Source of the DNA: Ruditapes philippinarum
Lineage: Eukaryota
Reading direction: 5' to 3'
DNA: 64,000 bases
NCBI RefSeq assembly: GCF_026571515.1
Contig: NW_026859581.1
Coordinates: 310,001-374,000, forward strand
Shown: one piece after another, positions 1 to 64,000 of the stretch
How the letters are laid out: every line of letters starts with the position of its first letter
Position numbering within the stretch: position 1 is the first letter of the stretch
The notes under the pieces: model-generated
Databases searched by the model: none
Told to the model about the DNA's origin: nothing
The model's input: only the letters and a program-made list of their open reading frames with translations
Program-made: the position numbers and the translations under genes

Positions 1-809
1 TGCAAAAAAGGTTTCCGCTTAAGATAATTGGATTTTAGATTTCAATAACACCCTGTAAAAGTACTGTACATGTATTTGCATTTTTCAAAATTAAGTCTAC
101 AAATATCAATTCTTAAATGTGTGTATTGTTAAGATTTGTTTAATAAAGAATTACATGTATATTAAAACAAAGGCGCAAAAAAGTCAGTTTTTGTTGTTGT
201 CTTATAATTGCAACCTTATTTTATACCATTGCTGGTCTCAAAAGGATAATGTTTTACATTGCATATGTAGGTTTTAGATGACATCATATATTTATATCAC
301 AAATCTCCATGATAACCTTAAAATCTAAGGACCATTGGTATCTTTAAAAAAAGATTCTCGGCCAAAGTTAAACTGGTTAACTTGCATTTGAGTTTTTAGT
401 TTTGCATGCAAAGTCATATAGAAATGTTAGTATAGCAGCTTGCTTAACAATGACAGTAATTTCTTGTAGGGTTATTAATCTTAAAACATATGGAACACTT
501 TAAGATGTATGTGTCGTATTTCTGTAATTGAACTCAATTTTTAACACCAACACGTAGTCGGTAGGCAGTTATTTTATATAATGCTTGATTCATATGCAAA
601 AATTTATGAAAACTATATACATTACATCAATTGAACACATTTATAATTATAAAATACATAATTTATTTTCTTACTTCACATAATTCACGTAAGTAGATAC
701 AATGAAATTATCATAATAACAAAATACAAATCAAGTCAAAATACATGTGTCATAAAAACAAAGTTAATATTAGCGGTTTTTGTGAATAAAAAATAACTAT
801 GCGAAAGAG

Positions 810-1404
810 TAACGTCGCACAATAGTATAGGTCATATGGTGACTTTCCAGCTTAAGGCATTACCACCCTAATGGCTAAAAAAATGACATCATAGGTCAGA
901 TATATACCTTAAAGTACACCTGTATGCAAAATTTAAACAAAGTTTATCGTATGGAAATCAAGTTATGGCCACTTTTCTGAATGTTATGAGGGCCCTTTTT
1001 TAGAAATGAGGAACCTTTAAATAATCTGCAATAACATTCTAATGAAAAATGTTTTCCCATTATTTTTTGGTAAGAAACAAATAGTACCATTCAGCTAACA
1101 ATCCACATACGCAAAATTATGGTTTCTACTTAAATTTTATGAAATCTGTATAAAAATGTTACCCTACCCCACCCATTTTTATCACATGTCTGACCATTTT
1201 CCTACTTAGGGAGCCTAATTTAAAAAGTCCTTAGAATTTACCCAAATGAGTGCCTGTTTTCCGTGCATTATTTCACGAAGAACCACCGACGTTCCGTAAG
1301 CTAGCTGGATAGCAACCTCACATGAAAGAATCCAATGTGTGAATCTAACCCACAGCGGCGAGGTTTGATTGCAACGGCCTTAACCAGTCGGTCAAGGACG
1401 CCCC
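810..1404 (-). mobile_element. tRNA-headed SINE (bivalve Meta/MD-type-like), interrupted by a ~390-bp insert (~855-1245)
   Basis: The minus strand starts ggggcgtccttgaccgactggttaagg (A-box-like). Body motifs ggtcatatggtgactttccagc and agaaccaccgacgttccgtaagctagctgga recur in degenerate form at ~24550, ~31000, ~42220 and ~55430. Confidence 0.65.
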
Positions 1405-1629
1405 TGGCACCATATTATAGCCAAGGTGTTTTCATAATAATATAATGATAATACAATACTTACTAGTATTCTATGCCGTTTGCTTTTCAAACCATTGATA
1501 TAACAAAGTTGTTATCTCATAATGTTAAAATAAAATATTTATTTAAACCAAATCAAATGTTTCCTGTCCTTGAATGATAATTTGGACATAACGGTACTTG
1601 GAAAATTCCAAGTTTAAGTCTGTATTATC

Positions 1630-1853
1630 CACAGGGGGCCCACACAGTGTTTGGATGGTATATACTGCTTGATAGTGACCTAAAAATGAGATTTTAGTCA
1701 TAACCTTATAATATGTATATAAATATTTATATACATATTATAAGGTTATGACTAAAATCTCATTTTTATATTATAAGGTTATGACTAAAATCTCATTTTT
1801 AGGTCACTATCAAGCAGTATATACCATCCAAACACTGTGTGGGCCCCCCTGTG
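1630..1853. repeat. Spacerless palindrome (fold-back MITE-like)
   Basis: cacagggggcccacacagtg...tatataaat|atttatata...cactgtgtgggcccccctgtg. The arms are near-perfect; the right arm has an extra ~32-bp tandem duplication. Confidence 0.9.
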
Positions 1854-3431
1854 TTTGCATTGCTATAATCGGTGGATTTCTAATCGGATTGGACATAAGG
1901 ACACGGCCCACTGAATTTTCGACCCATATATCCTAAAGTAAATCCATCACATTTAAGGCTAAATTCTGGACAAAGCAAATCCGGTACCGAAACTTCATGA
2001 CCATTTCTTTAAACACCAATTTAATGCAGTCCAAGTAAATTTAGCACAAAAAATAATACATTAGCCCTTGGAGTTTTTCTGCAGCTTTTAATTTCTGTAA
2101 TCACTATAAAATATTCCAAATAGTAACTGTTGTGTATTCTTGTGCATAGTGCCTCCTGAAACCTTCCACCCAGAAATGAAATCCTGCAAAAATACATCAA
2201 AAACAACCTTTAAAGTACTCAGAAATGAAACTTTATGTACACAATTACTAAAGATATACTTAAAATAGAACCATTATCAATTAAGATGACTTGAAATAGG
2301 CCATTTCAAAATTTAAAAGAACTACTTTATAGACTACAACGGGCTGGGTCTAATTCCGTACCGGGGTGACACCATAAGTATATCGTTACTGGTCCTAAGT
2401 TTGTAGTAAGGTAACGGTATAAAGCCTGAGGAAAGTAAATAGTAACACCTCGGTAGGCTACACTGCCTATGGTGAAGTTGTGCTAGTTAACACTTCAGAC
2501 ATTATATTTGATGAAATCAAATTGAGATGAACTAAACATTAGGAATATTTATGTTTTCTGAATTAAATTTAATCTTACTGCACAAAATTAAATGTCATCA
2601 ATCTGATCTGTTTTGTTGTTACTGTTGCTAAATTAGGCCCAGTGCTCGAACCATTCGGGGCTGTAGTCACCCCGCAAACTAATCCGGCTACAAAATATAA
2701 GTTGAAAGAACTTGCTTCGCAATCGAGCTTAAATGAATATGTTTAAAGCTACATTAAATAAATTTCATAAAAACAGAAATAGCGAAATTTCATTAAACAA
2801 TTTGGTTTCATATCGACTCCAGATCTTATTATAGTGTCAAGACAACCAAAATGAGTTTTATAAGCATAAATATCTGCGATATCATTGTGGCGAAATCGGA
2901 AATACAATATCTGTTAGCATAAGAAACTCCGCCTTCGGATCATCCGTACATCAATATCAAATCAAAAAACATGTCCTAATATAACGGTATATTTCCGCAT
3001 TGCAACGGATGTTTTCATACAAATTTGATATTTTTATGAGATGATTACTTTTTCCTGAACGCCATGCTCAGTGCACTGTGAAGCTAAAACGGTTAAGTGT
3101 GTTTGCACAAGAAAATCTCAAATTTGCTGTGTTCCGTTTAGTAACTATAACACTGTGACGTAGCACATACACGAACTGATTATAGTCTTCATTTTGCATG
3201 TTAAAATTCGTATACGAACTTTAGTGTTACCGTGGGGTTTCATTTCGTAAATAAACTTACCCGACAGTACCATATGGATTCCTTCCGTTAATTTCTCACA
3301 ATTCGCTAACTATTTACACCGGAAGTAAGCTCTTCAATTAAACCCCTTACTTCCGCCACGTGTTAAAGATGTCAGTTTCCTTTTTTCGGCGACCAAATCG
3401 GTCGTGTTTTTTCACATTCTTCGCTTTAGTT

Positions 3432-4825
3432 ATGGCTCAACTGTTTGTTGATACAAATAAATTACCAGAGGAAGGTGAAATTCCTCCTTCAGACTCGGAG
3501 TCGGGTACTAATACGCCGAAAACTCCACTTAAAAGACGTTCCAGATACGATGTTCTAGAAGAACAATGGAATCAAAAATTCTCAGCTCTGGAGTCGAGTA
3601 TTTCGGGTAAATTGGATGGATTAGTTGCCAAAATCCAATCTGCTCAATCTCAGTGTAACTCTTCTTCGTCTAAATTTACGGAAAGACACGTGAAGAAAAA
3701 AGAACAGTGTGCATCGTTCTAAGTTCGAGTCGGGCTCAGATTCTCTGTCGGACAGTGATTCAGATTCTAATCATCCTGGCTTGAACAGTGATATTTTGTC
3801 TATTCATGGAGATAATTTTTTGTCAGATGAAGACAATGTTTCTATTAAGGGAAAGTCGATGAAAAAGAACTTTCTGATTCAACTAAGAAATGTCTTTTTG
3901 ACATTTTTGGTGAAGATGCTACAGTGAAGAAGTCCACCAAGAAGGCAGGTATTTCTGTGGACAATTCTCAGAAAGACGTCTTGAATGACAGTCTACATTC
4001 AACTTCTCCTAATGTTCTCTCTGCGTTTAATGAAGAAAATTTTGATTTATTTCCGGTGGATGAAGAAACGGAAAATTTTTTGCAAGTTCCTACACTTGAT
4101 CCTTTAATAGAAAGTTTACTTGTTAACAGACATGGCAAGAAGCGGCTTTTAAGAACAGTCAGGTTAAATGCTTGTTTTCTCAACCACATAAAACTGTAGA
4201 AAAGTTTCTTACCGTGGAGCCCAAGCAGCTCGTTTAGGTATTGTTATGCAACTTTATATGCAACAAGCTTTGGGAAATTTGGTTGAATTTGTTTTCTTCT
4301 GATGACTTTTCAAAAGACAAAACAGTGAAATTTGTTAAAGACATTTTTGCTATGTCCACGAAGTGCCTTGATCAATTGGGTCGCTCCGCAGCTTTTCATC
4401 ACATTGTACGTCGTACAGTAACTATGGCAGATACAGGCATGTATGATCTTTCCGATTACAAAGATTTTGCTACTTTACCATTAACTGGTGATGGTGTTTT
4501 TGGTAATGGACTTGAACCTTTATTAAAGGCACGGAAAGACAAAAAGAAGCAGTTAGATGATATGTTACCTGAGCTGAAAAAGAGAGACAGGAAAAGAAGG
4601 CTCTCACCTGTTCGTTCTTCAAATGACACTAAACGTTTACGTAGGGACATTCCAGCAACGCAAACAAGCAGTGGCTGGGACAATAATTTTCGTATCCCCA
4701 AGATTCCATCAGATAGTCATACCAAGGGGCAAAATTTCACTGGACAGTACAAGAAAAATTCCAAGCCCGATTTCTTTCCAAAACGTTCATATGGAAGGAA
4801 AATGGGAAGATCAACTCAACAATGA
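3432..4825 (+). CDS. DIRS ORF1 (Gag-like), broken by several frameshifts
   Basis: Consecutive overlapping ORF pieces 3360-3722, 3709-3927, 3924-4199 and 4241-4825. Motif LPLTGDGVFG and a basic C-terminus are typical of DIRS ORF1. ATG at 3432 (MAQLF). Confidence 0.75.
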
Positions 4826-6883
4826 CCATGTAAGTACTCTAGCACGTTTTCCTCAAATTCCGGTAGGTGGTCGAATTTCACTTTTTGTAGAAAATTGGAA
4901 GAAAATAACAACAGGCAAATGGGTTCTAGATGTAGTTCAGAATGGCTACAAACTAGAATTTCTAAAAATTCCACATTTCTTGGGAATAAAACAGACGAAA
5001 GTACCTTTAGATCAAGAAAATTTAATTCAAAAAGAAATAGAAGAACTTTTATTGAAAAACGCTATAGAAATAGTAGACAAATCTCAGATTCTTACAGGTT
5101 TTTACAGTACGTTGTTCTTAGTTCCAAAGAAAAATGGGGAAATGAGACCTGTAATAAATTTAAAGCCATTGAACCGGTATTTGAGGAAAACTCACTTCAA
5201 AATGGATACTTTGCCAAAAGTTCTAAACCTAGTTCAAAAAGGAGATTATGCAATAAATCTGGACCTGAAAGACGGTTATTTTCATGTAAAAATGTTCAAG
5301 GGTCACAGAAAATATCTTCGTTTCTGTTTCAAAGGTCAGGTGTACCAATTTCGAGTGCTATGCTTCGGCCCAACATCAGCTCCAAGGGTGTTTTGCAAAA
5401 TAATGTCCGTCATAGTAGCACATCTCAGACAACAAGGTCTTTTTCTAACATCTTATCTGGACGATTGGTTAGCTGCCAATCGGACATTTTCAAAGATGAT
5501 GTCAGATCGAAAGATTATTCTAGATCTCCTTTTTCAACTAGGGTTAATAGTAAACAAGAAAAAATCCTCTTTAGTTCCTTCTCAGATTTTCACTTACATA
5601 GGCGGCCTATTCGATATGACAAAGGGGTTAGTTTATCCAACACAAGAGAGAATTACAAACCTGAAACATGCAGTTCTAAAATTGTTACAAGGCTCGATTT
5701 CAGCAAAACAATATATGATTGTGTTGGGTATGATAGCCTCTTGTCTAGACTTAATTCCAAATGCAAAGTTGTTCATGAGACCCATACAGCTTCATTTGCT
5801 CAAGACTTGGAGTCCGGCAAGAATGCCTTTAAGTTTCAATATTCCCTTAACTCCTATGCTACGATATCATCTCCATTGGTGGTTACAGGATCAGAACATT
5901 CTAAAGGGAAGATCTGTTCAACAGATTTCCTTTCCAGTATCTGTCACCACCGATGCGAGTGGGACTTGGGGCTGGGGCGGTCACATGAACAACTTTACAG
6001 TGCAAGGCCGTTGGTCAAAGATGGAAAAATTACTACACATAAACATTTTAGAAATGAAGGCGGTAATTCTGACAGTCCGCCACTTTCTGTCTGCTCTGAA
6101 AAACAAGAATGTATTGATACGGTCGGACAACACGTCAGTGTGTCAGTATATAAATCGCCAGGGGGCACTCGTTGCCCTACACTTTGCCTGTTAACTTGGG
6201 AGTTATGGGAACTGGCATTGAATCACAATATTGTGTTGAAAGCAGTTCACATAATGGGGAAATTGAATTTTCTGGCAGATTTTCTGAGCAGACAGGAAGT
6301 GAGGGATACAGAATGGAGTCTGAACAAAACAGTGACATCTCAAATTTTCAATATTTGGGGTCAACCTCTGATAGATCTCTTTGCAACTCAAGAGAACAAA
6401 CAGACAACACTGTTTTTGCTCATGGCTTCCACAACCCAAGCGTTTGCATTGGATGCCCTGTCTATTGCATGGCAGAACATGTATGCATATGCGTTCCCGC
6501 CAATACAGCTAATTCCGAAAGTATTGAACCATATGAAATTATTCAAGTGCAGACTGATTTTGATAGCCCCAAATTGGCCAAGACAGCACTGGTTTCCACA
6601 GCTGTTGAAATTGTTGATAGCAAAACCAATAAAACTCCCTGTGTCACAGAATCTATTGTCACAATGCAAGGGGAGAATATTTCATCAAAATCCTCAGAGT
6701 CTAAAGTTGACTGCATGGCTTCTATCGACAAAGTCTTCAGATCAAAGGGATTTTCTGAAAGAACAAGAAATTTACTTGTCGCCTCATGGCGAAAAGGTAC
6801 AAGAAGAGATTATAATTGCAAATTCAGAAAATTCAGTAATTGGTGTTGTGGACAACAGATTGATACGTTTTCAGCTTCTTTGA
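4823..6883 (+). CDS. DIRS ORF2: reverse transcriptase, RNase H and DNA N6-adenine-methyltransferase-like domain (1-nt frameshift at ~6165)
   Basis: RT motifs PVGGRI, FYSTLFLVPKK, RPVINLK, DLKDGYFH, CFGPTSAP, YLDDW. RNaseH TDAS, HINILE, SDN. After the G-run frameshift: GGTRC...LADFLSR...DLFAT...YAFPP...WPRQHWF. Start approximate. Confidence 0.92.
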
Positions 6884-7707
6884 ATGATTGTGCTGAATTT
6901 TTGACTTACCTTTATGACCAAGGGTTAAAATATAAGACTATTACAGGTTATCGGTCTATGCTATCATCAATTTTACCTCCTGTGGAAAAATTTCAGATTG
7001 GTCAACACCCCTTTATTATTCGCCTTCTTAGAGGCATTTTTAATGAACGTCCACCTTTTAGAAAATTAGTTCCTGAATGGGATTTACCTCTTGTTTTAGA
7101 ATGCCTGAAGAAGCCACCATTTGAACCGATGAAGGACGCATCTTTGAAGTTTATTACATGGAAGGTGTGTTTTTTGATAGCTATTTCCTGTTTTCGTCGT
7201 TGTAGTGATCTTCAAGCCTTGTATTTGGGAGAAGGTAACATAAACATTCAGAAGAAAGGAATAACTTTATACGTTCAGGTTTAGCAAAACAAGATAGACC
7301 AAGTCATCATTCAAGAAAGATTTTCATTCCATCTTTTTCGAGGGAAAAATTTTTAGACCCTAAGAGGGCTTTGACTTATTACTTGAAAAAAGACTGAAAG
7401 TTTTAGAGTTAAAGACTCTAAAAATGAACTTAAACTTTTCTTAAGTGTTATTAAACCTCATCATCCAGTGACAAGTCAGACTATTTCTAAATGGTTAGTT
7501 AATATTATTAAGTATGCTTACAAAATGAGTAAGAAATCTACAGGAAAAATTAAAGGTCACCAGACTAGAAGTATTGGGCCTTCCTGGGCATTGTTCAAAG
7601 GTGCGTCGTTGGATCAGGTACTGGATGCGGCAGATTGGTCTTCAGAGACCACCTTCATTAAACATTATCTCAAAAACGTAGATACAAGTGTTTTGGATTT
7701 CAAGTAA
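6172..7707 (+). CDS. DIRS ORF3 tyrosine recombinase (frameshifts near 7270 and 7390)
   Basis: WDLPLVL, FRRCSDL (catalytic R), KQDRP, GHQTRS (H-x-x-R), AADWSSETTFIKHY (W/Y). Confidence 0.92.
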
Positions 7708-8110
7708 ATGTTGTTACAGAAGTTATTGTTTTTCACCAAGGTGGTGTGTACAAACTCTTTGTTTTTCCGGCGAATTGCGACTGGATGTTTTTGTAAATTT
7801 GAGTATTTACGGTTATTCTTGTACAGTTGGGATGAACTTATATATATTGTTGTGCAACTGTAAATAGTGGGTTAGCAGTTATACATGTTCAACTGGTATT
7901 GTTTTACTTAACATGGTGTGGAAATATTGGGAAACACTTTAGGTAAGTGTTTAATGTGTCTATTTTTCATTGATATTAAAACAAGTTTATGTTTTATTAT
8001 TTTTCATTGATATTAAAACAAGTTTATGTTTTATTAATGAATGTAATAGATATTTTTGAAACTTAACTACCCACCTCCTTTCAGTACTGCTTTTTAATCT
8101 GGGTTAATCG

Positions 8111-8207
8111 ATATGGTACTGTCGGGTAAGTTTATTTACGAAATGAAAATTGAAAATTTGTTTTCAAATTTAAGTTTTATGAGTAAATAATACTTACCCG
8201 ACAGTAC
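8111..8207. repeat. DIRS internal complementary region (ICR)
   Basis: atatggtactgtcgggtaagtttatttacgaaatgaaa is the reverse complement of 3238-3275. ttttcaaatttaagttttatgagtaaataatacttacccgacagtac is the reverse complement of ~8380-8426. Confidence 0.93.
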
Positions 8208-9682
8208 ACTACCCACCCTAACCTACCCCTCTCTGTTTAAGTTTCAGGGCGATTTGGTCGCCTCATTTGAAACTGACATCTTTAACACGTGGCGGAAGTA
8301 AGGGGAGTTAATTGAAGAGCTTACTTCCGGTGTAAATAGTTTAGCGAATTGTAAGAAATTAACGGAAGGAATCCATATGGTACTGTCGGGTAAGTATTAT
8401 TTACTCATAAAACTTAAATTTGAAAAAAAATAAAAAAATTTCCGTTTAAAATTGTACTTTATTAACAATGTTTGATGAGATTTACAACAATACTGTTAAA
8501 AAGGTTACTGAAACTGTACAATGCTTGGTTTTTAGGCCGACGACAAAATATATTTTTACACATTTATTTAACGTAGCTTTAAACCATAAATTATTAATGT
8601 CCTTGTCACTGAGGTTCATTTGGGGCAAGTGTTGTGTTTGTAGCGTTATGCCATGCATAAAATATGCATACCGTTATTTACACACCTCCTCTATTGTTTG
8701 TGACAGGTCTATATTTCTCGGGTAGACCTGTTTAAACAAAAGAAAGTCCGTTAGGAGGTCTATCTCTTGCACGTGCACATGTCTGTTCTAGTCAGACAGA
8801 CCCAGTCATGAAAAACACGTGAAAAAATAGACCTGCCTATGCGCAGACAAAGAAAACATGAAATACAATCAAAAATTGAAAAATGAAAATCAATGTATAT
8901 GATTGTCTTAATATTTGTATCTTACAAAATCTGGATACATTTTTTAAACAAGATAATGTTTATTGAATGCACTTAGCAATTATTCCAACATTCCTATATT
9001 AAATCTAAGAATAACATAAATTGATAGCATTTCAAAGTTAGGACGCATTTCACATTTATTAAATCGCGTCATTGTTTTTTCAAAGTAAAAGTAATCTAAG
9101 CGGTTCTTCTGTCATTTAAAGTTCAGAATATAACAAATATGGACGCTTCAAGTTCATTTCTATGAAACTATAACAGTTATCACAGCATACTTATTAAGCA
9201 TTTAAATCACCTAATCCATAACATCTTAAACGTTCTAGAAAATTCATAGTACATGTATATACAAATTGTACCAAACATTCATATCGAAAAATATAACAAA
9301 AATATGTCCGTTTGATTGAAATAACGTGCATTTGATATACGCTTTGCCTACGAAACTGCAGCTACCCACAGTTAATAGCGAAGTCCCTGGTAACATTCCC
9401 ACCCGCGGGATAAATCGGATTGTTAAATCCCCGTTAATCTCCCCCTCTCTCTTTGAGAGCTTCATCCTGTCTTTCTATTCAATCGGTGATAAATCAAAAC
9501 TGATTTCCCCTGAAAACCTTCTAATCTAGGGCCTAGTTCCAAAGAATGCTACACAACAACGTTAAAAATATAATCCAAAACTTGCTTATAGTGACATGCA
9601 TATACAAGTACTTTAAGTGGATTGGTCTACAATGGGAACACCTCCCATTAGTATTTCAAAAATCGATAGAAACGATAGAAAT

Positions 9683-12283
9683 CACCGTGGGTAAGCAACT
9701 TTGGTCACGTGACCACAAAAGTCAACGTACACGGCCAAAATAGCTCGGCTGAGGTAAGTTTTTTAGTGATTATTTTTCTATCGAGTCAATTCAAATTATG
9801 TTACATAGCCTACCGACCGCGGAAGTTCCGATGCTTTCTAAAAATGTATTTGATGTCGTCCAACGTTTTGTATTTTATGAGATCATTCAAACAATGTTTG
9901 CAAATTGTCGATGACAACGTACACACTTTTGTGTAAAAGTGTTGATAATAACTTAATAAACGATACGCATGTCAGTGCTAAGTAAAATTTCAGGTCTTAA
10001 AATATATAAAAGAATGTTTTAATGAAAAAATAACTGGTTTCCTGCTGTCATTTTTTGTATTTATTTAAAAATTGACCAACTTACAGAAATGTCAACGTAC
10101 ACATACAGTCTAGAAAGTGTCAACGTACACACTCCCAATTTAGTTTGATAGTGGTCTGAACATGAGGCTGCAACTTCGAAATAGGTGGCTTTTTCCAACA
10201 AAAAGTTGGCTTTCAATTTAGATTGCCCTCTCAAACTGTATATAATTACTATTATTTTTACAAAGGAAATAGTTTGGAGTGCATTCATTTCATCGCAAAT
10301 AAGCTTAAACAACCTTTAACTTTTTTATGTTATTTATTTGTACTTTTTTTTATAAGACAAATTTCCAGTTACTCAAACTGCTTAATGATAAGCTGAAACA
10401 GCCGTTTTGATATTTTATACTGGATTAATATAGATCGTATTACAATATAGATTGTAATTACAGTCATCTAAATAACGTAAACAGCCAGGATAAGGGTATC
10501 TTGCTCAACCAACTAGTGCCTTCCGTAGCAGCAAAAGGATCCAAGGTTGACGATGACGCCGAGTTACAATTTTATATTACCGGTTTTTCAGCAGTTGCGT
10601 CACTTGATCCCCCACTAATGTTCTATTAACATTATATTTTCAAGAATATATCTACTTGCACTTGTTATGTAAAAAAAAAACTTATAAACAATTCACAATT
10701 TTATAGGTTGGTTAAGGCAACAAATTATACCCTTTTGTTAAATGGTTAGTTACTAGTACCAAGTTTCTAGTAAAATGCTTTTACTGATCAAGAAACCAGT
10801 TACTGGAAAATGGTTACTACTCGTAGTAATAAATTTACCGGAAAATGGGTTTAGTAATGAATTTACCTATCTTATTTTGTGCGCAATGTATGAGCTATAG
10901 ATATGAATCAATGACATTGTTTAAACATTTAAAAAGTTATATCAAGTACCACAGTCATATGACCAACTAGTAATCATAGAAATGCCACAATATATATTGA
11001 AATGATTGTTACAATGCAGAAATTTTATCGACATTTTGCTCAAATAAAAAATTTTTTAATGGTTTGCTTGAATTTAAAATTTTGATTGCAATGCAAATTA
11101 TTAAAATGTATGGCACTTGAGCATTTTTGTTAAATACATATATTAGACTTGTAAATTAGCAGACATGGTTGGCAAAATTGTCAGTGAAACAAAAAGTGCA
11201 AAGAAAACTGTGAATGCAAAAATACATATCACGTCTATTAAGCTAGCCCATGTATTAAATAACAATGTCTATTACATGTGGCAATTACATAACTAGTGCA
11301 AGGAGATATATTATTGAAAATATAATGTTAATAGAACGTTCGTGATGTAATCATTGGGTTAAAGTGACATAACTGCTGAAATACCGATAATACCTATAAA
11401 CTAGTCACTCGGCGTCATTGTCACCCATTGCCCGAAATCGGCAACTTTTGTTGCTACAGAAGGCACTAGGTTGGTTGAGCAAGAGACGCTTATCCTGGCT
11501 GTTTTCGTTATTAAATGACTGTAAAATGACCTAAATTAATACAGTTTAAAATTGCTGTTTCAGCAAATCATTAAGCAGTTTGAGTAACTGGATTTTTTTC
11601 TTCTAAAAGAAAATCACAAAAGAACAAATAAATAACATTATAAACAAGTTAAAGGTTGTTTAATCTTATTTGTGATGATATGAATGTACTTGCAACTTTT
11701 TTCCTTTGTATAAACCTGTACTTATATACAGTTTGAGAGGACAATCTAAATTGAAAGCCAACTTTTTGTTAGAAAAAGCCACCTATTTCGAAGTTGCAGC
11801 CTCATGTTCAGACCACTATCAAACTAAATTGGGAGTGTGTACGTTGACACTTTCTAGACTGTATGTGTACGTTGACATTTCTGTAAGTTGGTCAATTTTT
11901 AAATAAATACAAAAAATGACAGCAGGAAACCAGTTATTTTTTCATTTAAACATTCTCTTATATATTTTAAGACCTAAAATTTTACTTAGAACTGACATGC
12001 GTATCGTTTATTAAGTTATTATCAACACTTTTACACAAAAGTGTGTACGTTGTCATCGACAATTTGCAAATATTGTTTGAATGTTCTCATAAAATACAAA
12101 ACGTTAGACGAAACTAAATACATTTTTAGAAAGCATCGGAACTGCCGCGGTCGGTAGGCTATGTAACATAATTTAAATCGGCTGGACAGAAAAATAATCA
12201 CTAAAAACTTACCTCAGCCGAGCTATTTTGGCCGTGTACGTTGACTTTTATGGTCACATGACCAAAGTTGCTTACCCACCGTG
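9683..12283. mobile_element. Non-autonomous DNA transposon with ~1-kb TIRs, CAC..GTG termini and 5-bp TSD GAAAT (Transib-like)
   Basis: gaaat|caccgtgggtaagcaac ... gttgcttacccaccgtg|gaaat. Arms ~9683-10670 and ~11283-12283. Repeated motif gtcaacgtacac in the arms. No transposase ORF. Confidence 0.88.
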
Positions 12284-12496
12284 GAAATGTATTATTCGGA
12301 TATTATTAAAAAAAAACTAAATAAGAAAAGTTTATAAAGTTTAAATTGATTTAGCATAAAAATTTATATGATAAACATCATATTTTATTCTAGAACACTT
12401 TATAATATCTGCTATATAAAATACTATTTCGGATTATGTATCCTACACTTGTCAACAATATTCAATGTACATATGTAAGTTTTTCGTGGTATGCTG

Positions 12497-12870
12497 GGTA
12501 TCCGGACATTTGCCCCTCAGACAGTTGCGTCTCGGAAGTTTGCCCCTTTTCTGCAGTGGGGGACATTAGCCCCGTCATATCTTTGTAAGGGGCGAACATT
12601 TGCCCCAAACCCCTTTATGTTAAAATATTTAACTGTTGAATTGGTTGTTACAAAAATTCATCGCCTATTGTCGAGATTCCATTGTGCTTTAATAAACAAA
12701 AACTAAGGCGCAAATTTGTACACACAAAATAGCATCCATAAATAAATGAAATAATATACATAAAATTTATACACGAAATGAATTATGACAAGTTAAAAGT
12801 CGCCACAGCAAAAAAAAAAAAATGGGGCAAACTTCCGAGAGGGCAACTGTCCGGGGGTTGGGGCAAATTT
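12497..12870. mobile_element. Short TIR element/MITE relic
   Basis: ggacatttgcccc...gacagttgcgtctcggaagtttgcccc at the left mirrors ggggcaaacttccgagagggcaactgtcc...ggggcaaat at the right. The right end looks truncated. Confidence 0.6.
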
Positions 12871-13153
12871 GAAATGTTTGATACGAAATACTATCAACAT
12901 AATTATGCATTCTTTTACATACCTTCAAATACAGATCCATTCGCTTTATTTTTGACAAATTGCACATTTAGCCTTTCTATTATTATTTTAAAGGGAAATC
13001 CAAAGTTAAATGAAAACTATATACTATAATTAAGCAGAACGTTGATAAAAGCTAACCTGTTTATGCGCGGTGTTAACAAATAATATTTGTGCATTACATC
13101 TAATGTTTCAGATCAGCCATTGCTCAAGCCAATAGTTTGGTGGTGTGTAAGTT

Positions 13154-13305
13154 GGATATCGGCCTCGTACATCGATCTTTCTGTTTAGGATAGACCTGGT
13201 CACGAATTTCATGAAACACCTCGAGCGCTACGCGCTCTCGGTGTCACATGAAATTCGTGACCAGGTCTTTCCTAAACAGAAAGACCTCGTACTCGGTCGA
13301 TATCC
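13154..13305. mobile_element. Palindromic mini-element (hairpin MITE)
   Basis: ggatatcggcc...tctttctgtttaggatagacctggtcacgaatttcatg / catgaaattcgtgaccaggtctttcctaaacagaaaga...tcgatatcc, with gagcgctacgcgctc at the apex. Confidence 0.8.
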
Positions 13306-13329
13306 TATACGTACAGTTGTCCTATTTAT

Positions 13330-16300
13330 CACCCTGGATGAACAAGTTTTGTCACGTGACCACAAATGCAAACGCCGATTTAACATTTCAGCAATTACGG
13401 ACCCGATTTCAGGTAATTATTTGAAGATATCTTTTTTTCTACTGCATCCACAAAATTATGACCTAGACCTTAGGACCCGGCGTTAATTGAGCTTTTATTT
13501 TATGTATGTAGTAATTGCGAGACTTAGGTGTTCTTTTAGAACACTTCGACACAAATTTTCTTTTTGCAAGGCAAACGCCGATAGGTTTTACCTTTTCTAA
13601 TCTTTTTTGTTCACTGGAAACCCATGTAGAGGGAAAATAATAGAAGATATGTCTCTTTACAAGTAATTTTCGTACCTAACTAATTTATAATTTCATTAGC
13701 AAGGTTATATTCGATATAAACCCATGTTTCCCACTTATTGTCGATTTTGCAAACGTCGTTTGATCATGTAAAATATGCAAATGTCGGTTGGTCATTTGAA
13801 ATATATGCAAGCGCCCGTTGATGCCTTTTTGAACGCTGAACTATATCTGTCTCATTTCCAGAGTTCTTCATCATATGAAACAATTTCATTGCAAACTGAT
13901 TCTAATAACTCCATTCTGGCCACGACGCCCATGGTTTCCAGATTTATTGAATCTATCGGTAGCTCAACCGTTATGTCTTCTATTGGTTACAAATCTGTTA
14001 CAACAACCAAATCTCAGATATGTCATCCAAATCCAGGTGTTCTGAAACTGACTGCATGGTTGCTATCGACACAGTTTAGAGAAAAAGGTTTTTTTCAAAA
14101 CTTCTTACAGCCAGCTGAAGAACTGGTACTCAGAAAGATTACTCCAGTAAATTAAGACAATTTATGATATGGTGTCGTCAAAAGAATATTGATTCCTTCA
14201 CAGCATCCTTAAATACTTGTGCTGAGTTTTTATCAGATCTGTATAATAATAAAGGTTTAGTAATAGAAAGAGCACCGAAACACGAGGCTATCTGATTTGT
14301 ACGAGGGGGCTACAGTATTAATCAGATTGCCGAGTGTTTTGGTGTTCTTTCTCTTTTGTATCATAGTCAAACCTCAAAGCACGTTCCCTGTTGTCACAAT
14401 ATGAAACCCCGGCAAAAATGAACCAATGAACGAACATCTGAATATGACATTTCTGTCGCTTTCCCTTTCTCTGCCGTCACAACATGTAAACCCCAGCAAA
14501 AATGAGCCAATCAACGGGCATGATCTGGAGTGCGGGTAACTGATACCTGCACTCCAGTTACCGCAATGTGCATGTATATGTATACGATTTAACTCTGACA
14601 CTGTTACAACAGAAAGGTCCCCAAACTATGATACAACAGTAGGTTACCGCTCTATTTTATCTGCAGTTTTTTACCTCCAGTAGATAACACTCCTATTGGT
14701 CAACATCCGTGTGTTATCAGATTATTAAATGTATTCAATTTAAGACCTCCTCTAACAAAGTTGTTGCCTGAATGGGATGTTCCTAAAGTTCTTAGTGCGC
14801 TACAAACATTTCCTTTTGAACCTTTGAGAAAAACATCAATTTAATTTTTAACTTATTAATTAAGTTGTTTTTCTTACAGCTATCACGACATTCAGGAGAG
14901 CCAGCTACCTTCAAGCGTTAACATTAGGAGGAGCTATTTCTCTGAAGACAGATGGGGAAACTTTTATCAGACAAGGTTTGGCTAAACAGGATAGACCTGG
15001 TCATTCATCAGCAAAAAATATTGTACCAGCTTGTAAGACCATCCAAGAATCTATCTATCTTAAAAGAACTGAATCCTTCAGACGTAAAGATGAAACAAGT
15101 TTATTTCTGACTATAAATGTACCTCATTCTAAAGCTTCTTCACAAACTTTGGCTTCATAGATTCTTAAAACTATTCAAGAGGCTTATGCAGATAAACATA
15201 AAAGTGAAACAGCACATTCTACAAGAGCTTTAGGTCCCAATTCTCAACGCTGCAGATTGGTCAAAAGAAAACACCTTCGTTAAATTTTATTTGAAACAAG
15301 TAACTCCAAGTGATCTCACTGTGTAGTTCAACGTCGCTGTATAGTTCAACCTAAGAAGATTGATTTTTTTTCTAAATTTTTAAATCAAAATTTATTCCCG
15401 ACGGATTTTGTGTGGAATTGATTTTTGAGAAGATTTTACGGTTTTATGTATACATGTATATATGGGATATACAGAAGTTTTATAAAAGTTTGTTATTGAA
15501 GAATGTTTTAAAATAAAAAAAGAAGGAAATAAGAGAGAAGTCTTTTGTTCAGAGAATTGTAATATTTGCAACTTGACTTAAATAGCCACCGGTTTATAAG
15601 GATCTTACACCGGCTGCCGGTACAGACCGGAATATCTGTCGAGTTTCCGCTAAACAGTTACCCGAGAGCTGGATATTCCCGTCTGTACCAACAGCCGGTG
15701 TTTGATTTTTTTTCTTGCATATTACATGTCAAATATTTTCGGAACAGGTAATTTCAAGAACAAACTTAGAGTGGGTAGGTTTTATACAAACTTCTTCTTT
15801 TAACCTGTGCATTTTTTTCTTAAAAAAATGAATACTTTTTTAGAATTTAAAGTACCTTTATTTTCATTGAAAAAAATTAACAGAAACGATGTAAGGAATT
15901 GCATGTTATTATGTATTGTACTCAACAATAAAAAGAAAAACACAATCCAGAAGTAAAAACAAGAATTCATTTAAGTATGTATAAGTTATCTGCACTGGAA
16001 ATGACCTCAAATAAGTAGAAAAGTCTGATTCAGGGGCAGATAACTCAACAACGAGAACGGTGACCCCAATTTTCTTTTCGCTTAAAATGTTTCTGTTATC
16101 ATATTCTAACAACATGCCAAGTTTAAAGAAATTCTATTGAACAGTTTTAGTTTTGCCTATATGTCCATATGAAAACTCCCGAAAACGTCCTTAAATCAAC
16201 CGGCGTTTGCATATTTTACATGTTCAAACGACGTTTGCAAATTAGACAATACGGGGAATAACATGGGATTATGTCAAATATAACTTTGCTCATGGAATTA

Positions 16301-16636
16301 TAAATGAGTTAGGGACGGGAATGGCATTTTAAAAGACATATCCTCTATTATTTTACCTCAACGTGTATTTCCAGTGAAAAAAATGATTGGAAAAAGTAAA
16401 ACCTATCGGCGTTTGCTTTGCGAAAAGAACATTTGTGTCGAAGTGTTCTAAAAAAACTACTAAAGTCTAGTAATGACTACTCACATAAAATAAAAGCTTA
16501 ATTTACGCCGGGTCCTACGGTCTATGTCTTATTTTTGTGCTCGCAGTGGAAAAAAAGATATCTGCAAATAATTACCTGAAATTGGGTCCGGCGTTTGCAT
16601 TTGTGGTCACGTGACAAAACTTGTTCATCCAGGGTG
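13330..16636. mobile_element. Non-autonomous DNA transposon with ~450-bp TIRs, CAC..GTG termini and 5-bp TSD TTTAT (Transib-like), carrying DIRS sequence
   Basis: tttat|caccctggatgaacaag ... cttgttcatccagggtg|tttat. The terminal 48 bp are perfectly inverted. Arms ~13330-13790 and ~16197-16636. Repeated gcaaacgYcg motif. Confidence 0.88.
13845..15320 (+). pseudogene. Degenerate fragment of a second DIRS family (end of MT domain plus tyrosine recombinase)
   Basis: Pieces translate to CKLILITPFWPRRPWFP, HPNPGVLKLTAWLLST, CAEFLSDLY, IGQHP, PEWDVPKVL, TFRRAS, KQDRPGH, AHSTRALGP, AADWSKENTFVKFYLK. Many stops and frameshifts, plus a ~370-bp insert at ~14260-14626. Confidence 0.9.
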
Positions 16637-17100
16637 TTTATGCCCTACTTTACAATCCGTAAGATTTACTCCGGAATCTGATTAATTACCGACATAATGT
16701 CAGTGAATATGTTTTATCCTTGGACAGTAGGCACTATACACAAGTTAATAATATTGTATTTGGATCAATATTAGGCAGTGCGATAAAATGATAAAGAGAT
16801 AAACATGTAACTATATTATTGACAATACGATAACATTTATCTCACTATTCGTTAACTGACAAGGCAGTATTGAACCTTTTCGTAACAAGTTTAAATGGTT
16901 ATCATAAATATATTAAAAAAAAGAGAAAAAAATTGTTAACATGCGTAGTTTAAAAACACTTGAAAAGCAAAAAACTTGAAGAAAAATTTCAACATTCAAT
17001 TTTTGTTTTAATTGATTGTGGTGAGATATCGGATTACATCATGTATATGTATACATATTTTTGTGCTGTATAGTTCAACTTAAAAACAATATTCTACAAG

Positions 17101-19366
17101 ATGGCTACAGGGGGACACATAAATACAGATATTCTTTCTGATGAAATATTTGATGTTTTATGTTCAATATGTGTTAATCAAGGCATAAACACTGAAGCAG
17201 ATAAATTCTGTGTAGATTGTCATGATTATTTCTGTGTAAATTGCGTCAAAGTTCACAGTAAAGTGCCTATGTGTGCTAGTCACAAGGTGTTGGATAAATC
17301 TCAAGTCAAGTCAGGAACAAGTAAAGGTCTCTTGTGGGCACCAGCAGAGAGATGTGACAGACACAGTCATAAACATATTGATATGTACTGTCAGAACCAT
17401 GATAAAGTTGGCTGTTCTACATGTGTGGCTGTTGATCATAGGTTAGTATTTATTTGTATAATTTTGTTGTGTTTTTTTAATGCGTCCGAGCTAAGAGTAA
17501 TTAAACTGGTCGTATGTCCGTCTGTCCGTAAGAGGTGAACCTAAAACCGACAAGCTGTATTTATCTTAAGTTTACACACTTTCTTATCTTTACAAAGTAC
17601 ATAACATTGGCAAGTTACATAACTATGGCTTTCATGTTCTCTTCTCGAAGTTATTGCCCTTTTCAGTAATTTTATAACCTAATCCGGCAAGTTTGATGTA
17701 CAGCAATTTGCGTCCATAGATGAATGAATGGCTTAACTCTTTAGAAAATTTGTTACTGAGAGGGTATGGTCACGTTCTTGTTTGTTTGTTTGTGTGTGTG
17801 TGAGTGTGTCTTGTAGTTGTTGTTTTCGTTTTGTTTTAGTTTTCAGTTTATTTTGTTTCAGTGTGTTGGTGTGTGTGTGTGCGTGTGTGTGTGTGCGTGT
17901 GTGTGCGTGCGTGCGTGTGTTAAATCTGATCTTTTTATGCAAACTTCCTTACCATACATATACACTCTATTTCATTTTTCAGGTCATGTCAGGATACATT
18001 CTACATTCCAGATTATATTCAAAACAAAACTCAATTTGTTTCAAGTAAAACACAAACAAAACTAATGGAAATAATCAAGACCCTTGAAGAACAAGCTGAT
18101 AGATTTAAACAAGATAAACACAGGCTGCTGAAGAGAAAATCTGAAATATTAGCTCATATCAGAAAATTTCGACAAGAAATCAACGACCAAGTCGACAAGC
18201 TGGAGAAAAGTTCTGTAAACGAGATAGAAGATAAGGTCAAATGTTTGGAAGACTTTATTGAAGAGGGTCTCAAACAGCTTCAAGCAAACAAGGTCATGGT
18301 TACTTCAGTTAATGGTAAATTAACACCTCCAAATACAGATCAAGCTCAAGTGTTAGTTTATGTGAAGATGGGGGAGGAAGCTGCAGATATTGCCAACAAA
18401 TGTATAGAAGATGCCAAAATGAAAAGAACCGTAGCTCACATAGAATTTCAACCTGATAGGACAATTCTTACACAGCTAGAAAAAAATAAAACCATAGGTA
18501 CACTAACAGAGCCTAGAAAGACTACTCGCAAAGTTCTTCAGACTAAAGGACAATACCCATATTTTGTAAATATTAAAGTAAATTCTGACGAAGACAACTG
18601 TTATATCACCAGCGCCTGTTGTATGGAGGATGGTATGATAATCCTAGCCGATGACAACAATAAAAAGCTTAAAAAGTTACACAGTCAAAATTACACAGTA
18701 ATAGACTATTGTGATCTACTCGAAGCACCATGGCAAGTGTGTGTGATCAATAAAGCGCAAGTAGCAGTAACTGTGCCATCACAAAAAGAAGTACAGTTCA
18801 TTTCTATAGAAACACCAATGGAAACAATTAAAAAGATAAATACTGATTTTGCATGTTATGGTATTGCATATGCAAACAGTCACATATATATTTCAGATGA
18901 CACATCCGTATATATGTGTACAATGTCTGGTAGGAAAGTTAAACGGTTCAGTATTGATCAATCGATACGTACAATATTATCTGACATATTTAGTCCATTC
19001 TTTTCTAAACCGTCGTGTGGAATATACAGTATAGCTGCCAGTAAGGATGCTACAAGGATTTATGTCGCTAATGCTGATAATGGACTGATAGTGCTAGACA
19101 ACAATGGTCGAGTTATTAAAACATTCAATGGTCAACAATTAAAATGGGCTAATTGTTGCTATCTCACTGAAGCAGGTAGTGTGCTGGTATCTGGAGAAAA
19201 CTCCAATAACGTTTTACAGTTAACATCTGATGGTGAATTGATAGGAGAGGTTATAAAAGCTAATAGTGGAGAAAGAAGAATCAGGTCAATCTGCTGCAAT
19301 CAACAAATGTCTAAGATGTGCATATGCAGACTTACGGAGAACAACATTGAAATATACAATATCTAA
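17101..19366 (+). CDS. TRIM/NHL-like protein copy 1 (B-box1, B-box2, coiled coil, NHL-like beta-propeller; no RING), ~574 aa
   Basis: join(17101..17441,17983..19366), phase-2 GT-AG intron, frame checked. CSIC..FCVDCHDYFC..C...H and CDRH..YCQNHD..C..C...H zinc motifs; NHL-like LADxNN, PWQV, YGIA, IYVA repeats. Confidence 0.9.
17779..17919. repeat. (TTTG)/(GT)n microsatellite in TRIM copy 1 intron
   Basis: Direct inspection. Confidence 0.9.
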
Positions 19367-19888
19367 TCACTTAATGTTAGTATATGAATGCAAACCGCCT
19401 TCTGTAAACATGTTATTTAAAGAGCACTAGTACTCTGATGCAAATTATTTACCTATATAGAAAATTTTAGAAGAGATCATTACAGTGACCTCAGAAGGCT
19501 ATTCCCTCTCGTCTTGCCCGTCAGCAACCCAGGAGTAAAAAGCATGTGTAGGAAGAAATATTTATGTTTATTCTTCTTCGTTTTGTTATCCAAAAGAACG
19601 CATCATGTTTCGATATATTTGCATGTTTACGTTATTTTCATTGAAGTTTACGGAGTTTTACATCTTCATATTGTTTTATCCCTGATGTCATAGGTTTGCA
19701 TCGTCCAGTGTAAGTTTAGAAAAGAAGTCAAGAAGCTAATGTCTAATATTAATAGATGTAGATGATTTTAGCACAGGTAGGTATTCAGCTCATTTATCTG
19801 GTCAATAACGATAAAATTGCTTTGAAATAAGTACCTGTTGATTATTAAATTCAGCAGTCCTATGCATTATTACGTAGGACCGGTGGGG

Positions 19889-20309
19889 ACATTTCAATTT
19901 CATGAATTCCCGATTTAATCGTCCTGTATTCACAATTTTAACTTCGTGAATTCACGTTTTCAACATGGGAATCCACGATTTCAGCTTCATAAATTCACAA
20001 TTTCAACTTCACGAATTTACGATTTCAACTTCATAAATTCAAGATTTCAACTTTACGAATTCACAGTTTTAACTTTATAAATTCACAATTTCAACTCCAC
20101 GATTTCAACTTCATGAATTCACGATTTCAACTCCACGAATTCACGACTTCGACTTCACGATCGTGAATTTGTGAAGCTGAAATAGTGAATACGTGAAGTT
20201 GAAATCATGAATTCGCGAAGGAAAATCGTGAATTCATGAAGATGTGGAATCGTGAAGTCGAAATCTTGAATTCATGAAGTTGAAATCGTGAATTCGTGAA
20301 TATGAAATA
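19889..20309. repeat. Fold-back element built from head-to-head arrays of a 21-bp unit (aattcacgatttcaacttcat)
   Basis: Forward units ~19900-20160, inversion centre tcacgatcgtga at ~20155-20166, reverse units to ~20300. Confidence 0.88.
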
Positions 20310-23300
20310 CGTCAAACTTCTGATAAGGACATCTATTCATTATCTGTCTGTAAAAGACTCAATCAAAACAAGCATTTAAAGTTTTGTTTTCTTTGCACTC
20401 TTAGGATTACCCTTTTCTAATGTTGGCCTGTAATTAACAATAAAAAGTTTACTTTTAGATATTTCCGATCTATTTTAATATCTTTTGTTATTGAGTAAGC
20501 ACCAGAGATAATATTTACAGAAATGAAGAAATGGCATTAACAAAAGCTGTCTGAAGAGCATCCGGTCCCACTTTTCTCATTGCTGGATAATAAACAAAAC
20601 ATGTTTTAAGTAAAGAGGCAATTTTAAATTAAAGGTGGAAATTTGTGCATGATATCCTTACAATTCGTCAAAAATGCATCCACTTATCAATATTTCTAGT
20701 CCTAATTGAATCGATTGACCACGAACAAAATATTGATAAACAAAAGATAAAGGTCATTTCGATATTGACCTTGGCCTTATAACCCAAAAGGCGTATAAGG
20801 TACGAGTCATTATGGTGCTTCTACATATATAGCAATAATGTTGAAGCTAATATACAATTTTAAGAATAATAGTTAAAAAGGATAAAGATGTGTGTATATA
20901 GACAGCAACCTTTTAATATAGGGATATTTAGAATTATGTATCTACTATAATATGTAAACAAATGTCTGAATTTAAGGTCGGACATTTACACTGTAGTGGT
21001 GTGTATAATATTTAAGTATTGATTGATTTATTTTTTAGTAAGAAATTGATATAGAAAAATGAATTTAATCAGATGTTTTACAGAGCATTTTCAATATGAA
21101 TACTTGTTATGACAATTTGATATTTCAGTTAGCATATATGAAACATGTCTTAAACAGGCATTAAAATGAATGCATTATCCCTTTTCTTTGTATAATACAT
21201 ATATGATATATGTCTGTTTTACACTATATGTGATTGTATAATAGTATAATTAAGAAATTGATATACAAAAATGATTGTTATCCAAATATGGTTTCTTAAC
21301 CATTATCAATATGTATACTTGTTATGTCAACTTGTTATTACAATAAGCAATAGCATATATGAAACTTGTCAGAAACAGATTTTATATGAATGTCGGTGCA
21401 TTATCCTGTTCTTGGTATAATACATAATAAATATTTGTCTGTATTACTTGTTGGATTTAGGCGGGTTATGTATGGTGGCACCGGATGCACTATTTACATG
21501 AGTGGTATCGGCACGAGTGAAAATATAACAGCGGGTGTTTATGTACAGAATGTGGATGTGGATAGGTCAGCTGATTTGGTCTGCACTGGTCACATGGGTA
21601 GAATCAAATGCCTTTAGTTGGCAAAGTGTTTAATGAATGGGATGTATCATTCAAAAAGACAATTAATTCTTAATATCACTACTGTAGTATTTTACGGACA
21701 CATATCTTAAATCAAAATTGTTTAACAAATCAACAAAATTACTTTATGGGAAAACTCTGGCAATAAATGATATGACTTTGAAAATAACTTGACATGATGA
21801 AAAGAAGAAAATTTTATAAAGCAATTTATGTCATTTGCTACTTTAATTCAGTTACTATGCATATGCTCATACTGTAATTAATATCATTCTGAGACCTATG
21901 CATAACCTATTTATAATTTTAAAAAAACAACTTTTTTTATACTTTCAGATAATAATATAAGAGGGGTCCCATTTTCATAAGCATGATAATCTTTGTGTTC
22001 ATACTGTAATCTATTAGATGCTGATATTTATAAGCTTTAGAACGGTGAAGACTTAACATTTTAAGAGAAAACAATTGTTCATACAAAATCTAAGTAAAAT
22101 GTTAGTCCTAAGGGCAGTTAGGTCCTACTTACACTTTTGGCATGGTTTATTAAATTTTGAGAAACAACTCAGAAATGCTTCATTCCAAATACCTTTACAA
22201 ATGATCATAAAACGTTTATCAGGTTATTTTCGCTTGCAGCAAACTTTGCAATTATTGCAGTAATCTAATTTTAACGTTGTTCATGCTTCTTTTTCTTTCA
22301 TTTTTCAGCTGACAAAAAATACGATTCTTTTTGTCAGAGGTTGAATGTTCAAACTTTGTTTTCAAGTTACCTATTGATGTATCGCTTGCAAGTATGTATT
22401 CAGTATTTCAAAGATACTGTATCGTCTCACCTTATTGTTGACATGTTATTGTTAAGTTTGAAGAAAAGAAAAAAATAATTGTCACAAAATTGTATTTGTT
22501 AAAATACTTTTTATGCTTCTTTCTCTTTTATGTTTTCATTTGCCAATGTATATATTTGTATGTGCTATAAGCATTGTAAAATTTTTAATGCATTGAATTG
22601 TAAAGCTGCCCATGTATGTTTGTTTACCTTACTTGCAAGGTGTGAATCATCTTATTATATCAGATAATCGGTTACAATAGCGTAAACAGAAATACCTTAA
22701 TTTTATTAACCTGTCAATTGCATACTGTTAATTATACAGTCAATGCACACAATATATTAATATTCGCAGTAAGATGTGATTAGATTTAATTTGTGTCTCT
22801 GAAATAGTTATACTGAGCGATATAGGAAATGGATAAACTGCGGGTTTATAATTTCTTAATGCCCTTCGTGTTGCAAGATCGAGAACGCGTATGTCCATGT
22901 TTTTTTCTCATTTATATTTTCAGCTTTATTAAATATAATTGTTTATTATAATGCGTTCGTTTTGTTTTTATAATATGCTTCGCACTTATTTAATGTCTAT
23001 ACATTTTTTAAATAACATGGATTAAGAATTAATATTTAAAACTCATCCGGATTAAAATCATTAAATGCCATTAATAAGTCGTTACTTATAAAACAAAACG
23101 CGACACAACAATGTTTTTTAAGTTGATTTAAATCCGTGTAGACAATTTTGCAAGAACTTGGTCATTTCCATTAAATTATACTGCAAAATAAAGGAAGAAC
23201 AATGGCAAAAGCAGTGATCTCGTATATTAGGCACTTAACCTACAGTGTTTTTGCAGATGTGACGACCACCTATACATGTATATTAAGCTAGTGTGATTTT

Positions 23301-24234
23301 TTCAAAACAAGTGTTTTATACTCCATATTAATTCTCGTAAACTACAAGAACATAACCAAAGTGTGACCGAATATTTAAATGAGTGCTAATGTATTCATAA
23401 TGGACAGGTCAATAAAATTAGACTATACTTAACGATTATTCATGTAAAAAAAACATGAACACTGAAAATTGATATTTGATAAATTGATTTATAGGTATCG
23501 CAATGTAAAATATGTATGACTAAACTGAGTTGCAAACATAAAGAAGAAAGAAAGATCCAGGACCTCACGAAATCCCCGTATGAACTTGATTCATGCACGC
23601 GAATATAGAGAAAATTAGATACTCGCGGAAAAAAAAACCCTGATACACGGTATTATCAGGGAATGTAGTTTAACTTTACTGTATTGAAAAATATCTGCAT
23701 AGTATAATATTCAAATGATGTGTACACATTTCTTATTTACTCAAGTAACTACAGAATACATTGTGTATGCCATTTGCTCTTCGTAAATAAGATATTTGAT
23801 TTTCCACAAGAATAGGCAATTGATATAACCTTTTGCTATCTGATCAAATATTTTCAACCTGTTTTTCGAAAATCTATTCATGTTATATAACTTCCTGGTT
23901 AGAAGATAATTACATAAATATTTTGAAACCAACCAACTCATTACAATAAGTAATTTTATATTAGAGGAATGTGGACTTTGGATCAATATTGAACAAGATA
24001 TTTTTTCTTTGTATAAATTGGTGCGACATTTGTTTGTTAATTTATTAACAGCTATATATGGACAAAACAGTTTTTGCTATAATTCAATATTTTGACAAGA
24101 TAAATATGTAGTCATTGGTAGAAAAGTTGGGAAAAAAGTTTAACAATACATCTTAAATGAGAAAAGAAAGTAAACTGACATTTTTGTTGTACCGAGCAAT
24201 CAGAAGAATAGGTTTGAACAAGTAAATATACAAG

Positions 24235-26156
24235 ATGGCTACAAGTGGACTATTAAATACGGATATTCTTTCTGATGAGATATTTGATGAATCTCAAGCG
24301 AGGGCACCAGCAAAGCGATGTGACAGACACAGTCATAAACCCATTGATATGTACTGTCAGACGCATGATAAAGTTGGCTGTTCTACATGTATGGCAGATG
24401 ATCACAGGTAGCTTTCAGTAATTTGGTTACCTTATTTTTTCGAGTGGCTGGGTGTTTATTAGATAGAATTTCATTTTATTTATTTTTATACAATTTTAAA
24501 ATAATTTCATTTTGAATTTTAACAATTGATTTTGGGCTAGAGAGTATGACTCACCATCATTGTAGTGGTTATATAGTTTCTTTGCAGCTCCTTCCGTGCA
24601 TAATTTAAGGTACTAGCTGGCATCTATGTAGAACAACTAACGTTCCATTAACGATATTCTCCCTAACATAAAAAATCAAAGTATCTGGCATGATTCGAAC
24701 TCAAAACAGTGAGTGGCAAGTACAAAACCACCTATAAAACACTTAATACAACATATGCTCTCAAATAAACATAAAGGTTAAAGTCCATGAACCTCTTATT
24801 CCTTTCAGATCATGCCAAAATACATTCTATATACCAGAATTTATCCGAAACAACATTTACCAAAGTGTTTCAAGAAAAATTCAAACAGAACTTAACAAAA
24901 TAACAAAGACCCTTGCAGAACAAGCTAGCAAATTCAAACAGGATAAACAAAGGCTGCTGGAAAGAAAGGCAGAGTTATTGGCTGATATCAGAAGATTTCG
25001 ACAAGAAATCAATGACCAACTTGACAAGTTGGAGAAAAATTCTGTAAATGAGATAGAAGATAAAGTCAAATGTCTTGAAAGCAAAATCGACGATGGTCTT
25101 AAACAGATAGAAGCACTTGAAGCAAGGGTAACTACAGCAAGTAATAAAATAGCATTTCCAAACCCATATCAACCTGACGTATTTGTTAATATGAAGATGG
25201 CAGATGATGCTGCAAATGTAGCCAACAAATATATGAAAGATACAAAAATAAAGAGTACAGTTGAAGAATTAGATTTCAAACATGACAGAACAATTCTTAC
25301 CCAGCTTGAACAAATTATTGCTCTTGGGTCACTAACGGAGGATCCTACAAAAATGGCAAGTAGTTTATTTCGGATAAGAGGAGACAAATCATATTGTGTA
25401 AAAGTAAAGTCTGATACAGAAGACTGTTATATCTCCAGTGCCTGCTGTCTTGAAGATGGCCCAATAATTTTAGCAGATCACAACAACAAAAAGCTCAAAC
25501 AGATACGTGGCTACAACTACACTGTAACAGATTACTATGACCTACCAGAACGACCATGGCAAGTGTGCTCAATCAGTAAAACAGATGTAGCATTAACTTT
25601 GCCATTACAAAATGAGGTTCATTTTATTTCTGGGGAAGAGAAAATGAAAAGAACAAACAAGATTAAGACTGATTTTGAATGTTATGGTCTTGCATACACA
25701 AACAATAATTTATATATTTCGGATGCAAGCACATCAGTATATGTGTATACATTGTCTGGTACGAAACTACAGCATTTCAGTGAGACCCAATCAGGACAAA
25801 AGCTGTTCTCTAACATACACAGTATAGCTGTCAGTAAAGATGGTACGAGGATTTATGTTGCTGACTTTTATAATGGACTGATAGTACTGGACAACAATGG
25901 TCAAGTTATTACAACATCAAACGGTAAACAATTTTGTGGGGCTAAATGCTGTTATATCACTAAAGCAGGAAGTGTGCTGGTATCTACATATGGCTCCAGT
26001 GTTTTACAGTTTACACCTGATGGTGAGCTGATAGGAGAGGTTATAAAAGCTGACAGTGAGGGAAGAAGTGAAAGTTTGTCAGTTTGCTGTAATCAACAAA
26101 TGTCTAGGATGTTTGTTTGCAGCATTGATGATAACATTGGAGTATATGGTATTTAA
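24235..26156 (+). CDS. TRIM/NHL-like protein copy 2 (B-box1 deleted in frame), ~506 aa
   Basis: join(24235..24407,24809..26156). MATSGLLNTDILSDEIFDESQARAPAKRCDRH...; same intron position and phase as copy 1; ORF intact. Confidence 0.88.
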
Positions 26157-27393
26157 TTTCTTCATTAAATGAAGTGAAAACAATATTCTGTTGAAATGTA
26201 ATTGTAAAACTACTCTGTTTAAAAATGTACAACAGATTATTTAAACATCAAATATGAAGAGAAAGGAAGAGAAATTCTAAAAAAAGTGACTATTCCCATA
26301 CTTATAGATGTGGTGATGCTATTTTAATTCAACATGAAGAAGCACAAGAGTGATGTTGTAAATATATATTTCATTAATCATGTACATAATTATATTTTAT
26401 ATATCTTATAAAAAGTAAAACAGTAATGATATTATACTAAAATTGACTGTGATTTCACACTAGCTGGTGTTAACAAGTGAGAAAACAATGTATTATCTGT
26501 GAAACAAACATAACAAGTGTGTTTGTTTGTTGTTGTTGTTTTTTTTTGTTTGTTTTTTTTTTGTAACCAGATTAAGCTGTACGGAGATTGAAACAATTTA
26601 TAAGACTTCATTTGTAGACACAAAAATGGATACATATAAGTAAAAAAGTACATTTGCTCTATCTTTTATAAAATCACAATATGGAAAATTATGTGCAACA
26701 CTTGTCTTGACATCACTAAGCATATGATCAATATACCAAATATTCAAATTCCATTGACGTAGAAATGTCAGACATATGTCAATCACGTAACAATTTTGAA
26801 TATTTTATATTTGGATAATTTATACGTTAAAAGACATGAACCAAATACTAATAATTGCTGGACAAAAAATAGATGTACACTTATCTGTCCGTGTTTAACA
26901 GTCATATTATATCATTGTAAAATATAAATGAAAATAACAAATAAGCAATGAAGTTACAAGTTTCCTGCAAGACATAATTGTTGTGTTTTTGCGTTATTTT
27001 GAATTTATTCGGAAACAACGTTTGACAATTGTTTGGTTTATTGACGTCATATATGACGTGTGAGCATTCTTTTTTATGTTGTGCATAATGCACCTGACTG
27101 CGTTATCTGTATGATAGTGGAATAGTGTGAAGCTTATTAGAATATGGATCCTAAAACGACCGTATTTTTCCCTATTGCACATAATAGGGCCGAAAGTGTG
27201 TGTAAATATACAAATAAACCATTGCTGGTATTCTATATTTAGACGTGACACGTAAACACTAACAATGTAACGCGCTGAAAATAAGTACGGAAACAAATCA
27301 GGCACAATTTAGCTTGATATATCAAGTATGGCAGCATTTATTTGTTGATGTGTTAGAATCGAAATAATACATCCCACGCAGTGATTTTAATCA

Positions 27394-28511
27394 AAGGGAC
27401 CAGGCACAGTGTTGGGATAGTGTAAAAAAGTAATTCTAGAAAAAAAATTATACTTTATATATAATATATAGACAAGGGGTTGAACTCGCCAAATCGGCCG
27501 AACGCCCCTAGTCCAGTATAAGTCAAAATTGCAAAGTCATTCTTGCGTAAATCATATAAAGCTATATATCAAATTGCAGCTAAATGACATCACTAGACGT
27601 TGACAATAACATTACTGTCCCAACTTAAATCGTTTTTGAACAACAAACCGATATTTCGGATGACACATCGTATTTTTGCTAGGTCGGACACAACCGTGCA
27701 ACCTGTCCCCACTCGATTTTCTACGTGTAAAAACGCAATTCCAAACCATGACATTATTTCAACCCGCAATAAATCGATAATACAAAACAAAAGAAACAAC
27801 TTACCGCCGGAAATTGATTTTTAAAATGTTTTATAGCGTCTGTAAACAATTAATTCCTGAATGTGAAAATGAAAGTTGTAATCAGCATCCATTGGCTATC
27901 ACGTGACCAATTTGAAACGGATTATTTCATTGGTTGATTAAAATACAAAGCATTGCTGGGTCACAGAATCGTCCAATCAAACGATGTCTTACAACCGTTG
28001 CCGAGTATGTATCATGGCTTCAAAAAATATTTTGACGGAAGAGAAATAAAAAGAAATGAATGTTTGCTATAGTTGATTGGTTTTGGAACAATTTCCAGCG
28101 GTAAGTTGTTTATTTTGTTTTGTTTTATCGATTTATTGCGGGTTGGTATAATGACATGGTCTGGAATTGCGTTTTTACCCGTAGAAAATCGAGTGTTGAC
28201 AGGTTGCACGGTTGTGTCCGACCTAGCAAAAATACGATGTTTCATCCGAAATATCGGTTTGTTGTTCAAAAACGGTTTAAGTGGGGACAGTAATGTTATT
28301 ATCAACGTCTAGTGATGTCATTTAGCTGCAATTTAATATATAGCTTTATATAATTTACGCAAGAATGACTTTGCAATTTTGAGTTATACTGGACTAGGGG
28401 CATTCGGCCGATTTGGCGAGTTCAACCCCTTATCTATATATTATATATACAATATATATATTTTTTAAAAATTACTTTTTTTTCACTATCCCAACACTGT
28501 GCTGGTCCCTG
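27394..28511. mobile_element. Fold-back element with ~420-bp inverted arms containing CACAGTG near both ends
   Basis: Arms ~27395-27820 and ~28090-28510. CACAGTG at 27405-27411 and CACTGTG at 28495-28501. Flanked by direct repeat tgattttaatca (27382-27393, 28512-28523). Confidence 0.85.
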
Positions 28512-31500
28512 TGATTTTAATCAGATGTTTTACAGAGCATTTTCAATATGAATACTTGTTATGACAATTTGATATTTCAGTTAGCATATATGAAACATGT
28601 CTTAAACAGGCATTAAAATGAATGCATTATCCTTTTCTTTGTATAATACATATATGATATATGTCTGTTTTACACTATAGTGATGTGTATAATATATAAT
28701 TAAGAAATTGATATACAAAAATGATTGTTATCCAAATATGTTTTCTACACCATTATCAATATGTATGTTATGTCAACTTGTTATTTCAATTATAACCCTA
28801 TTGATTTTGGGGTCACAAGGTCAAAGGTCAAGGTCACTATTACTTTAAAACTGAAAACAGTTTCCGGAGCATAACTTAATTCTATTTGGCCCACAATATT
28901 CAAACTTTATAGGAGGATTGCTATTGGAAGGATGTAATAGTTTATATAATTTATGTAATGTCTTACAAATGCTTTATCCTTAATATAAAAAAAACACTTT
29001 CGGGCATATAATGATCCGCCTAGCGGTGCTCTTGTTTAGATATGTTTTCATTTGCCAATGTATTTATTTGTATGTGCCATAAGCATTGTTAAACTTTTAA
29101 TGCAATAAAATTATTGAATTCAATTGTAAAGCTGCCAATGTGTGTTTACCTACTTGCAAGGTGTGAATTATCATATCAGAATATCAGATAATCGGTTACG
29201 TACTCGTAAGCGTAAACAGAAAAAACCTTATTTCCTGACTGTGTTATTGTTTGATTTTATTAACCTGTCAATGGCATACTGTTTATACAGTCAATGCACA
29301 CAGTAAATAAGACGTTCCGTAAGATGTACGCAGTAAGATGTGATCAAATTTAATTTGTGTCTATAAAATAGTTATACTGAGCGTTATAGGAAATGGGATT
29401 AAATACGGGTTTATAATTTGTAAATGCCCTACGTGTTGCAAGATCGAGACCGCGTACTTCTTATTTATATTTTCAACATTTTGAAACATTATTGTTTATT
29501 ATGATGTTCTGGTTTTTTGTTGTCTTTTTTTGTTGTCTTTTTTGCAAGCACTTGGCCATTTCCATTAAAATTTACTGCAAAATAAAGAAAGAACAAAGTC
29601 AACAGTAGAGATTGGTCCACAGACCTCTCATATATTAGGCACTTAACCTACAGTGACGTATACTAAGCTAGTGTGATTTTTTAGTTTTATACTCCATATT
29701 CATTCTCGTAAACTACAAGAAAATTACCAAAGTGTGACCGAATATTTAAATGAGTCCTAATGTAATCATAATTTATAGTTCAATAAAATCAGACTATACT
29801 TAAGATTATTCATGCGAAACAACAGACAATGAAATCATTTAATATAAACAACCATGAATATCGAAAATTGATATTTGATAAATGGATTTGTTGGTATCAC
29901 AATGTAAAATATATACGACTGAAATTAGTAAAAAATCTAAAGAAGAAAAATGATTCAGAAACTCAAGACAAAAAATTGAAGGACAATTCAGTGAATCTAT
30001 TTTTTTTTTTGCGCTAATATAGCGAAAATTAGATACTCGCAAAAAACATCCCGGATATATCATTTAGTGTATTTCAACTTTACCGTATTAAAGTAATATA
30101 TGAATAGTATAACATTCAAATAATGTGTGCACATTTCTTATTTACTTAAGTAATTATTACATAATGCATTTTGTATGCAATTTGCTCTGCATAAATAAGA
30201 TTTTTGATTTCCCACAAGAATAGGCCTGATATAACCTTTTGTTATCTGATCAAATATTTTCAATCTATTTTTCGAAAATCTATTCATTATAATTAACTTC
30301 CTGGTTAGTAGATAATGGCATAAATATTTTGAAAACAACCAAATCATTACAATAAGTAATACTAGATTACAGGAATGTGGACTTATTTAAAAAGATATAT
30401 TTTCTTTGTATAAAGTGGTGCGATATTTCTTTGTTAATTAATGAACAGTCATATATTGACTGAACAGTGTGTGCTATAATTTAACATTTTGAGAAGATAA
30501 CTATGTAGTCATTGGTAGAAAAGTTGTTTAGGAGTAACTGTAAAAATAAAATCTTGGGAAAATAGATTAACAATAAATTAAAAAGAGAAAAGAAATTGGG
30601 ACAATTTTATATGCTGTTATTTTTGTGTTGTATCGATCAATAAGAAGAATAGGTTTGAACACGTAAATATACAAGATGGCTACAGGTGGACTATTAGATA
30701 CGAATACTCTTTCTGATGAGATATTTGATGTATCTCAATTCAAATCAGGAACCAGCAAAAGTCTGCCAAAGGCACCAGCAAGGAGATGTGACAGACACAG
30801 TCATGAGCCTATTGATATGTACTGTCAAAAGCATGATAAAGTTGGCTGTTCTACATGTATGGCAGTTGATCACAGGTAGCTTTCAGTAGTTTGATTACCT
30901 ATTTTTCGAGTGGGTTGGTTTTGATCAGGTAGAATTTCATCTTATATATTTTTGATATGGTTTTAAAAAAATCATTTTGAATTTTAACAATTGATTTTGG
31001 ACTCACCAACATTGTAATGATGATATAGCTTCTTTTCAGCACTCTCCCGTGAATAATTTCAGGTACTTGCTGGCATCTATGTAAAACAATTAACGTTCCA
31101 TTAACTAGCCAGATATTCTCCCGAACATAAAAAATCCAAGAAATCTGGCAGGATTTGAACCCAGAACAGTGAGTGGCTAGTATAGAACCGCCTATAAAAC
31201 AGTTAATACAACATTTGCTCTCAGATGAACATAAACATTAATGTCCATAAACCTCTTATTCCTTTCAGATCATGCCAAAATAAATTCTTTATACTAGAAT
31301 TTATCAGAGACAATAATTACCAAAGTGTTTCAAAAACAGTTCAAACAAATCTTAACAAAATAGCCATGACCCTTGCAGAACAAGCTAGGAAATTAAAACA
31401 GCATAAACAAAGGCTGCCAAAAAAGAAAGAAAGAGTTATTGCTGATATCAGAAAGTTGTGACCATCTTGACAAGCTGGAGAAAAATTCTGTAGATAAGAT

Positions 31501-32960
31501 AGAAGATAATTTCAACTGTCTTGAGAGCAAGATCGACGATGGTCTTAAACAGATAGAAGCACTTAAAGCCACGGTAACGACAGCAAGAAATAAGTTAGCC
31601 TTTCCACACCCAAATCAAGCTGACGTGTTTGTTAATGTGAAGATGGCAGAGGATGTTGCAAATGTAGCCAACAAATATATGGAAGATACAAATATGAAGT
31701 GTACAGTTGACGAATTAGATTTCATACCTGATAAAACAATTCTTTCACAGGTTAAACAAAATATTGCTCTTGGGCCACGAACAAAGACTTCTACAAAATA
31801 TGCAAGCAGTTTATTTCAGATAAGACGAGACAAATCATATTGTGTAAAAGTTAAGTCTGATACAGAAGACTGTTATATCTCCAGTGCCTGCTGTCTTAAA
31901 AATGGTTCAATACTTTTAGCAGATCACAACAACAAAAAGCTCAAACAGATACGTGGCTACAACTACACTGTAACAGATTACTATGACCTACCAGAACAAC
32001 CATGGCAAGTGTGCTCAATCAGTAAAACAGATGTAGCATTAACTTTGCCATTACAACATGAGGTTCATTTTATTTCTGGGGAAGAGAAAATGAAAAGAAC
32101 AAACAAGATTAAGACTGATTTTGAATGTTATGGTCTTGCATACACAAACAATAATTTATATATTTCGGATGCAAGCACATCAGTATATGTGTATACATTG
32201 TCTGGTACGAAACTACAGCATTTCAGTGAGACCCAATCAGGACAAAAGCTGTTCTCTAACATACACAGTATAGCTGTCAGTACGGATGGTGCAAGGATTT
32301 ATGTTGCTGACTTTTATAATGGACTGATAGTACTTGACAACAATGGTCAAGTTATTACAACATCTAACGGTGAACAATTTTGTGGGGCTAATTGCTGTTA
32401 TATCACTAAAGCAGGAAGTATGCTGGTATCTACATATGGCTCCAGTGTTTTACAGTTTACACCTGATGGTGAGCTGATAGGAGAGGTTATAAAAGCTGAC
32501 AGTGAAGGAAGAAGTGAAATTTTGTCAGTTTGCTGTAATCAACAAATGTCTAGGATGTTTGTTTGCAGCATTGATGATAACATTGGAGTATATGGTATTT
32601 AATTTCTTCATTGAATGAAGTGAAAACCATATTCTGTTGAAGTGTAATTGTAAAACTACTCTGTTTAAAAATGTACAACAGATTATTTAAACATCAAATA
32701 TGAAGAGAAAGGAAAAGAAATTCTAAAAAAGTGACTATGACCATATCTATAGATGTGGTGATGCTATTTTAATTCAATGTGAAGAAGCAAGAGTGATGTT
32801 GTAAATATATTTCATTTATCATGTACATAACTGTATTTCATAAAAAGTAATACAATAATAAAATAATAATAAGATTGACTGTAATTTCACACTAACTAGT
32901 GTTAACAAGTGAAATAACAATGAATTATCTGTGAAACAAACAAAACAAGTTTGTTTGTTA
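28512..32960 (+). repeat. Tandem segmental duplicate of the TRIM copy-2 cassette (~21060-26560)
   Basis: 28515-28785 is nearly identical to 21065-21340. 29040-30670 is similar to 22530-24230. The genes and 3' flanks are homologous. Confidence 0.85.
30676..32602 (+). pseudogene. TRIM/NHL-like copy 3 (B-box1 deleted), frameshifted in exon 2
   Basis: join(30676..30875,31269..32602). A short out-of-frame deletion at ~31456 (atc aga aag ttg tga versus atc aga aga ttt cga caa gaa atc aat gac in copy 2) gives a stop at 31459-31461. The downstream frame is intact. Confidence 0.85.
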
Positions 32961-33409
32961 GTTTGTTAGTTAGTTTGTTTGTTTGTTTGTTTGTTTGTTT
33001 ATTTAAGATTGTATTTTTTGAAAAACTTTATTGTGTATCATTTTGTGCTTTCTTTTAAATTAACAAAAACTGTCAGAAGAGCTTCCGGTTCCAATTTTTC
33101 TCATTGCTGGATAGTAGACAAGACATGTTTTAAATAAAGAAGCGATTTTAAAAGAAATTGCAATGCACTTTTTGTGCATGTCAGGCTTAGAACACATCAA
33201 AATGCATCAAATTATCAATTCTCGAATTCCTAATTGAATCGATTGACCACGAACAAATTTTGATTAACAAAAGTTTACAATCCGAGATTGACCTATGACC
33301 CAAATGGAGTATGAGGTACGAGTCATTAAGGTGCTCCTATACACACAATTTTCAAAGTCAAATTACTTTTAACTGTCAGTGTTATTTTTTTAATTTATTT
33401 TATTTTATT

Positions 33410-33435
33410 ATTTTTTTTTTTTATTTTATTTTTTT

Positions 33436-33466
<31 letters not shown>

Positions 33467-33475
33467 GGTGGGGGG
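33410..33475. repeat. poly(T) followed by poly(G) tract
   Basis: More than 20 consecutive G from 33446. Confidence 0.9.
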
Positions 33476-34186
33476 TCAACCTTAAGCCCAGTGACATTAC
33501 ATGTTTGACCTGGAAAATTCTGTAGCATGTAGAACTCATACAGGTATATCAGTTCATCTACTAATAAAGTCTAAAGTTTTAAGGATCGATGCATATTGGT
33601 TAAATGTCCTGTTCTATATGTTGTTATTTAGTTGTCCCAGAGACCCTGAACTTTAACCTTTTGACAAAATATCTATTGTAGCAGGTAGAACTATTCTAGG
33701 TGAATATTTCCTATATACAAAAGTTTGATTGACGCACTTCGATCTAATTACAGGTCCAAGTGACCGTGACCTTTGATCTGACAATCGGTGTGGAAATTAG
33801 AACTTTACATGTGTGAGACATTTGTTGTCAAAGAAAATAACTGGTTGCAGGTTTTGTCTCAGCTGGGGACAAATCTGTAATGGAACACAAAATATTTTAA
33901 ACATATATTGAATATTCACTTTTATTCCATATCTCTTTTTGTTCCTTGTCAGTATTTAAAGAATAAAATGATTAAAACTGTAACATTTATATTTTCTATT
34001 TGGATGGCTTACTAGCACACAAACTAAACAAGACCCGAAGGATGGTTTATATATTTTATTATATGTGTTGCATCCAAGTATACACTCATAAACTCCCAAA
34101 CATCAAGTAAACATACACACAGTAACAATAACGATATTTGATATTAAAGGCGTGGCTTATTATATCTTGTAGACTTGCTTACTACA

Positions 34187-34201
34187 TCCTCCTCTATCTT
34201 T
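34187..34201 (-). promoter_or_regulatory. Polypurine tract
   Basis: Minus strand aaagatagaggagga abuts the 3' LTR. Confidence 0.85.
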
Positions 34202-34812
34202 AGTTTAGAACTCATCAATAAAATCAATAAACTTAAATCATCAAAACTTAAAATTTAAATGTGCAAACATATTGTAATAAGAAATATTTTTTTCCGTATC
34301 AAATAAACTATACAGCAAGTCTATTGTTATAAACTCTTCTCCTTTTTCAGCAGAGTTCATTAACCAATGCGATTTACTCTAATCAGTGTACTAGGCATCT
34401 GCTTCAACGAAGTAATGTTAAATATAATGTTATTGTTAATTGTCATATCTTTTCTATTTTTCGGAATGTCACAAAATATCAAGCAAATTACATTATTATC
34501 ACAACATTTGTTCAAACAACTAGCATTGTTATCTCGAGAATGATTTGTTTTTCCGTTCTACCACACAAAACCCAATTATAAGGTAATTTAATAAAAACCA
34601 AAAGTATTAATTTCACGAATAACAGAATGTTCTCACATACGTTATCATTTTTTCTTAAGATTAATAAATCCAGCAAGCGGATATAAATGATACACTGCTA
34701 TGATAGCGAATATAATTAGGGCATTATTATGGCCCACACATTTGAGTCATTAACCCTAATAGCTGTAACGAGAAATGGTATCATAGATTAAACCATTTTC
34801 TTTTTTTTTCTT

Positions 34813-37800
34813 TTAATCTTCATAACGTCTCGGCGGTCGGCGTTTCCTCTGCGGCCTATTTCTAGGTAAAGATGTATTATCTACAGGTTTCGTCTGCACC
34901 GGCTCTTGATCTCCATGAACATATCTAAATTTGGAAACGTCCCGTGTGATTTCTTTTCCTCTATGTTTGATTGTAAGCATAGATCCTTTCATAGCAATGA
35001 TTATTCCGGGGGTAGGGTCAAACGCTGTTTCAAACTTATTTCGTTGTTCCCGTTTTAATAATACACGATCTCCCAGTTTCAAATTATTTCGCTGAGCTCT
35101 ACGTTTCTTATCAGCGTATATTTTGTTTTTCGCTTTTGATAGACTGTCCCTGTCACGAATATCTGTATCTTTGTTATCAAATGTCATTTTTGGTAATTTT
35201 GTCTTTAGTTTACGATTGAACAGTAATTCACTAGGAGCTGTTTGTGTAGTTGTTTGTGGTGTGTTCCGAAAATTCATAAGATATCTACTTAACGCTCTTT
35301 TATAATCTTGTCTGGACGCTATCGCTGTTTAAATTGCTTTTTGCAGTGGCGCCATAAATCTCTCAACTATTCCATTTGCCTGTGGGTGCAATGGAGTGAT
35401 TCGTTTATGTTTGAATCCCGAATTATCAGCAAATTCTCTGAATGCGCGACTTTGAAACGGAGGTCCATTGTCCGTTTTCACTACTTCTGGATATCCGAAT
35501 ATCGAAAATATCGCCTCTAATCGCGGTATGACTGTATCTGCGGCAGTCGATTTGATTCTTTCAACTACTGGAAATCTACTGTAGTCACATATAACAACTA
35601 GTAACATGTAACCGTCTGGAAATGGTCCACAAAAGTCACAACTGACTTCAGAAAACACATCTCGTGGTAGTAATGTTGGTTTGATCGGGTCTGGAATAAT
35701 TCTTGTTGATGCAGCTTGGCATACAATGCATGATCTACAAATTTCTTCCACCATTCTATCCATATGTGGAAACCAGCAATACTCACGTAATAATCCTTTG
35801 CATTTTGATTGGCCTTGGTGACCTTCATGCGAAAGCATAACAGTTTGTTTTTGCAGACTTTCTGGTATGCAAAGTTTTGTACCCCGTAAAAGCACAAATC
35901 CATCTTCCGTATATGCAACTGCAAGTTCTTGATTTTTATTCAAATTCTCGTATAACCGAAAACTTTCATCTAATTTGCATTTTTGAGTTTTCCAGTCATT
36001 TTGTTCTAACGCATTTCTTACACAGCTTAATGTACAGTCCGTTTCGGTAGCTTTTGCTACATCTGACAGCTTCAATGCATCTGGCAAAGCGTTATCAGTA
36101 ATAAAGCTGATATACTGCTCGGCTACTGTATTTGTTTCGTGTCTTGCATGTGGATGCCTGGAAAGATAATCTGATATCATCATTTTACCTGGTCTATAAA
36201 CTGTCTGAAAATCATACGTTGTCAACTTCAAACGCCAACGTTCTAATCTTGGTGACTGTATTGTCTTGATATTGTTGAAGATTGATTGAAGTGCAGCATG
36301 ATCTGTTATCAGTTTAAATTTCTTGCCGAATAAATACAAATGGAAATGCTGAATCATGATGACAGCACTCAAAGCTTCTCTTTCTGTTTGAGAATATCGC
36401 GTCTGAACCGAATTGTATGCTTTGCTTCCATATGATACTATTTTGCCGTTTTGAATAAGTATTCCTGAGCATCCAACTGGACTTCCGTCGACCCAGAGTT
36501 CAGTTTCCTTTCTAGGATCGAAATATGTCATGACCTTATCACTAATTAAGGTATCTTTTAATGATGTGAACGATTTTTCTTGGTCGGCAGTACATTCAAA
36601 TTTTACACCTTTATGAGTAAGTCGTCTTAATGGTTCTGTTAAGCTTGAATAGCCATCTATGAATTTAGACAAATAGTTCGTGAGACCCAGAAATGAACGG
36701 ATTTCGGATATTGATTTTGGTCTGTCCATATTTTTCACTGCATTTACTTTGTCAGGATCGGGTGAAATTCCGGATTCGGAAAATACGTATCCGTAGAACT
36801 TGATTTTAGATTGTCCGAATGAACATTTTTGGCTGTTCAGTGTGAGGTTTCTATCTTGAAGACGTTGCAGTAAAGCGCGAAGATTTGCGTCGTGTTCCTC
36901 ATGTGTCTTACCAAAACATACGATGTCGTCGGCAATATTCAATATGCCTTTAAGACCTTGAAGTGCTTGACGAAGCTCATTTTGGAAAATTATCGGTGCT
37001 GCGGACACCCCGAAATTTAGACGTTTATACCTAAACAGTCCAATATGTGTCTGAAACGTTGTCATTACACGTGATGCTTCATCCAATTCAATTTGATGGA
37101 AAGCTTTGTACAGATCTAGACGTGAAAATACCGTTGCGCCGTTTAACGTCAAGATGATATCATCTACCGTCGGGCAAACATTTTTCTCTGTTTTGATTGC
37201 GGTGTTAGCTTTTCTCATATCCACGCACACTCTCACTTCATGCGGAGCATTAGGTTTCGGAGCCGCTACTAAGTTCGAAACCCATGGTGTCGGTAAACCT
37301 ATAACCTTTTCAATAACATCCATTTCCTCTAAACTTTTCAGTTCCTGTTCGACTTGCGCACGTACATGAAATGGAACTCTCCTAGGCGGTTGAGCTACAG
37401 GTACAACACTTTCATCAATATGAAACTTAACTTTTCTGTCTTTCAGACATCCTAAGCCTGTGAAAACTTGAGAATATTCTTCAATAAGTCCTGAATATGC
37501 GTCTTTGCTTTGAACTGATTTATGAACTGATTGTATTTGCGGTAAAATCCCGAGCTCTACCGATAATTCATAACTGATCAATGATTCTTTGTTACCTTTA
37601 ACGATATGGAAATCTTTTGTCATAAATTTTGAGTCCGACTCCACAAGCAGGGAACATTTGCCTATGAATGGAAGTGGAGATTTCTGTCCAAATGCGAATG
37701 CTTTTGTTTTCGTTTTCTTGATTTCTGGACGGATTTTCATTTTCTCGAGGTCGATTTCGCTAATAATATTTAACGATGAACCGCTATCTATCAACACATA

Positions 37801-38778
37801 AACATCTACTCCATTTAATTTAATGCATTTCTTTGGCACTTTTTTTCCATCTGATATTTTAAATCCAAATAAAACATCGCACTCATTTGAACTAACACTC
37901 GACGTGCTTGCCTCTGATAAAACTTGTGAATCCGACTGTTCATCATCGATTAACTTCACCTTGTTTTGACGTTTTCTGCAGACCGATATAAAATGATTCT
38001 TCTTATGACAGTAATTACATTCCGCTCCGATAGCAGGACAACGTGACATATGGGGATACCTTCCTCCACAATTTCGGCATTTTTTATTTCGTTCTGGAGG
38101 GTAGTTTCGCCTTCCCGACGACAAACTTGCTTCTGGGATAGTTTGATATGAACGTTGCTGATAACGTTTAGGTGCGAATCCCTTTGATTGACGGCTAAAT
38201 CGAGGATTGCTTTTTACCCGCACTACTTGCTGACTACTTTCATCCTTTGACATATTTGCTGCTTGAGTTTTTGATATTTCCATACTTCTCATTTTTGTAA
38301 GTAAGTCATTAAGTGATTTATCCGGATCTTGTAAACACTGCATTCTCATGTTTTGTGAAATAACACCCTGTATGATCTGGCTTTTAATTTCTGAGTCAAT
38401 GTCCGAAAATTCACAATTCTTAGCTTTCTGGCGTAATCTTGTTGTAAACTGGTCGATAGATTCCCCATGCAGTTGCTTCATATTACGAAATTCGAATATT
38501 TCAAATTGTGTGTTTTTTCTTGGCTTAAAGTATGCTGTTAATCCAATTTTCGTTTCTTCGTAGTTTTCATTGTCTTCTCTTAAATTCAATGTATCATAGA
38601 TATCGTAAACATCATCTCCTGCATAATGAAGTAACAGTGCTTTTTTTCGTTTTCTAGTGTTTATACCCAGTCCAACAAATAAGTTTTCTAATTTATCCAA
38701 ATACTTTTCCCATCGTACTCCCAGAGAATTTTCATCAGCAAAAACATCGAATTTCGGAAAAGCAGGTAAATTATCCAT
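34813..38778 (-). CDS. Gag-Pol polyprotein (two CCHC knuckles, protease, RT, RNase H, integrase) with one in-frame TAA at 35329-35331
   Basis: CRNCGGRYPHMSRC and CNYCHKKNHFISVC; LIDSGS; IADD; HEGHQG..CIVC; DFCGP, TDNGPPF, NGIVERF. ORF 34813-35277 is in the same frame after KAI*TAIASRQDYKRALSRYL. Confidence 0.95.
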
Positions 38779-38854
38779 TTTCAAATTTCAAATCTGTTTT
38801 TTTTTTCACAGAGTCAGTTTAAATTAATCCGCAATTTTTTTTTTTTTTTTTAGT

Positions 38855-38872
38855 ATCCCATCCTCGTCGCCA
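38855..38872 (-). promoter_or_regulatory. Primer-binding site complementary to the 3' end of tRNA-Ser(GCU)
   Basis: Plus strand atcccatcctcgtcgcca matches the known 3' end of metazoan tRNA-Ser(GCU) plus CCA; 1 nt from the 5' LTR. Confidence 0.85.
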
Positions 38873-41763
38873 ATGTAACATTTATATTTTCTATTTGGAT
38901 GGCTTACTAGCACACAAACTAAACAAGACCCGAAGGATGGTTTATATATTTTATTATATGTGTTGCATCCAAGTATACACTCATAAACTCCCAAACATCA
39001 AGTAAACATACACACAGTAACAATAACGATATTTGATATTAAAGGCGTGGCTTATTATATCTTGTAGACTTGCTTACTACAAAAACGAAAGGCTTTTTCT
39101 TTTCATATTACAAGGAAAGAAGTGTTCTTATAGCAAAAATATCACTTTTAGAGAAATAAAGCCTGCTTTTATTTATTTATTTATTTTCTTATTTATATAT
39201 TGATGAATCAATGTCAACTGCTTAGTAAGGTTAAAGAGGATAAGGATAAAGTGGATCTAAGTTAAAGGCAAATTTTCAATAAATATTTCAAACATTAATA
39301 GAAACAATAGAAATGTATAATTTGGATATTCTTATAAAATATTACTTATAAAACTGTTGATATATAAAGTTCTTAGAGATTTAGTATGAACATTTATCTG
39401 ATGAATAATGATATTTATGTTCTTATTCAAAATAATAATAACTTACCTTCCATACTCTTTCTCTTCTAAGCTACAGTGATAAAACATAATTATATTAAAA
39501 CAGTTGTTAGCATGTTGCAGTAGCTCAGGAGAGCATGGTGAAATTTCAAACGAAGTTGAATAATTTGTTTCATATAATTCATTACATAGAAATAATGGAT
39601 TTCTTCCGCATGGTAACATGAGCCCGGGGAATTTAAGAACATCAATCTCATACGCAATTTTATACCCAATCAATTTAAATCAATATCATTTACAAGAAAA
39701 CAGTGACAATTATTATTATTTTATCAATATTCAATTTCTTCTTATCAATATATCACAACAGTAATGTATTAATACTTAAGATGCATTTCACAATAAAGAC
39801 ACCAATACATGTTTAGAGCCACTGCTTTTACACAACTGAAAATAATTCTCAATCAATTTGGAAAACTGGAAAAAGTCAAATGTTAGCGACCTTGACATTA
39901 GTCAAACATACCTTGATTAATTAAGATATAAGTCTGTTAAAATTGTTGTGAAAAGGGTAAGTAAAAATGAGATACAAAAGAAAAACATTCCATCATTTTT
40001 TTTTAAAAAATTGAAGAGCACAAATATGTTCTTAAGTCTATAGTTACAATAGATTTTAATCCAAATATTCTTTAGTTTTCATTTCAGGTGTTTCACTGCT
40101 TTTTTTATTGGAATATGAATATACCCTAAATTGTTTCTGGTAATTCGTCACTTATTATAGGGATCACATATTTCTTTGGTTTAGATAATTGTGGGCAACT
40201 GATATACACCATCTGAAATTAGAGAAAACAAATTTTACCATTTCAATACTATATATTTTTCCTTATATGAATTATATGATTATCTTTCAATCTGAATAAA
40301 GCCATGATTCATGATATTAAAGAAACAAATTCAAATTAAATATGTACTGACTGAATAAAGAACAACGCAGACCATGATCAGGCGGCATTGGTCCTAGTCG
40401 GTCCTAGTTGCATGTGTAAATTCTGTAAAAAGACTTAATATTTATATTGTCTGTTGTTGTATTAATAAACACTCATATGTGAATAATAATGTGGCATGAA
40501 ATTTGGAACCGTTCTTTTATAAGTTTCTGTGATGTTGGTATTAATATACTGAACATGACCTGCTACATATATTTTCTAACTGGTGACATCACATTGTTAT
40601 CTCAAAAGTCAAAATATTATTTAACAAAATTACTTTATGAGGAAAAATTCTGCCAATCAATGATATGACTTGGAAGGTAATTTGACATGAAAAAATAAGT
40701 TAAATATGTAGTTTAGTTGATATAAATAAATTTTAGTTTGATTGTGTTGGAAGCAATAATCTTACTTGACCACTCTCAAATCCATTCCTGGAATCAACCA
40801 GTACTGAGCAATGGGTATGGAAACAACGACTTGGCTCTGACAGAGCAATCCACTCCGCAATATACATGCATTTCATACTTTGAGACAGTTACTGTGTATA
40901 TAAAAATTTAACAATGCTTTAATCTGTATTCCATTGAAGAAAATTATGTGAAACCACTGAACAATTACGTGTTTATCATTTTACATGGGTATCCCATTTC
41001 ATGGGCATGATGATCTAAGTGGTGATTCTTGGAGGCTATTATAATTACATGCTTATTTCAGCCATATGAACAATGCAGACCTAAAATCTAATGAGAAAAA
41101 GTTGTATTTACAAGTCTACGTAAAATAATAGTTATTATAGTCCGTTAGAGCAGGTCCAACTTTTACTTAATTATCATGTATATTTAACTTTGGAAACTAC
41201 TAAGAAACGCCTCAAACCAAATATTTCACATCTGAGCCTTTAGTAAATTAATGGCTACTCAAATATGGACAGAATGCATTTTGTATATCATTTGCTCTGC
41301 ATTAATAAGACCTTTTGAAAAGCCATTGATATAAGCTTTTTATAACTGAAAAAATCTTTACAACACTTTTTTTTGAAAGTCTATTGATGTTCTATACTTA
41401 CTCGCTAGTGGATAATAGCATAAATATTTAAAACCGTACAAATCTTTACACTACGCAATTTTAGTTTAAATTGATGTGGACTTTAGATCAATATTTAAAC
41501 TTTTTGCAAATTGTTATCTATATGGACTGAACGTTTTTTGCTATAATTTAACATGTTGAGAAGATAAATCTTTAGCCATAAAAAGATAAAGAGGTATCAT
41601 GAGTAGAAAAAGAAATTTCGAATACACCTGAAAAATATAAGGTTTGGGAAAAAGTTTTACAATACATTAATATGTGATAATTGGGACAACTTAATATAGT
41701 GATATTTATATGTTGTATAGATCTATAACAAGATTAATAGGTTTGAACAAGTTAATATACAAG

Positions 41764-43990
41764 ATGGCTACAGGTGGACAAATAAATACAGATATTCTTT
41801 CTGATGAAATATTTGATATCCTATGTTCAATGTGTAAACATCAAGGCATAAACACTGAAGCTGATAAATTCTGTGTAGATTGTCATGATTATTTCTGTTT
41901 TAACTGTGTCAACGTTCACAGTAAAGTTCCTATGTGTCTTGGTCACAAGATGTCGGATAAATCTCAGGTCAAGTCAGGAACCAGCAAGGGTTTTCCGAGG
42001 GCACCAGCAGAGAGATGTGACAGACACAGTCATAAACACGTCGATATGTACTGTCAGAACCATGATAAAGTTGGCTGTTCTACATGTATGGCAGTTGATC
42101 ATAGGTAGGTTTTGATAATTTGATTATGGAATTGCTTTGGGTATTTTTGTGTTGTTAAAAGGATATAATTTCATTTTATCTATGTTAACAGTAGCTATTT
42201 GGTTGTAAGTTTGTAAGTCACACCAACACTGTTATGGTCATAGAGAGATTTTCTAGCTTTCGTAGTGAAGGAAGACCTCGGATATCACTATTTCAGGCAT
42301 CATCGGGCACCCAAGTAGACATTATGTGAGCTATGTGGATAGCGTCTGCACATGATAGAATTCAAAGTCCCTGACAGGATCCGAACCCTTATAAGTGAGT
42401 GGCAAGTATTTTAAAAATAACAACCTCATATGTTACATTAAATACAACATTCATTCTCAGAAGCACTAAAACATAAAATTCTGACGTTTTATAAGCTAGT
42501 CGAAAATTATTCCTCACATGGAAGATTCCAAGGCCCCTGGTAGGATTCAAACCCACATCAGTGAGTAGAAGTGTGTGACCAACCTCCTATCTCAGATGAA
42601 CATGAACATAAAAGTCAATAAACCTCTTATTCCTTTCAGATCATGCAAGGATACATTCTATATACCAGAATTCATCAAAAACAACATATACCAAAAACCT
42701 TCAAGAGAAATTCACACAAAACTTACGGAAATAAGCAAGACCCTTGCAGAACAAGCTAGCAAATCCAAACAGGATAAACAGAGGCTGCTAAAAAGAAAGG
42801 CAGAGTTATTGACTGATATCAGAAATTTCCGAAAAGAAATCAATGACCAACTTGACAAGCTAGAGAAAAATTCTGTAGATGAGATAGAAGATAAAGTCAA
42901 ATGTCTTGAGAGCAAGATCGAAGAGGGTCTCAAACAGCTACAAGCACATAAAGACAAAATCACATCAGCCAATAAAAAGTTAGCATTTTTTAACCAGAAT
43001 CAAGCTGACGTGTTTGTTAATATGAAGATGGCAGAGGATGCTGCACATCTTGCCAACCAATGCATGGAAGACACGAAAATGAAGAGTACAGTAGCAGACA
43101 TGGAGTTTCAACCTGATAGAACAATTCTGACACAACTTGAAAAAAGTAGTACACTCGGCTTACTAACAGAGAATCCTACAAAGATAGCCAGCAGTTTATT
43201 TCAGATAAGAAGGGAACTATCATATTGTGTAAAAGTAAAGTCGGATAACAAAGATTGCGATATCACATGTGCCTGTTATCTGAAAGATGGTCAAATATTT
43301 CTAGCTGATAAAAACAACATGAAGCTTAAACAGATACATGATTACGACTATACTGTCACAGACCACTGTGATCTACCTGGCGAACCATGGCAAGTGTGCT
43401 CAATCAATACAGCAGGTGTAGCATTAACTTTGCCATTACAAAATGAGGTTCATTTTATTTCTGCGGGAAGAAAATTGAAAGCAATATATAAGATTAAAAC
43501 TGATTTTGAATGTTATGGTCTTGCATACACAAGCAATAATTTATATATTTCAGACGGCAACACATCAGTGTATATGTATTCATTGTCTGGTAGGAAACTA
43601 AAACAGTTTAGTAAGACCCAATCGGGACAAAAGCTGTTTTCTGACATAAGCAGTCTAGCTGTCCGTCAAGATGCTACAAGGATTTATGTTGCTGATTTTT
43701 ACAATGGAGTGATAGTACTGGACAACAATTTTCAGGTTATTACAACATATAATGGTAGGCAATTAATGGGGGCTTCATGTTGCTATATCTCTGAAGCAGG
43801 AAGTGTGCTGGTATCAGGAGGAAACTCAAAAAATGTTGTACAGTTTACATCTGATGGTGAGCTGATAGGGGATGTTATAAAAGCCAATAAAAGAAGAAGT
43901 GGGATTAAGTCAGTTTGCTGTAATCAACAAATGTCTAAGATGTTTGTTTGCAGATCTCATGAAAACAATATTGAAGTATATGATATTTAA
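41764..43990 (+). CDS. TRIM/NHL-like protein copy 4 (two B-boxes, coiled coil, NHL-like propeller), ~563 aa
   Basis: join(41764..42104,42640..43990). Exon 1 is 341 bp as in copy 1; frame checked; intact. Confidence 0.9.
42220..42590 (-). mobile_element. Degenerate SINE copy plus a partial second copy in the TRIM copy 4 intron (relics also in the introns of copies 2 and 3)
   Basis: ggtcatagagagattttctagcttt..gaaggaagacctc..gggcacccaagtaga..gtgagtggcaagt, similar to the SINE at 810-1404. Confidence 0.6.
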
Positions 43991-44459
43991 TCACTTTTTT
44001 TGCTATCTTCTTTTTGGTTCAAATTTAAAATAGAATATTTAAACAGCCAATACAAAGATAAAAAAAATTCTTAAAAATCTTGATAGACAAAATGTGGCTA
44101 TGAACATGTTTATAGATGTAATGATGCTATTTAAATTCACTGTGAGAAAAACAAGAGGGATTTTGTAAAAAAATATATTTTTATTATCATCTACATAAAT
44201 ATTATAAAAAATAATTCTTTGTACATTTCAAAATGTCGTTTACATACTAGTAAATGGTTTTATCAAGTAGAATTATAATATTTGAAACAAACAATACAAT
44301 TTTTTGTTTGAAATTTAAAGTTTCAATATCTTTACTGTGTAACGTCAGCGGCGAGTGGCGGCGTGGCCGAGTGCTTATTGAGTCTGACTAGTTTTCTCAG
44401 GATTGCTGACCGCGTGGGTTGATCCTGTCAGGGGCAAGCCGTTGTTTTCTTGAGCAATA

Positions 44460-46440
44460 AACATCAAACGTAAATCTAAAATTACCCTGTCTGTCACCGA
44501 CTTATATACATGTATTATCTTAAAAAACTCTGGTAAACATGCGATGTTATCACGTCTTACTTCCCTTTCATTATCATCTCTGAAAATCTTAGACGCGGAG
44601 GCAGATAATATAGTTATTCAAACAGATCCTTTATATACAGCAGCTTATCTTATTCAAAGTTATACTCAGCACGTCTTAAGACCTCATATCGACAACACTT
44701 CTGACCACAACAGGTATTTCCTAAAAGTAACCTTTCTTAATAAAGGTATCGATTTCATCGATTTATCAAGTATTTTTCGTGATAAACGTGTCACTAATTC
44801 AGTTCCTTTATACTTCAAAAACTCCGAGATACCAATTATTTGCTATAAATATAAGAAACCTGTTAGAAATATCATATTTAATTACAACAAAGTGGTTTCT
44901 GACTTAGATATTCAGTCTAATACTCCAACAATTTGAGACTGAAATACTTCTAAATTCTGTAATTCAGATTTTGGCCATATAATCACTGGTAATTTTGATA
45001 TAATTGCAGACAAAAGAATTCGTAACTTATTCTTGAAAGGACCTAAATACAGAATTCCTTCTGAGATTGATTTTTATGCTTGTCGTGGTCAGATTGCTGA
45101 ATCTATAGAAGATGTTTCGGTCAAATGGTGTCGCCGTGAAAATGCGGATAGTAATGCTCTAGTTACATGGAAACGTAACATCTTTAAAATTATTGATTCA
45201 CGTATTAATTTTTATCGTGGAAATGAACATCTTTTGCCACCTAAACCAAGACTTACTTTAAGACATCTGAAAAAAGATATTCTAGCTTTTCATTCTAAAT
45301 TTGTTTTGGTGCCAGCGGACAAGGCGGCTAATAATATTATAATTGTATGACGAATCCATTACATTAACGTTTTGCATAAGGAACTTAATAGTACTAATGC
45401 GTATTCTAAAACCTCTGCCTTCGAAAAAGACATTGTAAACAATCATATTACTTATATTTCCAATTTTAAAGTCCAAATTAATGAAAAAGAACTCAAACTT
45501 CCTATTACGTATTGGATTCCTAAATTACATAAAAAACCTTACAAAGCCAGATTCATTGCTAATTCTACATCTTGCACTACTAGTAAACTTTCTATTTTAT
45601 TGACGTCTTGTTTGACTGCCATTAAAACACATGTAATTAGATATTGTGATAAAGTCTATGAAAACACAGGCAAACATCTCTTTCTGGTGAAATCTTGGAT
45701 AAATTCAAAACTAAGAATTTTCAAGCTTCAACTGTCAGTACATACGATTTTTCTACACTTTATACAACTTTGCCACATAAATTAATCAATGATGAACTAA
45801 TTTCCTTAATTCAGAAAACTTTTGCACGGGAAATAGTTACCTTTCTAACATGTAATTCTAACAAAGCTTTTTTTACTAACGGTATTGTTAAACATTATAC
45901 TATGTGGACCTGTGACGAAGTTTGTAGAGCACCCTCTTTTCTTTTAGACAACATTTATGTCAGGTTTGGTAATACCCTATTTAAACAGATCATAGGAATT
46001 CCTATGGGTACTAATTGTGCACCCCTGGTCGCCGATTTGTTTTTGTACTGCTATGAAAGAGACTTTATGTTGAGTCTCTCTGAAGATAAACATCATGATG
46101 TTATAGTCGCATTTCATAATACTTCCAGATACCTTGATGATATTTTTAATTTAGATCATTCTTATTTGATCGAATGGTGTCTGACATTTATCCGCATGAA
46201 CTACAACTTAATAAAACGAACTCTTGAAATTTTAGTACCTTCATATTACTATCGACAACAATTCTATTCACACGAAAATCTATGATAAACGAGATGACTT
46301 TGACTTTTGTATAGTTAATTATCCATATTTAGATGGAGACGTACCCCATGCAACATCTTACGGGGTTTATGTTTCTCAATTATTAAGATTCGCTAGAGCT
46401 TGTAGCAACGTAAAGGATTTCAACGAGCGGAATATTTTTT
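44460..46440 (+). mobile_element. Penelope-like retroelement (Naiad-type RT), 5'- and 3'-truncated, with three in-frame TGA at Cys positions
   Basis: GHIITGN..KGPKYR, VPADKAANN, YWIPKLHKKPYKARFIA, YDFSTLYTTLPH, GIPMGTNCAPLVADLFL, RYLDD, YDKRDDFDF..SYGVYVSQLLRFARAC. TGA at 44934, 44940 and 45348. Frameshifts at ~45684 and ~46165. Confidence 0.92.
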
Positions 46441-46563
46441 TCATAGACTTTTGGACCCAAAACCTTTTTATTTCCTTTCATTGATTTTCAATGATTACCT
46501 TTTAAGGAATTATTTTATGAAATGTGCCCTTTAACAATAAAGTCTCTATTTTAAACTTGTAAA

Positions 46564-47472
46564 ATTTTATGGTGAGCATTAGTCGCCGTTTTGTCCCGTC
46601 CGTTCTTGTACGGGAACCTTTCAAACTGGCTTTTTTGGGAAATATCCATTTCATTTTGTAAACGTACTTAAGGGGAACATTGCTTTGGTCAAATAGGTCT
46701 CAATGAGTCAAAGAAAAAACATAAGTAATCCATAATCCGTCCTTGTCCCTATCTTTGGGAAAAACTTTGAAACACACAAGAGGTTTAACATGAACTTTCG
46801 GTAAATAAAATCTCATTGAGTAGAAGTGCAGTGCAGAAGAACCATAACTCTGTCTTGGCTAGCTTTGAAATTATTTCCCTTTGTTCATTTTTACACTTTG
46901 AACTTTGCCCGGAACATAACTCTAAAACTATAAGAGATATCAACATGAAATTTTGTAGGTAGATAGATGTCATTGTATTGTAAGTGCAGTGCAAAAGAAC
47001 TATAACTCTGTCTTGCCAAATTTTGGAGTTATTGCACTTTGTTCATTCTTACACTTTGAACATTGTCCGGGACATAACTCTAAAATTATATGAGATATCA
47101 GCATGAAACCTTGTAAGCAGATAGATCTCATTGAGTAGAAGCGCAGTGTAAAAAAAATCACTCTGTCTTACGTTATTTTGGAGTTATTGCCCTTTGCTCA
47201 TTTTTACATTTTGAACTTTGTCCGGGACATAACTCTGAAACCATAAGAGATATCAACATAAAACTTTGTAGGAAGATTGCTCCCATTAAATAGAAGTGCA
47301 ATGCAAAAGAACCATAACTCTGCCTTGCTTAATTTTGGTCATAGTTATTGGCCTTTGTTCATTTTTACGCTTTGAACTTTGTCTGTGACATTACTCTGAC
47401 ACTACATGATGTATATTTACCTGTGTCCAAAACCTATTCGGGGAGCATTACCCGGTTCAACCGGTTCTTGTT
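46564..47472 (+). mobile_element. Helentron-associated non-autonomous element (HINE-like) with ~157-bp central tandem repeats, copy A
   Basis: Repeat unit aacatgaaactttgtaggtagatagatctcattgagtagaagtgcagtgc...; 3' end ggggagcatt...ttcttgtt; 5' part garbled relative to copy B. Confidence 0.75.
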
Positions 47473-48734
47473 GTTATTTGGATGAGCAGCAGATGATATT
47501 TACACAAATGAAGAAATAAAATTGATTAAAGATATCTATAGAGCAGTCAGATCCACTTTTCTCATTGCTGGATAGTAAACAAAACATTTTTTAGATAGAG
47601 GCAATTTCTATAAATGGTGGAATTCACTATGGTTTCTGACCTTTTAACCAAATATTTGCAGATGTCAGGCTTAGAATTCATCAAAATGCATCCACTCATC
47701 AAGTTTCCAAGTCCTAATTGAAGTGATTGCGATGAAAATAATATACATCAAGGAGTCCGAGATTGCTCTTTGATCTTCTATCTGACCCAAAATAAGTATG
47801 GCTGGTATAGAATTTATTAAGGTGCTTCTACGTGCAGAATTTGACAGGGATACTCCTGCAAATTAATGACAAAATATCAAAATGAACTTATGTACTCAAA
47901 TCACGCTAAAATGACATTTTTTAAAGTCCCAGTATGGATTTCTGTATAAATTCTATATATTTTGGGATCGAAACGTAAATATATCTATTTATGTTGAACA
48001 AAATTTATATGCCGACAAAATCACCGAGAAGTTTTAAAACAAGACATGTTTCTTGAACAAAAACTGGAAAATACAATAACAGATATTGCAGATACTGTAT
48101 TATGGAAACAAGTATAAGTCTTTCATTTGGCATGTTCTCTAACGATTCCAGAGATCATTGTGACAACTATTGTGAAATCGTAAAGTTCTAACCTGACCGA
48201 CGTCGGTCAGGTTAGAGCGTTAAAGAAAATGTCAATAATTAATCATACCTATACATAAAAAGGGAAATTTGAATAACCCTAATAACTATAAGTGAATTAC
48301 ACTTCTTAATGTTTTAAGTCAGGTGCAGAGAAAAACAGAATCTCCAAGAAAGCCCAACACGGGGAAAATGAAAATGTTGCAGGCTCAGACTAAGCCCACC
48401 CATGGACGGTACTTGCAGCTGCAAGCCACTGCCAATGCCACAGCACCGGCCCTAGCATAATTCAACATCTTACATAAACTAGTAATAATCCGCAGATGTG
48501 TTCATATGGCGGTTATCATTGAAACAAAATGAGTCATGGAATCGATTTTAAGTAAGTGACCCCTGGAGCCGGACCTTTTTTGATCAAATAGGCATAATAT
48601 ATATAAGTTTTAAAGAGGAACACAAGGTGATGCTACATGCCAAATACCAAACAACTGGATATTGTAGTTTCTGAAAAGTGAGAGTCCTTAAAAAATGGCA
48701 CAAGTGCAGATTGCTCGGCTGATGCCATCAGCCA

Positions 48735-48920
48735 GGAGATGATCGGTCGTTTTGAGAGACTTCCTGCTTACTTCAGAATTTGGTATTTCTAATGAAAGTG
48801 ATTATTCTCTGATCCATTGTGAACATTAAGCTTTGCCAGAAGTATCTGCAAGGTGGATTATCAGAAACCTAAACATGCATGAATATCAGCAAAGGATAGA
48901 GTCAAGTCAAGAAATTCTAA
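48735..48920 (+). pseudogene. Mariner transposase relic (second copy ~51765-51950)
   Basis: Translation GISNESDYSLIHCEH*ALPEVSARWIIRNL..QQRIESSQEIL resembles the mariner HTH-KVSARWVP region. Confidence 0.6.
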
Positions 48921-49249
48921 ATGAAAACAATACCAGGCCAATTATTCCAAAAAGCACCTACAAAAGAACCATCAATGTAATTGTTTACCTTCAAGTCTAT
49001 CCTTTACGTTTTTTAAACTGTCGACCTGGCGTTTTCGTGTGACAAGTTTCACTAATGGACTGAATGTGCCTAGTTATTTCAAAATCCATTCATCAATGGC
49101 AGAATTGATGACTTGTTAAAAACATCTATGTGCATGTACTTAATGAAAATATGAACCTTAGATGTCAAATCGTGAACTTGGTCCTTAAGCTACAAACTCA
49201 TCAGAAATTGTTTCAAAGAACCATATATTTAAGCCAATGTCACAAGGTG

Positions 49250-49330
49250 AGAAAAATGTGCAGCCTGAACGGGACTCGAACCCGGGACCCTCGAAAGACA
49301 GTTCTGCAACTCTACCGACTCAACTATCCT
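49250..49330 (-). mobile_element. tRNA-derived SINE head or pseudo-tRNA (copy at ~52271-52350)
   Basis: Minus strand tagttgagtcggtagag (A-box-like) ... gggttcgagtccc (B box), followed by ggctgcacatttttct. Confidence 0.65.
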
Positions 49331-49743
49331 GCCGTCTACACAGCTTCTCCACTAAATTATAAATAGAGAAAAGTTCAAAACCGTGACAAACTATCCCGCT
49401 ATTTTGAAATTAGCCATAAATCTCTCAGGGTAAGAAAGCAATGTAAATCCAACATCCGATTACGACCATTACTGTTTCATCTTAGATTACTTATTGCGCA
49501 TTGTAATTTACAAACTGATTTCTCAACAAAGAGGGATTTTGTAAAAATATATATTTTTATTATCATCTACATAAATATTATAAAAAATAATCTACATGAA
49601 TATTTTAAAATAATTCTTTGTAAATTTTAAATTGTATGTCGTTTACATAAATAGATTTATCAAGCGAAATATAATATTTGAAACAAACAATACAATTTTT
49701 TGTTTCAAATTCAAAATTTCAATATCTTTACTGTGTAATATCA

Positions 49744-49965
49744 GCGGCGAGTAGCGGCGTGGACAAGTGGTTAACGAGTCTTGACTAGTTATCTCAGGAT
49801 TGCTGACAGAGTGGCTTGACCCTGTCAGGGGCAAGCCGTTGTTTCCTTGAGCAATAAACTTTACATTCATTGCTTAGTACTGATTAGTTCCAGGACGGAT
49901 TCGAGAGTGTTTCAATAAGCTTATAGCTTCCAACACCATTGAACTAAAATAAATTTGTATAACTA
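49744..49965 (+). mobile_element. tRNA-headed SINE (CORE-like body); 5' half repeated at 44346-44462, inverted relic at ~40770-40845
   Basis: gcggcgtggacaagtggttaa (A box) ... tccttgagcaataaactttac...ttgcttagtactg...ccaggacggattcgag; A-rich tail. Confidence 0.65.
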
Positions 49966-50110
49966 ATAGACTCAATCGAACCAAACAACTTGTAATATTT
50001 CTTTTCATTGCATTCTATGGATTACTCTTTTCAAGGATCATTACTTTCTGGTAATGCTGGCCTCTTATTAACAATGAAAAGAAACATTTTATTTGCCAAA
50101 CTTGTATATG

Positions 50111-51061
50111 TTTTATGCTCCCCAAAGGGTGGGCATATAGTCGCCGCTTTGTCCGTCCGTCCGTCCGTTCGCTATTCTTGTCCGGGATATAACTTAAGAA
50201 CAACATGAGGTATCAACGTGAAACATTGTAGGTAGATAGATCACATTGAGTAGAAGTGCAGTGCAAAAGAACCATAACTCTGTCTTGCCTAATTAATTTT
50301 GGAGTTATTACCCTTTGTTCATTTTTACACTGATTTTTGTCCGGGACATTTCTCTTAAACTATAAGAGATATCAACATGAAACTTTGTAGGTAGATAGAT
50401 CTTATTGAGTCGAAGTGCAGTGCAAAATAGCCATAACTCTGTCTGGTCTTATTTTGGAGTTATTGTCCTTTGTTCATTTTTACACTTTGAACTTTGTCCG
50501 GGACATAACTGTAAAACTATAAGAGATATCAACATGAAACTTTGTAGGTAAATAAATCTCATTGAAAAGAAGTGCAGTGTAAAAGAACCATAACTCTGTC
50601 TTGTCTTGTTTTGGAGTTATTGCCCTTTGTTCATTTTTACACTTTGAACTTTGTCCAGGACATAACTCTGAAACCAAAAGAGATATCAACATGAAATTTG
50701 TAGGTAAATAGATTTCACTGAGTAGAAGTACACTGCAAAAGAACTATAACTCTGTCCTGCCTAATTTTGTAATTATTACCCTTTGTTTATTTATACACTT
50801 TGAACTTTGTCCAGGACATAACTCTAAAACTATAAGAGATATAAACATGAAACTTTGTATGTAGATAGGTCACATTAGGTAGAAGTGCAGTGAAAAAGAA
50901 CCATAACTCTGTCTTGCTCAATTTTTGTTATAGTTATTGCCCTTTGCTCATTTTTACGCTTTGAACTTTGTCTGTGACATAACTTTGACACTACACGTGG
51001 TATACTTACCTGGGTCCAAAACTTATTCGGGGAGAATCACCCTGTTCAACCGGTTCTTGTT
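50111..51061 (+). mobile_element. HINE-like element with ~5 central ~157-bp repeats, copy B
   Basis: ttttatgctcccc start, (gtcc)n microsatellite, tandem array, ggggagaatcacc sub-terminal inverted repeat, ttcttgtt end. Confidence 0.8.
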
Positions 51062-54000
51062 GTTATTTGGATAAGCAGCAGATGATATTTACACAAATGA
51101 AGAAATAAAATTAATTAAAGATGTCTGTAGAACAACCAGTTCCACTTTTCTCATTGCTGAATAGTAAACAAAATATTTTTTAGATAGAGGCAATTTCTAT
51201 AAATGGTGGAATTCACTATGGTTTTTCTGACCTTTTAACCAAATAATTGCAGATGTCAGGCTTAGAATTCATCAAAATACACCCACTCATCAAGTTTCCA
51301 AGTCCTAATTGAAGTGATAGCGATGAAAATAATATAAATCAAGGAGTCCGATATTGCCTTTTGACCTTCTGACCCAAAATAAGTATGGCGGGTAGAATAT
51401 TTTAAGGTGCTTCTACATGCAGAATTTGAAAGGGATGGTCATGCAAATTAATGACAAAAATATTACAATAAACTTTTGTACTCAAATCACGCTTAAATGA
51501 CCTTTTTCAAAGTCCCAGCATCCGCAGATTTGTTCATATGGCGGTTATCATTGAAACAATATGAGTCATGGAATCGATTTTAAGTAAGTGGCCCCTGGAG
51601 CCTGATTTTTTTAATCAAATAGGCATGATATATATAAGTTTTAAAGAGGAACACAAGGTGATGCTACATGCCAAACAACAAACAACTGGATATTGTAGTT
51701 TCTGAAAAGTGAGAGTCCTTAAAAAATGGCACAAGTGCAGATTGCTCGGCTGATGCCATCAGCCAGGAGATGATCGGTCGTTTTGAGAGACTTCCTGCTT
51801 ACTTCAGAATTTGGTATTTCTAATGAAAGTGATTATTCTATGATCCATTGTGAACATTTAGCTTTGCCAGAAGTATCTGCAAGGTGGATTATCACAAACC
51901 TTAACATGCATGAATGTCAGCAAAGGGTAGAGTCAAGTCAAGAGTTTCTAAATGAAAACGATACCAGGCCAATTATTCCAAAAAGCACCTACAAAAGAAC
52001 CATCAATGTAATTGTTTACCTTCAAGTCTATCCTTTACGTTTTTAAACTGACGGCCTGGCGTTTTCGTGTGACAAGTTTCACTAATGGGCTAAATGTGCC
52101 TAGTTATTTCAAAATCCATTCATCAATGGCAGAATTGATGACTTGTTATAAACATCTATGTGCATGTACTTAATGAAAATATGAACCTTAGATGTCAAAA
52201 CGTGAACTTGGTCTTTAAGTTACAAACTCATCAGAAATTGTTTCAAAGAACCATTTATTTAAGCCAAGGTGAGAAAAATGTGCAGCCTGAACGGGACTCG
52301 AACCCGGGACCCTCGAAAGACAGTTCTGCAACTCTACCGACTCAACTATCCTGCCGTCTATACATCTTCTCTCCTAAATAGAGAAAAGTTCAAAACCGTG
52401 ACAAACTACCCCGCTATTTTGAAATTAATCCATAAATCTCTCAGGGTAAGAAAGCAATGTAAATCCAACTCTGAGCTCTACCCAATTACGACCATTACTG
52501 TTTCATCTTAGATTATTTAAGGCACATTGTAATTTACAAACTGATTTCTCAATAGGAATTGTAATATCATTGCCTTGGATTTTAAATCTGCCAATTTATT
52601 TTTTCTAATTAGGTTGTTTCAGTTTTCGTACTTTAGTGCTTTATGCTTTTAAATTGATCTTCTTGCTCAGTGTCCTGCTGTGCTCCTTACTGGTGGTCCT
52701 GTGCTGGGGGTGCGTTCACTGAATGATACCATTCCTTAATGATCTATTTTCATATTTTTTAATTGGTTGCATGTGATACCTATGCTTTATAACCTCCATT
52801 ACTCTCAAAATTCCATTTTGTTTTGTTCAGCAAATTACTTTTGGATTTGGTCTTCTTTTAAAATTATTTATTACTCAACATCTTCATAATCAAATGTTGA
52901 ATTCTGCTTTTTAATTTGATTGTGTGAGAGACGTGAATGATAGCATGCATTTATCACTGGTGTCTATGAACAGCATTAAACTGAAAAATCAAATGTTGGG
53001 CAACCTTTAAGAGAGCTGCATTGAACTTTATCAATGACACTTTGTTTTGGTGTATGGTCAAATACAATAACAAATGCAAATTGTTGTTTCCGGTATTTTA
53101 ATTAATAAAAACCACTCATATAGCATGAAAACGTGTATTATATTTTCTATAGCCTATGAAGGTGTACAAAATGTATTACAAATTCTACACTACAGTACAC
53201 ACTATTTCGATATCTTTTATCGGCAAATGTATATAACTTATATAAATACATGTAATTTTTACTGTCCTTTCTAAGAAAATAAACAATTCGGATATTAATA
53301 TTTGAGATATAATTATACAAATAAATTAAGTTACCTTTAAACAAAAACCTATATATTTCTCATAGCCAAAGATAGTAATAAAGTACGGACATGTCTTGGC
53401 TAAGAAATACAAAGCCTTATGGTTCAGGCATATTATAGATTAATTGCATGAATTTTAGGATATGTTTATTGTACACAATTGTCTGGCGTATATGTTTTAA
53501 GCCTCATCAAATACAAATACATGTACTATAATAGTGACTAACTTACTCAGTTTTATAAGTTAGAAACACACAAACTGTACTTTCTTTACATTTTTGGAAC
53601 ACAATCTGCCCAAAGTAAAGTGTAACATATTTATGAATTATTGTAAACAGCAAAACGTAATATTTTTAAAGTAAAAGATGAAACTTTCATATTTCATTTT
53701 GTCCTATAAGCACATATATCATCACATTAAATGAAAACATTTGTATATTGTTTCAAAATCCACTGCAAATAAAAATGTCTGTAAATAATCATGTCATTTT
53801 AAACTATGTTACATATTAAATCTAGACTTTATTATACTACATATCAATATTTCAAAACTACAGTCACAATATAAAATTACCGTTTAAAAAAACAAAAACA
53901 AATGAGTATATTTACAACTCATACATTTATATACAAAGAAAAATTGAAATAGACTAAGCTTGTTTAGTTGAGGATCTGAAATTATAATTCTGCACTAACT

Positions 54001-55212
54001 GGTGCAAGAAATAAGTGATGTGACAAAACATTTCTGAAAAAAAAAACTTATAAGGAAGAGAAATGGATACATAAAGAAACAATCTGATTCCACAACATTC
54101 ATTGAATGTGTTTAAAAGTACCAAAAACAAAAGAGATTTGTTTCTCGGAAGAAAAATTTAAAGGTCTTTAATAAATTTAACAATAAAACACATTTTCCTA
54201 AAATAAACATCAGATATATTTTTCAAACCCTTGTTCTCAAACTAAATCCATAATCTTCAATTTAAAAGAAATATCACAGTCAAAATTAAAACCTGTATGA
54301 TCAATAAATAAACTAAAGAGCTATATAGCAACCAGTGATAAGAATTTAAAACTATATATACAATAGGTTTAATGGCTTAAAACACAAAACTAAGACAAAA
54401 CAATAAAATAGCTAGATTAGAAACTCATTATAGATGTATAAAGAAAGGTTTAAAAAAAATAGAGATAAATTATTTAAAAGAAATCAAAGAAGAGAAAATA
54501 CGTGTAAAATAAAACAGGATAAATGTTTGGAAAAGAAGGAGCCAATGAACAGAGAAAAAGATTAAATGTTTATTTTAAAATTAAAGCTAAACATTTTATT
54601 CTTGGTGACTTGGTCCCATAATAACTCATGTTAAAAATATATCAAGCCTAATAAAGTTATGTCATACAAAAATCTATCATTAACAAAAAACAACATTTAG
54701 TTTTATAATGTTTAAAACATATATAAAACCAACAATGGACGGAGCAATTAGCAGCTGCCTAATTTCTGAGGTTTTCATAATTCCTAGCAAAATGCTGTTC
54801 TATTTATCTTTGAGCAACATTTACAAAATAAAATGTTAAAAATGAAAAGCGCAACTTTGTAAACCTCAAGACTGAAAACCGGTCACAAGCTCCTTCATAC
54901 CTATAATTAGTTCATTCTGCTGGGTAGATCTTTAATTAACCAATCATAATTTTGTTAATTTTTAAACTTATTTTTGCAACATGATGGCAGTGACACTTAT
55001 CAACACATAAAAACGAGTAAGTCAACAAATAGCAATTAATAATTATCTCAATTTAAGTATCACATTAACTCAACATCAGAACAGAATTTTATCAACACAT
55101 TTGGCACAAAAGTTCCACTGAATATAAATGTATATTACATATAGTAAATCCTATCTATAAATTTCTTTTTAAATTTTCTCCCATTTTCTAGATTACTTCA
55201 AAATTTTCCAGC

Positions 55213-58200
55213 CTATTTAGCTTTGACTGTGCTCTGTCCCCAGAATTCCTCCTTTCGTTTCTTTGCTCGTTCAAGTGTTTCTGAAGCAAGAGAACAGCTT
55301 GATGCCATGGACTGTACGGATACAGACAAAACATCATCATCATGGTCAACTCGAGGTATTGTCATACCTGTAAATGTATGTCAAAAGTAAAACATGTAGT
55401 TAAGTTTTAACTTACAAATTGTACCGAAAGTGCAAAGGTCATATGGCTGATTTCCAGCTCTTATTCATTTAATTGTAAAGGAATTTATTGCACCTAAAAT
55501 ACCCTTTGTACATAATTTCAAACAAAACAGGCACCTGGGTGGAACAACTGATCTTCAATCAGCTAAATGTACAGACACATCACATGAAAAAATAAAAAGT
55601 CCATGGTGGGTTTCCAATGAAAGGCAAGTGATGTGAAGTCGGCAACATTTACCATTAGGCCAGGAAAGTCCACCGCAGCTGGGACAAAAGGTATATTTGG
55701 TCCCAGACCACAGGAAAAACCATGTTATGGTTGATAAAGATTCAAAAGAGAAGTACACGGTACAAGACTTTCTACGATGATTAAACCTCAATTCTTACAA
55801 ATGGGACTTACAATTAATTCTAAACACTTATTCATTCTGTTCCTTTGTTCAAAGGTGAAAGTGAAATTGTCGGTTAAAGGTAACTCACAAATAATTAAAG
55901 CAGCAAGCTTCCAGATTCATGCTAATTTTCATGATAATTTTGAAAATGTATTTAAAAGTATAGTGTTGTGAAGTGAACAAAGAAAGTAATTAACACATTC
56001 GAACGGCACTTACAATCCACATAAATTACCAGAAAGAGGCCAAAATATGCAAACATAGCCCTTACTGGGTTACACAAAGTACAAATATCGTGATAAATAC
56101 TGCAAAATCAGTCATTTATCACTCACAACATGTAAATTATTACTTGATTAAATAATCGTGAATCTTTTTAATTTTCTTAAAATCTTTGTACATTTCCCTC
56201 AAGTTTGATTTTCTTGAATCTTTTTATTCATCTGGAGGCGTGCAGCTTGATATGTATATTGGGATCATCTTTTACTGAATAGTTTACCTACATTATAAGA
56301 TTAACAATTCAAAATTTATTACCTCCATCAATCGTCCATGAAAAGTCCCTTTGATTCTTGGCATTTTTGGTATGTGATTTCAGTTTGTTGTAAGTCAGAC
56401 CGTAACCTTCGTCTATGGCTGACAGACCACCTGTGATTGTAAAATTATAATTTAAATGAACAATAAGAAAAGCTTTATGGGAATATACAAGTAAGTCCCT
56501 TAAAATATTAACAGACAAATTTACTTCAATGTTAACTAATATGTTCCTGAGTTGCCTTAAAGTTTTATGTATTTTAGTAGATTGTAGTTTGTGATTCTAT
56601 CTATCTTCCATAAATGTCAAGCCCGTTGATTAGACGTGCACATGTCTGTGCGTCAAAAATGAAGAAAATAGCTAGTCCTGACTGCTCCTCTGCATACTTA
56701 AAACGTATATTTCAATTTTGTATCAAATCCAACAGTTCTGGGGGGTAAATTGAACAAAACAGGACAAATTATGAATAAAATTAAATATAAACATCTACCC
56801 TTCTACACTTTGTTTCTGGAACTGTAAGTTTCAAATACTTCACTTTTTAGCAGGCTGACTTTGTAATGAATTTGCCTCTCTTAATTTTCGACTGTGCATA
56901 TTGAAATTCAAGGAATAAAATATCATAATATTTAAATTGAACACTCATAGATGATCAAAGTCAATAGCTTGGTCAGCATACTCAAGAATGCTATCGCTTT
57001 GATAGGTCATATTACCCTTGTTTACTTCAAATTAGCTCTTAACCGAAATTTAAGTTTGTATGATTCTATATTAGTATTGTAATACAGACATGACCACTCG
57101 TTAATTTTACATTAATAGATTAACTACTAGAATTGAACAGAATAGAATATATGGTATAGTCTAAAAGACTGAACATATAAATCATAAAGACTGTCTTGGC
57201 TATATACAGTTGGCACCGTGAAAACTATGTATGTATATCATAACAGACCGTACCAGGGGTTTCCTTAGCTTGTAGTTTAGCAGGAGTGTAGACAAACTGT
57301 GTACGAAGTTCCCTGTCAGTAGAGGCATCATCATCCCTAAGTGCATGGGTATCCCTGGATGGCATTCCAAATGTAGGTGTACAATATGTCTGAAATTATA
57401 TTTTTATTCAATTATCATTCTATTAATATGAAATTATGCAATTTAATTAAGAAATTAAAACATTTGTCAAAGTGTGAGGAACTACTTTTTGTCATTTGCC
57501 ATTTAGGATGATGGGTGGGTTAACACTTAAATAAGGACCAAAGCTAGTATTTAACATAAATCATCCGTATTATTAATTTGCTTACTAGATCTATTACCAA
57601 AGTATATATCAAGTAACGTTGGAATGTAAATTCTTTCCTTTCAATCTGATTTAGAATAAAATATTTTGGTCAGTTTAATTACCATATTACTCATTTTGGC
57701 CATAGCTATTAAATTTGTGCACAATTCCTGCATTATTTTCACATTCATGTGTTACTGGTTATATATGGTGATTACTGATATATTACCTAACATTAAGTTT
57801 AAAATAGTATGTTAATAAATAGAAAAGTACCTTCTGACCAGCCAAAGGCTTATGTGTTTCTAGCCTTGGAGTTTCATCCTCAACTGTTCCTGAAATCAAA
57901 CACATATAACAAATCATTAATAAATCAGTATCTAAATACATTTCCTTACTTAAAATGCTTATAGATGATCGAACTTTAGTTTTTGTGTTATATTTGAACA
58001 AAAAGAAATGATTTAGTGGTAAAATACCTAGAGATATACTGCTAACTGATTAGCTAGTTTAGTAGTAATATGCCTAGAGAAATACTGTAAACTAATCAGC
58101 TAATTTAGAGATACCATACCTAGAGAAAAACTGTCAACTGATCGGCTAACTATTCTCTTGCCAGACCTTTTCTTTTTGGAATCAGGTGGAGAACTGAGAA

Positions 58201-61200
58201 TAGCTCCGCCTGTAGAGGGTGTGGTTCTATCAAGATGGTGTCGTCTGTGTTGGTTTTCACCAGTCAGTATCTGTGCCCGTATCTTTGGTGTTGGTATCCG
58301 CCCAGAGGCATTCGGGGGCTCGTCAGAAAATGTGGATGGTGTCCCTTGACTGATAATTGTAAAAAATTGTAAAAAATTCTTAATTTCATGATTTTTTTTT
58401 ATTTTCTCTTTTGATCTAGTTAATATATATATATATTTAATTTATATTTGAGGTTCCAGCAAAAAGGCTACAATGTTCATAATGATACAGAAACAAGAAC
58501 GTGTTTGTTAAACACAAATGCCCCCGACTCAGATTCTTGTCAGTAGCAATACTTCAAAAAATGTTTACCCATTCACTCAGTTATGGACAGAAAAATCGCC
58601 AAAAAATTGTAAACACAAGTATTATAGCTTGACAAAGTCATGGCATTTTGTAATTGTGAAAAATATAAGTTGCCAAGTCATTGCTCTGACTTGTGAAGTT
58701 GAAAAATATTCAACTTCATGCAAGTTATCTTCCTACCAAATATGAAATACATCTGTCATTAAATAAAGGCTGTATGGGCAAAAGTGTATAAATCTATTTT
58801 GAGCACTGGTGACCTTGACCAAACCGACCCCTAACTCTATCCAAAAGAAGAATACCATGTAAGTTATCTTCCTACCAAATATGAAATACATCTGTCAATA
58901 AATAAAAGCTGTATGGGCAAAAGTGTAAAAATCTATTTTTAGCACTTGTGACCTTGACCCACTGATCCCTACCCCAATCAAAAGGAAGAATACCATGCAA
59001 GTTATCTTCCTACCAAATATAAAATATATTTGTCACTTAATAAAGGCTGTATGAGCAAATGTGTAAAAATCTTAAAAAAAAAAAGTTTATGTTTCTATCA
59101 ATTATAAATAACATCTGTCTATAGAATAAGGTCAATACACCTGTAAAAATGTAAAAATCTATTTTTAACATTGGTGACCTTGACATTGGTAACATTGACC
59201 TTGACCCAAATGACCCCATACTACACCCAAAGAAGGAGGTGTTTGTATTAAACTAAGACATCAACTAAAAAATAAAGGCCGTATAAGCAAAAAGGTTTAT
59301 ATTTATTTTTAAAACCAGTGACCTTGACTTTGACCCTAGAGACCGCTTACTCCAAAAAAAATTAGAGGACCATCAAAGGTATCCACCTACTAAATATGAA
59401 AGATATCAGTAAAGAAATTAAGCAATTAGGAGAAATTTAAGATAAATCAAACTTGCCGAAATAGGTTAACCAGACAAGGCCCTATTTTCAAAGTGAAAAA
59501 AGGGAAATAACTGGGAAATATGGATGACACAGTTATATAGCTTGGCAATATCATGTGCTTTGTATTGATAAGTAAGTGTGGAAATTATAAAGCCATTAGT
59601 ACAGATAGAACTTAAGATATTTCCAACTTGCCGTTTCAGGTTAACCATTATCATTTTCTAAGTGCTAAAAAGGGCAATAACTTGGTAAATATGAAAGCCA
59701 GAGTTATGAAACTTGCCCAGATCATGTACTTTGTATTGATTAGTAAGTGTGTAAACTTAGAAGCCATTGGTACAGGTAGAACTTAAGAAAAATCCAACTT
59801 GCCGTTCTAGGTTAACCTCGTACGGACAGACGGACGGACGGACGGTTCAATTACTATATGCCCGGGGGCATAAAAATGGAAGATTATTATCTATCTCTTT
59901 GGGAATCACTATGAAACCAAAATATAGAAGTTCATGGAGCAGAACACTCCACTTTACTCAGTGTGTTATACTTCAAAAATCGTTCGGAATTCAGAAGTTC
60001 TGTAATTGAGAGGTATTAATTACATAGAAAGCAGGAGAAATTTTGGGATCTGAAAAATGTTCAGATTTCAGAAGTTTCCAGATTATAGAAGTTCTGGAAT
60101 TCAGAAGTTACACTATACATGTTTATAAAACATGTTACCAACCTTGTGGCTTCAAATTCTTCCCCCTCACTGGCCCAGGCCTGAGCTCTTGTTGGAGAAA
60201 CTTCATCAAGACGAGCGGTACTCTGGTCATCCTCTGAAGCTAAGGTTGCCTCTACAGAGACATGACCTTCACCTTTCCTTTGTTTTTCACTATACACAAA
60301 AAATATTGGCATTTTAATTTATAGTATCTTGGAAAACAATAACCATTTCTAAAGTCATCAATGACCAAATGGTTGCAGTCATGTACGTACTGTTCTTTAA
60401 GTCTTTGAATGGTATTCGTGATAAGGAATTGATTATGCTGTCAGGATAAAAACTCTAGAATAACAGCTACAAGTATAAAAGCAAAAGCAAATATTTTTTA
60501 TATCCATTTGAAACTGGAACCAGTTAAAATTGCAACCAATAGTCTCAGATTACAAGTTGGACATGGTCACTACCAAATTTTATCAAACAAGCGTTAAATG
60601 CAAGATACGACTGCAAAAGGGATATTAATGGTTAAGATTAAAAAGAATGTATCTTAAATGTTATAATGGAATTCAAAAAATTTCAGTCAGTTTGCCAACA
60701 TATTCTTAAAATAAGATAAAATTCTTGAAGAGACATTTACCGATGAGAATTGAGCCCAGATTCCAATGATAAAGCAGACAATGTACTTCTAGCAGAGGGT
60801 GTTGAAGCCTCCCAAAGGTCATTCTGCTTGGCCATTAACTGGGCCATATGTTCCCGAGAGAAATGTGTGCCAAGTGCACGCTGGCGGTATTCTTGGGCTT
60901 TACGGCGAAGCTCAATCACCTCCGCAAACCAGTTCGAAAGTGCCGGCATTGGCTTCTTACCACACAGTGGTTCATCAGGCTACAATGTACAATATTAATT
61001 ATTGCAAAATTTATTTCATTTAAGGAACAGAAAGCTATCTAGTATAAATGAGATTTTTATTGAATTATGTTCAGTATGATGCGTTCAGATGCACAGTAAT
61101 GGTAATCATGAAATCTGAAAGACCTCAGTGATTTATTACAAAGCTGTACTAAAAGACAAGAAAATTGATAGCTGTTGCCATTATGTCATGCTAGTAGAAA

Positions 61201-63271
61201 GAGAATTGTTAAAAAATTGTTAAACTTCATTGAACAGAAAAAGTGATTTTAATTCTAAATTAAAATGTTAACAGCATACTTATGAGTCTTAGAAATCTAT
61301 AATCAATAAAAATCTTTACATAAAATATCTCAGAACTTACTCCTTTAATTCGAACTTGAGGTGGGGCTGCACCATGCCATGTGCCTTTCACATAGTCAAA
61401 CCTATTTGGCTCTTTGAAGTTTGAATCATACTCACTTCTCACCTGTCTGATATATACGATAAGCAAAGTTGTTAATAAAAGTTCAATATAAAATCTTTAA
61501 TAGGGGTCTACAAACATGCTACGCTAATTTCATTTTTTTAAAAAGTCAACAAATAACATGTTCAAATTTTGCAATGCCTGTTCTCAATGTTTAACATTCT
61601 ATGGAATGAATAGTATTAATTAACAAGAGCTCCTCAGGTGCAGAAAAAATTCAGATAATTCCATGTAGAGGTAATAAAATATACCTTTATACAAGATGTG
61701 TTTGTTACATACAATTCCCTTTACCAAATCTGTAACGTTTTTAAAGTTTGAAAACTCTACGATGAAGATTAAGATAATATTTTATTACCTCAGAATTAGT
61801 CATCACCAAAGTATATGTATTTGGAATATGAATAAAAAGGCTGTACCTTATGAAATAAAAAGCTTATAACAAAGGTTAGAATTACCAGAGACTTTGAGAA
61901 TAGGGTAAGGTATAATACTGCGAAAAATATTACCCTGGTGATGTAGAGACATAAGAAGGATAGATCTTGTTATTTTGCAATAATCCAATATACCTTGTTT
62001 TCTTTCTAGGCACTTCAGGTACAGGTTCAGGTTTTGACTGGCCACTTTCAAGTGTTAAACGTTTGTTGTCAGGGGAAATAACTGGGGTTGATCCTGCAGG
62101 TTTTATCTCAGCTGGGGATAAATCTGTAATGGAACAAAAAATAATTTAAACATATATTCACTTTTATTTTTAACAACATTTTCATATCTCTTTTTGTTTC
62201 TTTTGTCAGTATTTAAAAATAAAATGATTAAAAAATGTAAGGCCTTTTTCTTTTAATATTAAAAGTTAAGAAGTGTTCCAAAAGCCAGAAGGAAGTATGT
62301 TTGTTGTAGTGTCTAATACTAAATAAAATCAACATAATTATTTATTGTATTACAGACCTTCCATTTAAGACCAATTCACTTTAATCTTGAGCAATGAAAT
62401 TCATGATAACTTACCTTCCATACTCTTGCTCTTCTGCAGCTGCAATGATAAAACATATAAACAGTAGTATTACAGTATAAAGAGAGCATAGTGACATTTC
62501 AAACCAAGTTGTATAATGCAAAACTATAAAATGTCACATATACTTCATTTACATAGAAAGAATAGATTTCTTGCACATGGTAAAATAAGGGCAGAAAATT
62601 TAAGAATATACATGTAAATCTGATACACAATCTTACACTCAACTTGATACATTATCATTTACAAGAAACCTGTAACATTTTTTTATTTCATCCAACCTCT
62701 TCTTGTTTGACCAGTAATGTATAGTAGAACAGTAATGTATAAATACTTGACATTAGATGCATTTCTCAATAAACAACATCAATACATGCTTAGGGCCTCT
62801 GCTTTTACTGTAAATTACACAACTAAAAATAATTGCCAATCAATTAGGAAAACTGGAAAAAAAGTCAAATAATAACCAAAGTGACCCTCACCCTGTTAAT
62901 TTCAAATAAACCTTTAATATTCAAAATATCAGTTCATAAAAATTGTTTCAGAAAGCGTAACCAGCGTGACCTTGACCCTTCAGATATACCTTTAATATTC
63001 AAAATATCAGTTCATAAAAGTTGTTTCAGAAAAGGGTAAGTAGACAGAAGAAAATTACTCCATAGAAAAATTTCGCTAAACTCTCTTTAGTCTCCAGTTA
63101 CAATAGATTTTAATCAAGATATACTTTAGTTTTCTTCTTAGGTGCTTCAATATCTTCCTCTTTCGGAACAGGGATCAGCTTGTATGCCTTAAACTGTTTC
63201 TGGTACTCCGTTACTTTAGGGATCACAGATTTCTTTGGCGGAGATAACTGTGGGCAACTGTTATACACCAC
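55213..63271 (-). CDS. MDM1: Nuclear protein MDM1 (centriolar/axonemal microtubule-binding) orthologue, 3' ten coding exons; gene continues beyond the window
   Basis: Exons (minus) 63271-63125, 62439-62415, 62123-61994, 61446-61341, 60979-60741, 60289-60143, 58349-58120, 57889-57831, 57389-57254, 56430-56323 and terminal 55367-55213. All are GT-AG with compatible phases. Motifs TEYQKQF, SEYDSNF, WFAEVIELRRKAQEYRQRALGTHFSREH, GRIPTPK..HHLDRTTP..GGAILSSP and LERAKKRKEEFWG match MDM1 as I recall it. Confidence 0.88.
55420..55672 (-). mobile_element. Degenerate SINE in the last MDM1 intron
   Basis: aggtcatatggctgatttccagct..ggcacctgggtggaac..ggcaagtgatgtgaagtc, same family as 810-1404. Confidence 0.6.
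58492..59876 (-). mobile_element. HINE-like element in an MDM1 intron with two different internal repeat arrays
   Basis: aacaag...acaaatgccccc start; ~138-bp units at 58720-59400; ~177-bp units at 59450-59820; (ggac)n; gggggcataaaaa end. Confidence 0.75.
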
Positions 63272-63721
63272 CTGAAATTAGAGAAAACAAATTTGACACT
63301 TTTAATATCATATACCTTAGATAAATGTCCTTCTTTCAATCTTGATAAAGGGCATTCATGATTTTAAATCTGCACGCCTTGAGATTTGCCAAAATAATTC
63401 AAGAAATTCAATCTTTAGAAAAATGTATTAAGATCTTAAGAAAAGCAAAAAGATTCAATATTTAATTAATTATTTACATGTTATGTGCGATTGATGACTG
63501 ATTTTGCAGTATCAATCACTATAATTATACTGTGTTACTAACGCAGTAAGAGGTATTTATGTATATTTTAACCTCTTTTTGGTTATAAACGTGGATTTTA
63601 TGTTCTGTTTGCAATGTGTAAATTACTTTCATTGTTCACTTCACAATAATTTACTTTTAAATACATTTTCAAAATTTTCATGAAAATTAGCAAGAATCTG
63701 GAGGCATGCTGCTTTAAGGAA

Positions 63722-64000
63722 GAACTAGAAATGTGTCCATAGGACACAGATGCCCCCACACGCCACTGTTCTGTCAATCTTATGACTCTAGGTCAAATAT
63801 TTTTTGGACTACATGTGCCACAAGTTGAAAACTAAAAATCAACAAAGGGCCATAATTCTGTTAAATTTGGTCGCAGCAAAAATTCCTTCCTTTACTACCA
63901 TCTACACATTAAGGTTGTTAATCCCTGGAAGTTTAAGCAAAATCTGCCATCCGGTTTAAGAGGAGTTGCGTTCACAAAATTTCTACATAGTATATAATGA
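63722..64000 (-). mobile_element. Start of another HINE-like element (runs off the window)
   Basis: aactagaaatgtgtccataggacacagatgcccc: terminal hairpin plus sub-TIR-like motif. Confidence 0.55.

What the first reader, a model, noticed from the sequence alone, without database searches (positions are those of the whole stretch)
44454..45690. Retrotransposon that apparently encodes a selenoprotein: three in-frame TGA codons, all at cysteine positions
Seen: ORFs 44544-44936, 45033-45350 and 45372-45785 share one frame, which is open from 44454 to ~45684 (~410 codons) except for three stops. All three are TGA: PTI-TGA(44934)-D-TGA(44940)-NTSKFCNSDFGHIITG and DKAANNIIIV-TGA(45348)-RIHY. There is no TAA or TAG despite the AT-rich context. 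Known: in related Penelope-like RTs these sites are a CxC motif before GHxxTG and the Cys after DKAxNN, and some Naiad-clade Penelope-like elements are reported to use UGA as selenocysteine there. Inference: the parent family has a U-x-U metal/redox motif, so its activity would depend on host Sec machinery and selenium supply. Standard annotation would discard it as a pseudogene. This copy is dead (later frameshifts; GIY-YIG end and 3' UTR missing), so no SECIS can be shown here.
Basis: partly seen in the sequence, partly recalled or inferred. Interest (0 to 1): 0.85.

Follow-up and report, generated by a model that had tools for sequence, protein, structure and literature searches.

The report
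Dead copy of selenocysteine-coding Naiad retrotransposon

Summary
Frame 44454-45683 has 410 codons and three stops, all TGA (44934, 44940, 45348).

Window 44460-46439 is a fragment of a ~4.25 kb Naiad-clade Penelope-like element. It is cut at both ends and frameshifted. The family has more than 1,400 copies in this 1.41 Gb genome.

Fuller copies show an N-terminal GIY-YIG endonuclease, a CxC motif, GxKY, DKA and RT in one frame of about 1,065 codons. Inside that frame the only stops are TGAs.

Four TGAs are fixed in the family and lie on cysteines invariant in distant Naiads: the Cys before GIY, the first CCHH Cys, the first CxC Cys, and the Cys 8 residues after DKA. The window's second TGA (44940) is private; other copies read TGC. 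The motif is therefore U-x-C, not U-x-U.

Variants shared between copies are mostly synonymous (35:16, pN/pS 0.12), also downstream of the TGAs. A SECIS_1-like hairpin overlaps the ORF end, and tRNA-Sec genes are present.

Craig et al. [quoted passage not shown] What is new here is a Sec codon in the CxC motif and a SECIS whose 3' core reads UAAU, not UGAU, in over 99% of copies.

First readers of this scan flagged the same family on other DNA of this genome. Sec insertion itself is not shown.

The parts
44460..46439 (+). Internal fragment of a Naiad-clade Penelope-like retrotransposon. It corresponds to roughly codons 274-941 of the ~1,065-codon family frame. The 5' part (endonuclease) and the 3' part (RT thumb, stop, SECIS, 3' UTR) are missing.
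   Evidence: About 96% identical over this span to 30+ other loci. The fuller copies extend about 1.15 kb further 5' and 1.09 kb further 3'.
44934..44936 (+). Family-fixed TGA at the first Cys of the CxC motif; a candidate Sec codon not reported by Craig et al. 2021.
   Evidence: TGA in 29/30 aligned copies and in 99/100 listed pattern matches. Cys in 17/17 distant homologues. Also TGA in an old, diverged copy, L053.
44940..44942 (+). Private TGC-to-TGA mutation at the second Cys of CxC. It is an ordinary nonsense mutation of this dead copy.
   Evidence: TGC in 29/30 copies. Of 100 listed pattern matches, only this window's copy reads TGA.
45033..45053 (+). GxKF/Y motif (LKGPKYR), diagnostic for PLEs.
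   Evidence: Translation and alignment with homologues.
45318..45326 (+). DKA motif, the Naiad form of the PLE DKG motif.
   Evidence: definition of the motif in PMC8557442.
45348..45350 (+). Family-fixed TGA at the Cys 8 residues after DKA. This is the same Sec site reported in all four published Naiad selenoprotein families.
   Evidence: TGA in 30/30 copies and in 100/100 listed of 223 pattern matches. Cys in 19/19 distant homologues. Published site.
45681..45682 (+).
   Evidence: Pairwise alignment with a fuller copy.
45695..46282 (+). RT core, including YLDD at 46130-46141, read in a shifted frame. It is further broken by a 1-bp deletion after 46164 and a 13-bp deletion after 46238.
   Evidence: weak Pfam RVT_1 match, E 0.053.
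46225..46227 (+). Fourth family TGA, at a variable (mostly Ser) site between RT6 and RT7. The family is polymorphic here, TGA or TCA.
   Evidence: TGA 18, TCA 9 of 30 copies. Ser in 97 of 110 closer homologues that cover the site. Window sequence.

Best explanation
Window 44460-46439 is a dead copy of a high-copy Naiad-clade Penelope-like retrotransposon. It is truncated at the 5' and 3' ends and frameshifted.

The family's single ORF runs: N-terminal GIY-YIG endonuclease with CX4CxxC and CCHH fingers, a KR-rich block, CxC, GxKY, DKA, then RT. It is interrupted only by UGA codons.

Four UGAs are fixed in the family and replace invariant cysteines: the Cys before GIY, the first CCHH Cys, the first CxC Cys, and the Cys 8 residues after DKA. 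A fifth UGA, at a variable Ser site, is polymorphic. A last UGA about 22 nt before the SECIS-like hairpin most likely acts as the real stop.

Inferred mechanism: the UGAs are read as selenocysteine by the host's tRNA-Sec machinery, directed by the SECIS-like hairpin that overlaps the end of the ORF. This is as proposed for the published clam and spider Naiad selenoproteins.

Of the three TGAs in the finding, two are these family Sec codons. The third (44940) is a private nonsense mutation.

Shown: the anatomy, the fixation of the TGAs, their pairing with Cys, purifying selection across the TGAs, the SECIS-like hairpin, and the tRNA-Sec genes. Inferred: actual Sec insertion.
For: - Copies and anatomy: about 2,284 first-look candidates; 47 scored matches of 83-100% identity, the 30 fetched copies at 93-100%. 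The unit is about 4.25 kb, with partial tandem/pLTR arrangement.
- Frames: up to 1,065 codons with only TGA inside, and all Naiad motifs present.
- TGA tallies: 20 copies TGA at each of the two endonuclease sites (the remaining rows mostly lack this region, which is 5'-truncated away); 29/30 at CxC-1; 30/30 at DKA+8. Genome-wide patterns give 99/100 and 100/100.
- Cys pairing: distant Naiad proteins have Cys at these columns in 9/9, 9/9, 17/17 and 19/19. The family has TGA at 4 of only 10 conserved-Cys columns.
- Selection: variants shared by 3 or more copies are 35 synonymous to 16 non-synonymous (pN/pS 0.12, p = 6e-13). Singletons are 135:320 (pN/pS 0.65; Fisher p = 8e-8). In the RT part, downstream of all four fixed TGAs, the counts are 22:8.
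- SECIS: Rfam SECIS_1 matches of 31.9-35.4 bits (gathering score 35) in 5/5 fuller copies, on the sense strand, overlapping the TAA. The minimum-energy fold has the SECIS shape.
- Host machinery: two tRNA-Sec genes at 78.8 and 78.7 bits.
- Age: an old copy, about 71% identical in DNA, keeps TGA at all four Cys sites.
- True stop: many homologues end at or a few residues after the position of the last TGA.
- Precedent: Naiad selenoproteins with Sec at three of these same sites (PMC8557442).
Against: - The 3' side of the SECIS core reads UAAU in 1,435 exact pattern matches and UGAU in only 9. The SECISearch3 paper gives the conserved core as UGAN/KGAW (PMC3753652), so the family lacks the conserved G.
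- Most copies score just under Rfam's gathering threshold.
- The SECIS helices show almost no covariation because the copies are too similar.
- None of the first 30 fetched copies has a frame open from the start codon to the end.
Confidence: 0.8

Rival explanations
1. The UGAs are decoded, but not as selenocysteine. Translation would pass them by near-cognate readthrough (Cys, Trp or Arg) or by some SECIS-independent route, and the hairpin would be a relic.
For: The SECIS core lacks the conserved G: UAAU in 1,435 copies against UGAU in 9 (consensus rule). Scores lie around the Rfam threshold.
Against: Four or five successive low-efficiency readthroughs would yield almost no full-length protein. 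Even so, the ORF shows strong purifying selection. The UGAs sit only on invariant Cys, the classic Cys/Sec exchange. The hairpin otherwise fits SECIS_1 end to end, at the expected place.
Confidence: 0.1
2. The TGA-bearing family cannot code for protein. Its TGAs would be inactivating mutations of one master copy, and the copies would have been spread in trans by a separate Cys-coding Naiad.
For: No fully intact copy in the first 30 loci. The SECIS core is non-canonical.
Against: Shared variants have pN/pS 0.12, also downstream of the TGAs. All four TGAs hit invariant Cys columns. A protein search with a distant Cys-type Naiad returned only this TGA family among 46 scored hits. An old, diverged copy already has the four TGAs. 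The 60-80% identical relatives in other assemblies have predicted proteins that begin just after the DKA+8 site, as expected if they also carry a stop there.
Confidence: 0.07
3. The three TGAs are chance decay of an ordinary pseudogene copy.
For: One of the three (44940) is exactly that.
Against: The other two are fixed across hundreds of copies. Chance that three stops fall on conserved-Cys columns is about 3.5e-7.
Confidence: 0.01

Closest known systems
Naiad_Scon (Sinonovacula constricta) selenoprotein-coding Naiad PLE, Craig et al. 2021, PMC8557442
   Same: N-terminal GIY-YIG Naiad architecture. UGA at the Cys before GIY-YIG, at the first CCHH Cys and at the Cys 8 residues after DKA. An extra UGA at an unconstrained RT6 site. 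SECIS at the ORF end (compared).
   Different: This family has a further fixed UGA at the first Cys of the CxC motif. Its RT6 UGA is polymorphic with TCA. Its SECIS overlaps the TAA instead of lying 1-21 bp after the stop, and its 3' core reads UAAU.
Naiad_Mmer (Mercenaria mercenaria), same paper
   Same: The three Cys-site UGAs. A SECIS overlapping the first non-UGA stop, with a UGA shortly upstream that is thought to act as the stop. The geometry here is the same: TGA about 22 nt before the Rfam match, and TAA inside it.
   Different: Naiad_Mmer has three Sec codons and none in CxC or RT6. Its upstream UGA lies 7 bp from the SECIS.
Spider Naiads (Naiad_Sdum, Naiad_Smim)
   Same: Multi-Sec Naiad proteins with Sec at the pre-GIY Cys and the DKA+8 Cys.
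   Different: The spider elements place Sec in the CX2-5CxxC finger. Here that finger keeps Cys. The paper judges the spider and clam cases to be independent origins.
Selenoprotein P of bivalves (processive multi-UGA decoding)
   Same: Several UGAs are read in one mRNA under a 3' SECIS. Craig et al. cite it as the host context.
   Different: It is a host gene unrelated in sequence, and it has canonical SECIS elements.

Membership tests
Naiad clade of Penelope-like elements | GIY-YIG endonuclease N-terminal to the RT, with CX2-5CxxC and CCHH fingers | tested here: met
   Fuller copies show C-x4-C-xx-C, then GIY-YIG with the CCHH positions, upstream of the RT. The window copy lacks this part through 5' truncation.
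Naiad clade of Penelope-like elements | KR-rich block, CxC motif and GxKF/Y motif between the endonuclease and the RT | tested here: met
   The window translation shows *D* followed by KGPKYR. The family reads U-D-C. Homologues have CxC in 17/17.
Naiad clade of Penelope-like elements | DKG motif changed to DKA | tested here: met
   DKA at window 45318-45326. DKA in most aligned homologues.
Naiad clade of Penelope-like elements | PLE-type insertions: 5' truncation, partial tandems forming pLTRs, body of 3.4-4.4 kb | tested here: met
   Unit of about 4,247 bp with the first ~350 bp repeated after the unit, and many 5'-truncated copies. Exact-pattern counts fall from the 3' end (1,444) to DKA (223) to CxC (127). 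The patterns differ in length, so this gradient is only rough.
Naiad clade of Penelope-like elements | No canonical hammerhead ribozyme in the pLTR | tested here: met
   No hammerhead or twister match at E up to 1 in five loci, or at E up to 10 in the 3' region of one fuller copy (L006).
Naiad clade of Penelope-like elements | IFD insertion between RT3(A) and RT4(B) | not tested
   The length of this region was not measured against canonical PLEs.
Selenoprotein-coding Naiads | In-frame UGAs fixed in the family at conserved Cys positions | tested here: met
Selenoprotein-coding Naiads | Eukaryotic SECIS at or after the ORF end | tested here: inconclusive
   SECIS_1 matches of 31.9-35.4 bits against a gathering score of 35, with AUGA and apical AAA present. 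The 3' core reads UAAU instead of KGAW in over 99% of copies. SECISearch3 was not available.
Selenoprotein-coding Naiads | Host has Sec-decoding machinery | tested here: met
   Two tRNA-Sec genes at 78.8 and 78.7 bits, cut-off 47. SBP2, EFsec and the other factors were not searched.
Selenoprotein-coding Naiads | Selenocysteine actually inserted | not testable with these tools
   The family ORF ends after the RT thumb with no endonuclease there. The endonuclease is at the N-terminus.

The most novel reading that the evidence does not exclude
This family may use a naturally non-canonical SECIS. The invariant A.G sheared pair of the kink-turn core would be replaced by A.A (3' UAAU instead of UGAU), yet the element would still support decoding of four or five UGAs, including a previously unreported Sec in the CxC motif. 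If so, current SECIS search rules (UGAN/KGAW) miss functional elements, and a redox- or metal-binding U-x-C site would be part of a retrotransposon's machinery.
Probability: 0.35. Interest if true: 0.7.

Novelty: new member of a known kind. Interest (0 to 1): 0.45.

Why it matters
Selenoprotein-coding transposons have been described only once, in four Naiad families (Craig et al. 2021).

This genome holds a further family of well over a thousand copies. It adds three things:
- A new Sec position, the first Cys of the diagnostic CxC motif.
- Population-style evidence that the reading frame is under purifying selection across the UGAs.
- A SECIS whose core departs from the accepted consensus in over 99% of copies.

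The last point gives a natural test case for how strict the SECIS core rule really is. Each of the many 5'-truncated copies also scatters a SECIS-like hairpin through the genome, and these are possible raw material for new host selenoproteins.

For annotation, the family shows that TGA-interrupted RT frames in such genomes should not be dismissed as pseudogenes. The window copy itself is dead and ordinary.

Tried and rejected
- Pfam on the four window ORF pieces gave only a weak RVT_1 match, E 0.053. An earlier call failed on a wrong frame.
- No full-length consensus was built; per-site tallies and copy-by-copy comparison were used instead.
The 99%-identical Logan protein P0151 and the relatives from other assemblies could therefore not be placed on DNA, and the host species stays unidentified.
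- I looked for a Cys-coding sister family in this genome with a distant Naiad protein. All 46 scored hits, including the two that looked divergent, were this same TGA family with internal deletions.
- I looked for a second, canonical SECIS in the 3' region at E up to 10 and found none. There is no SECIS in the window copy.
- The best SECIS_1 hits in the whole genome (39.6-41.6 bits) seemed at first to show a canonical ancestral core. Pattern counts (9 against 1,435) show they are rare G variants picked out by score, and the one L051-type copy is unique. The ancestral state is unresolved.
- Covariation in the SECIS helices: 0 pairs with changes on both sides in the RNAalifold consensus structure. 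By eye, one further candidate pair that RNAalifold left out goes from A-U to G-C in a single copy and is broken in four others (alignment). The copies are too similar to be informative.
- ARAGORN found no tRNA in the GC-rich stretch just 5' of the fragment.
- The supplementary files of Craig et al. are not held, so there was no direct comparison with Naiad_Scon or Naiad_Mmer.

Full report
**Observation**

The frame that starts at window 44454 runs for 410 codons to 45683. It contains exactly three stops, all TGA, at 44934, 44940 and 45348. The other two frames of the same stretch contain 22 and 56 stops. The open frame ends because this copy has a 16-bp deletion between 45681 and 45682 relative to other copies. 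The RT continues in another frame from 45695 and includes YLDD at 46130-46141.

**What the stretch is**

A DNA search of the window's own genome (1.41 Gb, 15,874 contigs) with 44454-46450 gave about 2,284 first-look candidates. The 47 scored matches are 83-100% identical, and the 30 copies fetched for comparison are 93-100% identical; nearly all of the longer ones match query positions 7-1986, that is window 44460-46439.

Comparing the fetched loci with each other shows a unit of about 4,247 bp. Its first ~350 bp recur directly after the unit. This is the partial-tandem, pseudo-LTR layout typical of Penelope-like elements. Many copies are 5'-truncated.

The window copy lacks about 1.15 kb at the 5' end and about 1.09 kb at the 3' end. 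No other piece of the element lies in the 64-kb window. Relative to a fuller copy it also has:
- a 6-bp insertion near 44507-44512;
- a 1-bp deletion after 46164;
- a 13-bp deletion after 46238.

Downstream, 46440-46735 is unique DNA. From about 46763 an unrelated tandem repeat begins.

**Anatomy of the family**

When only TAA and TAG are counted as stops, several copies have frames of 900-1,065 codons. The likely start is a Met shortly before the first zinc finger. The protein reads, in order:
1. a C-x4-C-xx-C finger;
2. a GIY-YIG endonuclease with the CCHH positions;
3. a KR-rich block;
4. the CxC motif;
5. GHIITG and KGPKYR (the GxKF/Y motif);
6. DKA;
7. the RT motifs and thumb.

This is the permuted, N-terminal-endonuclease architecture that defines the Naiad clade (Craig et al. 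2021, PMC8557442). No hammerhead or twister ribozyme was found, which also fits Naiads. The endonuclease is missing here, but through 5' truncation.

**The TGA codons**

In a MAFFT alignment of 30 oriented loci, using the codon numbering of one fuller copy (L006), the tallies are:

| Site (L006 codon) | Position in the protein | Tally |
|---|---|---|
| 130 | Cys before GIY | TGA in 20 copies; most others are unaligned flank from 5'-truncated copies |
| 141 | first CCHH Cys | TGA in 20 copies; same caveat |
| 430 | first Cys of CxC | TGA in 29/30 |
| 432 | second Cys of CxC | TGC in 29/30; the only TGA is the window copy |
| 568 | Cys 8 residues after DKA | TGA in 30/30 |
| 866 | between RT6 and RT7 | TGA 18, TCA 9 |
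| 1050 | near the C-terminus | TGA in 26 |
| terminal | final stop | TAA in 27 |

Genome-wide exact-pattern searches agree. Of 223 matches around the DKA+8 site, all 100 listed read TGA. Of 127 matches around CxC, the 100 listed read TGA at the first codon in 99 and TGC at the second in 96. The window's own copy is the only one with TGA-GAC-TGA.

**Pairing with cysteine**

A full HMMER search with the RT piece found 14,886 relatives. Twenty long ones, aligned with the family protein (X placed at each TGA), have Cys at the following columns:
- column 130: 9/9;
- column 141: 9/9;
- column 430: 17/17;
- column 432: 17/17;
- column 568: 19/19.

Only ten columns in the whole protein are conserved cysteines, and the family has TGA at four of them.

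Column 866 is variable. It is Ser in 97 of the 110 closer homologues that cover it, so TGA there derives from TCA.

Many homologues end at or a few residues after column 1049. The TGA at 1050, which lies about 22 nt before the SECIS-like hairpin, is therefore most likely the true stop. Craig et al. argued the same for Naiad_Mmer.

The closest relatives in other assemblies (60-80% identity) are predicted proteins whose N-termini project to codons 570-621, just after the DKA+8 site. Only distant relatives (28-37% identity) read through with Cys. This suggests, but does not prove, that a whole subclade carries a stop there.

**Is the frame used?**

I classed differences among copies in the codon context of one copy, without building a consensus, and masked non-homologous flanks.

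| Class of variant | Synonymous | Non-synonymous | pN/pS |
|---|---|---|---|
| Private (one copy) | 135 | 320 | 0.65 |
| Shared by 3 or more copies | 35 | 16 | 0.12 |
| Shared, RT part only (after all four fixed TGAs) | 22 | 8 | 0.09 |

Shared variants arose in replicating lineages. Their excess of synonymous changes is significant (binomial p = 6e-13 against neutrality; Fisher p = 8e-8 against the private variants).

The lineages that produced these copies were therefore under selection for the protein encoded beyond the UGAs. This argues against a non-coding family spread in trans. A search with a distant Cys-type Naiad protein returned only this TGA family. An old copy about 71% identical in DNA already has TGA at all four Cys sites.

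**SECIS**

Rfam SECIS_1 matches all five fuller copies tested. The matches are on the sense strand, score 31.9-35.4 bits (gathering score 35) and overlap the TAA stop. It is the only hit in the 3' region even at E up to 10.

The minimum-energy fold gives helix I, an 8+8 internal loop holding AUGA, a 10-bp helix II and an apical AAA with a mini-stem (z = -2.6).

There is one deviation. The 3' side of the core reads UAAU, whereas the SECISearch3 paper gives the conserved core as UGAN/KGAW (PMC3753652). This is the family state: 1,435 exact pattern matches have A and only 9 have G.

The genome's best SECIS_1 hits (39.6-41.6 bits) are just these rare G variants of the same element. They are probably chance back-mutations picked out by score. 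Old and young subfamilies both carry UAAU, so the selection on the ORF described above operated with this core.

From my own knowledge of kink-turns, the changed pair is the second (2b.2n) sheared pair. It is the more tolerant of the two when an L7Ae-type protein binds. Whether SBP2 accepts it is unknown.

The host has two tRNA-Sec genes. The window copy has no SECIS because its 3' part is missing.

**Comparison with what is known**

Craig et al. 2021 reported Naiad selenoproteins in two clams and two spiders, with three or four UGAs each. All four families have UGA at the Cys before GIY-YIG and at the Cys 8 residues after DKA. The clam families also have UGA at the first CCHH Cys, and Naiad_Scon has one more at an unconstrained RT6 site. 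Each has a SECIS at the ORF end.

The family here has all of these features, plus a fixed UGA at the first CxC Cys. The paper does not list that site. No later paper on the subject was found.

I therefore file this as a new member of a known kind. The published consensus sequences could not be compared and the host species could not be named. If the host is one of the published clams, the family may already be in Repbase.

First readers of this scan flagged the same family and its SECIS on other pieces of this genome. Their suggestion of a twister ribozyme in a Naiad pseudo-LTR found no support in this family's 3' region.

**Limits**

Sec insertion is inferred, not shown. I did not build a consensus, an ancestral sequence or a repaired frame, and I do not single out any copy.

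Noticed in passing
window 42575-43990 (+): A 471-codon open frame directly upstream of the element, with a coiled-coil-like N-terminal half and a C-terminal half that looks like NHL/beta-propeller repeats. It is probably an exon of a TRIM-NHL-like host gene and is unrelated to the element.
   Followed up: no
window 46763-47400 and beyond: A high-copy tandem repeat. Matches to other arrays restart at offsets of roughly 310 bp, with 5,703 first-look candidates at 72-88% identity elsewhere. It begins about 320 bp after the Naiad fragment. Its short ORFs repeat a CPGQSSKCKNEQ-like peptide on the minus strand.
   Followed up: partly
window 44340-44455: A GC-rich stretch of about 110 bp immediately 5' of the fragment. 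It looks tRNA- or SINE-head-like, with a GGTTGATCC box-B-like word, but ARAGORN calls no tRNA.
   Followed up: partly
L047, L050 (G000:C6009:98150-98211, C7497:81315-81376) and 7 other places: Nine copies of the element carry the canonical UGAU in the SECIS core instead of the family's UAAU. They are the best SECIS_1 hits in the whole genome, which makes them natural material for a side-by-side functional test.
   Followed up: partly
P0236: A 65%-identical relative of the RT is deposited as a protein of a 'Candidatus Thiodiazotropha endolucinida' MAG. That organism is a clam gill symbiont, so the contig is almost certainly host (lucinid clam) contamination in the MAG.
   Followed up: no
family copies, codon before the DKA+8 TGA (window 45345-45347): A synonymous GTA/GTT (Val) polymorphism splits the copies roughly in half. 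It is a convenient subfamily marker right next to the Sec codon.
   Followed up: no
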